IMG/VR virus record: IMGVR_UViG_2585427783_000005
DNA length: 32,447 nucleotides
DNA from: a virus
Taxonomy: Duplodnaviria; Heunggongvirae; Uroviricota; Caudoviricetes
Reading direction: 5' to 3' (one strand)
Part shown: piece by piece, positions 1-32,447 of the stretch
Layout: each line of letters starts with the position of its first letter
Position numbering within the stretch: position 1 is the first letter of the stretch
The notes under the pieces: generated by a model
Told to the model about the DNA's origin: nothing
Database searches by the model: none
The model's input: only the letters and a program-made list of their open reading frames with translations
Position numbers and translations under genes: made by a program

Positions 1-452
1 AACACCAGCAAACAGATAAAAAAGGGCCAGCCAATTGGCCAGCCCTTCTTAACAGGATGTCGCTTAAGCGAAATCTTAGTTAAGACGCTCCCAATAAAAC
101 CACATAAAAAACATATAATTATAATAAAAACAATTAGTTAATTTAATTTTTAATGCAGTGAATTGCAATATTCTGCAACCTCCGCCGCCACTTTGCCGCC
201 ACTTAAAGCTTTATACCACACAGACTTTAGTATACCCGAGTGAAACGCTAACACATGAGGTAGTTGGAAAATTTCCGTATATGTTGTAATATTGATACGC
301 ATTATATGATTTTTACCTGATATAATGTAATTATTAGCTTCAAAATTATTTTTGCACGAATCAGGTATTACCAAGTAGTTGTCAGTTTTTAAAAACCCAA
401 CATCCTAAAATTAGCATTGTTTTTTAACCACAAAACATCCACGGAGAAGAAC

Positions 453-1262
453 GTGTCAAAAAAGGATACAATCCAGATTATCGATATCAGGATGCAGAGA
501 CCAATCATAGCAAGAATAGAAGAAGAAAATTTAAATTTGACATTGCAAATGTCAGATAAAGCCACATTATCTGGTGCGACAGTTAGTTTTTTCACCCCAA
601 ATAACGTTTCTATATTCTTATCCTCAGCAAAAAAAGAGCTCTCAAAATCCAATTCTATATATAAAAGTCTTTTTGGAAAAATACACAAAACCAAACATAA
701 AAACTTTAAAATTTCCGACAAAGCCCTGCCGAGACTCTATAATTACTTTGAATCAATTCAGACGGCCATTATTTCTATGTATACTGCAATTGAGTCTTTT
801 GCAAATATATGCATACCACATGATTATGTTTATGAAAAAAACAATGCCAAGGGAATCAAAGAATCCTATAGCAAAGAGCTAATTGAGCGATATATACCAA
901 CAAGTGAAAAAATAGATAAAATCCTACCGTCTATTTTAAATTGTGATTCACCTAAAGGTTCAAAACTATGGCAAGATTTTAAAAGCCTTGAGTCACTTAG
1001 AAATGACATAATTCACCCCAAGACAACAAAGAAAAACACAGAAACAAAAGAAGACTCATCTTTTTTATGCATTTTACTATCAGATGACTTTATAAAAAAA
1101 GTTTCCTGTGGATTTGATTTGGTATCTTATTTTTGCAAACAAGACACTACTCATAGTCTTTTCCCAATGGGTTTCGGTGAAATTGAACTTAAACCTGTCC
1201 CAATTAAAGCCGGTGACTTTGAAAAAGTTGATGATCATGATGAAATAGAATTACCATCATAA
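453..1262 (+). CDS. AT-rich hypothetical protein with Rx4H (HEPN-like) motif; possible Abi-type cargo gene
   Basis: Long ORF (track 417..1262, TTG at 417); GTG at 453 has GGAG 9 nt upstream. Lys/Asn-rich, much lower GC than the prophage backbone. Motif LESLRNDIIHP. Start codon uncertain (ATG 492 also possible). Confidence 0.5.
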   Translation: MSKKDTIQIIDIRMQRPIIARIEEENLNLTLQMSDKATLSGATVSFFTPNNVSIFLSSAKKELSKSNSIYKSLFGKIHKTKHKNFKISDKALPRLYNYFESIQTAIISMYTAIESFANICIPHDYVYEKNNAKGIKESYSKELIERYIPTSEKIDKILPSILNCDSPKGSKLWQDFKSLESLRNDIIHPKTTKKNTETKEDSSFLCILLSDDFIKKVSCGFDLVSYFCKQDTTHSLFPMGFGEIELKPVPIKAGDFEKVDDHDEIELPS

Positions 1263-1310
1263 CAAAAAAACACAAACCATAAAGACGGCCATAGGTGGTC
1301 TTTATGGTTT
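1262..1310 (-). terminator. Rho-independent terminator downstream of int (13-bp perfect stem, T-run on minus strand)
   Basis: AAACCATAAAGAC (1274-1286) pairs with GTCTTTATGGTTT (1298-1310); on the minus strand the hairpin is followed by GTGTTTTTTTGT (complement of 1262-1273). Confidence 0.6.
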
Positions 1311-1378
1311 ACAATAGACGCAGCCGTTATTAAATTTAAATCCAACAGCGTTAAAATAAACTAACAATATACGCATAA

Positions 1379-2419
1379 TTAATCTTTCCATTTAAAACCA
1401 TTACATAATGTTAAAGGATTAAATGTTACAGCCTCCTCAAGATGATCCGGGGAGAAATGTGCATACTTCATAGTTTCACGAATATTCGCATGACCGAGTA
1501 TACGTTGCAGCACAAGAATATTCCCGCCATTCATCATAAAATGAGCGCCGAAGGTATGACGCAGAACGTGTGTCTTTTGCCCTTCCGTCAGTTCGATATC
1601 CGTTAGTTTGAGCATCTTTTTAAACTCCTGATAGCAAGGCTTAAACATCTTTCCCTGCCTTTCAGATAATTCGTCATACAACCATTTTGGGATCGGAACG
1701 GTTCGATTCTTTTTCCCTTTCGTTTTGGTGAAGGTCAGTTTATGTGGCGAGAGCTGGGGACGTGTCAACCTCTCAGCCTCACCCCATCTAGCACCTGTTG
1801 CAAGACAAATCTTAACAATCATGGTGAGGTCTTCTTTTCCGTATTGCTCGCATGCCTGAAACAATTTCGGAATTTGAGACAAAGTGAGCCAAGACATTTC
1901 TTTCTCGGCTTCCTTGAAAACACGGACTCCATCAAGTGGATTTGGTAAGCTCCACTCCCCTAGCCTTTTGAGCTCATTAAATACAGCCTCAAGATATTGT
2001 TGCTCACGATTGACAGTTATCGGTTTAGCAATCCATTTTGCCGGGTCTTTATGATAGCCATTATCTATCTCCCCCCGAAGTCGGCGGTCACGGTAATGAG
2101 CCCAATCTTTAGCAGTAAGGCGGGATGCAATAGGGTCACCAAGTCCATTACACACGATTTGAAGTTTAGCTAACCGCGACTTACTGGCGACCAGTGCCTG
2201 TCCGTGTAAATTATGCCAAAGCTGGATAATCTCACTTAAGCGTCGGCGGTCTTCTTTCTTGCCGAGCCACGGCTTATCCTCACTCTCACTTTTCGTAAAT
2301 GCTTCGAATGCCTCGGCCTCACCTTTGGTATTGAATTGCCGACGTATACGCCGCCCTTCTCGACCATTTGGATAGAGCTCGCATAACCATTTGCCATTTT
2401 TTTGCTTACTTACAGTCAT
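1379..2419 (-). CDS. int: Tyrosine integrase, P2/186 type
   Basis: 346 aa; C-terminal catalytic region VLRHTFGAHFMMNGGNILVLQRILGHANIRETMKYAH (R...HxxR...Y); lies beside the repressor gene as in P2/186 prophages. Confidence 0.9.
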   Translation of the reverse strand: MTVSKQKNGKWLCELYPNGREGRRIRRQFNTKGEAEAFEAFTKSESEDKPWLGKKEDRRRLSEIIQLWHNLHGQALVASKSRLAKLQIVCNGLGDPIASRLTAKDWAHYRDRRLRGEIDNGYHKDPAKWIAKPITVNREQQYLEAVFNELKRLGEWSLPNPLDGVRVFKEAEKEMSWLTLSQIPKLFQACEQYGKEDLTMIVKICLATGARWGEAERLTRPQLSPHKLTFTKTKGKKNRTVPIPKWLYDELSERQGKMFKPCYQEFKKMLKLTDIELTEGQKTHVLRHTFGAHFMMNGGNILVLQRILGHANIRETMKYAHFSPDHLEEAVTFNPLTLCNGFKWKD

Positions 2420-2441
2420 AATGTCACCGAGGCAACTCTAA

Positions 2442-2780
2442 TTATTCCCAAAGTGCTGTTGCAGCATCCATTACAGGATCCAAAGGAATTTTTACGCCTG
2501 CATACTCCGGGCTATCTTTCCAAACAGTATCAATATTGCTCCCCTCAAGCTTTCCAGACTTTACTCCATCAATCGCAAAACCATTTAATGGGTATCGGTC
2601 ATCTGTTGCTTTGTCGTACACAAAGGCATATTTACCGTTGACACAAGACACCGTAGCTTTTTCAAAAGTTAACGGCCAATCCTCACCAAACTTAGCGCCA
2701 TCTAAATCCTGTGTTTTTTCAGCGGCTGAGGCTCCAAAAGAAAGGGTAAGAAGCAGAGCTAAAAAGAGTTTACATTTCAT
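2442..2780 (-). CDS. Small secreted/periplasmic protein of unknown function, inserted between cI and int
   Basis: ATG at 2778-2780 (revcomp) with AAGGGA RBS; N-terminus MKCKLFLALLLTLSFGASAAEKT is a typical Sec signal peptide; mature part ~90 aa. Track ORF 2442..2852 has a longer, unlikely N-terminus. Confidence 0.7.
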   Translation of the reverse strand: MKCKLFLALLLTLSFGASAAEKTQDLDGAKFGEDWPLTFEKATVSCVNGKYAFVYDKATDDRYPLNGFAIDGVKSGKLEGSNIDTVWKDSPEYAGVKIPLDPVMDAATALWE

Positions 2781-2788
2781 AATGTCCC

Positions 2789-3649
2789 TTACACGTGTTT
2801 TTCCAATGTGAAAACTACAGCCCCGGCAGGAGTAATGTCTGTAATGTTGCATTCAAACTCAGCAGACTTATTTGACAACCTGACTTTTCCACCGGGCAAG
2901 CGAATTACATCAAAAACATCAAGAGCGCCGTCGATATCAATTAACCAGCGACCATTACTTATATTCGAAGCAGAACAGTCGACAAGCCAAGAGGCAGCTA
3001 CACCGTCAACAAAAATCAATTCCCCTGAGTTAGAAGGAATCATTGAGGGGTCAGGATGCCACGTTCCTGCATCCTTAAGCTCACCAGATTCAAGACGAGA
3101 TTTTTTAATAGAAAAACCAGATGTGACATCTTCCCTGTTAGCTCGCATTTGCCCCTTGCCTGTTGCTAACCATTCCAGTGACGTATCGGTATCAAGAGCG
3201 CATGTAACAACAACATCACCAGGGAAAAAATCTCGCCTTACCCATGTGCTAATTGTGCCAGAGGAAATGCCGAGCAAATCACCGAGCTCCTTTTGCATGG
3301 TAAAGCCATACGCATCAAGAATCCTACGCAAAACGGTTTTACCACCATTCGTCATAATCTCGTCATAAAGCTCTTTGCCTTTTAACTTGCAACTGGCTCG
3401 CTCGTGATTTGCATTTGCAAGTTCTCCATTTACAAGCCAATTGATATCAGCTCCCGTGTCAAGACAACACCTAACTATGACATTGCCAGGTATTGCATCA
3501 CGCTGAACCCAGCCGCTAACGCTGTGTTTAGCGATACCTAGCAGGTCAGCCAAATCCTTTTGCATCTTGACCCCATAGGCTGACATTAAGCGTTCCAATA
3601 CGCCGTTCGTTGCACTAACACGCCACTGAACATCAAGCTCAGAACTCAT
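2789..3649 (-). CDS. cI: CI-type immunity repressor (186-like) with tandemly duplicated N-terminal HTH domain
   Basis: 286 aa. Two homologous modules (VLERLMSAYGVKMQKDLADLLGIAKHSVSGWVQRDAIPGNVIVRCCLDTGADINWLVNGE / VLRRILDAYGFTMQKELGDLLGISSGTISTWVRRDFFPGDVVVTCALDTDTSLEWLATGK), then a C-terminal domain resembling the 186 CI oligomerisation domain. Divergent from the early operon. Confidence 0.85.
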   Translation of the reverse strand: MSSELDVQWRVSATNGVLERLMSAYGVKMQKDLADLLGIAKHSVSGWVQRDAIPGNVIVRCCLDTGADINWLVNGELANANHERASCKLKGKELYDEIMTNGGKTVLRRILDAYGFTMQKELGDLLGISSGTISTWVRRDFFPGDVVVTCALDTDTSLEWLATGKGQMRANREDVTSGFSIKKSRLESGELKDAGTWHPDPSMIPSNSGELIFVDGVAASWLVDCSASNISNGRWLIDIDGALDVFDVIRLPGGKVRLSNKSAEFECNITDITPAGAVVFTLEKHV

Positions 3650-3678
3650 AAAAACCCCTACAGATAATTTTATGGGTG

Positions 3679-3707
3679 TTTACAGAAAACTTTTTACGAT
3701 CTATAGT
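3679..3707 (+). promoter_or_regulatory. Candidate sigma70 early (lytic, pR-like) promoter in the cI/apl switch region
   Basis: TTTACA (3679-3684), 17-nt spacer, TATAGT (3702-3707); ~60 nt upstream of the AGGAG RBS and ATG at 3771. Confidence 0.5.
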
Positions 3708-3770
3708 GGCATTCATCGACCAAGATGCACACCACTGCACTACATTTCAAACAACAGGAGATAATGCGAT

Positions 3771-4142
3771 ATGTCAGATGCAAAATCAATCTCGACGCAC
3801 GACTCGCAAAACTCACAAAATCAAACTGTGCTGCTAGATCCAACACAGTTTGATGCCATCGTTACCGCCATGCTGCCAGCTCTACAGACAATGATTCGCT
3901 CCGCTATGTCAGACACGATGACTGTGAAAGACTTCGCCGCTACTCGCGGTGTTAGCGAGCGTCTGGTCTGGCAATGGCTCGATGAGGGAGTCCTTCTCAA
4001 AGCTCCGACCAAAGACTTTTCCAACAAAGAAGAAGCTGCTAAACGAAGCCGAACCCTCGTAAACGTAAAAGCATGGCGCGATAAGCTGACTCAACAAGCG
4101 ATTGATTGTCGCTACATCGACCAGCGCACCGCTCTTAACTGA
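3771..4142 (+). CDS. Putative Cox/Apl-like DNA-binding regulator/excisionase (first gene of early operon)
   Basis: ATG at 3771 with AGGAG RBS; HTH-like segment MTVKDFAATRGVSERLVWQWLDEGVL; position equivalent to 186 apl / P2 cox. Longer than Apl/Cox (123 aa), so the call is positional. Confidence 0.45.
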   Translation: MSDAKSISTHDSQNSQNQTVLLDPTQFDAIVTAMLPALQTMIRSAMSDTMTVKDFAATRGVSERLVWQWLDEGVLLKAPTKDFSNKEEAAKRSRTLVNVKAWRDKLTQQAIDCRYIDQRTALN

Positions 4143-4174
4143 ATTTGATTATGCAAGTTAGAGGGAATTTAACC

Positions 4175-4684
4175 ATGTTTGATTTTCAGGTTTCCAAACA
4201 TCCCCACTATGACGAAGCATGCCGCATTTTCGCACAGCGTCACAATATGGCGAAGCTGGCCGAGCGTGCAGGTATGAACGTTCAAACGTTACGTAACAAG
4301 CTCAACCCGGAACAGCCTCACCAGTTCACGCCGTCTGAATTGTGGCTGCTGACTGACCTGACCGAAGACTCAACCCTCATTGATGGTTTTTTAGCGCAGA
4401 TTCACTGCCTACCATGCGTGCCGGTTAATGAGTTGGCTAAAGACAAATTGCAGTCTTATGTCATGCGCGCAATGCGTGAACTCGGCGAACTGGCGAGCGG
4501 CGCGGTATCTGATGAACGTCTGACCATTGCCCGTAAGCACAACATGATTGAAAGCGTTAACTCCGGCATTCGCATGTTGTCATTGTCGGCTCTGGCTCTG
4601 CATGCACGTCTGCAGACTAATCCAGCTATGTCGAGCGTGGTCGATACCATGAGCGGTATTGGCGCATCGTTTGGTCTGATTTGA
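4175..4684 (+). CDS. cII: CII-like lysogeny-establishment regulator (phage 186 CII family)
   Basis: 169 aa starting MFDFQVSKHPHYDEACRIF, ATG at 4175 with GAGGG RBS; matches my recollection of 186 CII in size and position after apl. Track ORF starts at upstream TTG 4145. Confidence 0.8.
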   Translation: MFDFQVSKHPHYDEACRIFAQRHNMAKLAERAGMNVQTLRNKLNPEQPHQFTPSELWLLTDLTEDSTLIDGFLAQIHCLPCVPVNELAKDKLQSYVMRAMRELGELASGAVSDERLTIARKHNMIESVNSGIRMLSLSALALHARLQTNPAMSSVVDTMSGIGASFGLI

Positions 4685-4691
4685 GGTGCGT

Positions 4692-4892
4692 ATGCTGAAA
4701 AGTGAACCGTCATTCGCATCTCTGCTCGTTAAGCAAAGCCCCGGCATGCACTACGGCCACGGCTGGATCGCAGGTAAGGACGGCAAGCGCTGGCCCCCGA
4801 GCCACTCGCAGGCTGATTTACTGGCTGGCCTCTCTACTCAAAAGCGGGGGGGCTCATGGCTATCGAAGCTGTTTCCGCGACTGTTCCGCTAA
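4692..4892 (+). CDS. Hypothetical early protein (position of 186 fil/dhr region)
   Basis: ATG 4692 preceded by GAGG; 66 aa; overlaps next ORF in another frame. Confidence 0.4.
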   Translation: MLKSEPSFASLLVKQSPGMHYGHGWIAGKDGKRWPPSHSQADLLAGLSTQKRGGSWLSKLFPRLFR

Positions 4893-5194
4893 AAGCGGGT
4901 GAACGTCTGGCCGGTCTCAATCATGTTGCCGAATTGCGCGCGAGATATTGGGGCGATAGCTGGAAAGAGGTTGAACGTTTTGTCGATGATATGCGCGATA
5001 AACGTGACCCACAATTTGAAGAAAATAATCGGGCGCTGGCCGCTATTTTCTTTCTGGCAAAAATACCGGCGGCTCGTCATGAACTCGAATTAAGTGAGCT
5101 GACTACTGACGAGAAAAAGGCGCTTATTACAGCGATGAATCATTTTCGTGCAGTAGTGAGCTTATTTCCCAAACGGCTAACCATGCCGAATTAA
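4856..5194 (+). CDS. Hypothetical early protein
   Basis: 112 aa ORF with balanced composition; G-rich RBS region immediately upstream. Confidence 0.45.
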   Translation: MAIEAVSATVPLKAGERLAGLNHVAELRARYWGDSWKEVERFVDDMRDKRDPQFEENNRALAAIFFLAKIPAARHELELSELTTDEKKALITAMNHFRAVVSLFPKRLTMPN

Positions 5195-5261
5195 TCCAAA
5201 CAGAAATTTAATGGCGTAAACCCGCCGGGCATCTTATTGCCCGAAATCAGGAGAGTTAATT

Positions 5262-5489
5262 ATGCGTAATACCGAAATCCGTAGTTTTAACACTGATAGC
5301 GATGCGCTGGCCGTATTGCTGACCGATGCAAAAAAAGAAGAGCGTAAAGACCGCGCGCTCGCTGTTTCCATCCGCCTTGAGGCGCTGGCTATCCATATTA
5401 CCAGAGAGGGAATGAGCGGCACCGAAGCTGCCGAACTGCTGCGCCGTGAAGCAACCCGCTTTGAGAATGAATCACAGGAGCTGCACTAA
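5262..5489 (+). CDS. Hypothetical small early protein
   Basis: ATG 5262 with AGGAGAG RBS; 75 aa; stop overlaps next start (TAATG). Confidence 0.55.
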   Translation: MRNTEIRSFNTDSDALAVLLTDAKKEERKDRALAVSIRLEALAIHITREGMSGTEAAELLRREATRFENESQELH

Positions 5490-5710
5490 TGGCCGACGCA
5501 ATGGATTTAGCACAACTGCGCGAGCAGGAAGACCGCGAACGCCACATCAGCAACGCACGCACCCGTATCGCTGCACCTTCCCGTTTTCTTTGCGAGGAAT
5601 GTGACGCACCAATCCCGGAAGCTCGCCGCATTGCGATTCCTGGCGTGGCTTTTTGCGTAACCTGCCAGCAAATCGCAGAGCTAAAAAACAAACACTATCG
5701 GGGGGTATAA
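5489..5710 (+). CDS. TraR/DksA-family C4 zinc-finger protein
   Basis: 73 aa with CEEC-x17-CVTC (Cys4) motif; common just upstream of gene A in P2-like phages. Confidence 0.75.
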   Translation: MADAMDLAQLREQEDRERHISNARTRIAAPSRFLCEECDAPIPEARRIAIPGVAFCVTCQQIAELKNKHYRGV

Positions 5711-5711
5711 A

Positions 5712-7934
5712 TTGGCTGTTCAATTCGCTTATCCGTGGAACGTCCCACGGTCGGCAATCTCCAGCCCATACCTTACTTATGAGCAACAGCATCGCCGCGA
5801 CCGTATGTTCGCGGCTTTGCTGCATGCAAAAAAGGTGCTTTCTCTCCAGCCCGACTGCGTGCGGTTAGATGTTTATCGCACTGCTGCGGTGCTGGAACAA
5901 AATCAGGGTAGTCAACGAGCCAATGCATTTTTAATCAGCTTCTGCAAAAAGGCATTGCCGCGTCTTGAACTGGTCGCAAAAAAATACGAATGCGCTGGTA
6001 TCAACAGCAAGGTATCAACCGCTGTTTTTGGAAGTCATTTTGATACTCAGCAAATGCAATATCTGTCGTCACGCATGGTTAATATGGTCGCCCGATATAA
6101 CCGTCTCCCGGACATGTCGCGCGCTGATGTTGACCTGTTGGCCGCTGATATTGCTAATTTCATTCGTGGTGAACTTGCCAACATTAATGACCACGGATTC
6201 AGCGAGCTTAAAACGCTGTACACCTGGTATATTCGTGCTGGCTTTATTTCCCTCCAATTCAACGTTATCCCACCACATTGGGAGCGGGTTGAAAAAAAAT
6301 ATGTCGGTGCGGATGAAATCGCACCGGCTATCGCCAAAATGTTTAACGATGGGTGGTGGCGCGGTCGTTTGCGCCGTGTAGCAGCTACGTGGCGCGAACA
6401 CCTGCAAATTGCAGTCGGCAACGTCAGTAAGAAAAAAAACACTTACGCGAGTAAAAACTGCGTGACTGACTGGCGTGAACAAAAGCGCCGCACTCGTGAA
6501 TTTCTCAAAGGTCTGGATCTCGAAGACGAAGACGGCAACCGTATCAGCCTAATTGAAAAATATGATGGCTCAGTTGCTAACCCTGCGATTCGCCGCTGTG
6601 AGCTCATGACCCGCATTCGTGGGTTTGAAAACATCTGTAATGAGCTCGGTTATGTCGGTGAGTTTTACACTCTAACCGCGCCGTCAAAATATCACGCCAC
6701 GACTAAAGCCGGTTACCGTAACAGCAAATGGAGCGGTGCCAGCCCGGCTGACACGCAAAACTATCTAACCGGTATCTGGGCGCGTATCCGTGCCAAACTA
6801 CATCGGGAAGATGTCCGTATTTTCGGTATTCGTGTCGCCGAGCCCCATCACGACGGCACTCCACACTGGCACATGCTGATGTTCATGCTGCCGGAAGATG
6901 TTGAATATGTTCGCTCCATCGTCCGTAAATACGCATGGAAAGAAGACCGCCACGAACTGAAAAGCGATAAATCCCAAAAAGCACGTTTCCACGCGGAGTC
7001 CATTGACCCGGAGAAAGGCAGCGCAACCGGCTATGTTGCTAAATACATTTCAAAAAATATCGACGGTTATGCTCTCGATGGTGAAACCGATGATGAAAGC
7101 GGTGAGCTGCTGAAAGAGACAGCCCCCGCCGTTTCAGCATGGGCTGCGCGCTGGCACATCCGTCAGTTTCAGTTTATTGGTGGTGCGCCGGTGACGGTTT
7201 ACCGTGAGTTGCGTCGCCTCGCTGATACCGAAACCGCGCACGGTCTGAGCGTTGAGTTTGCCGCCGTCCATGATGCCGCCGACGCTGGTGACTGGGCTGG
7301 TTATGTTAATGCTCAGGGTGGGCCGTTTGTCCGTCGCGATGATTTACAGGTGCGCACACTGTATGAACCGCGTACCGAGCTTAATCAGTACGGTGAGGAA
7401 ACGGTATGTATTAAGGGGGTCTACGATTCCTCCATAGGTGCAGGAAGCCCGATTTTAACCCGGCTCACTCAGTGGAAGATTGTTCCGAAGCGTGCTGTTG
7501 ATTTGGCCGTTGACCTTCAGGACGGCAAAGCCGTCCCTCGGAGTTCTGTCAATAACTGTACGGGAAGCGAAAGCGATCCACCGATACTGGATTTAACAAA
7601 ACCACTGAGTCGGCGTGAAAGACGAGAATTGACCAACCGACTCAGGAAGCAAAAGCCAGCAGCACGGCGAAAATTCATCCACGGAACGGATGAGCAAAAC
7701 GCAGCTATAGCTAAAACTATCGATGAGATACATCTGACAACCGGCATTAATATCAGCCGGGGCGAAGCCCTGCACCTGATGGCCGGTGGTAAAAGTTGTT
7801 TTGATGGTAAATGGCTACGCGGAACGGCCAAAGGAGAAATATTTTCCGCAGCACCATCGCATGAGGCTAAAGCTCGGAAAATCCTTAATCGTGTTGCGGC
7901 GATGGCTGAAGCATCAAAACCAATACATGAGTAA
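5712..7934 (+). CDS. A: Rolling-circle replication initiator (P2 gpA family)
   Basis: 740 aa; HHDGTPHWHML and GYVAKYISKNIDGYALDG motifs; apparent TTG start at 5712 after a GGGGG RBS giving MAVQFAYPWNVPR, which resembles the P2 A N-terminus. Confidence 0.9.
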   Translation: MAVQFAYPWNVPRSAISSPYLTYEQQHRRDRMFAALLHAKKVLSLQPDCVRLDVYRTAAVLEQNQGSQRANAFLISFCKKALPRLELVAKKYECAGINSKVSTAVFGSHFDTQQMQYLSSRMVNMVARYNRLPDMSRADVDLLAADIANFIRGELANINDHGFSELKTLYTWYIRAGFISLQFNVIPPHWERVEKKYVGADEIAPAIAKMFNDGWWRGRLRRVAATWREHLQIAVGNVSKKKNTYASKNCVTDWREQKRRTREFLKGLDLEDEDGNRISLIEKYDGSVANPAIRRCELMTRIRGFENICNELGYVGEFYTLTAPSKYHATTKAGYRNSKWSGASPADTQNYLTGIWARIRAKLHREDVRIFGIRVAEPHHDGTPHWHMLMFMLPEDVEYVRSIVRKYAWKEDRHELKSDKSQKARFHAESIDPEKGSATGYVAKYISKNIDGYALDGETDDESGELLKETAPAVSAWAARWHIRQFQFIGGAPVTVYRELRRLADTETAHGLSVEFAAVHDAADAGDWAGYVNAQGGPFVRRDDLQVRTLYEPRTELNQYGEETVCIKGVYDSSIGAGSPILTRLTQWKIVPKRAVDLAVDLQDGKAVPRSSVNNCTGSESDPPILDLTKPLSRRERRELTNRLRKQKPAARRKFIHGTDEQNAAIAKTIDEIHLTTGINISRGEALHLMAGGKSCFDGKWLRGTAKGEIFSAAPSHEAKARKILNRVAAMAEASKPIHE

Positions 7935-8008
7935 TTCATATCCATATCATGCACATACAGCAATCGCTCTATTCGTTTTTTTTCTTCCCATCTTTTGCCA
8001 ATACGTGC

Positions 8009-8028
8009 TACTGTATAAATATACAGTA
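8009..8028 (+). promoter_or_regulatory. LexA (SOS) box overlapping a promoter upstream of the small-ORF/DinI-like operon
   Basis: TACTGTATAAATATACAGTA: CTGT-N8-ACAG, near-perfect palindrome matching the E. coli LexA consensus; TTGCCA -35-like hexamer at 7995-8000. Confidence 0.8.
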
Positions 8029-8047
8029 ACCCTGTGGGAGGGATTTC

Positions 8048-8230
8048 ATGGTTGGCGAACATTTCAGCCGAACGCAGCAAAAGTGGGCTTGTGTGCAATT
8101 TATTGCCGAGGTATCTCTGATTGCAAACTGCAAGCCATCAGACTTAAAGCTCGCGCTCACTCTCATTGCAGACCTAGCAAACAGCGAGAATAACGAAACC
8201 GAAGATGATAATTTTTATAAGGCTGATTAG
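8048..8230 (+). CDS. Small hypothetical protein, first gene of the putative LexA-controlled operon
   Basis: ATG 8048 with GGGAGGG RBS; 60 aa; acidic C-terminus. Confidence 0.55.
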   Translation: MVGEHFSRTQQKWACVQFIAEVSLIANCKPSDLKLALTLIADLANSENNETEDDNFYKAD

Positions 8231-8233
8231 ATT

Positions 8234-8467
8234 ATGAGAATCAATATCACGTTGGATAAAGAGCAAAAAATTAGTCAGGCAACATTGGATGCACTTGAGG
8301 CTGAACTGTACCGCAATCTTCAACCTATTTACCCAAAGACTGCTATCCGAATTCGCAAGGGCTCCGCTAATGGCGTTGAACTAAGCGGTTTGAAACTGGA
8401 CGAAGATAAAAAACGAGTAATGGAAATCATGCAGCAGGTATGGGAGGACGATAGCTGGCTGCATTAA
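8234..8467 (+). CDS. DinI/Tum-family protein (candidate SOS-induced antirepressor or RecA modulator)
   Basis: 77 aa; MRINITLDKEQKISQATLDALEAELYRNLQPIYP ... EIMQQVWEDDSWLH resembles DinI in length and conserved N- and C-terminal segments; downstream of the LexA box. Confidence 0.75.
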   Translation: MRINITLDKEQKISQATLDALEAELYRNLQPIYPKTAIRIRKGSANGVELSGLKLDEDKKRVMEIMQQVWEDDSWLH

Positions 8468-8469
8468 CA

Positions 8470-8541
8470 AACGCCGCCGGTGCTGAAACTTGCTTTCAGT
8501 GCTGGCGGGGTTGAACAACTCGCACCGCGAGGCGCTAGTTC
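8470..8541 (+). repeat. Copy 1 of ~72-bp direct repeat with internal stem-loop, 3 nt after the DinI-like stop
   Basis: AACGCCGCCGGTGCTGAAACTTGCTTTCAGTGCTGGCGGGGTTGAACAAC...GCGAGGCG; ~85% identical to copy 2. Confidence 0.8.
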
Positions 8542-8662
8542 TTCCTCTCAAAGTTTCTCGATGTTTTATTGGTTACACACCAGTGATGAATGGGACGTTA
8601 CCTTAGCGGGTTTTATAGTGGCGCTGTGGCAGCGCTAAATAAAATTCATTGAGGGCGATAAT

Positions 8663-8872
8663 ATGCATCGACTACCGGGCGAAATTCCGCAGCACAAAAC
8701 TAAAAGCATCAAACTGATGGCCATCGTTCATCGTCTGCAGCAGATAATGGTCAATGAGAATTTGACACCCGCCGAGCTGGTCGGGTGTGCCGAAATAGTC
8801 AGGGATAATTACGGCAAGCTGGATAGCATCAGCAAGCCGACACATTACTCACCGCCACCACGTCGACCATAG
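8663..8872 (+). CDS. Hypothetical small protein between the two repeat copies
   Basis: ATG 8663 with GAGGG RBS 7 nt upstream; 69 aa. Confidence 0.55.
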   Translation: MHRLPGEIPQHKTKSIKLMAIVHRLQQIMVNENLTPAELVGCAEIVRDNYGKLDSISKPTHYSPPPRRP

Positions 8873-8874
8873 AT

Positions 8875-8946
8875 AACGCCGCCGGAGCTGAAACTCGCTT
8901 TCAGGTCTGGCGGGGTTGAACAACGAGCTACGCGAGGCGTTAGCCG
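8875..8946 (+). repeat. Copy 2 of ~72-bp direct repeat with internal stem-loop, 3 nt after the 69-aa ORF stop
   Basis: AACGCCGCCGGAGCTGAAACTCGCTTTCAGGTCTGGCGGGGTTGAACAAC...GCGAGGCG; stem preserved by compensatory changes relative to copy 1. Confidence 0.8.
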
Positions 8947-9005
8947 GTCATAGCGTCGCAAATACTTCAACCGTCTGCTGGTTAAATAATTCGAGGTTTT
9001 TGGAC

Positions 9006-9200
9006 ATGCAAAATCCCCTTTCATCGAAAAATGACCCGTTTGCCGATTGGGCAAAGAATCTGACTTTAATGGCTTTAAATAACGACCTGAGCTCTCGCGA
9101 GGTGGAAAGCTACACCGCAAAAATGGTCGGGCAGGCCGGTAAAGATGAGCTATCAGTCGTTATCAAACACCTGTTAAATCACATCAGAATGCGCAAATAA
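9006..9200 (+). CDS. Hypothetical small protein
   Basis: ATG 9006 with GAGG 9 nt upstream; 64 aa (track ORF 8916..9200 starts at a TTG inside repeat copy 2). Confidence 0.4.
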   Translation: MQNPLSSKNDPFADWAKNLTLMALNNDLSSREVESYTAKMVGQAGKDELSVVIKHLLNHIRMRK

Positions 9201-9216
9201 GAGGAACTATATAAAT

Positions 9217-9318
9217 ATGTTATCTCTCGTTTATGAAAATCCGTGGACGACGATTTTTCTGATGATTGTTGCCAGCATGTGCCTCAACAGTGTTATTGGC
9301 GCATTGCGCGGCCATTAA
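9217..9318 (+). CDS. Small hydrophobic peptide (33 aa, single predicted TM helix)
   Basis: ATG 9217 with AAGAGGAA RBS 10 nt upstream; MLSLVYENPWTTIFLMIVASMCLNSVIGALRGH; followed by a strong terminator. Below the ORF-track size cutoff. Confidence 0.45.
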   Translation: MLSLVYENPWTTIFLMIVASMCLNSVIGALRGH

Positions 9319-9336
9319 TCGCGACAAAACCAGACT

Positions 9337-9367
9337 AAAACCGGCACCCTGAATGCCGGTTTTTTTA
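9337..9367 (+). terminator. Rho-independent terminator ending the post-A accessory operon
   Basis: AAAACCGGCA-ccctgaa-TGCCGGTTTT followed by a T-run (TTTTTTTAT). Confidence 0.8.
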
Positions 9368-9526
9368 TGCCATTTTTCCGCGAATTTCCCGTTTTTTAGT
9401 CGTGCATGCATCAGGTGCATGGTTTTGCATGCGTCAGTCTTGCCCGTTCTGTCCGTGCGCCGCCAGAGCTAGCGCGGATCCAGAGTTGTCATGCAACTGC
9501 ATTAAAACCGCCCCATAAAGCGGGCA

Positions 9527-9545
9527 GGCGTGGCGGGGAAAGCAT
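9527..9545. other. cos site (cohesive-end sequence, P2/186 type)
   Basis: GGCGTGGCGGGGAAAGCAT in a ~400-bp GC-rich non-coding interval between the early/accessory region and portal gene Q, where cos lies in P2-family prophages; resembles the P2 19-nt cohesive end as I recall it. Confidence 0.65.
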
Positions 9546-9764
9546 TGCGCGCCAGCAGTGATGCGTAATAATAAAAATTATCCTCTGAGCGCGTCGTGAT
9601 GGCGCTGTCGTGGTCGCTGCTGGTTCGTTGGTGGTCGAGTGTGTTCGTGCGCGTGAGACGCATCTGATGCGTGATGGTGGTGTGCATGGAAAAGCCACCA
9701 GGAGCAGCGGCTTTACAGGAGTGGCAGGATTCAAACTGCTAATTATGTTTCTACTATGATTAAA

Positions 9765-10769
9765 CTAATTTACATGTATGTAGAGTTCACCGTCGCCAGA
9801 CCAATCGGGACACTCTAAAACAAGCCCAAACTGCTTGAATATTTCATCAATGATTATTGTTATCTCCCGAAAATCACCAAAACCTGTAATGTGCTGGTCA
9901 TTAAACTTCCCATAAAGATTCTGAAAAGCAATGCCTAATTCTGATAATTGATATCTTATCTTTGAGTTGGATAGTGTAAGGGATAGCTTTGGATCGTATT
10001 CTTTAATATTGATGTTTAGAGAATGGACATAACCCATCGCATAAGCATAAGAGTTGATGATTAGCCTGATACGTTTTTTTACTTCAAGATACATGTCATT
10101 CAGAGAAATATTACCGTACTTATAACCCCAGATGAGTTTTTCAATCTCGTCAGATACTTCATTTACAACAGTGTCAAGATTCTCTAAAAATAAATCGACA
10201 GTTTCTTGAGGGGCAGACCCCGAAGACATGTAATTAGCGAGATATTCAGACCATGCACGCGTGGCTGAGATAAGAAGCGCGCTACCATACTCGTTGACTG
10301 TAAAGTTTTGGGCTAAGCATGTTAGTAAGTTTTTTTCATGTACGTGCACTAATTCATGGTGAATGCGATGGATGACTGCGAGGTATCCTTCTTCTTTCAG
10401 TTTTAAGAAGCTACCATCATTGAAAAGCTCAACAAAAAAATCAATCGATAGCACAAGGGTATATTCTTCATATAGCCCATCATTGCCAATTTTTGTTACT
10501 AACTGCCCGACGGCTGCGCCCTGTTTGCTATTGGTAAATGAACTAGGGGATTTGTGTTGGTAAGAGGATGTTACCTTTTGAAGAGCTTCACTGAAGTTAT
10601 AGGAAACAATCACGCATTTTAATTTGGAGATATCAAGATTGAGATTCTTTGTTAAAGCTCGGATAGCTTCTAGTGTGAAATTACCGATATTATTTGCTTC
10701 TTGCTCAGTAGCGAAACCTTCGAGGGTTATTTTAAAATCAGTTTCCAAAATATTAATCTCCGCGCCCAT
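9765..10769 (-). CDS. AT-rich hypothetical protein with HExxH motif (possible metal-dependent hydrolase); accessory gene between cos and Q
   Basis: 334 aa ORF, ATG at 10767-10769 (revcomp); IHRIHHELVHVHE motif; strongly AT-rich relative to flanking phage genes; no recognisable P2 homolog. Confidence 0.6.
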   Translation of the reverse strand: MGAEINILETDFKITLEGFATEQEANNIGNFTLEAIRALTKNLNLDISKLKCVIVSYNFSEALQKVTSSYQHKSPSSFTNSKQGAAVGQLVTKIGNDGLYEEYTLVLSIDFFVELFNDGSFLKLKEEGYLAVIHRIHHELVHVHEKNLLTCLAQNFTVNEYGSALLISATRAWSEYLANYMSSGSAPQETVDLFLENLDTVVNEVSDEIEKLIWGYKYGNISLNDMYLEVKKRIRLIINSYAYAMGYVHSLNINIKEYDPKLSLTLSNSKIRYQLSELGIAFQNLYGKFNDQHITGFGDFREITIIIDEIFKQFGLVLECPDWSGDGELYIHVN

Positions 10770-10846
10770 TGTTTTGATATTCGATGCACTATAGCTTTCG
10801 CAGATTGCATCTTCAATAATGAGCGCAGAGATTGTGGCGGCCTAAG

Positions 10847-11893
10847 TTATTCTGGGTTGTCGAGGGTGTACTCTTTGAATCTGATGACCTCCATGCCGAG
10901 CCAGTCATTTACCTCCCTGAACCTGTCCTGTAGCGGCGACAGCTCGTTGCGCACAAATACCTTTGCCACCTTCTCAACATCACCGAGTGAACCGATATTC
11001 TCGGGCTTGCCGCCCATGAGCTGGAACGGTACGCGGTGCGCGTCCATCAGATCGGCGGCACTGGCCTTCTTGATGTTGAAAAAGTCATCCTTTGTGGCGA
11101 CCTCGCTCAGTGGCACGATTTTGATGCCGTCCGGTTTTCCGCCGGGAGCGTAGAAAAACAGGTTCTTAAAGTTGCCGAGCCCTTTTGAGTTGCGCATCGC
11201 CTCGCGCAGCGATTCGACGTCGGTCGCGCTCTGCGCCGGGTCAGTCACATACATGATGTAGCCTGCGTGCGCGCCGTTCTGATAATACTTGCGGCGGAAC
11301 AGCGTCGCGGATTCATTCAGCCAAGCGGAATTAAGCGCGCTGAGATATTCCGGCAGACCGTAAATCTCCTGATTAATGTCGGGCTCCAGCAGGTGAAACA
11401 CGGTATCAGGCGCGAACTCGTGCGGCTGGGTGAAGTTTTCCACAAACCAGAAAATCGAATCGTCGACTCCGCGTCGGGTGTATTTGGCTGGCGAGGCCAG
11501 CAGTTTGATTAACTGGCCGGTGACGCTGTGGCGCTGCTCAAGAAAGGCGTTACCGAACACCAGATAATCGAGCGCAAAGCGGCTGAAATCCTGACGGGAT
11601 AACAACGGGTGCGGAATGTAGGTGCTCGCGAGCACGTTACGCTTAACATAAATTGGCGAGCTGTGATGCACGGCAGAGCGCAGGCTCTTTGCCAGCCCTG
11701 AGAAGCTGACCGGCGGCTCGTACCATTTGCCGTTACTGATGCACTCGACGTAATCCAGAATGTCGCGCTTATCGAGTACCGGCACCGGCTCGCCGAAGGT
11801 GAACGCTGTCGTTTTTGGCGGTGCGCTGGCGGTCAGTTGTTGTGGTTTGCTGGCCTTTTGTGCGTTGGCTTTACGGGATTTTTGTTTACCCAT
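10847..11893 (-). CDS. Q: Portal protein
   Basis: 348 aa; size, position and orientation (adjacent to and downstream of terminase P) match P2 gpQ. Confidence 0.9.
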   Translation of the reverse strand: MGKQKSRKANAQKASKPQQLTASAPPKTTAFTFGEPVPVLDKRDILDYVECISNGKWYEPPVSFSGLAKSLRSAVHHSSPIYVKRNVLASTYIPHPLLSRQDFSRFALDYLVFGNAFLEQRHSVTGQLIKLLASPAKYTRRGVDDSIFWFVENFTQPHEFAPDTVFHLLEPDINQEIYGLPEYLSALNSAWLNESATLFRRKYYQNGAHAGYIMYVTDPAQSATDVESLREAMRNSKGLGNFKNLFFYAPGGKPDGIKIVPLSEVATKDDFFNIKKASAADLMDAHRVPFQLMGGKPENIGSLGDVEKVAKVFVRNELSPLQDRFREVNDWLGMEVIRFKEYTLDNPE

Positions 11894-11894
11894 T

Positions 11895-13664
11895 TTAGTT
11901 GAACTCCAGAATAGATTTAGGCTGCATGCCGCTACCGGCAGAAAGCGGTTCGTTTAACAGGGCGTGCATGGTCGCCCATGCGATATCGGCGTGGCTGGCT
12001 TCCTCGGTGCGGCTGGCCTCATAGGTGGCGCAGCGCCCGCTGCTGGTCATGGTTTTGCGGATGGACATAAACGACTGCGTGACGTCGGTTGCTCCGGCGT
12101 CGTACTCCAGACAGCCACGGCGAATGGTGTCTTTCGCCTTGAGTACCATTGCGGTTTTCATTTCAGGTGTGTAACGGATGCCGCGTGCCGCCGGGTAAAA
12201 TGAGCGCACCAGCTGGAACACGCCGAGACCGAGGCCGGTTGCGTCAATGCCGATGTATTCGACGTTGTATTTCTCGGTCAGCTTGCGGATGCCCTCTGCC
12301 TGTGCTGCAAAATCCATGCCCTTCCACTGGTGGCGCTCCAGCATGCGGAACTTGCCACCAGAGACCACCGGCGGCGCGAGCACGACGCACCCGGCACTGT
12401 CGCCGGTGTGTGACGGGTCGTAGCCAATCCAGACAGGACGAGAGCCGAACGGATGGTCGGCGAACGGGGCAAAGTCCTCCCATTCCTCCATCACATCGAC
12501 CATGCAGCGCTGCAGCTCCTCGAACGGGAATACCGACGCTTTATCGTCGACAAACTCGCACATAAACAGGTTCTTAAAGTCCTCATCACTGTTTTCGCGT
12601 TTGAGCTGGTCGAGGTCGAACAGGGTGCAGCCACCCGCAAGGGCGTCCTCAATGGTGACAATCTGCCGCCACTGGCCATCGTCGCAGAGCTGGCCACCGG
12701 CGAGCGCGCTGTGACTGATGTCGATTTCGATGCGGTCGGCAATCCGGCTGCGCCCCTTGTTGAACAGCTCGCCAGACCAGAAGGGGTAAGCGCCGTGCGC
12801 CAGCGTGGAAGGTGTCGAAAAATAGGTCGAGCGCAGGTGCTTTTGCGAGGCCATGCCCGAGGCGACTTTGCGCAGTTTCTGAAAATTCGGGATCCAGAAT
12901 ATTTCATCGACATACAGATCGCCGTTATGGCTCTGCGCGGTGTTGGAATTGGTACCGAGAAAAATCAGTTTTGCGCCGTTGTTACCGATGACAATCGGGT
13001 CGCCAGTCAGGTCAACGTCGACCAGTCGCGCAAACTGGATGATGTATTCGCGGAACACGTAAGCCTGCGTTTTACTGGCTGATAAAAATATCTGGTTATG
13101 GCCGGTTTTGAGTGCGCGCAGCAGTGCCTCGCGGGAGAAATAGAATGTCGCGCCAATCTGGCGGGATTTGAGAATGTCACGAATACGGTGCTCCAGTCCT
13201 GCGCGGTACCACTGCAACTGGTACTCGAAAGACTGGTCGAAAAATAATTCCTCTAGTTTATCGATAGCCTCGTCGCTGAAAAAATTCTTTTTCGGCTTTT
13301 TGCGCTCCCCTTTGTTGCGGTTGGCGACGTTGGGGTTAAGGTCGGCTTCGTTGCCGGTCTGGCTGTAGCGGTTGACTCGCGCCAACCGTTCAATCTGCCG
13401 TCCGAGCAGGTCAATCTCTTTGAAATCACCCCCTGTCTTTTGCGGCTTGGCGATGAGCTGAATCAGCCTGGCCTCAAGGCTGCTTTCAACGCGGGAAATC
13501 GGCGCGATGCCGTCCCAGCCGTCGCGCTGCTTCCAGCTCTGCACGGTCGGGCGCTTGACCTGCAGCATTTCGGCAATCTGTGGCACGGAAAAACCCTGCC
13601 AGTAAAGCAGCGATGCCTGCCGTCGCGGGTCATGCAACAAGGTTGTATCGGTGGAAATGGTCAT
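11895..13664 (-). CDS. P: Terminase large (ATPase) subunit
   Basis: 589 aa; divergent from the O-N-M-L operon; matches P2 gpP in length and position. Confidence 0.9.
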   Translation of the reverse strand: MTISTDTTLLHDPRRQASLLYWQGFSVPQIAEMLQVKRPTVQSWKQRDGWDGIAPISRVESSLEARLIQLIAKPQKTGGDFKEIDLLGRQIERLARVNRYSQTGNEADLNPNVANRNKGERKKPKKNFFSDEAIDKLEELFFDQSFEYQLQWYRAGLEHRIRDILKSRQIGATFYFSREALLRALKTGHNQIFLSASKTQAYVFREYIIQFARLVDVDLTGDPIVIGNNGAKLIFLGTNSNTAQSHNGDLYVDEIFWIPNFQKLRKVASGMASQKHLRSTYFSTPSTLAHGAYPFWSGELFNKGRSRIADRIEIDISHSALAGGQLCDDGQWRQIVTIEDALAGGCTLFDLDQLKRENSDEDFKNLFMCEFVDDKASVFPFEELQRCMVDVMEEWEDFAPFADHPFGSRPVWIGYDPSHTGDSAGCVVLAPPVVSGGKFRMLERHQWKGMDFAAQAEGIRKLTEKYNVEYIGIDATGLGLGVFQLVRSFYPAARGIRYTPEMKTAMVLKAKDTIRRGCLEYDAGATDVTQSFMSIRKTMTSSGRCATYEASRTEEASHADIAWATMHALLNEPLSAGSGMQPKSILEFN

Positions 13665-13829
13665 TGATGCCTCGCCGTAGTGGATTCAGGGCAAGGCTAC
13701 TTAATGGCCGTCAGTGATTCGCTAAGGTGCTGTTGTGTGGACGGTTGTCCAGTCGTCATTGGTGGTCTGGCGTGTCCTGAGTCTGGAAACTGGCGGTGAC
13801 CAGTAACCTCAACCTCAGGACTCCTGACA

Positions 13830-14684
13830 ATGGCAAAAAAAGTCTCAAAATTCTTTCGCATCGGCGTCGAGGGTGACACCTGCGACGGCCGCATTATCAG
13901 CGGCAACGATATTCAGGAAATGGCCGAATCGTTTGACCCTCGCGTCTACGGTTGCCGCATTAACCTTGAGCATATTCGCGGTCTCTTTCCTGATGGCGAC
14001 TTCAAACGCTTAGGCGATGTGGTTGAACTGAAAGCTGAAATAATTGACGACGATTCTGCGCTTAACGGCAAATGGGCGTTGTTCGCCAGAATCACCCCAA
14101 CCGACGACCTGATTGCGATGAATAAAAAATTGCAGAAGGTCTACACCTCAATGGAAATTCAGCCGAATTTTGCCAATACCGGCAAATGCTACCTCGTCGG
14201 CCTTGCTGTCACCGATGACCCGGCGAGCCTCGGCACTGAATACCTCGAATTCTGCCGCAACGCGAAGCACAACCCGCTGCAGCGCTTTAAGACCAACCCT
14301 GAAAACGTCTTTTCCGCTGCCACTCTGGCCGAGCTGGAGTTTGAAGACGTTCCCGACACGGTGCTCAACAGCCTGGCCGATAAGGTGAAAGCCATTTTCA
14401 GCCGTAAGCAGGTCAGCGACGATGCGCGCCTGAATGATGTGCATGAAGCGGTGACCACCGTCAGCGAACATGTGCAAACCAACCTGACAAAACAGGACGA
14501 GCGCCTTTCCGCTATGGAAACCGCGTTTGCCACTTTCAAACAGGAACTGACCGGCAAGGTTGAAGAAACCAGCCAGGCATTTTCCGACCTGAAAACCACC
14601 CTCGATAAAACCGAAAGTTTCAGCCAGCCGCGACGCACGAAAGCCAGCGGCGGTGGTGGCGATGAGCTGCTGACCGACTGCTGA
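13830..14684 (+). CDS. O: Capsid scaffolding protein
   Basis: 284 aa, same length as P2 gpO; first gene of the rightward head operon. Confidence 0.9.
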   Translation: MAKKVSKFFRIGVEGDTCDGRIISGNDIQEMAESFDPRVYGCRINLEHIRGLFPDGDFKRLGDVVELKAEIIDDDSALNGKWALFARITPTDDLIAMNKKLQKVYTSMEIQPNFANTGKCYLVGLAVTDDPASLGTEYLEFCRNAKHNPLQRFKTNPENVFSAATLAELEFEDVPDTVLNSLADKVKAIFSRKQVSDDARLNDVHEAVTTVSEHVQTNLTKQDERLSAMETAFATFKQELTGKVEETSQAFSDLKTTLDKTESFSQPRRTKASGGGGDELLTDC

Positions 14685-14760
14685 TAAACCGCAGACCAGA
14701 AACCGGGCGGCATCCCCGCCCGATGCAGTGACTAACCGATAAATTCAAACAGGAAATACT

Positions 14761-15828
14761 ATGCGCCCGGATACCCGTTTTAAGTTCAATGCCTATCTGA
14801 CCCGCGTCGCTGAGCTAAACGGCATCAGCACTGATGACGTCAGTAAAAAATTCACCGTCGAGCCGTCCGTCACGCAAACACTGATGAACAAAGTGCAGGA
14901 GTCATCCGCGTTTCTGCAGACGATTAATATTCTGCCGGTCGCAGAAATGAAGGGAGAGAAAATCGGCGTCGGTGTGACCGGTACTATCGCCAGCACGACC
15001 GACACCTCGGGCGATGATGAGCGTAAGACCGCCGACTTCACCGCGCTTGAGTCCAACAAGTACGAGTGCGACCAAATTAATTTTGACTTCCATCTGAAAT
15101 ATAAAACCCTCGACCTGTGGGCGCGTTTTCAGGACTTCCAGCGCCGCATCCGCGACGCCATTGTCAAGCGTCAGGCACTGGATTTCATCATGGCCGGTTT
15201 TAACGGTACCACCCGCGCCGCCACCTCTGACCGCACCAAAAATCCGATGCTGCAGGATGTGGCCGTCGGCTGGCTGCAGAAATACCGCAATGAAGCCCCG
15301 ACGCGCGTGATGAGCAACATCACCGACGCTGACGGTAAGGTCGTTTCAGCAGTGATTCGTGTAGGTCGAAACGGCGACTATGAGAACCTCGACGCGCTGG
15401 TGATGGACGCCACCAACAACCTGATTGACGAGGTTTATCAGGATGACCCGAAACTCGTTGCCATCGTTGGCCGTAAGCTGCTGGCCGACAAATATTTCCC
15501 GCTGGTGAACAAGCCGCAGGAAAACAGCGAGGCGCTTGCGGCAGATATCATCATCAGCCAGAAGCGAATCGGCAACCTGCCTGCTGTGCGTGTGCCGTAC
15601 TTCCCGGCGAATGCCGTGTTAGTGACCACGCTGGAAAACCTATCTATCTATTTCATGGATGAGAGTCACCGCCGCAGCATTGATGAAAACCCGAAAAAAG
15701 ACCGCGTTGAAAACTACGAGTCGATGAATATCGACTATGTGGTCGAGGCGTATGCCGCCGGGTGCCTGCTGGAAAACATCACCCTGGGCGATTTCACCGC
15801 ACCTGCAGCACCGGAAAGCGGAGCCTAA
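14761..15828 (+). CDS. N: Major capsid protein
   Basis: 355 aa; MRPDTRFKFNAYLTRVAELNGI... matches my recollection of the P2 gpN N-terminus. Confidence 0.9.
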   Translation: MRPDTRFKFNAYLTRVAELNGISTDDVSKKFTVEPSVTQTLMNKVQESSAFLQTINILPVAEMKGEKIGVGVTGTIASTTDTSGDDERKTADFTALESNKYECDQINFDFHLKYKTLDLWARFQDFQRRIRDAIVKRQALDFIMAGFNGTTRAATSDRTKNPMLQDVAVGWLQKYRNEAPTRVMSNITDADGKVVSAVIRVGRNGDYENLDALVMDATNNLIDEVYQDDPKLVAIVGRKLLADKYFPLVNKPQENSEALAADIIISQKRIGNLPAVRVPYFPANAVLVTTLENLSIYFMDESHRRSIDENPKKDRVENYESMNIDYVVEAYAAGCLLENITLGDFTAPAAPESGA

Positions 15829-15831
15829 ACC

Positions 15832-16581
15832 ATGACGAGCCCCGCACAGCGTCACATGATGCGGGTCTCGGCCTCTCAAGCCGCGCAGCGGGAGCAAGCC
15901 CCGCTGCGCCATGCAACCGCCTATGAGCAGATGCTGGTTAAGCTGGCCGATGACCGCCGCACGTTAAAAAACATCCGTTCAAACGAACGTAAAGCCGAGA
16001 AAAAGCGCGAGCTGCTGCCGTTCTATGCGCCGTGGGTCGCCGGTGTGCTGGCTGATGGCCGTGGTGCGCAGGATGACATTGTCATGACCGTCATGCTGTG
16101 GCGTCTCGATGCCGGTGATATCGCTGGCGCGCTGGAAATTGCCCCGTACGCGCTGAAATACGGCCTCACCTCTGACCACCGCCGCACAACACCTTACATG
16201 CTGGTTGAGGAAGTGGCGCTTGCTGCGCAGCGCCTGCGCGATGCCGGTGAGTCTGTCGACCTTTCCTGGCTGCAGACCACTATCGACCTGACCGACGGCG
16301 CTGACGTTCCCGATATGGTGCGCGCCCGTCTGCATAAGGTGACAGGCCTGACCCTGCGTGATGCCGGTATGAATGCAGAGGCGCTGGCGCAGTTTCAGCG
16401 CGCGATGCAGCTCGACCGCAATGCCGGTGTGCGCAAGGAGATTGAGCGACTGGAACGGGCATTGAAGCCAAAGCCAGAGGCCGCGCCCCGTAAAACGACT
16501 AAACCGCGCACGCGCAAACCTGCCAACAAACCGGCGGCAAAGCGCGGGCGTCCACCAAAGGCGGTAAAAACCGCCGGTTAA
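15832..16581 (+). CDS. M: Terminase small (endonuclease) subunit
   Basis: 249 aa with basic Lys/Arg/Pro-rich C-terminal tail; position after N as P2 gpM. Confidence 0.85.
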   Translation: MTSPAQRHMMRVSASQAAQREQAPLRHATAYEQMLVKLADDRRTLKNIRSNERKAEKKRELLPFYAPWVAGVLADGRGAQDDIVMTVMLWRLDAGDIAGALEIAPYALKYGLTSDHRRTTPYMLVEEVALAAQRLRDAGESVDLSWLQTTIDLTDGADVPDMVRARLHKVTGLTLRDAGMNAEALAQFQRAMQLDRNAGVRKEIERLERALKPKPEAAPRKTTKPRTRKPANKPAAKRGRPPKAVKTAG

Positions 16582-16674
16582 CTGAACGCTCCCCGAGCCG
16601 GGCGGCACGCCGGTCAAAGCAGGTTTTGACCCTGACGGCGACCGGCGTCCACCGCCCAACCTAATGAGGTTGTC

Positions 16675-17184
16675 ATGACGACAGTAATACTGAATCAGCC
16701 CGACGAACCGCAGGACGTACCGGGCGTGGTGATTCCCGCACCGGAGACGGGCGACGCAGTGATTAAAAACACGTTCTTTTTCCCTGATGTGGATCCGAAG
16801 CGGGTGCGCGAACTGATGCGCCTTGAGCAGACGGTTTCCGATGCGCGCCTGCGCAACGCCATCAAGACCGGCATGGCGGAAACCAATGCGGAGCTTTACG
16901 ACTACCGGCTGCGCCAGATTGCCGCAGGGTTTAAGACACTGGCCGACGTGCCTGACGCCGAGGAAATCGACGGCGAGAATGTGCGCGTTTTCCACTACCT
17001 CAGCGCCGTGACGGCGATGGCGACCGCCACCCTGTATGAGCGTTATCGCGGGGTTGAGGCCACGGGCAAGGGTGACAAAAAAGCCGACAGCGTCGAAACC
17101 ACCATTGATGACCTGTGGCGGGATATGCGCTGGTCGGTCTCGCGTCTGCAGGACAAGCCGCGCTGCATCGTGGGTCAGCTCTGA
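16675..17184 (+). CDS. L: Head completion/stabilisation protein
   Basis: 169 aa, same length and position as P2 gpL. Confidence 0.85.
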   Translation: MTTVILNQPDEPQDVPGVVIPAPETGDAVIKNTFFFPDVDPKRVRELMRLEQTVSDARLRNAIKTGMAETNAELYDYRLRQIAAGFKTLADVPDAEEIDGENVRVFHYLSAVTAMATATLYERYRGVEATGKGDKKADSVETTIDDLWRDMRWSVSRLQDKPRCIVGQL

Positions 17185-17387
17185 TGAAAGTCTACGCGAT
17201 GCAGGGCGACACCCTCGACGCGCTTTGCGCCCGGTATTACGGGCGCACTGAGGGCGTGGTCGAGACGGTGCTGCAGGCTAATCCCGGTCTGTCTGAGCTG
17301 GGCGTCATTCTGCCGCATGGCACGGCGATTGACCTGCCCGACGTGGCATCGTCACCCGTAACAGAAACTATCAACCTTTGGGAGTAA
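17184..17387 (+). CDS. X: Tail protein X
   Basis: 67 aa starting MKVYAMQGDTLDALCARYYG; ATG overlaps the L stop (ATGA); track ORF 17115..17387 extends upstream. Confidence 0.85.
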   Translation: MKVYAMQGDTLDALCARYYGRTEGVVETVLQANPGLSELGVILPHGTAIDLPDVASSPVTETINLWE

Positions 17388-17390
17388 ACC

Positions 17391-17687
17391 ATGACAGAAG
17401 GGGAAAAAGGCGTCCTGTCACTGTTTGTGATTGGCGTGATGATTGTTGTCGGAAAAGTGCTGGCGGGGGGTGAGCCCATTACCCCGCGCCTGTTTATCGG
17501 CCGCATGCTGCTCGGCGGTTTTGTTTCAATGGTCGCCGGTGTTGTTCTGGTGCAGTTTCCAGATATGTCACTGCCTGCCGTTTGTGGGATTGGATCCATG
17601 CTCGGCATTGCAGGTTATCAGGTGGTGGAAATCGCCATTCAGCGCCGCTTTAAGTCACAACAGGGGGATAGCGATGCCGATCATTAA
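17391..17687 (+). CDS. Y: Holin
   Basis: 98 aa with hydrophobic TM segments and charged C-terminus; immediately upstream of endolysin. Confidence 0.85.
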   Translation: MTEGEKGVLSLFVIGVMIVVGKVLAGGEPITPRLFIGRMLLGGFVSMVAGVVLVQFPDMSLPAVCGIGSMLGIAGYQVVEIAIQRRFKSQQGDSDADH

Positions 17688-18171
17688 TACTCACCAGAAT
17701 ATCGCCGCATTTCTGGACATGCTGGCCTATTCCGAAGGGACGGCGACGCATCCGCTGACGAAAAATCGTGGTTACGACGTCATTGTCACTGGCCTTGATG
17801 GCAAGCCGGAAATTTTCACCGACTACACCGACCACCCTTTCGCACATGGCAGACCAGCGAAAGTGTTTAATCGACGCGGCGAAAAATCCACGGCATCAGG
17901 GCGTTACCAGCAGCTTTATCTCTACTGGCCGCACTATCAGAAACAACTCGCATTGCCTGATTTCAGCCCGTTGTCGCAGGACAAACTTGCGATTCAGTTA
18001 ATCCGCGAACGCGGTGCCATTGAGGATATTAAGGCGGGGCGTATTGAGCGGGCAATTTCACGGTGCCGCAATATCTGGGCGTCGTTACCGGGTGCCGGTT
18101 ACGGCCAACGTGAGCACAGCCTCGACAAACTGGTCACCGTATGGCGCACCGCTGGCGGGGTAATGGAATGA
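17674..18171 (+). CDS. K: Endolysin (phage lysozyme)
   Basis: 165 aa starting MPIINTHQNIAAFLDMLAYSEGT, GGGGGA RBS; matches P2 gpK; track ORF 17443..18171 is an upstream over-extension. Confidence 0.9.
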   Translation: MPIINTHQNIAAFLDMLAYSEGTATHPLTKNRGYDVIVTGLDGKPEIFTDYTDHPFAHGRPAKVFNRRGEKSTASGRYQQLYLYWPHYQKQLALPDFSPLSQDKLAIQLIRERGAIEDIKAGRIERAISRCRNIWASLPGAGYGQREHSLDKLVTVWRTAGGVME

Positions 18172-18581
18172 AAATCCTGATTACACTTCTGGTGCTGACT
18201 GTGCTCGGGATGTTGTGGTTGCGCCATGAGAACGGCAATTTATCCCGCTCCTTTGAGACAGCAAACCGCGTCGCGAGCGAACAAAAGACGACGATTGGCA
18301 TGCTGAAAAATCAGCTCAGTGTTGCCGGTCAGCTTGCCAGACGTAATGAATCTGCGCAGGTGGCACTGCGTGAACAGCTCGCAAAGGCCAGCGAGGAAGC
18401 CAGCCGCCGCGAGCAATCAATAACGAGGTTACTTAATGAAAATGAAGCCTTTCGCCGCTGGTATAACGCTGCTTTACCTGATGTTGTGCGTCGGTTGCAC
18501 ACCCGACCCGCCTGCGCCAGCGCCGGTGATTGTGGTCAGCGGATGCCCGAGGGTGAGCCTTTGCCCGATGCCGGGCAGTGA
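18168..18581 (+). CDS. lysB: Inner-membrane spanin (Rz-like)
   Basis: ATG 18168 overlapping the K stop; N-terminal TM helix MKILITLLVLTVLGMLWL then a charged coiled-coil-like region. Confidence 0.75.
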   Translation: MKILITLLVLTVLGMLWLRHENGNLSRSFETANRVASEQKTTIGMLKNQLSVAGQLARRNESAQVALREQLAKASEEASRREQSITRLLNENEAFRRWYNAALPDVVRRLHTRPACASAGDCGQRMPEGEPLPDAGQ

Positions 18582-18726
18582 CCCGAAAACCAATGGTGAC
18601 CTGAGCGCGGATATCCGCCGTCTTGAGGGCGCGCTGACTGCCTGCGCGCTGCAGGTCAAAACCGTCAAACACTGTCAGGATGAACTCGATGCAGAAGCAC
18701 AAAAGCCTGCGCAAGGCGCTGATTAA
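18436..18726 (+). CDS. lysC: Outer-membrane lipoprotein spanin (Rz1-like), overlapping lysB in another frame
   Basis: Signal peptide with lipobox LCVGC, Pro-rich mature part; overlaps the 3' end of the i-spanin gene. Confidence 0.75.
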   Translation: MKMKPFAAGITLLYLMLCVGCTPDPPAPAPVIVVSGCPRVSLCPMPGSDPKTNGDLSADIRRLEGALTACALQVKTVKHCQDELDAEAQKPAQGAD

Positions 18727-19156
18727 CGCTGTACCCCAGCTCAGAAACAACCCCGATATGCTGCGTCTTTTCGCCGACAACGGGCATATCGATTCCCGAC
18801 TGGCGAGCTCGCTGTCGTTTGAAAAGGTGTACGTGCTTAACATGGTGGTGACCGACTTTACCGGCGACCTCGATTTGATATTCGTGCCAGTGCAGGCGTG
18901 GCTGCGTGAACATCAGCCGGACATTATGACCACCGACGACGGGCGGGAAAAAGGATTCACCTGGATTATTGATATCAATAACGACGATTCGCTCGATATC
19001 AGTATCAGCCTGAGGCTCACCGAGCGCACGCTCGTCAAAGAGGTCGACGGCGCGCTGCATGTCAGCTATGCCCCAGAGCCGCCGCTGCCTGAGCCGGTGA
19101 CGCGCCCGGTCGAGCTGTACGTTAATGGCGAACTGGTGAGTAAGTGGGATGAGTGA
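18689..19156 (+). CDS. R: Tail completion protein R
   Basis: 155 aa from ATG 18689 (AGGA 8 nt upstream); MQKHKSLRKALINAV... resembles the P2 gpR N-terminus. Confidence 0.85.
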   Translation: MQKHKSLRKALINAVPQLRNNPDMLRLFADNGHIDSRLASSLSFEKVYVLNMVVTDFTGDLDLIFVPVQAWLREHQPDIMTTDDGREKGFTWIIDINNDDSLDISISLRLTERTLVKEVDGALHVSYAPEPPLPEPVTRPVELYVNGELVSKWDE

Positions 19157-19601
19157 GTTAACCGCGCTACAGGAACGTCTTGCCGGTCTGATTGCCAGCC
19201 TGTCACCGGCGGCGCGTCGGCAAATGGCGGCTGACATTGCAAAAAAACTGCGCGCCAGTCAGCAACAGCGCATTAAGCGCCAGCAGGCACCTGACGGCAC
19301 CCCGTATGCCGCCAGAAAGCGCCAGCCGGTGCGGAGCAAGAGAGGCCGTATCAGGCGCGAAATGTTCGCCAAACTGCGCACTAACCGCTTTATGAAAGCC
19401 AAAGGCAGCGACAGTGCGGCAGTGGTGGAGTTTACCGACAAGGTACAGCGCATGGCGCGGGTGCATCAGTACGGCCTCAAAGACCGGCCAAACCGCAACA
19501 GCCGGGATGTGCAGTACGAGGCACGCCCGTTGTTCGGTTTCACCCGGGACGATGAACTGCTTGTTGAGAAGCTAATAATCGGAGCTATTAGAAATGGTTA
19601 A
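19149..19601 (+). CDS. S: Tail completion protein S
   Basis: 150 aa, same length and position as P2 gpS. Confidence 0.85.
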   Translation: MSELTALQERLAGLIASLSPAARRQMAADIAKKLRASQQQRIKRQQAPDGTPYAARKRQPVRSKRGRIRREMFAKLRTNRFMKAKGSDSAAVVEFTDKVQRMARVHQYGLKDRPNRNSRDVQYEARPLFGFTRDDELLVEKLIIGAIRNG

Positions 19602-19652
19602 TTAACAAAAGCATGCTAACTCTTGACAATTTGACAACTAGAGTGCACCCTA

Positions 19653-19678
19653 ACGCCAGTCAATAGAGTGCGACTGGC
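19653..19678. other. 8-bp stem hairpin between convergent S and the pentapeptide gene
   Basis: CGCCAGTC-aatagagtgc-GACTGGCG; no clean T-run on either strand. Confidence 0.5.
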
Positions 19679-19718
19679 GTCAAGGAAGATTTTAATCTTT
19701 CTTTAGTGGTTCGATTCC

Positions 19719-20594
19719 CTAGCCTCGTAAATATCGTTTAGTAAATTTCGTGTTTGGTCTGGATGATAGGATTTGTCTTTCTATTTCACTATCACAGTCT
19801 ATATAGTCTAGTGTATTAGCTTCTATAAGTTTGTTCACGTCAATATTTTTTGCATCGATTATGTTGGCATTTCTAAGGTTTGCATTGGTGTATTCCACTT
19901 TATCCAAATCACACTCTCTGAGTACGCAACTTTTCATTTCCGCATTGGAAAAATCCCCACCATATAAATAGCAGCCTTCAAAAATAACACCGTTTAACTT
20001 TGAATCCTGAGCTTTAATATTTTTTATTTTACACTTTATAAATTTTACGTTTTTCATTTTGCTCTTGCTAATATTTAATGCCTGGATTGTACATCCAGTG
20101 AAAGAACAGTCTCTTATGTTAGATTTTTCCATATTTAACCCAGATAGTTCTGAGGTTTTAAAGTGTAAGTATTTAATGGTAAAAAGGTCACCCAACTCCA
20201 TTCTGGGTATGTCTATATTGAAGACACCTTTATTGTTGAGCTGTCTTATTATTTTTATTTTTTGTATTTTCAAATCAACATTAACGTGCTTAGCTAAGTT
20301 TCCCAAATCCTCAAGAAGTTCATTAATCGTTTCTTTGTTTTGTCTTCTGTATTCAAAGTAATAAAGGATGACACCTAATACAAAAAAATCCAAAATGGAT
20401 GAATTTGCATTTATTAGGAACCCAGACAGGAATGAATCATTGTAATTACCATAGTGTATAGAGGCAAGTGTTACGCCAAATGCATATAAAATAAAAATAA
20501 TAAACACGTGCTTCATTTTGCATAAGGATTGTATTATTGGTTTTATGGCATCAATTTTGTTCATTGCTGCAGCAGCGAAAGATTTAAAAGTCAT
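19719..20594 (-). CDS. Membrane-anchored pentapeptide-repeat protein (moron between S and V, antisense to late genes)
   Basis: 291 aa; two N-terminal hydrophobic helices (VFIIFILYAFGVTLASI, ILDFFVLGVILYYF); C-terminal five-residue periodicity (SNIRD CSFTG CTIQA LNISK ... ANLRN ANIID); strongly AT-rich. Start codon uncertain (no clear RBS). Confidence 0.7.
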   Translation of the reverse strand: MTFKSFAAAAMNKIDAIKPIIQSLCKMKHVFIIFILYAFGVTLASIHYGNYNDSFLSGFLINANSSILDFFVLGVILYYFEYRRQNKETINELLEDLGNLAKHVNVDLKIQKIKIIRQLNNKGVFNIDIPRMELGDLFTIKYLHFKTSELSGLNMEKSNIRDCSFTGCTIQALNISKSKMKNVKFIKCKIKNIKAQDSKLNGVIFEGCYLYGGDFSNAEMKSCVLRECDLDKVEYTNANLRNANIIDAKNIDVNKLIEANTLDYIDCDSEIERQILSSRPNTKFTKRYLRG

Positions 20595-20747
20595 TCTATT
20601 TTTAATGCATTCAGATTAAATGGGATTGATGATTTTTACGTGCCCAATGATGCGTGTCAATCAGATCTTTGAAAGTGTCTTGCTGTGTGAGCCCCTTTCC
20701 AATCCCGAAGTTTTGTCTGCAATGAAAAGAAGCGGCATGCTTACATA

Positions 20748-21383
20748 ATGAATACATCAAATATCATTCAAGAGCTTGCCCGTGCAATACGCAACCTCAT
20801 TCGCACAGGGGTGGTGACTGAGGTCGATACCGTGCAGGGGCTGTGCCGTGTACAAAGCGGCGGGATCCAGACTACATGGCTGAACTGGCTGACCACCCGA
20901 GCCGGTCGTTCGCGGACGTGGTGGGCTCCCTCGGTCGGTGAGCAGGTTCTGCTGCTGGCAATCGGTGGCGAGCTTGATACCGCTTTCGTGCTGCCGGGTA
21001 TTTTCTCCGACGATAACCCCGCCCCGTCTGCCTCGGCGGATGCGTGGCATGTGGCTTTCCCTGATGGTGCGGTCATTGAGTACGAGCCCGAGGCCGGCGC
21101 GCTGACGGCCAGCGGTATCAAAACTGCCGACGTGACGGCATCGGAGTCCATCACTGCAACCGTACCGCTGGTACTGGTGAAAGCCTCGACCAGTATCACC
21201 CTCGACACCCCGGAGGTGATTTGCACCAATAAGCTGACGACAGCGACGCTTGAGGTACAAAAAGGCGGCAAGATGAGCGGCAATATCGAACATACCGGCG
21301 GGTCACTGTCGTCTAATGGCAAGGTACTCCACACCCATAAACACCCAGGCGACAGCGGCGGGCAAACGGGGGCACCGTTATGA
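20748..21383 (+). CDS. V: Baseplate spike/assembly protein V
   Basis: 211 aa, same length as P2 gpV; first gene of the V-W-J-I-H-G operon. Confidence 0.9.
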   Translation: MNTSNIIQELARAIRNLIRTGVVTEVDTVQGLCRVQSGGIQTTWLNWLTTRAGRSRTWWAPSVGEQVLLLAIGGELDTAFVLPGIFSDDNPAPSASADAWHVAFPDGAVIEYEPEAGALTASGIKTADVTASESITATVPLVLVKASTSITLDTPEVICTNKLTTATLEVQKGGKMSGNIEHTGGSLSSNGKVLHTHKHPGDSGGQTGAPL

Positions 21384-21727
21384 CGGCGCGCTATCAGGGT
21401 ATGAACCGAAATACCGGCCTCGGCATCAGCGACACTGAGCACATCAGCCAGAGCATGCGCGACATACTGCTGACGCCGGTCGGCTCGCGGGTGATGCGCC
21501 GTGAATATGGCTCGCTTCTGTCGGCGCTGATTGATATGCCGCAAAACCCGGCGCTCAGGCTGCAAATTATGGTGGCGTGCTATTCGGCTATCCAGAAGTG
21601 GGAGCCGCGCATCAGGCTTACCTCCATCAACTTTGAGACCGGCGACGCTGGCGAAATGTATGTCGATATTACCGGGATGCGTACCGATACCGGTGCGTCA
21701 GTTTCAACCACTGTTTCACTGAGTTAA
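21380..21727 (+). CDS. W: Baseplate protein W
   Basis: 115 aa, same as P2 gpW; start overlaps the V stop. Confidence 0.9.
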   Translation: MTARYQGMNRNTGLGISDTEHISQSMRDILLTPVGSRVMRREYGSLLSALIDMPQNPALRLQIMVACYSAIQKWEPRIRLTSINFETGDAGEMYVDITGMRTDTGASVSTTVSLS

Positions 21728-21733
21728 ATCACT

Positions 21734-22642
21734 ATGGCAACCGTTGACCTGAGTCAGTTACCCGTTCCCGATGTGGTTGAGGAACTGGACTATGAAACTA
21801 TCCTTGCGGAACGCATTGCGACGCTGATTTCGCTCTATCCCGAAGACCAGCAGGAGGCCATTGCCCGGACGCTCACACTTGAGTCAGAGCCGATTGTTAA
21901 GCTGCTGCAGGAAAACGCCTACCGTGAAGTTATCTGGCGTCAGCGGGTGAACGAAGCCGCGCAGGCGGTGACGCTGGCCTACTCCGCCGGTAACGACCTC
22001 GACGTCGTAGCCGGGAACAATAATACCGAACGCCTGACCATCACCCCGGCGGATGATACCACCATCCCGCCGACACCTGCCGTTATGGAATCTGATACCG
22101 ACCTGCGACTGCGCACGCAACAGGCGTTTGAGGGATTGAGCGTGGCGGGTCCGGTCGGTGCATATGAGTATCACGGCCGCAGCGCCGACGGGCGGGTCGC
22201 TGACGTTTCGGTCGCCAGCCCGTCGCCAGCCTGCGTGACGATTACCGTGCTATCGCGTGAGGGGGACGGCACTGCCAGCCCTGAGCTACTGGCGATTGTT
22301 GATAAAGCGCTGAACGCCGAAGATGTGCGCCCGGTAGCTGACCGGGTGACCGTCCAGTCAGCCGAGATTGTGCCGTACCAGATTGACGCGACGATCTACG
22401 TTTACCCCGGCCCCGAATCTGAACCCATCAGGCAGGCGTCAGAGCAGAAGTTGCAGAGCTACATCAGCGCGCAGCACCGCCTCGGGCGTGATATCCGTCT
22501 GTCAGCCATTTATGCGGCGCTGCATGTTGAGGGGGTGCAGCGTGTCGAGCTGACATCACCGCAGGCCGACATAGTGCTGAGTAAGTCGCAGGCGTCGAAC
22601 TGTACCGAGTACCAGATAACTATCGGGGGCTCGGATGAATGA
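21734..22642 (+). CDS. J: Baseplate protein J
   Basis: 302 aa, same as P2 gpJ. Confidence 0.9.
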   Translation: MATVDLSQLPVPDVVEELDYETILAERIATLISLYPEDQQEAIARTLTLESEPIVKLLQENAYREVIWRQRVNEAAQAVTLAYSAGNDLDVVAGNNNTERLTITPADDTTIPPTPAVMESDTDLRLRTQQAFEGLSVAGPVGAYEYHGRSADGRVADVSVASPSPACVTITVLSREGDGTASPELLAIVDKALNAEDVRPVADRVTVQSAEIVPYQIDATIYVYPGPESEPIRQASEQKLQSYISAQHRLGRDIRLSAIYAALHVEGVQRVELTSPQADIVLSKSQASNCTEYQITIGGSDE

Positions 22643-23243
22643 CCGGCTATTACCCGTTGGCTCGTCGCCGCTGGAGGTTGCCGCCGCTGCCGCGCTCTCT
22701 GAGATTCAGCGTGTGCCGGTACCGCTGCGCACTCTGTGGAACTGGCGCACCTGCCCGGTAAAACTGCTGCCGTATCTGGCGTGGGCGCTGTCGGTCGACA
22801 GGTGGGATGAGAAATGGCCGGAGGCGACAAAGCGTAGCGTCTGCGCGTCCTCGTTTTTCGTCCATCAGCACAAAGGCACCATTAGCGCATTGCGTCGGGT
22901 GGTTGAGCCGCTCGGCTTTCTGATTGAAGTGCGCGAGTGGTGGCAGCTCAACGAGGAGCCAGGCACATTCCGCCTCGTTGTCGGCGTGCTCGATAGCGGC
23001 ATTACTGACGAAATGTATCAGGAGCTTGAGCGCCTGATTGAAGACGCCAAACCGGCAAGTCGCCACCTGACCGGGCTGGCTATCAGTCTGAGCTCGACCG
23101 GCGAACTGTATGTCGGCGCGGGATGCTATCACGGCGACGCGCTGACTGTTTACCCCTACACCCCCGAGGAGATTGTCGTCGGCGGTGAATATTACCCGGC
23201 CTCGGCCATCCATTTGATTGATAACCTGAGAGTGAACGCATGA
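22635..23243 (+). CDS. I: Baseplate/tail protein I
   Basis: 202 aa; overlaps the J stop and H start as in P2. Confidence 0.85.
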   Translation: MNDRLLPVGSSPLEVAAAAALSEIQRVPVPLRTLWNWRTCPVKLLPYLAWALSVDRWDEKWPEATKRSVCASSFFVHQHKGTISALRRVVEPLGFLIEVREWWQLNEEPGTFRLVVGVLDSGITDEMYQELERLIEDAKPASRHLTGLAISLSSTGELYVGAGCYHGDALTVYPYTPEEIVVGGEYYPASAIHLIDNLRVNA

Positions 23244-24157
23244 CCGCAAAATATTTTGCCATTCTGACCAATCAGGGCGCGGCGCGGCTGGCGAACGCGG
23301 CGGCACTCGGTACCAAACTCAACCTGACGCAGATGGCCGTCGGTGATGCGAATGGTACGTTGCCGACCCCTGACCCGGCGCAGACGAAGCTCATTAACCA
23401 GAAACGCATCGCGCCGCTGAACCTGCTGACCGTTGACCCGGCCAATACCAGTCAGATTATCGCGGAACAGATTATTCCCGAGAATGAAGGTGGTTTCTGG
23501 ATCCGCGAGATTGGTCTCTATGACGATGATGGTATTCTGATTGCCGTGGCGAACTGTCCGGAGACCTACAAGCCACAACTGCAGGAGGGAAGCGGTCGCA
23601 CGCAGACCATTCGCATGATTCTGATTGTGTCGAGCACATCGGCAATCACCCTGAAAATCGACCCGGCAGTCGTGCTGGCAACGCGCCAGTATGTCGACGA
23701 CAAGATTATCGAGGTGAAAGGATATGCTGATGACCTGATGAAAAAACATGTTGAGGCCGCCAATCCACACAAGCAGTACCCGTTAATCGCTAATGCTCTG
23801 AAAGAAATGGTTGACGCGGGACTGGCCGGCGACGTTCTTAAAAACCTTGGTTTAAGAGCAAGCGGGCAGTACACCGATAATTTGTTATTTACAGGTCCTG
23901 ATGGTCTTAAGATTCAGGTGTTTCGCCGGACGCTCGCAAATTTGACTACTGTCGGTGTAGTAAATTCTGTGCCAGTGACTTTCCCTGTCCCGTTCCCTGT
24001 TAATTGCTGGGGCGTTTTTTCTACCAAATTAACATGGGTTCAGATAACTAACTCATGCGAGTGGGTAAGCAATACAGGATTTACCGCTCAGGTCATGATG
24101 AATATTGCTGTAAATACAAACACCTCAGACGCTATGTTTTTAGCTATAGGATATTAA
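23240..24157 (+). CDS. H: Tail fibre protein (short form; conserved N-terminus plus invertible C-terminal domain)
   Basis: 305 aa; N-terminus (AVGDANGTLP..., IPENEGGFWIREIGLYDDDGILIAVANCPETYKP) resembles the P2 gpH N-terminus; C-terminal part lies inside the predicted invertible segment. Confidence 0.85.
   Translation: MTAKYFAILTNQGAARLANAAALGTKLNLTQMAVGDANGTLPTPDPAQTKLINQKRIAPLNLLTVDPANTSQIIAEQIIPENEGGFWIREIGLYDDDGILIAVANCPETYKPQLQEGSGRTQTIRMILIVSSTSAITLKIDPAVVLATRQYVDDKIIEVKGYADDLMKKHVEAANPHKQYPLIANALKEMVDAGLAGDVLKNLGLRASGQYTDNLLFTGPDGLKIQVFRRTLANLTTVGVVNSVPVTFPVPFPVNCWGVFSTKLTWVQITNSCEWVSNTGFTAQVMMNIAVNTNTSDAMFLAIGY
23835..23858. repeat. Left recombination (crossover) site of invertible tail-fibre segment (hix/gix-like)
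   Basis: TTCTTAAAAACCTTGGTTTAAGAG resembles hixL as recalled; inverted relative to the right site. Confidence 0.6.
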
Positions 24158-24158
24158 T

Positions 24159-24599
24159 ATGAATCGTTTTGTGTTCAGTCCATCTGAGTCCCGTTTTTAT
24201 GCCATCGAGTGGCAGGCTGATTATGTTGATAATAATTGTTGGCCACATGATGCCATTAACGTTAGTGACAGCATTTATTATGAGTTTTCCGGCACTCCCC
24301 CTACAGGTAAGCAACTTATAACTTTAAATAACATGCCAGCATGGGGTGATATTCCTCCACCTACACGAGAAGAATTAATTGTCGCTGCTGATGTGGAGAA
24401 GCAAAAAAGAATAGATTTAGCCAATGATTACATGAACGGTAAGCAATGGCCTGGTAAAGCAGCTATTGGTCGTCTGAAAGGTGAGGAACTGGCACAATAT
24501 AATTTGTGGCTGGATTATCTGGACGCACTGGAGCTGGTCGATACCGCCAGTGCGCCAGATATTGAATGGCCTACGCCTCCGGCAGTTCAGGCCAGATGA
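24159..24599 (+). CDS. G: Tail fibre assembly chaperone (expressed orientation)
   Basis: 146 aa; C-terminus ...SAPDIEWPTPP typical of the tail-fibre-assembly family. Confidence 0.85.
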   Translation: MNRFVFSPSESRFYAIEWQADYVDNNCWPHDAINVSDSIYYEFSGTPPTGKQLITLNNMPAWGDIPPPTREELIVAADVEKQKRIDLANDYMNGKQWPGKAAIGRLKGEELAQYNLWLDYLDALELVDTASAPDIEWPTPPAVQAR

Positions 24600-25173
24600 C
24601 ATCCGGCGCGGTGCTGGTATCTGTTGCCGTCACCGCGTCAATGTAATCCAGCACAGTGTTAAGGCTGGTTGTTTCTGCCTGCGTCAGTTTACGTCCGGCC
24701 TGCAATTTCAGCTGAATCAGACTGATTGAAGCCATTGCAGTATCAATCAGTGACTGGCGCTGTGCTTCTGCTGCATCTACTGCGGCGCTATGCTGTGCTT
24801 CGGTATCCGTCACCCATTTCTCACCATCCCATTTATCGTATGGCGTTAACGGGGCGATAGTGGTTGTATTATCAGGGTAATCACCCGGAGCTGTGATTTC
24901 TTTTGATTCTCCTGTTTCGGTGCTAAAGACGATTTCACCGCGATGGTCTGGCACATATTCCCATGAGTTAAAATCTACAGATCGGCAGATTGCATAACCA
25001 GCTTTGTATGTGCCAGGGGCATCTAAACAGGAATATGCAGGGATACCGACACCAACGGCAAGATATTCAGTTGATGTGGAAATATATTCCCGTGTTTCGC
25101 CATCATAGTTATAGACGGTAATATCCCCCGCCTTTGTAGCAATAAACTCGCTATTTAATACAGCGTTATCCAT
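24571..25173 (-). CDS. Alternative tail fibre assembly chaperone (inverted orientation)
   Basis: 200 aa on minus strand; C-terminus ...TAPDVIWPELPEA, paralogous to G; 3' ends of the two chaperone genes overlap convergently. Confidence 0.8.
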   Translation of the reverse strand: MDNAVLNSEFIATKAGDITVYNYDGETREYISTSTEYLAVGVGIPAYSCLDAPGTYKAGYAICRSVDFNSWEYVPDHRGEIVFSTETGESKEITAPGDYPDNTTTIAPLTPYDKWDGEKWVTDTEAQHSAAVDAAEAQRQSLIDTAMASISLIQLKLQAGRKLTQAETTSLNTVLDYIDAVTATDTSTAPDVIWPELPEA

Positions 25174-25670
25174 TATGCAGCCCTCACGATATAGTTAAAT
25201 GCAATATTCCGTGGACGGGTTTCATTTATCCCATATGCTGTTGTTCTCTGATTCCCGACAAAATATCCATTTGGATTAGAAGATACAGAATAATCATCAA
25301 AATCAAGTGGGCTATCAGCACCCGGCGTCAGGCTTGCAATATATCCTCTTCCCATAACTTCTGATGCTGGTATTTCTTTTGTACGATAATCACTAACTCT
25401 GAAGAGCTGCCCTTGGTGGGTGTGTGATTCCACTCCTCCATTCTGAAGACTTAGCAAGGCACGTACAGCATCAATACCACGCCCGTCATCCCAGCCACGA
25501 ATAAACTCACCACGTAAATCAGGCAATTTATTTGTCGGATAAGCCTTTGCCAGTTCCGGATATTCTTCAGCAGAAAAAGCGGCACCGTTGCATTTCAGCC
25601 AGCCTGTTGGCGGAGTGGCTGAAGGCCACGGAACAGGCACCCCAACCGGTAATGCAGAGCCTTCTCCCAA
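25173..25670 (-). CDS. Alternative tail-fibre C-terminal (receptor-binding) segment; promoterless, used only after inversion
   Basis: Minus-strand ORF without ATG start that begins at the right crossover site; LPDLRGEFIRGW and NETRPRNIAFNYIV tail-collar-like motifs. Confidence 0.7.
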   Translation of the reverse strand: MGEGSALPVGVPVPWPSATPPTGWLKCNGAAFSAEEYPELAKAYPTNKLPDLRGEFIRGWDDGRGIDAVRALLSLQNGGVESHTHQGQLFRVSDYRTKEIPASEVMGRGYIASLTPGADSPLDFDDYSVSSNPNGYFVGNQRTTAYGINETRPRNIAFNYIVRAA

Positions 25671-25688
25671 ACCAACCTTTTAGAAAAC
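25665..25688. repeat. Right recombination (crossover) site of invertible segment
   Basis: Reverse complement TTTTCTAAAAGGTTGGTTTGGGAG shares the AAAA-NN-TTGGTTT core with the left site. Confidence 0.55.
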
Positions 25689-25741
25689 GCAGATATTCCG
25701 TTCAGCTGGCATGATCCCGACTTTTTACCGGGTTATTTCTC

Positions 25742-25983
25742 ATGTTTATCGGTTATGTACGTGTATCAACAAATGACCAGAACACCGCATTACAGCGAAA
25801 TGAACTGGAGTGCGCAGGATGTGAGCTGATTTTCGAAGATAAAATCAGCGGCAAAACATCAGACTGGCCGGGCTAAAGAGGTTACTCAGAACCTTGTCAG
25901 AGGGCGATACGCTTGTGGTCTGGAAACTGGATCGCCTCGGGTATCTCAACGCTATACAAAAAATTTCCCGCATCCGTTGCTGA
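25742..25983 (+). pseudogene. Serine DNA invertase (Gin/Hin/Cin/Pin family) remnant: frameshifted and 3'-truncated
   Basis: MFIGYVRVSTNDQNTALQRNELECAGCELIFEDKISGK... stops after 44 codons (TAA 25874-25876); a -1 frame continues LKRLLRTLSEGDTLVVWKLDRLG then ends at 25983; the C-terminal ~110 aa including the HTH are absent. Confidence 0.8.
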
Positions 25984-26081
25984 TGTCTCAATGTGTCAGA
26001 CATCGCCCAACACTGACAAATAGCCCCTCAACAGACCAGCCAGGACAATAACACTCGCCCACTAACCACGGAGTTAACCGG

Positions 26082-27260
26082 ATGAGTGATTTTCACCACG
26101 GCGTGCAGGTGCTTGAGATTAACGACGGCACCCGCGTCATTTCCACTGTTGCAACCGCAATCGTCGGCATGGTCTGTACAGCCAGCGATGCGGATGCGGC
26201 AACCTTTCCCCTCAACGAGCCGGTACTGATTACCAATGTGCAAAGCGCCATTGCGAAAGCCGGTAAAAAAGGCACGCTGGCCGCGTCCCTGCAGGCCATC
26301 GCCGACCAGTCAAAACCTGTCACAGTTGTCGTGCGTGTTGCCGAAGGTACCGGAGAAGACGCCGAAGCGCAGACCATTTCCAATATCATCGGCGGCACGG
26401 ATGAGAACGGTAAATATACCGGCATCAAGGCGCTGTTGACTGCCGAAGCAGTCACCGGCGTTAAGCCGCGCATTCTCGGCGTGCCGGGTCTCGATACCAA
26501 AGAGGTCGCAGTCGCACTTGCTTCGGTCTGTATCAGCCTGCGCGCCTTTGGCTATATCAGCGCATGGGGTTGTAAAACCATTTCCGAGGCGATGGCCTAT
26601 CGCGAGAATTTCAGCCAGCGCGAGCTGATGGTCATCTGGCCTGATTTCCTTGCATGGGATACCACCACAAACGCCACCGCACCGGCATACGCAACTGCGC
26701 GCGCACTCGGCCTGCGTGCCTATATCGACCAGACCGTCGGCTGGCACAAAACCCTGTCTAACGTCGGCGTGCAGGGTGTTACCGGCATCAGTGCGTCAGT
26801 GTTTTGGGATTTGCAGGCATCCGGCACCGATGCTGATCTGCTCAACGAGGCCGGGGTCACGACACTGGTGCGTAAGGATGGCTTCCGCTTTTGGGGTAAC
26901 CGCACCTGCTCTGATGACCCGCTTTTCCTGTTTGAGAACTACACCCGCACCGCGCAGGTGCTGGCCGACACGATGGCCGAGGCGCACATGTGGGCGGTCG
27001 ATAAGCCCATCACCGCATCACTTATCCGTGACATTGTCGACGGCATTAACGCCAAATTCCGCGAGCTGAAATCAAACGGCTACATCGTGGACGGTGAATG
27101 CTGGTTCGACGAGGAATCGAACGATAAGGAAACCCTCAAGGCCGGGAAACTGTATATCGACTACGACTATACACCGGTTCCACCACTGGAAAGCCTGACC
27201 CTGCGCCAGCGTATCACCGATAAATATCTGGTGAATCTGTCCGAATCGGTCAACAGCTAA
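26082..27260 (+). CDS. FI: Tail sheath protein
   Basis: 392 aa; size and position match P2 gpFI. Confidence 0.9.
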   Translation: MSDFHHGVQVLEINDGTRVISTVATAIVGMVCTASDADAATFPLNEPVLITNVQSAIAKAGKKGTLAASLQAIADQSKPVTVVVRVAEGTGEDAEAQTISNIIGGTDENGKYTGIKALLTAEAVTGVKPRILGVPGLDTKEVAVALASVCISLRAFGYISAWGCKTISEAMAYRENFSQRELMVIWPDFLAWDTTTNATAPAYATARALGLRAYIDQTVGWHKTLSNVGVQGVTGISASVFWDLQASGTDADLLNEAGVTTLVRKDGFRFWGNRTCSDDPLFLFENYTRTAQVLADTMAEAHMWAVDKPITASLIRDIVDGINAKFRELKSNGYIVDGECWFDEESNDKETLKAGKLYIDYDYTPVPPLESLTLRQRITDKYLVNLSESVNS

Positions 27261-27275
27261 GGAGCCTGAAACAAC

Positions 27276-27794
27276 ATGGCACTACCCCGCAAACTTAAAT
27301 ATCTGAACATGTTCAATGACGGCCTTAGCTACATGGGCGTTGTTGAATCCGTGACGCTGCCGAAGCTGACCCGCAAGCTCGAAAACTATCGCGGCGGCGG
27401 CATGAATGGCGCGGCGGCGATTGACCTTGGTCTCGACGATGATGCGCTCACCGTCGAATGGTCTGTCGGTGGCCTGCCTGATGTGGCGCTGTGGGCGCAG
27501 TACGCCGCGCCGGGTGCTGACGCTGTGCCGTTGCGTTTTGCTGGCTCTTACCAACGTGACGACACTGGCGAAATCGTGGCGGTCGAGGTGGTCATGCGTG
27601 GCCGTCATAAAGAAATCGACGGCGGCGAGAATAAGCAGGGTGAAAACACCTCGACCAAACTGTCGACCGTATGCACCTATTACCGCCTCACGATTGATGG
27701 TAGCGACGTCATCGAAATCGATACCGTCAACATGGTTGAGAAGGTGAACGGCGTCGACCGTCTGGAACAGCACCGCCGCGCAATCGGGCTGTAA
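27276..27794 (+). CDS. FII: Tail tube protein
   Basis: 172 aa, same as P2 gpFII. Confidence 0.9.
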   Translation: MALPRKLKYLNMFNDGLSYMGVVESVTLPKLTRKLENYRGGGMNGAAAIDLGLDDDALTVEWSVGGLPDVALWAQYAAPGADAVPLRFAGSYQRDDTGEIVAVEVVMRGRHKEIDGGENKQGENTSTKLSTVCTYYRLTIDGSDVIEIDTVNMVEKVNGVDRLEQHRRAIGL

Positions 27795-27857
27795 TTCCCT
27801 GACCGGTCAGCACTGCTGGCCTGTTATTAATCCCCATTCAGAGCAGAGAAAAACATC

Positions 27858-28193
27858 ATGGCAAAAGCACCACGTAAAACCGCTGAATTTGTTGATATGG
27901 CTGGCAATGAAACTGACACCGTAAACCCGAACGTCGTGACCCTCGACAAGCCGATTAAGCGCGCCGGTCAGACGATTGATAAAGTCACACTGATTGAGCC
28001 GAACGCCGGTACCCTGCGCGGTGTCAGTCTGGCAGCGGTGGCGCAGTCCGAAGTCGATGCGCTGATTAAGGTATTGCCACGCATGACCTACCCCGCGCTT
28101 ACGGCGCAGGAGCTTACCGCAATGAACCTGCCCGATATGCTGTCGCTGGCCGCTAAGGTGATTGGTTTTTTGTCACCGGCTTCGGCGGAGTAG
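27858..28193 (+). CDS. E: Tail assembly chaperone E
   Basis: 111 aa; contains slippery site near its 3' end; immediately upstream of tape measure gene. Confidence 0.85.
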   Translation: MAKAPRKTAEFVDMAGNETDTVNPNVVTLDKPIKRAGQTIDKVTLIEPNAGTLRGVSLAAVAQSEVDALIKVLPRMTYPALTAQELTAMNLPDMLSLAAKVIGFLSPASAE

Positions 28194-28345
28194 ATTTCCC
28201 GCCCGACCTGTCGACCGATGACCTGATGGCGGATATCGCGGTGATATTCCACTGGCCGCTATCAGAGCTCTATTCCCTGAGCCTGACCGAGCTCATCACA
28301 TGGCGCGAAAAGGCGCTGCAGCGTAGCGGACACCACAATGAGTAA
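27858..28345 (+). CDS. Tail assembly chaperone E+E' made by -1 programmed frameshift
   Basis: Slippery GGTTTTTTG at 28164-28172; the -1 frame from 28166 is open for 59 codons (FFVTGFGGVDFPPDL...HHNE) to TAA 28343-28345, overlapping the T start. Confidence 0.7.
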
Positions 28346-30782
28346 TAACCTGAGACTTGAGGTTTTGCTGAAAGCGGTCGACCAGGCGACCCGACCGCTT
28401 AAATCCATCCAGACCGCGAGTAAAACCCTGTCGGGCGATATTCGCGACACACAAAAAGGGCTGCGTGACCTGAACGGGCAGGCCGCGAAAATCGACGGCT
28501 TTCGCAAAACCAGCGCTCAACTGGCCGTAACCGGCCAGTCGCTGGAGAAGGCAAAGCGCGAGGCTGAAGCGCTTGCCACGCAATTCAAAAATACTGAGCG
28601 CCCGACGCGAGCGCAGGCACAGGTGCTCGAATCCGCAAAACGTGCCGCCGAGGGGCTGCAGGTTAAATACAACAGCCTCACCGAGTCGGTTAAACGCCAA
28701 CAACGCGAGCTGGGTGCCGCCGGTATCAATACCCGCAATCTGGCAAACGATGAGCGGGGGCTTAAAACACGCATCAGCGAGACGACGGCGCAGCTCAACC
28801 GGCAGCGTGAAGCATTGGCGAAGGTCAGCGCACAGCAGGCGCACCTAAACCGAGTGAAAGAGCGATATAAATCGGGTAAGGAGCTTGCCGGTAACATGGC
28901 CGCTGCAGGTGCTGCCGGGGTCGGTATTGCGACAGCGGGAACGATGGCCGGGGTTAAATTGCTGATACCCGGTTATGACTTTGCGCAAAAAAACTCCGAG
29001 CTGCAGGCTGTGCTCGGGGTCGATAAGCAGTCGCCAGAAATGCAGTCGTTACGCAAACAGGCGCGCCAGCTCGGTGACAATACAGCCGCTTCTGCTGATG
29101 ATGCAGCCAGTGCGCAGATTATTATCGCCAAAGGGGGCGGCGATGCGGCAGCCATTCAGGCGACGACACCGGTCACCCTCAATATGGCGCTTGCCAACCG
29201 TCGCACGATGGAAGAAAACGCCGCATTACTGATGGGGATGCGCTCTGCGTTTCAGCTTTCCAATGACAAGGTGGCGCACATTGGCGACGTTCTGTCGACG
29301 GTGATGAATAAAACTGCTGCCGATTTCGACGGGCTGAGCGATGCGCTGACCTACGCCGCGCCGGTGGCGAAAAATGCCGGTGTCAGCATTGAAGAAACTG
29401 CCGCAATGGTGGGCGCCCTGCATGACGCCAAAATCACCGGCTCGATGGCCGGCACCGGGAGCCGTGCGGTTTTAAGCCGCCTGCAGGCTCCGACCGGTAA
29501 AGCGTGGGATGCGCTTAAGGAGCTGGGTGTCAAAACTTCCGACAGTAAAGGCAACACGCGCCCGATTTTTACCATCCTCAAGGAAATGCAGGCCAGTTTT
29601 GAGCGTAACAATCTCGGCACCGGTCAACAAGCCGAATACATGAAAACGATATTCGGTGAGGAAGCCAGTTCGGCGGCGGCGGTGCTCATGACTGCCGCCT
29701 CAACCGGCAAACTTGACCAGCTAACCTCCACCCTGAAAGCCTCAGACGGAAAAACCGCAGAGCTTGTTAAAATTATGCAGGACAACCTCGGCGGTGATTT
29801 TAAAGAGTTCCAGTCTGCTTATGAGGCTGTCGGTACCGACCTTTTTGACCAGCAAGAGGGCTCGCTGCGCAAACTCACCCAAACCGCCACACAATACGTG
29901 TTGAAGCTCGACGGCTGGATCCAGAAAAACAAAGGGCTGACGACAACTATCGGGATTATTGCCGGTGGTGCGCTGGCGCTGATTGGTATCATCGGCGGCA
30001 TTGGTCTCGTTGCGTGGCCGGTTGTCATGGGGATTAATGCCATTATCGCCGCTGCTGGCATGCTGGGTACGGTCTTTACTGTCGTCGGTAGTGCCATTGC
30101 GACAGCGCTCGGTGCGATTACCTGGCCGATAGTGGCCGTCGGTGCGGCGATTGTGGCGGGGGCGCTACTCATCCGTAAATATTGGGAGCCCATCAGCGCA
30201 TTTTTCTCGGGAGTGATTGAGGGCATCATGAGTGCCTTTGCCCCAGTCGGGGAAATGTTCGCTCCACTGGCTCCCATTTTTGATGGTCTCGGCGAGAAAC
30301 TGCGCGGCGTCTGGCAGTGGTTTAAAGACCTGATAGCACCGGTTAAGGCCACGCAGGAAACGCTTGATAGCTGCAAAAATGTCGGCGTCATATTTGGTCA
30401 GGCACTGGCCTCTGCCTTGATGGCTCCGCTCAATGTTTTTAACAAGCTGCGCAGCGGTGTCGACTGGCTTCTCGAAAAGCTCGGCATCATCAACAAAGAG
30501 TCGGACAGCCTCGACCAGACCGCCGCCAAAACCAATGCCGCCACACAGGGTAATTCCTACATCCCGGCAACCAGCACATATGGCGGCTATCAGGCTTATC
30601 AGCCAGTTACCGCACCGGCGGGGCGCTCTTACATTGACCAGAGCAAAAGCGAATACAACATCAATCTGCCGGGAGGTGTTGCGCAGGGGCATCAGCTTGA
30701 CAGACAACTACGCGACACGCTCGAACAGATTGAGCGCGATAAACGCGCCCGCCAGCGTGCCAACATGACCCACGACTATTGA
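28338..30782 (+). CDS. T: Tail tape measure protein
   Basis: 814 aa, alpha-helical, with a hydrophobic Gly/Ala/Ile-rich segment (GIIAGGALALIGIIGGIGLVAWPVV...); size matches P2 gpT. Confidence 0.9.
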   Translation: MSNNLRLEVLLKAVDQATRPLKSIQTASKTLSGDIRDTQKGLRDLNGQAAKIDGFRKTSAQLAVTGQSLEKAKREAEALATQFKNTERPTRAQAQVLESAKRAAEGLQVKYNSLTESVKRQQRELGAAGINTRNLANDERGLKTRISETTAQLNRQREALAKVSAQQAHLNRVKERYKSGKELAGNMAAAGAAGVGIATAGTMAGVKLLIPGYDFAQKNSELQAVLGVDKQSPEMQSLRKQARQLGDNTAASADDAASAQIIIAKGGGDAAAIQATTPVTLNMALANRRTMEENAALLMGMRSAFQLSNDKVAHIGDVLSTVMNKTAADFDGLSDALTYAAPVAKNAGVSIEETAAMVGALHDAKITGSMAGTGSRAVLSRLQAPTGKAWDALKELGVKTSDSKGNTRPIFTILKEMQASFERNNLGTGQQAEYMKTIFGEEASSAAAVLMTAASTGKLDQLTSTLKASDGKTAELVKIMQDNLGGDFKEFQSAYEAVGTDLFDQQEGSLRKLTQTATQYVLKLDGWIQKNKGLTTTIGIIAGGALALIGIIGGIGLVAWPVVMGINAIIAAAGMLGTVFTVVGSAIATALGAITWPIVAVGAAIVAGALLIRKYWEPISAFFSGVIEGIMSAFAPVGEMFAPLAPIFDGLGEKLRGVWQWFKDLIAPVKATQETLDSCKNVGVIFGQALASALMAPLNVFNKLRSGVDWLLEKLGIINKESDSLDQTAAKTNAATQGNSYIPATSTYGGYQAYQPVTAPAGRSYIDQSKSEYNINLPGGVAQGHQLDRQLRDTLEQIERDKRARQRANMTHDY

Positions 30783-30795
30783 GGGGGATTAAACG

Positions 30796-31281
30796 ATGAT
30801 GCTTGCTCTCGGAATGTTTGTGTTTGAACTTCGCACCCTGCCTTACCAGTCGATGCAGCATTCGAAAGATTATCGCTGGGTATCCAATGACCGGGTGGGT
30901 AAACCACCTGCCTATCAGTTTCTTGGCGAGGGGGAAACTTCGATACAGCTTGCTGGTACGCTATACCCCGCTATCACTGGCGGTTGGATCTCACTAAAGG
31001 CTGTAGAGGTGATGGCCAATGAAGGCAGAGCGTGGCCGTTGATAGAGGGAACCGGAAATATCCTCGGGATGTATATCGTCGATAAAGTATCGACTACACG
31101 CACCGAGTTTTTCAGTGATGGTGCGGCCAGAAAGATTGATTTCACGCTTTCGCTAAAACGGGTTGATGAATCGCTGACAGAGATGTTTGGTGACATGAAT
31201 AAACAGGCCAGTGAGCTTCTCGGCTCTGCCGGTAATTTGACAGATAAACTGCAGGGTATGCCCGGAGGTTTCACTGAATGA
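30796..31281 (+). CDS. U: Tail protein U
   Basis: 161 aa; position after T as P2 gpU. Confidence 0.85.
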   Translation: MMLALGMFVFELRTLPYQSMQHSKDYRWVSNDRVGKPPAYQFLGEGETSIQLAGTLYPAITGGWISLKAVEVMANEGRAWPLIEGTGNILGMYIVDKVSTTRTEFFSDGAARKIDFTLSLKRVDESLTEMFGDMNKQASELLGSAGNLTDKLQGMPGGFTE

Positions 31282-32447
31282 TAACGGGGATGGCAATTGA
31301 CGCCGGTGCCAGCCTTGCACCGGCTTTTATGCTGACGCTGAACAGTCAGGACATTACCAGCAACTTCAGCGACCGGCTGATTTCTCTTACCATGACGGAC
31401 AATAGGGGCTTTGAAGCTGACCAGCTCGACATTGAGCTCGATGACACCGATGGGAAAGTCGAGTTACCCCTGCGCGGGGCAGTGCTGACGTTGTGGCTTG
31501 GCTGGCAGGGTTCGGCGCTGTTGAATAAGGGGGATTTTACGGTCGATGAGATTGAGCACCGGGGGGCTCCTGATACCCTGACCATCCGGGCGCGCAGCGC
31601 GGACTTTCGCGGCACGCTAAATTCCAGGCGTGAAGAGTCATGGCACGACACCACCATCGGCGAACTGGTCAGTACCATCGCAAAGCGCAACAAACTGACG
31701 GCCAGCATTGCGGAATCGCTGAAAAAAATCCCGGTACCGCATATCGACCAGTCGCAGGAATCCGACGCGGTATTTTTGAGTCGACTGGCTGACCGCAACG
31801 GGGCAACGGTATCGGTGAAGGCAGGGAAACTGTTGTTTCTGAAAGCCGGTAGTGCGATGACGGCCAGCGGCAAACCCGTCCCGCAAATGACGCTGACCCG
31901 CAGTGATGGTGACCGTCATCAGTTTGCCATTGCCGACCGTGGGGCTTATACCGGCGTCACTGCTAAATGGTTGCACACCAAAGACCCGAAGCCACAAAAG
32001 CAGAAAGTAACGCTGAAACGCAAGCCAAAAGAGAAGCACCTGCGCGCACTGGAACACCCAAAAGCAAAGCCGGTCAGCAAAAAGACAAAGATCAAAAAAG
32101 AACAGGAAGCACGTGAGGGTGAGTACATGGCCGGTGAAGCCGATAACGTGCTGGCGCTGACGACGGTCTATGCCTCAAAGGCACAGGCGATGCGCGCCGC
32201 TCAGGCTAAGTGGGATAAACTGCAGCGAGGCGTTGCGGAGTTTTCAATCACACTGGCGCTAGGGCGAGCGGATTTATTTCCTGAGACGCCTGTACGCGTG
32301 TCAGGCTTTAAGCGCGTCATAGACGAGCAGGCATGGTTAATCAGCAAGGTGACCCACAACCTCAATAATAACGGTTTCACGACGGGCTTAGAGCTTGAGG
32401 TTAAACTCTCCGATGTGGAGTACAGCTCAGAAGAAAATGAGGAGTGA
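31278..32447 (+). CDS. D: Tail protein D (late control gene D family)
   Basis: 389 aa; start overlaps the U stop; last late gene before the expected ogr/attR, which are off-window. Stop codon is the last three bases of the window. Confidence 0.9.
   Translation: MITGMAIDAGASLAPAFMLTLNSQDITSNFSDRLISLTMTDNRGFEADQLDIELDDTDGKVELPLRGAVLTLWLGWQGSALLNKGDFTVDEIEHRGAPDTLTIRARSADFRGTLNSRREESWHDTTIGELVSTIAKRNKLTASIAESLKKIPVPHIDQSQESDAVFLSRLADRNGATVSVKAGKLLFLKAGSAMTASGKPVPQMTLTRSDGDRHQFAIADRGAYTGVTAKWLHTKDPKPQKQKVTLKRKPKEKHLRALEHPKAKPVSKKTKIKKEQEAREGEYMAGEADNVLALTTVYASKAQAMRAAQAKWDKLQRGVAEFSITLALGRADLFPETPVRVSGFKRVIDEQAWLISKVTHNLNNNGFTTGLELEVKLSDVEYSSEENEE

What the first reader, a model, noticed from the sequence alone, without database searches (positions are those of the whole stretch)
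19719..20594. Membrane-anchored pentapeptide-repeat protein inserted antisense between tail genes S and V
P2-family late genes normally run R-S-V without interruption. Here an 876-bp AT-rich gene sits on the opposite strand between S and V. Its product has two N-terminal transmembrane helices and roughly 20 consecutive pentapeptide repeats, predicting a membrane-tethered beta-helix. Soluble pentapeptide-repeat proteins (Qnr, McbG, MfpA) act as DNA mimics that protect gyrase; a membrane-tethered version in a prophage moron is not a described defence or exclusion factor that I know of. Its placement and composition make it a candidate superinfection-exclusion or anti-phage gene expressed from the lysogen.
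Basis: partly seen in the sequence, partly recalled or inferred. Interest (0 to 1): 0.75.

Follow-up and report, generated by a model that had tools for sequence, protein, structure and literature searches.

The report
Membrane pentapeptide-repeat cargo gene in prophage
A P2/186-like E. coli prophage carries, in a known swap-prone slot between tail genes S and V, a foreign gene for a small inner-membrane protein with a cytoplasmic pentapeptide-repeat beta-helix; it belongs to a widespread uncharacterised family and is a plausible but untested phage-exclusion factor.

Summary
An intact 876-bp ORF (19719-20594, minus strand, 31.6% GC against about 58% flanks) lies antisense between gpS and gpV and encodes two N-terminal TM helices plus about 24 pentapeptide units.

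Several premises fail. Phage P2 itself has non-essential antisense orf30 in this gap, a known variable region. Close prophages have the slot empty or hold other cargo. A membrane pentapeptide defence effector already exists (HalA of Hailong), but this protein is not HalA: 42 bits against a 250 cutoff, no channel domain, no partner gene, no linker homology. It is also not DNA-mimic-like (cytoplasmic part net +8, pI 9.1; Qnr controls -9 and -10).

New findings. The N-terminal module alone retrieves 167 cluster representatives; 137 of the 150 scanned have pentapeptide repeats, so the architecture is fixed and widespread. It is chromosomal and syntenic in Cytophagales and solitary cargo on prophages and small plasmids. 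TM2 with polar residues is the most conserved part (87%), while TM1 (43%) and the beta-helix surface vary, so the membrane part is more than a tether. Alleles swap as cassettes (R, V, W 98% identical, cargo 53%).

Best guess (0.4): a lysogen-expressed inner-membrane anti-phage factor. Function is untested. Interest is moderate.

The parts
19719..20594 (-). CDS of the membrane pentapeptide-repeat protein (291 aa from M1). Alternative starts are M11 at 20564 (281 aa) and M27 at 20516 (265 aa). M27 is the only start conserved in all alleles.
20454..20513 (-). TM1 (residues 28-47), hydrophobic and poorly conserved (43% mean pairwise identity); inferred to be the lipid-facing outer helix
20352..20432 (-). 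TM2 (residues 55-81), with the invariant polar motif N62-A-N64-S-S-I-L-D69...G74; the most conserved segment (87%). It is part of a continuous helix spanning residues 53-100. The wide-family equivalent is LVEAHGxxxDxLxxG.
20211..20351 (-). Juxtamembrane and linker helices (residues 82-128), conserved (70-71%), basic; helix 106-121 caps the beta-helix
19839..20210 (-). Pentapeptide-repeat right-handed beta-helix (residues 129-252; about 24 units, 6 coils), net +4, pI 8.7. Inward-facing positions are conserved and outward-facing ones variable. Predicted to be cytoplasmic.
19722..19838 (-). C-terminal helical tail (residues 253-291), variable (43%); some alleles read through the stop into the 3' element
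20632..20660 (-). Sigma-70-like promoter candidate TTGACA-17-AAAAAT (10 of 12) on the gene's own strand, about 38 nt upstream of M1. This is a consensus match only.
19648..19725 (.). Conserved element attached to the gene's 3' end. It has an invariant GGGAAT(C/T)GAAC (read on the + strand as the tRNA T-arm-like GGTTCGATTCC at 19708-19718), a covarying hairpin (19684-19701) and a second hairpin (19648-19685). It sits where P2 has the O-operon terminator. No tRNA is called.
19556..20730 (.). Variable cassette (1,175 bp, 33.4% GC) that replaces 94 bp of an empty S-V site, including the last 15 or so codons of gpS and most of the S-V intergenic region
19149..19601 (+). gpS tail completion gene (left flank); its 3' end lies inside the variable segment
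20748..21383 (+). gpV baseplate spike gene (right flank)

Best explanation
The feature is an intact accessory gene cassette (moron) in the known orf30 (S-V) variable slot of a P2/186-like E. coli prophage. Shown: it encodes a small protein with an N-terminal two-helix membrane hairpin and a long TM2 helix that continues into conserved linker helices. A six-coil, basic pentapeptide-repeat beta-helix follows. Shown: this architecture defines a widespread, unnamed family whose hallmark is a polar or charged TM2 motif. Shown: in Enterobacterales the gene occurs as solitary, AT-rich, antisense cargo of P2-like prophages, and its alleles are exchanged as cassettes. Inferred from the positive-inside rule: both termini, and hence the beta-helix, are cytoplasmic. 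Inferred, about 0.4: it is expressed from its own promoter in the lysogen and acts at the inner membrane as a single-gene anti-phage factor. Inferred mechanism: the conserved TM2 helices assemble into an oligomeric core, with the variable TM1 facing lipid, and this core is the active membrane element (ion leak or depolarisation, or blocking of an entry route). The rapidly diversifying basic beta-helix surface would be the cytoplasmic recognition or gating domain that binds a phage nucleic acid or protein. In logic this resembles HalA (a repeat domain gating a membrane effector), but with an unrelated membrane module and no partner enzyme.
For: Gene, composition and flanks. Known variable slot: P2 orf30 lies antisense between the O-operon terminator and the pV activator site, and PMC3091744 names the orf30 region as one of three regions of horizontal acquisition. 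Slot states in E. coli relatives are empty, two pentapeptide alleles, HIT plus hypothetical, other hypotheticals, and one with a partial PD-T4-7 match. Cassette exchange: R, V and W are 98% identical while the cargo is 53%; nucleotide identity is 96% for V against 63% for the cargo. All alleles are 30-35% GC. Twelve of 14 loci are in the S-V slot and antisense, and one is beyond ogr. Fixed architecture: a module-only profile finds 167 representatives, and 137 of the 150 scanned carry pentapeptide repeats. TM2 is the most conserved part (87%) with invariant N62, N64, S65, S66, D69 and G74; the wide-family Asp is 91% and the Gly 89% conserved. TM1 is 43% conserved; outward repeat positions are variable and inward ones conserved. 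Confident model: pLDDT 93.9. Mobile-element association: small plasmids carry it next to a restriction endonuclease, an RM system, an HNH nuclease and RelE/ParE, and one contig carries ArdC-N. An own-strand promoter-like site scores 10 of 12. HalA is precedent for a pentapeptide domain on a membrane effector.
Against: There is no functional or expression data. PADLOC has no match, and PHROG 12514 is of unknown function. The wide family sits in a conserved housekeeping neighbourhood in Cytophagales (ksgA-mgtE-2-hydroxyacid dehydrogenase-[gene]-greA-HIT in 43-62 of 80 species). That suggests an ordinary cellular role and is unusual for a toxic abortive effector. No similarity to known channels was found: Pfam finds nothing on the module, hhalign against KcsA gives 0.5% probability, and the model shows a continuous TM2 rather than a pore loop. 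Oligomerisation could not be modelled. The promoter match is only a consensus hit (7 found against 4.7 expected in the region), and no clear Shine-Dalgarno sequence precedes any candidate start. Variable beta-helix surfaces are expected for any solenoid and do not prove an arms race.
Confidence: 0.4

Rival explanations
1. Non-lethal superinfection exclusion. The protein sits in the inner membrane and blocks genome entry of incoming phages without harming the cell. It would do this by occupying or binding the cytoplasmic face of the entry route or the leading DNA end with its basic beta-helix. TM2 conservation would then reflect docking to a conserved host membrane protein.
For: It is a small inner-membrane protein encoded singly by a prophage, as classical exclusion proteins are (established knowledge). 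Other evidence: basic cytoplasmic domain, cassette diversification, own-strand promoter-like site, and a TM2 conserved on all faces, compatible with a protein-protein interface.
Against: No homology to any known exclusion protein. The literature search found no pentapeptide exclusion factor. The recognition domain is predicted to be cytoplasmic, whereas many exclusion proteins act on the periplasmic side. The chromosomal syntenic relatives in Cytophagales are not explained.
Confidence: 0.2
2. Host-physiology cargo (lysogenic conversion). The protein keeps the ancestral cellular role of its family, for example ion or membrane homeostasis through the polar TM2. It would benefit the lysogen independently of phages.
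For: The wide family is a vertically inherited, syntenic chromosomal gene of about 281 aa in Cytophagales, next to mgtE and greA. The intramembrane E/H/D (N/N/D) motif is conserved. No defence-model match was found.
Against: In Enterobacterales it was found only as prophage cargo with rapid allelic replacement, and on plasmids it sits among RM, TA and nuclease genes. E-to-N and H-to-N substitutions in the phage subfamily suggest altered function. The synteny may only reflect order-level gene-order conservation.
Confidence: 0.2
3. Counter-defence factor serving the phage itself. The membrane-bound beta-helix would sequester or inhibit a host or rival-element defence component during P2 infection or induction.
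For: A soluble phage pentapeptide protein (24_60) counteracts the Sucellos defence system in Vibrio. One relative lies on a contig with ArdC-N and MPTase-PolyVal anti-restriction genes.
Against: The gene is antisense to the late operons with its own promoter-like site, which fits lysogenic expression rather than lytic timing. Anti-defence genes are rare in P2 (28 of 1,511 elements). Membrane anchoring with a conserved polar TM2 is not explained.
Confidence: 0.1
4. Qnr/MfpA/McbG-type DNA mimic that protects gyrase or topoisomerase, simply anchored to the membrane.
For: The beta-helix fold matches AlbG, MfpA, QnrB1 and EfsQnr structurally. There are weak NCBIfam Qnr hits (38 bits or less).
Against: Scores are far below family cutoffs (38 against 240-500 bits). 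The domain is basic in all 21 subfamily members (net +1 to +7, median pI 8.8). Real Qnr controls are net -9 and -10, pI 4.65-5.23. The structural match is generic to all pentapeptide proteins.
Confidence: 0.03
5. Orphan or divergent HalA, the effector of the Hailong system.
For: HalA is the top NCBIfam hit (E 6.7e-11). PDB 9nyi matches the repeat region. HalA is described as pentapeptide repeats plus an IRK channel domain.
Confidence: 0.02

Closest known systems
HalA, membrane effector of the Hailong anti-phage system (Tan et al. 2025; PDB 9nyi)
   Same: A membrane protein that combines a pentapeptide-repeat domain with a membrane-embedded effector part. It is carried by P4/P2-type mobile elements. 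Functionally it shows that a repeat domain can bind a ligand (ssDNA) and gate a membrane effector.
   Different: HalA has an IRK-type K+ channel domain and works with the nucleotidyltransferase HalB. Here the membrane module is an unrelated 2-TM hairpin at the N-terminus, no partner gene exists, and sequence and structural similarity are limited to generic repeats.
P2 orf30 and other cargo of the S-V (orf30) variable region of P2-like phages
   Same: Identical genomic slot, antisense orientation, AT-rich, non-essential accessory cargo, between the O-operon terminator and the V promoter.
   Different: There is no sequence similarity to Orf30 (best E 5.1). The protein family is different.
Soluble DNA-mimic pentapeptide-repeat proteins (Qnr, MfpA, AlbG/McbG)
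   Different: They are soluble, dimeric and strongly acidic (Qnr controls net -9 and -10). This protein is membrane-embedded and basic (net +8), and scores far below the family cutoffs.
Classical prophage superinfection-exclusion membrane proteins (for example P22 SieA, T4 Imm, HK97 gp15; from my own knowledge)
   Same: Small inner-membrane proteins encoded as single accessory genes and expressed to exclude other phages.
   Different: No homology was detected, none is known to carry a pentapeptide beta-helix, and function here is untested.
HglK of Anabaena (membrane protein with C-terminal pentapeptide repeats; recalled from memory, not tested here)
   Same: N-terminal transmembrane helices followed by a long pentapeptide-repeat domain, which shows that membrane-anchored repeat proteins as such are not new.
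   Different: It is much larger, has four TM helices, and acts in heterocyst glycolipid localisation. No relationship was tested.

Membership tests
Pentapeptide-repeat protein superfamily (Pfam clan: PF00805, PF13599, PF13576) | Tandem A(D/N)LXX-type pentapeptide units scoring above the Pfam gathering thresholds | tested here: met
   PF13599 68.9 bits (cutoff 38); PF00805 47.9 bits (cutoff 20.2)
Pentapeptide-repeat protein superfamily (Pfam clan: PF00805, PF13599, PF13576) | Right-handed quadrilateral beta-helix fold | tested here: met
HalA (Hailong effector; NCBIfam NF051894) | Whole-protein score above the curated cutoff (250 bits) | tested here: not met
   42 bits
HalA (Hailong effector; NCBIfam NF051894) | IRK-type ion-channel domain | tested here: not met
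   No ion-channel Pfam hit at E<=1. hhalign of the module against KcsA gives 0.5% probability. TM2 is modelled as a continuous helix without a pore loop.
HalA (Hailong effector; NCBIfam NF051894) | Adjacent HalB nucleotidyltransferase partner | tested here: not met
   None found in the window or beside relatives
HalA (Hailong effector; NCBIfam NF051894) | Specific homology outside the generic repeats | tested here: not met
   The linker-only profile does not hit 9nyi at E<=10
Qnr/MfpA-type DNA mimics | Family-level score above the NCBIfam cutoffs | tested here: not met
   38 bits or less against cutoffs of 240-500
Qnr/MfpA-type DNA mimics | Strongly acidic, DNA-like surface charge | tested here: not met
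   Query net +8, pI 9.07, against Qnr controls net -9 and -10
Qnr/MfpA-type DNA mimics | Protection of gyrase or topoisomerase from poisons | not testable with these tools
   Needs MIC and enzyme assays
P2-like phage orf30-region accessory cargo (moron) | Location between gpS and gpV, absent from close relatives, atypical composition | tested here: met
P2-like phage orf30-region accessory cargo (moron) | Expression from its own promoter in the lysogen | tested here: inconclusive
   Promoter-like site with 10 of 12 matches; weaker sites in other alleles; no transcript data
PHROG 12514 | Full-length match to the family profile | tested here: met
   E 1.1e-159, residues 1-291 against profile 1-287 of 287; the family has no known function
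Unnamed 2-TM + linker + pentapeptide family (defined here) | N-terminal module with the polar TM2 motif ([EN]-x-[HN]-[GS]-x3-D-x4-G) and RLN-type linker, followed by pentapeptide repeats | tested here: met
   The module-only profile finds 167 representatives, 137 of the 150 scanned with repeats; motif conservation; plasmid members at E 1e-26 to 1e-30
Known anti-phage defence systems (PADLOC-DB 2.0) | Match to any defence protein model | tested here: not met
   0 families at E<=1

The most novel reading that the evidence does not exclude
The gene is the phage-borne branch of an undescribed family of minimal membrane effectors. In this reading a two-helix hairpin with a conserved intramembrane Asn/Asp (Glu/His/Asp) strip oligomerises into an ion-conducting or membrane-perturbing core, gated by a cytoplasmic pentapeptide beta-helix. 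In Bacteroidota it would be a housekeeping protein. Prophages and small plasmids would have captured it repeatedly as a stand-alone, single-gene anti-phage system, mechanistically parallel to HalA but evolutionarily independent. It moves together with a conserved tRNA-like 3' element.
Probability: 0.2. Interest if true: 0.7.

Novelty: new variant of a known kind. Interest (0 to 1): 0.45.

Why it matters
If the anti-phage role holds, this would be a new single-gene defence or exclusion family that current detectors miss (no PADLOC hit). It occupies a P2 hotspot that the large hotspot surveys I read do not treat as a defence locus. It would also be a second, independent case of a pentapeptide beta-helix coupled to a membrane effector. 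That would suggest such repeat domains are a general ligand-sensing module for membrane effectors rather than only DNA mimics. The family-level result stands regardless of function. It defines an unannotated membrane module with a conserved charged TM2, present in at least 226 species' genomes and always joined to pentapeptide repeats, and it gives a tractable E. coli entry point for studying it. If the gene has no phage phenotype, the finding is an ordinary moron of unknown function.

Tried and rejected
- **HalA membership:** rejected. The score is 42 bits against a 250 cutoff, there is no channel domain and no HalB, the linker-only profile does not hit 9nyi, and structural ranks are low.
- **K+-channel-like pore in the N-terminal module:** no support.
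- **DNA-mimic reading:** rejected on charge, with Qnr controls.
- **Homology to P2 Orf30:** none.
- **A tRNA gene at the cassette edge:** ARAGORN and Rfam are negative in the window and in up to 10 related loci; only a T-arm-like 11-mer and a covarying hairpin remain.
- **Flanking direct or inverted repeats at the cassette boundaries:** only short AT-rich chance matches.
- **Word-indexed search with the wide-family module profile:** only 12 mostly fragmentary hits, not informative.
- **afdb50 fold library:** unavailable.
- **BFVD search:** only generic phage pentapeptide proteins.
- **Tan et al. 2025 Hailong paper:** not held in the library, so the HalA description comes from secondary sources and PDB 9nyi.
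- **dN/dS analysis:** not attempted, because allele divergence (47-66% protein identity) saturates synonymous sites.
- **Literature:** searches found no description of this protein as an exclusion or defence factor.
Full report
**1. Observation.**
The ORF is present at 19719-20594 on the minus strand (291 aa, ATG start). GC drops to 0.29-0.36 across about 19550-20750 against 0.52-0.63 on both sides. The ORF itself is 31.6% GC in a 51.3% GC window. The flanking + strand genes are gpR, gpS, gpV, gpW and gpJ by Pfam and PHROGs. The rest of the window is a complete P2/186-like prophage, with an integrase, a CI-type repressor, a DinI-like gene, and capsid and tail modules.

The product scores above the gathering thresholds for Pentapeptide_4 (68.9 against 38 bits) and Pentapeptide (47.9 against 20.2). 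Hydropathy shows a strong first and a weaker, polar second hydrophobic segment. AlphaFold2 with 21 close homologues gave pLDDT 78. With 150 diverse family members it gave pLDDT 93.9 and pTM 0.84. The model has these elements:
- helix 3-26;
- TM1 at 28-47;
- a five-residue loop;
- one continuous helix at 53-100;
- helix 106-121;
- a beta-helix over about 129-252, which is about 24 pentapeptide units or 6 coils;
- two short C-terminal helices.

The N-terminus is uncertain. M27 is invariant and is the annotated start in several homologues, upstream extensions differ between alleles, and no candidate start has a clear Shine-Dalgarno sequence. Databases hold 291-, 281- and 262-aa versions of this protein.

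**2. The slot is a known variable region.**
Phage P2 (AF063097) carries non-essential orf30 in the same gap and the same antisense orientation. It lies between the putative O-operon terminator and the pV activator site. Orf30 is unrelated in sequence. PMC3091744 states that the orf30 region, the Z/fun region and the TO region commonly hold genes not found in P2 and are predicted sites of horizontal acquisition.

Among 210 E. coli records sharing the flanks, the slot has these states:
- empty (S to V span 1,320 bp);
- this allele (4 of 5,426 complete genomes);
- a 53%-identical allele;
- a HIT-family gene plus a hypothetical gene;
- other hypothetical genes.

One of the alternative cargos has a partial match to PD-T4-7 (E 1.7e-9), a validated abortive-infection system (PMC9519451). 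Against an empty site, the variable segment here is about 19556-20730. That is 1,175 bp at 33.4% GC, replacing 94 bp that include the last 15 or so codons of S. No repeats mark its edges. The large hotspot surveys I could read emphasise the old/tin, Z/fun and tail-CI loci rather than this slot.

**3. Cassette exchange.**
In several prophages R, V and W are 97-99% identical in protein to those of this window, while the pentapeptide protein is only 52-53% identical. At nucleotide level V is 96% identical, S 86% and the cargo 63%. Every allele is 30-35% GC whatever the host. Of 14 loci with a subfamily member, 12 are in the S-V slot, always antisense. One lies beyond D and ogr at the prophage end, and one is unresolved. 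The subfamily comprises 27 clusters at 90% identity. All are from Enterobacterales and 47-96% identical to the query.

**4. Family-level anatomy.**
Within the subfamily the most conserved part is not the repeat domain. Mean pairwise identities are as follows:

| Region | Identity |
|---|---|
| TM2 (55-81) | 87% |
| Juxtamembrane helix (82-104) | 71% |
| Linker (105-128) | 70% |
| Repeat domain (129-252) | 56% |
| TM1 (28-47) | 43% |
| C-terminal tail (253-283) | 43% |

TM2 has invariant F55, F59, N62, A63, N64, S65, S66, I67, D69, F70, L73, G74, V75, L77, Y78, Y79, F80 and E81. In the repeat domain, inward-facing positions are conserved (0.78-0.82) and outward-facing ones are variable (0.59-0.66).

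A profile of the N-terminal 112 residues alone, containing no repeat residues, was searched against 1.84 billion representatives. It found 167 proteins at E<=1e-3, mostly 250-340 aa with the module at the N-terminus. Of the 150 scanned, 137 carry pentapeptide Pfam domains, and no Pfam or NCBIfam model covers the module. The wide-family TM2 signature is LVEAHGxxxDxLxxG, with Asp 91% and Gly 89% conserved. A conserved EEIDDxRxW...RLNxxG linker follows. In the phage subfamily Glu and His are replaced by Asn.

**5. Where the wide family lives.**
A scan of one genome per species found 226 species with a relative. Most are Cytophagales, with some Anaerolineae, Brocadia, Aminicenantes, Desulfobotulus and Alteromonadaceae. 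In the 80 loci analysed the gene (median 281 aa) has conserved neighbours in 43-62 loci. These are PdxA, KsgA/RsmA, MgtE and a 2-hydroxyacid dehydrogenase upstream, GreA and a HIT protein downstream, then GpsA and an acyltransferase. There it looks like a vertically inherited cellular gene with no nucleotidyltransferase partner.

Elsewhere the family is solitary cargo of mobile elements:
- an 11-kb Acinetobacter plasmid, next to RelE/ParE-NadS and a restriction endonuclease;
- a 9-kb Psychrobacter plasmid that also carries a SinI RM system and an HNH nuclease;
- a Bacillus mycoides plasmid;
- a metagenomic contig that also carries ArdC-N and MPTase-PolyVal genes.

The plasmid proteins carry the membrane module at E 1e-26 to 1e-30.

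**6. Comparison with known families.**

The Qnr/MfpA analogy also fails. Scores are far below the cutoffs. The beta-helix is basic in all 21 subfamily members (net +1 to +7, median pI 8.8). The whole cytoplasmic part is net +8 with pI 9.07, whereas two real Qnr proteins computed as controls are net -9 and -10 with pI 5.23 and 4.65. In the wide family the charge ranges from -15 to +14, so charge is a lineage-specific property. PADLOC has no match. PHROG 12514 matches at full length but has no known function. The exact protein is in public databases (123 contigs, for example WP_134881175.1), named only 'pentapeptide repeat-containing protein' and once mislabelled PipB2.

**7. How it most likely works.**
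Shown: the anatomy, the family, the contexts and the cassette behaviour.

Inferred: N-in/C-in topology, from basic residues before TM1 and after TM2 and a short acidic loop. This places the beta-helix in the cytoplasm.

Inferred: TM2 is functional rather than a tether. It is conserved on all faces and carries a polar Asn/Ser/Asp strip, while TM1 drifts. This is the pattern of an inner helix in an oligomeric bundle surrounded by lipid-facing outer helices.

Inferred: lysogenic expression, from the antisense orientation and a promoter-like site with 10 of 12 matches at 20660-20632. This is weak evidence, since 7 sites were found against 4.7 expected in the region.

Putting context and anatomy together, my best single reading (about 0.4) is a lysogen-expressed, single-gene inner-membrane anti-phage factor. 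Its diversifying basic beta-helix would recognise a phage component, and its conserved TM2 core would execute the effect, either membrane perturbation or a block of entry. The main counter-evidence is the housekeeping synteny in Cytophagales and the complete absence of functional data.

The rivals are:
- non-lethal exclusion (0.2);
- host-physiology cargo (0.2);
- counter-defence (0.1; compare the Vibrio phage pentapeptide anti-Sucellos protein);
- DNA mimicry (0.03);
- orphan HalA (0.02).

**8. Verdict.**
The finding is real and moderately interesting. However, it is an uncharacterised member of a widespread, unnamed membrane-protein family, with a clear and cheap experimental path. Novelty: new variant of a known kind. 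Interest: 0.45.

Noticed in passing
window 19648-19725 (also L002-L005, L010, L013, L018-L025 just 3' of the gene): A conserved element of about 75 nt starts at the stop codon. GGGAAT(C/T)GAAC is invariant in all alleles, including the 34%-identical one and the copy in a different prophage slot. On the + strand it reads GGTTCGATTCC, a tRNA T-arm-like motif (unique in the window; 0.04 expected). An adjacent hairpin keeps pairing through double changes at 5 of 6 pairs. ARAGORN and Rfam call no tRNA. It may be a tRNA-3'-half remnant, a cassette recombination anchor, or a 3' stem-loop or terminator. Some alleles read through the stop into it (C-terminal ...GIEPNS or ...ESNPTQ).
   Followed up: partly
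window 9765-10769 (-), AT-rich island 9701-10901: A 334-aa ORF sits in the classic old/tin (gpA-to-Q) defence hotspot of this prophage. It has no Pfam or PADLOC match, so it is a second uncharacterised cargo candidate in the same element.
   Followed up: partly
window 417-1262 (+) and AT-rich region 1-1701: A 281-aa ORF (TTG start) lies beyond the integrase at the prophage end. It has only a marginal PADLOC hit (RTasHEPN, E 1.2e-4, 20 bits). It may be cargo in the integrase-att hotspot or flanking host DNA.
   Followed up: no
window 19556-19601 (3' end of gpS): The left boundary of the variable segment lies inside gpS, so the last 15 or so residues of the tail-completion protein differ between cassette states (S is 86-88% identical where R, V and W are 98%). 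Cargo exchange therefore remodels the S C-terminus.
   Followed up: partly
L008 (E. coli APEC E18055) S-V slot; L026-L105 position +2: A HIT-family protein is an alternative cargo of the same S-V slot in E. coli. A HIT protein is also the conserved +2 neighbour of the wide-family gene in Cytophagales. This is probably coincidence, but the two HIT proteins were not compared.
   Followed up: no
window 8234-8467 (+): A DinI-like gene (PF06183, 7.4e-24) sits downstream of gpA, as in 186-type phages (Tum-like antirepressor position). Together with the CI-type repressor at 2789-3649, this marks the prophage as 186-like rather than P2-like in its immunity region.
   Followed up: no
window 24001-25670: An AT-rich segment holds minus-strand tail-fibre-assembly (PF02413) and tail-collar (PF07484) ORFs opposite to the + strand H and G genes. 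This suggests an alternative or invertible tail-fibre cassette in the Z/fun-side hotspot.
   Followed up: no
L014, L015 (metagenomic 186-like elements): In two contigs, gpS next to the pentapeptide gene is followed directly by a gene with a gpA-family (PF05840) domain instead of R and the lysis genes. This indicates a large deletion or rearrangement that retains the S-cargo-V block.
   Followed up: no

What the first reader, a model, noticed from the sequence alone, without database searches (positions are those of the whole stretch)
23835..25688. Gin/Hin-type invertible tail-fibre host-range cassette inside a P2-family prophage
The C-terminal part of tail fibre H and its chaperone G are followed on the opposite strand by a second chaperone and a promoterless alternative fibre C-terminus. 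The two ends carry inverted hix/gix-like sites sharing the AAAA-NN-TTGGTTT core, and both reading frames would fuse in-frame to the constant part of H across the core (…DVLKNLG|LRASGQ versus …G|LGEGSALP). This is a Mu G-segment-like switch, sitting where P2 carries the Z/fun locus.
Basis: partly seen in the sequence, partly recalled or inferred. Interest (0 to 1): 0.6.

Follow-up and report, generated by a model that had tools for sequence, protein, structure and literature searches.

The report
Invertible tail-fibre switch, invertase gene dead
This is an ordinary Mu/e14-type flip-flop DNA segment that swaps the tip of a P2-family prophage tail fibre in E. coli, with one twist: its own invertase gene is a dead stub, yet the segment still flips, so an enzyme from another prophage must be driving it.

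Summary
Window 23847-25675 is a 1.83-kb invertible segment bounded by two 26-bp Din-type crossover sites (23835-23860 and 25662-25687) with matching TT cores. It holds two fibre C-termini, each with its own chaperone. Both fuse in frame to the constant part of P2-type gene H, giving a 305-aa or a 369-aa fibre.

The segment nevertheless inverts:
- One public draft-assembly contig, 100% identical to the window, joins the far end of the segment to the H constant region and encodes exactly the predicted 369-aa fibre.
- Two pairs of sister E. coli isolates carrying the same prophage lineage and the same stub hold their segments in opposite orientations. The breakpoints fall at the cores.

One of these genomes lacks e14 but has an intact pinR, so inversion in trans is the likely mechanism.

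The segment is 99.5% identical to an e14 P segment, and that similarity ends at the crossover sites. P2-family phages with intact invertases at this position are already known, for example pro483. This is a new member of a known kind.

The parts
23240..23846 (+). Constant N-terminal part of tail-fibre gene H (aa 1-202), up to the crossover core.
   Evidence: Pfam PF12571 covers aa 1-150. It is identical at 605 of 607 bases to CH423/CH425.
23835..23860 (+). Left 26-bp crossover site TTCTTAAAAACC TT GGTTTAAGAGCA, with the core TT at 23847-23848.
   Evidence: The outer half-site is identical to CH423/CH425. The inner half-site is identical to e14 of Z1323PEC0011. Both of those elements are seen in both orientations.
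23847..25675 (.). Invertible segment of 1829 bp, GC 0.46.
   Evidence: It is 99.45% identical to the e14 P segment of Z1323PEC0013, and that alignment ends exactly at 23847 and 25675. Contig L087 shows it joined to the H flank by its other end.
23849..24157 (+). Variable fibre C-terminus that is currently expressed (gp53-like C domain). Together with the constant part it makes the 305-aa H.
   Evidence: Pfam PF21882, E 7e-7.
24159..24599 (+). Tail-fibre assembly chaperone for the expressed tip (146 aa).
   Evidence: Pfam Caudo_TAP, E 1e-26.
24571..25173 (-). Silent tail-fibre assembly chaperone (200 aa, TfaE-like). Its 3' end overlaps the other chaperone gene by 29 bp.
   Evidence: Pfam Caudo_TAP, E 2e-32. 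It is annotated tfaE in e14 relatives.
25173..25673 (-). Silent, start-less alternative fibre C-terminus (Collar domain). After inversion it gives the 369-aa H.
   Evidence: Pfam PF07484, E 5e-16. The identical 369-aa product is encoded on contig L087.
25662..25687 (-). Right 26-bp crossover site. On the minus strand it reads TTTTCTAAAAGG TT GGTTTGGGAGAA, with the core at 25674-25675.
   Evidence: It contains the published e14 repeat exactly.
25742..25941 (+). Remnant of a Pin/Gin-type serine invertase gene. Codons 1-44 are followed by a frameshift, then codons 43-67 in another frame. Everything after ...KLDRLG is deleted. It probably still carries the cis enhancer, at about 25760-25830.
   Evidence: Translations. 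Pfam Resolvase N-terminal domain matches profile positions 2-76 of 145 only. Alignment to pinE. tblastn. The first 126 nt are 72-83% identical to intact invertase genes.
25990..26081 (+). Region homologous to the P2 pF late-promoter region, immediately upstream of sheath gene FI (26082-27260).
   Evidence: Alignment to P2 and pro483 and the P2 annotation.

Best explanation
**What it is.** A site-specific DNA inversion switch of the Gin/Pin/Cin/Hin ('Din') type sits inside the tail-fibre gene of a P2-family prophage of E. coli. A serine invertase would pair the two inverted 26-bp sites, cut at the central TT dinucleotides and rotate the 1829-bp segment.

**The two states.**
- In the present orientation the H constant part (aa 1-202) is fused to a gp53-like tip and is co-transcribed with a 146-aa chaperone.
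- In the other orientation H is fused to a Collar-domain tip, giving 369 aa, with a 200-aa TfaE-like chaperone.
- Phage made from the two states would carry different receptor-binding tips. This consequence is inferred.

**Where the enzyme comes from.** The prophage's own invertase gene is a 67-codon frameshifted stub. The enzyme must therefore come in trans from another resident element, such as PinR, PinQ or PinE of cryptic prophages, or another phage or plasmid. The stub covers the part of the gene where the Fis-bound enhancer lies in intact systems, so it may survive as the cis enhancer.

**Origin of the segment.** The segment is an e14 P-segment allele. Its similarity to e14 stops at the crossover sites, which suggests that whole segments are exchanged between unrelated prophages at these sites.

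**Shown:** anatomy, sites, frames, the dead invertase, and both orientations in nature.
**Inferred:** trans supply of the enzyme, the enhancer role of the stub, the host-range consequence, and cassette exchange.
For: **Anatomy and domains.**

**Sites and cores.**

**In-frame alternative product.**

**Dead invertase.**
- Searches show the stub.
- tblastn with PinE finds nothing else in the window.

**Inversion of this very element.**
- Contig LRLG01000047.1 (L087) equals window 22226-25675 at 100% identity, followed by the reverse complement of window 22226-23853 at 100%. The two parts overlap only in AAACCAA.
- It encodes the predicted 369-aa H with 0 differences.
- Contig L088 ends exactly at 25675.

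**Inversion in the same lineage with the same stub.**
- CH423 versus CH425, and EC12 versus EC15, have 100% identical flanks and an inverted inner segment. The breakpoints fall at the cores.
- The window's right flank, including the stub, is 99.84% identical and gap-free to CH423.

**A source of invertase in trans.**
- CH423 has no e14, because icd and iraM are contiguous.
- It has an intact 196-aa pinR in a Rac-like prophage.
- PinQ of prophage Qin inverts the e14 P segment located in a different prophage (PMC12529663).

**Enhancer position.** The Hin enhancer is 65 bp long and lies about 100 bp from a hix site (PMC3798978). Here that falls within 25742-25840, upstream of the frameshift.

**Relation to e14.**
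- The segment is 99.45% identical to e14 from 23847 to 25675.
- The same e14 allele is seen in both orientations in sister isolates Z1323PEC0011 and Z1323PEC0013.

**Similar modules in P2-family phages.**
- pro483 has an intact 197-aa invertase at this position.
- 11 of 77 P2-like loci in other species carry a full-length invertase there.
- Inversions were detected experimentally in P2-like prophages of EPEC (PMC4272514).
Against: - No read-level data were available, so the mixed population behind contig L087 is inferred from contig structure.
- Two copies of the prophage fixed in opposite states in one genome would give the same contig. That would still require a past inversion.
- The trans-acting enzyme is not identified.
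- By the NAR paper's figure, PinR and PinQ are only about 38% identical to PinE. Their activity on these particular sites is untested.
- Fis binding to the stub is not shown. The two conserved G-N13-C 15-mers I found are 49 bp apart, not the 48 bp I recall for hin.
- The flipped right-hand junction of this exact cassette was not found in IMG/VR or in metagenome contigs.
- A host-range difference between the two tips is assumed by analogy with Mu and P1.
Confidence: 0.85

Rival explanations
1. The cassette is a frozen relic. After the invertase was lost, the cassette became locked, and the orientation differences between genomes are old, inherited states rather than ongoing switching.
For: - The invertase is truncated in every member of this lineage examined: window, 613R3, VG888, CH423/CH425 and EC12/EC15.
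- The window's exact H::gp53-like junction was found in no complete E. coli genome.
- That exact cassette was found in its flipped state only on contig L087.
Against: - The sister isolates have 100% identical flanks and identical inner segments but opposite orientation. The flips therefore happened after the truncation and very recently.
- Contig L087 shows both junctions in one assembly that is 100% identical to the window.
Confidence: 0.08
2. The inversions arise from RecA-dependent or illegitimate recombination between the short inverted repeats, not from a serine invertase.
For: No functional invertase is encoded next to the segment.
Against: - In the window the two sites share only 7 contiguous identical bases (TTGGTTT), far too few for homologous recombination.
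- The breakpoints fall precisely at the 2-bp core of canonical 26-bp Din sites in three independent cases.
- The same sites are used in e14, where PinE and PinQ dependence has been shown experimentally (PMC12529663).
Confidence: 0.04
3. The switch now serves the host rather than the phage. One orientation would make a fibre-derived protein that alters the cell surface or blocks other phages, as reported for the e14 chimera StfE2 against T2.
For: - The segment is 99.5% identical to an e14 P segment.
- The e14 inversion was reported to block T2 adsorption (PMC12529663).
Against: - In e14 K-12 the protective chimera starts from an ATG in the outer right flank. In the window that short frame is closed by a TAA inside the outer half-site (read from the sequence, and the ORF list), so no StfE2-type product can form.
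- The prophage otherwise looks complete: integrase, CI repressor, replication gene A and a full late gene set.
- A virion-named relative with the same stub exists, vB_EcoM-613R3.
Confidence: 0.1

Closest known systems
The invertible P segment of E. coli cryptic prophage e14, with invertase PinE (Plasterk and van de Putte 1985; PMC12529663).
   Same: - The segment content is the same: a gp53-like tip with its chaperone, facing TfaE with a Collar-type tip.
- DNA identity is 99.45% over 1829 bp to the e14 of Z1323PEC0013.
- The TT core and the inner half-sites are the same.
- The NLGL junction motif is the same.
- Both orientations are seen in sister isolates.
   Different: - The constant fibre part and the carrier differ: here a P2-type H in a complete P2-family myovirus prophage next to yfiB, there a defective element in icd.
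- The outer half-sites differ.
- The invertase is reduced to a 67-codon stub.
- The outer-flank start codon that makes the e14 StfE/StfE2 products is closed by a stop here.
The Mu G segment with Gin, and the P1 C segment with Cin.
   Same: - The architecture matches: constant part, variable part and chaperone facing a second chaperone and variable part, with the invertase just outside.
- The 26-bp sites are 17-18 of 26 identical to gix.
- The crossover lies in NLGL codons.
- The established function is host-range switching.
   Different: - Mu and P1 encode a working invertase.
- The Mu segment is about 3 kb, against 1.83 kb here.
- The core is TC in Mu and TT here.
P2-family phages and prophages that have an invertase between the fibre genes and FI: Peduovirus pro483, the P2-like prophages of EPEC E2348/69, and (from my own knowledge) Fels-2 with Fin and SopE-phi.
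   Same: - Same genome position and module order.
- Inversion has been detected experimentally in the EPEC P2-like prophages (PMC4272514).
- 11 of 77 P2-like loci in other Enterobacterales species carry a full-length invertase there.
   Different: Those elements carry a full-length invertase of about 180-197 aa. The lineage of this window carries only the stub; its remnant-FI junction is found in 35 of 5426 complete E. coli genomes.
Salmonella Hin/hix flagellar switch.
   Same: Same recombinase family and site design, and a Fis-bound enhancer inside the 5' end of the invertase gene (PMC3798978). Trans action by a prophage invertase (Fin) on hix is documented in Kutsukake 2006, which I saw only as an entry in the reference list of PMC4272514.
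   Different: Hin flips a promoter. Here the flip exchanges the 3' end of a coding sequence.

Membership tests
Din-type (Gin/Pin/Cin/Hin) invertible DNA segment | Two 26-bp imperfect-dyad crossover sites in inverted orientation, with identical 2-bp cores. | tested here: met
   - The sites are at 23835-23860 and 25662-25687, with TT cores on opposite strands.
- They match e14 sites at 19-23 of 26 positions and Mu gix at 17-18 of 26.
- The published e14 repeat is present exactly.
Din-type (Gin/Pin/Cin/Hin) invertible DNA segment | An adjacent gene for a functional serine invertase of about 185-195 aa, with the catalytic domain, helix E and a C-terminal HTH domain. | tested here: not met
   - Only codons 1-67 remain, and they contain a frameshift.
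- Pfam Resolvase matches profile positions 2-76 of 145.
- Homology to pinE ends after DRLG, and the pF promoter region follows.
- No other Pin-like sequence is present in the window.
Din-type (Gin/Pin/Cin/Hin) invertible DNA segment | A Fis-bound recombinational enhancer in cis, normally in the 5' part of the invertase gene. | tested here: inconclusive
   - The homologous stretch (25742-25867) is retained and is 72-83% identical to intact genes.
- It has two conserved G-N13-C 15-mers 49 bp apart.
- Fis binding cannot be tested with these tools.
Din-type (Gin/Pin/Cin/Hin) invertible DNA segment | The segment is actually found in both orientations, with breakpoints at the cores. | tested here: met
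   - Contig L087 for the identical element.
- CH423/CH425 and EC12/EC15 for the same lineage.
Din-type (Gin/Pin/Cin/Hin) invertible DNA segment | Inversion depends on a serine invertase and Fis. | not testable with these tools
   This needs genetics or biochemistry. An intact pinR is present in CH423, and trans action is published for e14.
Tail-fibre host-range cassette (Mu S/U - S'/U' type) | Two alternative fibre C-termini, each with its own assembly chaperone, on opposite strands, both in frame with one constant N-terminus. | tested here: met
Tail-fibre host-range cassette (Mu S/U - S'/U' type) | The two orientations give phage with different host ranges. | not testable with these tools
   This is inferred from Mu, P1 and carotovoricin precedents.
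P2-family (Peduoviridae) prophage | P2 late-gene order V W J I H G ... FI FII E T U D, with P2-type replication gene A and an integrase. | tested here: met
   - Pfam hits: Tail_P2_I, Phage_sheath, Phage_GPA, integrase.
- The ORF order is and the P2 annotation.
- The window is 97-98% identical to the Peduoviridae phage vB_EcoM-613R3 on both sides of the cassette.

The most novel reading that the evidence does not exclude
The invertase stub is not mere decay. It would be kept because it carries the cis enhancer. This prophage lineage would then have handed control of its host-range switch to invertases of other resident prophages, such as PinR, PinQ or PinE, so that the tip a phage particle carries depends on which other mobile elements share the cell. 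In the same reading, whole invertible segments move between unrelated prophages (e14 and P2-family) by recombination at the crossover sites, a natural form of recombinase-mediated cassette exchange.
Probability: 0.35. Interest if true: 0.5.

Novelty: new member of a known kind. Interest (0 to 1): 0.3.

Why it matters
Invertible tail-fibre segments are textbook biology, so the element itself adds little.

What is mildly useful is the evidence that the switch keeps working after its own invertase gene has been lost. Annotation pipelines and inverton surveys that require a neighbouring recombinase would call such loci inactive.

It also gives a clean natural example of one prophage's host range depending on another prophage's enzyme. 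In addition, an entire invertible segment appears to have been transplanted between unrelated prophages, with boundaries at the crossover sites.

For phage engineering and typing, the tip expressed by this lineage cannot be read from a single assembly.

Tried and rejected
- **Source genome.** I looked for the window's source among species-representative genomes. There was no exact match, and the best H constant region was 89-96% identical in other genera. The origin was settled instead from the host flank, which matches all 5426 E. coli genomes, and from exact-protein look-up.
- **Flipped right-hand junction.** I searched for GCTTGCTCTTAAACCAACCTTTTAGAAAA in IMG/VR and in metagenome contigs and found none. 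The present left junction occurs in only one IMG/VR contig, so this absence means little.
- **The window's own H::gp53-like junction.** I searched complete E. coli genomes and found none with 80% coverage or more.
- **PinE as the trans-acting enzyme in CH423.** Rejected, because that genome has no e14.
- **Fis sites.** I tried to define them from a G-N13-C rule with 48-bp spacing. No pair at 48 bp is conserved; the conserved pair is 49 bp apart. I leave the enhancer as an inference.
- **Review paper.** My guess at the PMC id of R. C. Johnson's review on DNA invertases was not held.
- **Statistics on the inverted repeat alone.** These are weak. Repeats of 24 nt at 71% occur by chance in the same region, so I rest the case on site identity and breakpoints instead.
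Full report
**1. What is in the sequence**

The window is a P2-family prophage of E. coli.
- It holds an integrase (1379-2419, -), a CI-type repressor, replication gene A, the capsid genes, and then V W J I H on the plus strand, followed by FI FII E T U D.
- The first 1.4 kb include host DNA found in all 5426 complete E. coli genomes. The attachment point, next to yfiB, is the same as in strains CH423 and CH425.

The tail-fibre region is laid out as follows.
- Gene H (23240-24157, 305 aa) has the Phage_tail_fib N-terminal domain and a gp53-like C-terminus.
- A Caudo_TAP chaperone follows at 24159-24599.
- On the opposite strand lie a second Caudo_TAP chaperone (24571-25173) and a Collar-domain fibre C-terminus (25173-25670).
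- That last frame has no start of its own. It is closed just upstream by a TAA inside the outer half-site.

**2. The sites**

- The longest inverted repeat in the region joins 23833-23863 to 25659-25689.
- Read as 26-mers the sites are TTCTTAAAAACC TT GGTTTAAGAGCA (23835-23860) and, on the minus strand, TTTTCTAAAAGG TT GGTTTGGGAGAA (25687-25662).
- The central dinucleotide is TT in both, so the cores match in inverted orientation.
- The right site contains the published e14 repeat TTGGTTTGGGAGAAGG exactly, with none expected by chance (PMC12529663).
- The window sites are 19-23 of 26 identical to the e14 K-12 sites and 17-18 of 26 identical to Mu gix, which I read from the Mu genome as TTATCCAAAACC TC GGTTTACAGGAA.
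- In the window, in e14 StfP and in Mu S, the crossover lies in codons for the same motif, NLGL.
- Inverting 23847-25675 in silico gives an in-frame H of 369 aa.

P2 has fun(Z) between G and FI, and this interval is where the second half of the cassette sits.

**3.

Sixty-seven bases beyond the centre of the right site, an ORF starts MFIGYVRVSTNDQNTALQRNELECAGCELIFEDKISGK... (25742). This is the N-terminus of a Pin/Gin-type serine invertase.
- It runs 44 codons to a stop. The frame then shifts for ...LKRLLRTLSEGDTLVVWKLDRLG, and similarity to pinE ends there, at about codon 67.
- The remaining 140 bp up to FI are homologous to the P2 pF promoter region.
- Helix E and the DNA-binding domain are therefore gone.
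- tblastn with PinE finds nothing else in the window.
- The same truncation is present in phage vB_EcoM-613R3 and in prophages of VG888, CH423/CH425 and EC12/EC15.
- The remnant-FI junction occurs in 35 of 5426 complete E. coli genomes.
- The window shares a further 5-bp deletion with CH423. Its right flank, including the stub, is 99.84% identical and gap-free to that strain.

**4. Does it still invert? Yes.**

(a) *The identical element.* An exact-protein look-up of the 305-aa H found four public assemblies.
- Contig LRLG01000047.1 (5071 bp) equals window 22226-25675 at 100% identity and then continues as the reverse complement of window 22226-23853, also at 100%.
- The two parts overlap only in AAACCAA, which includes the core.
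- This contig joins the far end of the segment to the H constant region and encodes my predicted 369-aa protein with no difference.
- Seven shared bases cannot create such a join in a k-mer assembly, so reads with the flipped junction must exist alongside reads with the present one.
- A second contig, from another assembly, stops exactly at 25675.

(b) *Sister isolates CH423 and CH425.* They come from the same hospital, and their chromosomes differ by 5 bp in length.
- They carry the same prophage lineage. The H constant region matches the window at 605 of 607 bases.
- Their flanks are 100% identical to each other.
- Their 1866-bp segment is identical but inverted, with the break at the cores.

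(c) *Sister isolates EC12 and EC15.* They show the same pattern.

(d) *Across genomes.* Eight complete genomes have this H constant region (at least 96% identity) fused to the Collar-type tip. Most others with the stub have that tip silent.

**5. Who does the cutting?**

This part is inference.
- The stub cannot make an enzyme.
- CH423 has no e14, because icd and iraM are adjacent.
- It does have an intact 196-aa pinR in a Rac-like prophage.
- PinQ of prophage Qin has been shown to invert the e14 P segment, which lies in a different prophage, and PinE does the same (PMC12529663).
- Cross-complementation among Gin, Cin, Pin and Hin is classical knowledge (my own recollection).
- These enzymes need an enhancer in cis. 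In hin it is a 65-bp element about 100 bp from a hix site, inside the 5' end of the gene (PMC3798978).
- Here that position is 25742-25840, upstream of the frameshift, and it is 72-83% identical to intact genes. The stub may therefore persist as the enhancer. I could not test Fis binding.

**6. Where the segment came from**

- The inner 1829 bp are 99.45% identical to the P segment of an e14 element (Z1323PEC0013), and that alignment runs from 23847 to 25675, core to core. The best hits among E. coli genomes reach 99.7%.
- That e14 allele is itself seen in both orientations in sister isolates, next to an intact pinE.
- By contrast, similarity to the CH423 prophage is 97% up to 23853 and 99.8% from 25661 on, but only partial and 89-93% inside the segment.
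- The window thus looks like the CH423-type prophage with its segment replaced by an e14 segment, with boundaries at the crossover sites.
- The fibre constant parts of e14 and P2 are unrelated, so homologous recombination has little to work with. Exchange at the sites is the simpler reading. It remains an inference.

**7. Comparison with what is known**

- The closest relative by sequence is the e14 P segment. By architecture it is the Mu G and P1 C segments.
- Within the P2 family the module is already known:
  - Peduovirus pro483 has a 197-aa invertase between the alternative fibre tip and FI.
  - 11 of 77 P2-like loci from other Enterobacterales species have a full-length Pin-like gene there.
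  - Inversions in P2-like prophages of EPEC were detected by sequencing (PMC4272514).
- A defining feature of a self-contained Din system, the adjacent working invertase, was tested and is not met. I therefore describe the element as an orphan Din-type invertible segment, not a complete system.
- Unlike e14 K-12, the short frame that enters the segment from the right flank is closed by a stop. The T2-blocking StfE2-type chimera reported for e14 cannot form here.

**8. Verdict**

- It is a new member of a well-known kind.
- The points of modest interest are the dead invertase with continuing inversion, the likely dependence on another prophage's enzyme, and the segment swap bounded by the crossover sites.
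- Interest is 0.3.

Noticed in passing
window 19719-20594 (-): A 291-aa pentapeptide-repeat protein gene with GC 0.32 is inserted between P2 genes S and V, which have GC 0.58-0.59. It looks like an AT-rich moron. There is no PADLOC hit.
   Followed up: partly
window 7935-10846: The interval between replication gene A and portal gene Q, which is the tin/old position in P2, has GC 0.44. It holds a 334-aa ORF (9765-10769, -) with GC 0.38 and no Pfam or PADLOC match. It could be an unknown cargo or defence gene.
   Followed up: partly
window 24571-24599: The two convergent tail-fibre chaperone genes overlap by 29 bp at their 3' ends. The same arrangement is seen for tfaP/tfaE in e14 K-12.
   Followed up: no
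L031 (Trabulsiella odontotermitis) 4775-5317 and 9969-10511: Two full-length Pin-like invertase genes lie one on each side of a P2-like H gene.
   Followed up: no
L017, L023, L029: Three contigs labelled Vagococcus sp. WN89Y, a Gram-positive genus, carry enterobacterial P2-like tail genes and, in L017, a Pin-like invertase. The likely cause is contamination or a mislabelled assembly.
   Followed up: no
window 2789-3649 (-): The prophage repressor is a 286-aa CI-type protein (Phage_CI_repr with two matched stretches, plus Phage_CI_C). This points to a 186-like rather than a P2-like immunity region.
   Followed up: no
window 25868 region: The window and CH423/CH425 share a 5-bp deletion in the invertase stub that relatives VG888 and phage 613R3 lack. 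The stub is therefore still decaying downstream of the putative enhancer.
   Followed up: partly

What the first reader, a model, noticed from the sequence alone, without database searches (positions are those of the whole stretch)
25742..25983. The cognate invertase is a frameshifted, truncated remnant, so the switch is probably frozen or trans-dependent
The invertase reading frame begins with a canonical serine-recombinase N-terminus (GYVRVSTNDQ) but hits a stop after 44 codons. It resumes in the -1 frame for 36 codons (…GDTLVVWKLDRLG) and then ends, so the whole C-terminal catalytic and DNA-binding portion is missing. Inversion would then depend on a host or other-prophage invertase (Pin/Hin/Fin family) acting in trans. 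If none is present, host range is locked in the current orientation.
Basis: seen in the sequence. Interest (0 to 1): 0.55.

Follow-up and report, generated by a model that had tools for sequence, protein, structure and literature searches.

The report
Dead invertase, switch still flips
The gene that should flip this E. coli prophage's tail-fibre switch is a real, decayed pseudogene, but sister genomes show the switch still flips using invertases from other prophages, which is a known and ordinary situation.

Summary
Window 25742-26023 is a decayed Gin/Pin-family serine invertase gene. It lies beside a 1829-bp invertible tail-fibre segment (23847-25675) of a P2/186-like prophage inserted between yfiB and rplS.

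One G is lost from a GGGG run (25870-25872), giving a stop after codon 44. A 311-nt internal deletion, with its junction at 25939-25941, joins codon 67 to codon 171. The last 26 codons survive.

It is not an assembly error. About 35 of 5426 complete E. coli genomes carry the same deletion junction, and 14 are 100% identical over the first 199 nt.

The cis elements are intact: both 26-bp crossover sites, and the Fis enhancer inside the retained 5' end (25760-31).

The switch is not frozen in this lineage. Three pairs of near-identical remnant-bearing prophages differ by an exact inversion at the central dinucleotides. These genomes carry other invertase genes.

So the "trans-dependent" reading is supported. 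Whether this particular host holds a partner invertase cannot be tested from the window.

A direct precedent is published (EC958 Phi4), so novelty is low.

One side finding is more interesting. The window's segment is an e14 P segment (2 mismatches) swapped into the prophage exactly at the crossover cores.

The parts
23240..24157 (+). Tail-fibre gene in its current state. It joins a constant N-terminal part (23240-23846, P2 gpH-like) in frame to the variable cassette now at the left end of the segment (gp53-like C-terminal domain).
   Evidence: ORF list. Pfam Phage_tail_fib N-terminal E=7e-63 and Gp53-like_C. The constant part is 99-100% identical across the remnant lineage up to the crossover site.
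23835..23860 (.). Left 26-bp crossover site, TTCTTAAAAACC TT GGTTTAAGAGCA. The central dinucleotide TT is at 23847-23848.
   Evidence: Sequence and pattern search. In relatives, inversion breakpoints map to this dinucleotide.
23847..25675 (.). Invertible segment, 1829 bp. It holds two mirror-image sets, each with a fibre C-terminus and a tail-fibre assembly gene. It is 99.9% identical (2 mismatches) to the P segment of an e14 element.
24159..24599 (+). Tail-fibre assembly gene for the currently expressed cassette.
   Evidence: Pfam Caudo_TAP E=1e-26.
24571..25173 (-). Tail-fibre assembly gene of the alternative cassette.
   Evidence: Pfam Caudo_TAP E=2e-32.
25173..25675 (-). Alternative fibre C-terminus (Collar domain). 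It has no promoter or start of its own and is silent in this orientation. After inversion it would be fused in frame at ..KNLGL|GEGSALPVG...
   Evidence: ORF list and Pfam Collar E=5e-16. In CH423 the homologous cassette is fused to give a 371-aa fibre.
25662..25687 (.). Right 26-bp crossover site, TTCTCCCAAACC AA CCTTTTAGAAAA. The central dinucleotide AA is at 25674-25675, the reverse complement of the left centre.
   Evidence: The centre lies 68 nt upstream of the ATG, against 68-69 nt in three intact loci.
25742..25876 (+). Invertase remnant, piece 1: codons 1-44 then a TAA stop. It includes the catalytic-serine motif YVRVST.
25760..25831 (.). Recombinational (Fis) enhancer equivalent. It has two 15-bp G...C Fis-type sites, at 25763-25777 (GTATCAACAAATGAC) and 25812-25826 (GCGCAGGATGTGAGC).
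   Evidence: The P1 record annotates the cin enhancer at +19..+90 of cin. The window is 59/72 identical to it. Site I is identical to Mu gin and site II is identical to P1 cin and pro483. Function is inferred, not tested.
25870..25872 (+). G run that has lost one G (GGGG to GGG), which causes the frameshift.
   Evidence: Strain TK3888 keeps GGGG with the same large deletion. Strain 222 has GGGG plus an ATCA duplication.
25867..25941 (+). Invertase remnant, piece 2: codons 43-67 (PGLKRLLRTLSEGDTLVVWKLDRLG) in the -1 frame.
   Evidence: tblastn and frame translation.
25939..25941 (+). Junction of the 311-nt internal deletion. Codons 68-170 are lost: part of the catalytic domain, the oligomerisation helix and most of the DNA-binding domain.
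   Evidence: The junction is identical in all five remnants compared.
25940..26023 (+). Invertase remnant, piece 3: the last 26 codons (GISTLYKKFPAS...TDK*), back in the frame of the ATG.
26082..27260 (+). Tail sheath gene, given as context. The gene order fibre, segment, invertase, sheath matches that of P2-like phages with intact invertases.

Best explanation
Window 25742-26023 is a true pseudogene of a Gin/Cin/Pin-family serine DNA invertase. It sits next to a Mu-G/e14-P-type invertible tail-fibre segment in a P2/186-like E. coli prophage.

Order of decay (shown): a 311-nt internal deletion came first. The 1-nt loss that creates the early stop came later.

Cis elements (sequence shown, function inferred): everything needed in cis survived. 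That means two 26-bp crossover sites with complementary central dinucleotides, and the Fis-binding enhancer, which lies inside the retained first 90 nt of the invertase gene about 95 bp from the right site.

Mechanism (shown comparatively in relatives, inferred for this window): the segment remains a competent substrate and is inverted by a related invertase made elsewhere in the cell. Candidates are another P2-like prophage, e14 PinE, or Qin/Rac PinQ/PinR. Each inversion swaps which fibre C-terminus and assembly protein are joined to the constant fibre N-terminus.

Consequence: host-range switching depends on the cell's other mobile elements, and is locked only in a host that has none.
For: - **Pseudogene anatomy:**
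- **Not an artefact, and order of events:** the same junction occurs in about 35 complete genomes in three sub-variants, GGGG, GGG and GGGG+ATCA.
- **Cis elements:** crossover sites. The enhancer position comes from the P1 annotation, and the window's 72 bp is 52-63/72 identical to four homologues, with both Fis-type 15-mers intact. The site-to-ATG spacing is unchanged.
- **Inversion after invertase death, three verified pairs:**
  - CH425 vs CH423: 1867 bp exactly reverse-complemented, 0 mismatches, flanks 0/5673.
  - Strain 222 vs 2779: 1544 bp, 0 mismatches, flanks 0/3396.
  - JKHS016 vs E1535: 1808 bp, 1 mismatch, flanks 0/2692. The window's flanks equal E1535's (0/2506 and 2/2500).
- **Not homologous recombination:** perfect inverted repeats are only 10-16 bp in those relatives.
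- **Partner invertases exist:**
  - JKHS016 has a second P2-like prophage with an intact 197-aa invertase.
  - The CH42x strains have a second Gin-like locus.
  - All eight 222-lineage chromosomes gain exactly one extra matching place when pinR and pinL are added to the query.
- **Literature:** PinQ, 38% identical to PinE, inverts the e14 P segment in trans (PMC12529663). The EC958 Phi4 prophage has a truncated invertase yet inverts, which was attributed to trans action (PMC4134206).
Against: - The host genome of this window is not available, so the presence of a partner invertase here is unproven.
- No read-level data show both orientations in this isolate.
- Enhancer function is inferred from sequence similarity and the P1 annotation only.
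- The window's two inner half-sites differ (GGTTTAAGAGCA vs GGTTTGGGAGAA). That leaves only 7 bp of perfect inverted repeat, so the inversion rate could be low. The same pair does occur in both orientations in e14 contexts.
- The extra loci in the CH42x and 222 lineages were counted but not located, so I did not check that they are intact.
- Orientation differences between assemblies show that inversion happened. They do not show which enzyme did it.
Confidence: 0.85

Rival explanations
1. Frozen switch. With its invertase dead, the segment in this host never inverts, and the fibre is locked in the present orientation (gp53-like cassette expressed).
For: - The resident invertase is certainly non-functional.
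- No other invertase lies in the window.
- The window's two sites share only 7 bp of perfect inverted repeat (left-centre coordinate corrected to 23847 by hand).
Against: - The same backbone with the same remnant is found in both orientations (JKHS016 vs E1535), as are two other lineages.
- Gin-like or PinR-like genes are common in E. coli. The invertase 5' query matched 3580 of 5426 genomes, and adding pinR and pinL raised matching genomes from 2345 to 3772.
- The window's segment itself came from e14, which implies recent contact with an e14/PinE-bearing genome.
Confidence: 0.1
2. Sequencing or assembly artefact. The gene is really intact, and the frameshift at 25870-25876 is a homopolymer error.
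For: The frameshift lies in a short G run, which is a typical site for homopolymer errors.
Against: - Even with the G restored, the 311-nt deletion remains.
- Fourteen independent complete genomes are 100% identical over 25742-25940. About 35 share the junction, including variants with GGGG and with an ATCA duplication.
Confidence: 0.01
3. The inversions seen in relatives were made by RecA-dependent homologous recombination between the inverted repeats, not by a site-specific invertase. They would then say nothing about trans-acting invertases.
For: Inverted repeats are present at the segment ends.
Against: - Perfect repeats are only 10-16 bp in the relatives. From my own knowledge, that is below the length RecA needs.
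- Breakpoints fall exactly at the central dinucleotide of canonical 26-bp crossover sites in all three pairs.
- The same sites are experimentally inverted by PinE and PinQ in e14.
Confidence: 0.03

Closest known systems
E. coli ST131 EC958 prophage Phi4: truncated DNA invertase with observed tail-fibre inversion (Forde et al. 2014, PMC4134206)
   Same: - A prophage tail-fibre invertible segment flanked by 26-bp crossover sites.
- The resident invertase is severely truncated and lacks the HTH domain.
- Inversion is still seen, and was attributed to another prophage's invertase acting in trans.
   Different: - It is a different prophage and segment: 3106 bp, with crossover sites TTATCGAATACC TC GGTTTAC...
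- The evidence there was mixed PacBio reads from one culture. Here it is orientation differences between near-clonal genomes.
- Here the lesion is an internal 311-nt deletion plus a frameshift.
e14 P segment with PinE, and trans inversion by Qin PinQ (Plasterk and van de Putte 1985; Kirigo et al. 2025, PMC12529663)
   Same: - The window's segment is 99.9% identical to an e14 P-segment variant.
- The right-hand inner repeat CCTTCTCCCAAACCAA is the one reported for K-12 e14.
- Trans inversion by a heterologous invertase is shown experimentally.
   Different: - Here the segment sits in a P2/186-like prophage, fused to a P2 gpH-type fibre N-terminus.
- The adjacent invertase is dead, whereas e14 keeps pinE.
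- The outer half-sites are those of the P2-like backbone.
Mu G segment/Gin and P1 C segment/Cin with the Fis-dependent enhancer inside the invertase gene
   Same: - The same overall design: a constant fibre part, two mirror-image variable cassettes with assembly genes, 26-bp sites, and an enhancer in the 5' coding region of the invertase.
- The remnant's first 44 residues are 77% identical to Gin.
   Different: - The invertase here is a pseudogene.
- The gene order is P2-like, with the invertase between the fibre module and the sheath gene.
P2-like phages with intact invertases (pro483 KR073661; E. coli CUPS04 and JKHS016 second prophage, WP_341858296.1)
   Same: Identical gene order and the same distance from crossover centre to ATG, 68-69 nt.
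   Different: They encode a complete 197-aa invertase. The window's copy is about 78-85% identical at nucleotide level and lacks 312 nt.
Salmonella Hin/Fin: two invertases serving one switch (Kutsukake et al. 2006; title seen in a reference list; content from my own knowledge)
   Same: An invertase from a P2-like prophage (Fels-2 Fin) acts in trans on a heterologous switch.
   Different: There the resident invertase Hin is intact, and the switch carries a promoter rather than fibre cassettes.

Membership tests
Gin/Hin/Cin/Pin (Din) serine DNA invertases (functional enzyme) | N-terminal catalytic motif with the nucleophilic serine (Y-x-R-V-S-T) | tested here: met
   GYVRVSTNDQN is at codons 4-14. 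Pfam Resolvase E=2.8e-9. Residues 1-44 are 84% identical to PinE.
Gin/Hin/Cin/Pin (Din) serine DNA invertases (functional enzyme) | Single uninterrupted ORF of about 185-197 aa | tested here: not met
   There is a stop after codon 44, and three pieces lie in two frames.
Gin/Hin/Cin/Pin (Din) serine DNA invertases (functional enzyme) | Complete catalytic domain and oligomerisation helix (residues about 68-135, including the conserved R-x-x-R after LDRLG and the GRFFFHVMGALAEMERE helix) | tested here: not met
   Codons 68-170 are removed by the 311-nt deletion. The retained part also carries substitutions at otherwise conserved positions: A21E, and R42W in the DRPG motif.
Gin/Hin/Cin/Pin (Din) serine DNA invertases (functional enzyme) | C-terminal helix-turn-helix DNA-binding domain | tested here: not met
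   Only the last 26 codons (GISTLYKKFP...) remain. Pfam finds no HTH_7.
Din-type invertible tail-fibre segment (Mu G / P1 C / e14 P kind) | Two 26-bp crossover sites in inverted orientation with matching central dinucleotides | tested here: met
   Sites at 23835-23860 (centre TT) and 25662-25687 (centre AA).
Din-type invertible tail-fibre segment (Mu G / P1 C / e14 P kind) | Mirror-image alternative fibre C-termini with cognate assembly genes. One is fused in frame to a constant N-terminus and the other is silent. | tested here: met
   ORFs at 23240-24157 and 24159-24599 on the + strand, and at 24571-25173 and 25173-25670 on the - strand.
Din-type invertible tail-fibre segment (Mu G / P1 C / e14 P kind) | Fis-binding recombinational enhancer in cis | tested here: inconclusive
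   The sequence equivalent is present and conserved (25760-25831). Fis binding and enhancer activity cannot be tested with these tools.
Din-type invertible tail-fibre segment (Mu G / P1 C / e14 P kind) | Both orientations occur in nature | tested here: met
   Three exact inversions were found between near-identical remnant-bearing prophages. This was not observed for the window's own isolate, for which there are no reads.
Din-type invertible tail-fibre segment (Mu G / P1 C / e14 P kind) | A functional cognate invertase encoded next to the segment | tested here: not met
   The adjacent gene is a pseudogene. The function must be supplied in trans.

The most novel reading that the evidence does not exclude
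The invertible segment in this window was not inherited with the prophage. A whole e14 P segment was swapped in by invertase-catalysed exchange at the two crossover cores, a natural recombinase-mediated cassette exchange between two prophages about 1.5 Mb apart. This happened after the resident invertase had died.

The evidence is in the junctions:
- The window is 99.95-99.97% identical to the JKHS016 and E1535 backbone up to 23853 and again from 25660.
- It has only 2 mismatches in 1829 bp against an e14 element from 23847 to 25675.
- The switch points therefore coincide with the central dinucleotides on both sides.
- JKHS016-type segments likewise occur site-to-site in e14 contexts.

If this is right, Din invertases shuffle receptor-binding modules between unrelated prophages as well as flipping them, and orphan switches remain open to such imports.
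Probability: 0.55. Interest if true: 0.5.

Novelty: already known. Interest (0 to 1): 0.25.

Why it matters
The finding matters mainly as a caution for annotation and for predicting phage host range. A dead invertase next to an invertible fibre segment does not mean the fibre is fixed. The switch's behaviour depends on which other prophages share the cell.

This fits experimental work showing that heterologous Pin enzymes flip the e14 segment and thereby change phage sensitivity (PMC12529663). It also fits the EC958 Phi4 precedent (PMC4134206).

The part that could add something new is the clean evidence that entire invertible segments move between e14 and P2-like prophages, with breakpoints at the invertase cleavage sites. 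That would make crossover sites portable docking points for receptor-binding modules.

Tried and rejected
- **MAFFT alignment to pro483.** It scattered the large deletion into several gaps. I replaced it with affine-gap global alignments.
- **Generic inverted-repeat search.** It missed the crossover sites because only 7-16 bp are perfectly repeated. I found them by pattern and by eye.
- **Site coordinate.** I first placed the left site one base too far right.
- **Looking for e14 at icd in CH423 as the source of a trans invertase.** icd is intact and e14 is absent, so the second Gin-like locus of CH42x lies elsewhere and was not located.
- **Plasmid of strain 222.** In the first 50 kb of the 110-kb plasmid, I found only a 190-aa serine recombinase about 37% identical to Gin-family enzymes. 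It is unlikely to be the partner.
- **First chimeric query: anchor plus six invertase cores.** It failed because genomes with intact invertases next to sheath genes outranked the lineage. A redesigned query in the same mode as worked.
- **Ideas considered and rejected.** The 44-aa or 67-aa N-terminal peptide cannot be a functional recombinase, since it has no DNA-binding domain and no helix E. RecA-mediated inversion is unlikely because the repeats are too short. An assembly error is excluded.
- **Not used.** I judged the large protein databases and structure prediction unnecessary for this question.

Full report
**What is at the coordinates**

Window 21.7-32.4 kb is the tail module of a P2/186-like prophage. 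The gene order is:
- baseplate J (21734-22642)
- gpI (22635-23243)
- tail fibre (23240-24157)
- two convergent tail-fibre assembly genes (24159-24599 on +, 24571-25173 on -)
- a reversed fibre C-terminus (25173-25670 on -)
- the feature in question (25742 onward)
- sheath (26082-27260), tube and tape measure

The whole window matches a prophage that lies between yfiB and rplS in E. coli JKHS016, at 99.95% on the left and 99.97% on the right.

ORF 25742-25876 encodes MFIGYVRVSTNDQNTALQRNELECAGCELIFEDKISGKTSDWPG and then stops. Homology to invertases continues in the -1 frame to ...WKLDRLG at 25941. Pfam Resolvase matches with E=2.8e-9 for the 44 aa and 6e-20 for the repaired peptide.

**Exact lesions**

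I compared the remnant with three intact genes: pro483, an e14-like pinE, and the CUPS04 P2-like invertase. I also compared it with the closest full-length relative, 30EVA2, which is 91% identical and itself frameshifted elsewhere. There are two lesions:
- One G is lost from a GGGG run at 25870-25872.
- A 311-nt internal deletion has its junction in CTCGGGTATC at 25939-25941. It joins codon 67 to codon 171.

The last 26 codons (GISTLYKKFPASVADVSMCQTSPNTDK*) survive at 25940-26023. Because 1 + 311 = 312, they are back in the frame of the ATG.

So the gene is internally deleted rather than simply truncated, and the feature extends to 26023. The retained part also carries changes at conserved positions (L2F, A21E, R42W in the DRPG motif). 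That fits relaxed constraint. tblastn finds no other invertase in the window.

**Not an artefact, and the order of events**

The 5' 199 nt have matches of at least 95% identity in 35 of 5426 complete E. coli genomes, and 14 are at 100%. PGAP annotates them as frameshifted or incomplete recombinase pseudogenes.

Aligned remnants share the same deletion junction but come in three sub-types:
- GGGG with no frameshift (TK3888)
- GGG (the window, CH425, JKHS016)
- GGGG plus an ATCA duplication (strain 222)

The deletion therefore came first, and the frameshifts are later, independent decay. Re-sequencing is not needed.

**The switch itself**

The crossover sites are TTCTTAAAAACC TT GGTTTAAGAGCA (23835-23860) and TTCTCCCAAACC AA CCTTTTAGAAAA (25662-25687). 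Their central dinucleotides are complementary, as inversion requires. The segment between the centres is 1829 bp (23847-25675).

The centre of the right site lies 68 nt upstream of the ATG. The three intact loci have 68-69 nt.

The P1 GenBank record annotates the Cin enhancer at +19 to +90 of cin. The equivalent window stretch is 25760-25831. It is 59/72 identical to P1 and contains two G...C 15-mers at its ends:
- GTATCAACAAATGAC, identical to Mu gin
- GCGCAGGATGTGAGC, identical to P1 cin and pro483

Published work on Hin places a two-Fis-site enhancer about 100 bp from hixL (PMC3798978). Here the first site is about 95 bp from the crossover centre. Both lesions lie downstream of this stretch. 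All recognisable cis elements are therefore intact. Their function is inferred, not tested.

**Does the switch still flip? Three pairs of relatives**

Three pairs of near-identical, remnant-bearing prophages differ only by an exact inversion between the central dinucleotides.

| Pair | Segment inverted | Mismatches in segment | Flank mismatches |
|---|---|---|---|
| CH425 vs CH423 (same hospital; genome sizes differ by 5 bp) | 1867 bp | 0 | 0/5673 |
| Strain 222 vs strain 2779 | 1544 bp | 0 | 0/3396 |
| JKHS016 vs E1535 | 1808 bp | 1 | 0/2692 |

- In the 222 lineage, strains 222, 103 and 5283 have one orientation and five other genomes have the other.
- E1535's flanks are identical to the window's (0/2506 and 2/2500).

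Perfect inverted repeats at the ends are only 10-16 bp in these relatives and 7 bp in the window (the window value was re-derived by hand from the corrected centre). From my own knowledge, homologous recombination is an unlikely cause at that length.

The deletion junction is shared, so these inversions post-date the death of the invertase. The 'frozen' reading is therefore contradicted for this lineage.

**Who supplies the enzyme**

- JKHS016 carries a second P2-like prophage with an intact 197-aa invertase, next to a segment 97.5% identical to the window's.
- CH423, CH425 and CH458 each have a second Gin-like locus on the chromosome. It is not e14, because icd is uninterrupted there.
- The eight 222-lineage chromosomes show no second Gin-like locus. 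However, each gains exactly one extra matching place when K-12 pinR and phi80 pinL are appended to the otherwise identical query.

Kirigo et al. showed experimentally that PinQ, only 38% identical to PinE, inverts the e14 P segment in trans. The repeats there are TTGGTTTGGGAGAAGG and CCTTCTCCCAAACCAA, and the second is the sequence at the window's right site (PMC12529663). I did not locate the extra loci or check that they are intact.

The window's own host genome is unavailable. Whether a partner is present there is unknown.

**Comparison with what is known**

The situation is already published. Forde et al. found that E. coli EC958 prophage Phi4 has a severely truncated invertase lacking the HTH domain. 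PacBio reads nevertheless showed its fibre segment in both orientations, and they proposed trans action by another prophage's invertase (PMC4134206). Goldberg et al. documented inversion in e14 and in P2-like prophages by whole-genome sequencing (PMC4272514). From my own knowledge, cross-complementation among Gin, Cin, Pin and Hin has been known since the 1980s.

The remnant fails the membership test for a functional invertase on three counts: it has no single ORF, a deleted catalytic core and no HTH. The locus does meet the structural tests for a Din-type invertible fibre segment that lacks its own enzyme.

**Side finding: segment replacement**

The window and JKHS016/E1535 share one backbone, but the DNA between the crossover sites is different. 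The window's segment is instead an e14 P-segment variant. It has 2 mismatches in 1829 bp against the e14 element at icd in strain 82.0311, which carries pinE.

The junctions are sharp:
- On the left, identity to the backbone runs to 23853 and identity to e14 starts at 23847.
- On the right, identity to e14 ends at 25675 and identity to the backbone starts at 25660.
- The outer half-sites are the backbone's, and the centre plus inner half-sites are e14's.

JKHS016-type segments also occur site-to-site in e14 contexts. Flanking homology between e14 and this prophage is absent on the fibre side and only 74% on the invertase side.

The simplest reading is invertase-catalysed cassette exchange at the cleavage sites, probably after the resident gene had died. 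This is inference. The reciprocal product and the intermediates were not looked for.

**Verdict**

This is an ordinary, already-described situation and scores low for interest. The segment swap is a moderately interesting evolutionary footnote.

Noticed in passing
window 23847-25675 (junctions at 23847-23853 and 25660-25675): The whole invertible segment is an e14 P-segment variant, with 2 mismatches in 1829 bp against the e14 of strain 82.0311. It sits in a P2-like backbone that is otherwise 99.95% identical to JKHS016 and E1535, which carry a different segment. Both breakpoints coincide with the crossover-site cores, suggesting invertase-mediated cassette exchange between prophages.
   Followed up: partly
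L010/L021 (E. coli 222 lineage, eight genomes); This lineage shows both segment orientations although blastn finds no second Gin-like gene on the chromosome. One pinR/pinQ- or pinL-like locus per chromosome is detected only when those genes are added to the query. Its position and whether it is intact were not determined.
   Followed up: partly
L008 3001-3554 (E. coli 30EVA2): The closest full-length relative of the remnant (91% nt identity) sits in a different prophage type, next to a tape-measure gene. It is itself frameshifted by a 1-nt loss in TGGAAACTGG. Decay of these invertase genes therefore seems to recur.
   Followed up: no
window 19719-20594 (- strand): A 291-aa pentapeptide-repeat protein (Pfam Pentapeptide_4, E=4e-19) is encoded on the opposite strand. 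It is inserted between the virion-morphogenesis and baseplate V genes of the late operon, so it looks like a moron. It has no PADLOC match.
   Followed up: partly
window 9765-10769 (- strand) and 417-1262 (+ strand): Two sizeable ORFs have no Pfam family. One lies next to the portal gene, a known variable hotspot in P2-like phages. The other lies just outside the integrase end of the prophage and has a weak PADLOC hit to a DRT-associated HEPN model (E=1e-4), which may be chance.
   Followed up: partly
L012 (phage record ON470592.1, vB_EcoM-613R3, locus 3582-3896): A deposited phage genome record carries the 222-type remnant, annotated there as a 104-aa 'DNA invertase'. This is likely an over-annotation. 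It also hints that remnant-bearing prophages may still form phage particles.
   Followed up: no
window 24571-24599: The two convergent tail-fibre assembly genes overlap by 29 nt at their 3' ends. This central region (24441-24852) is the only part of the segment conserved between the window's segment and JKHS016's (93% identity).
   Followed up: no
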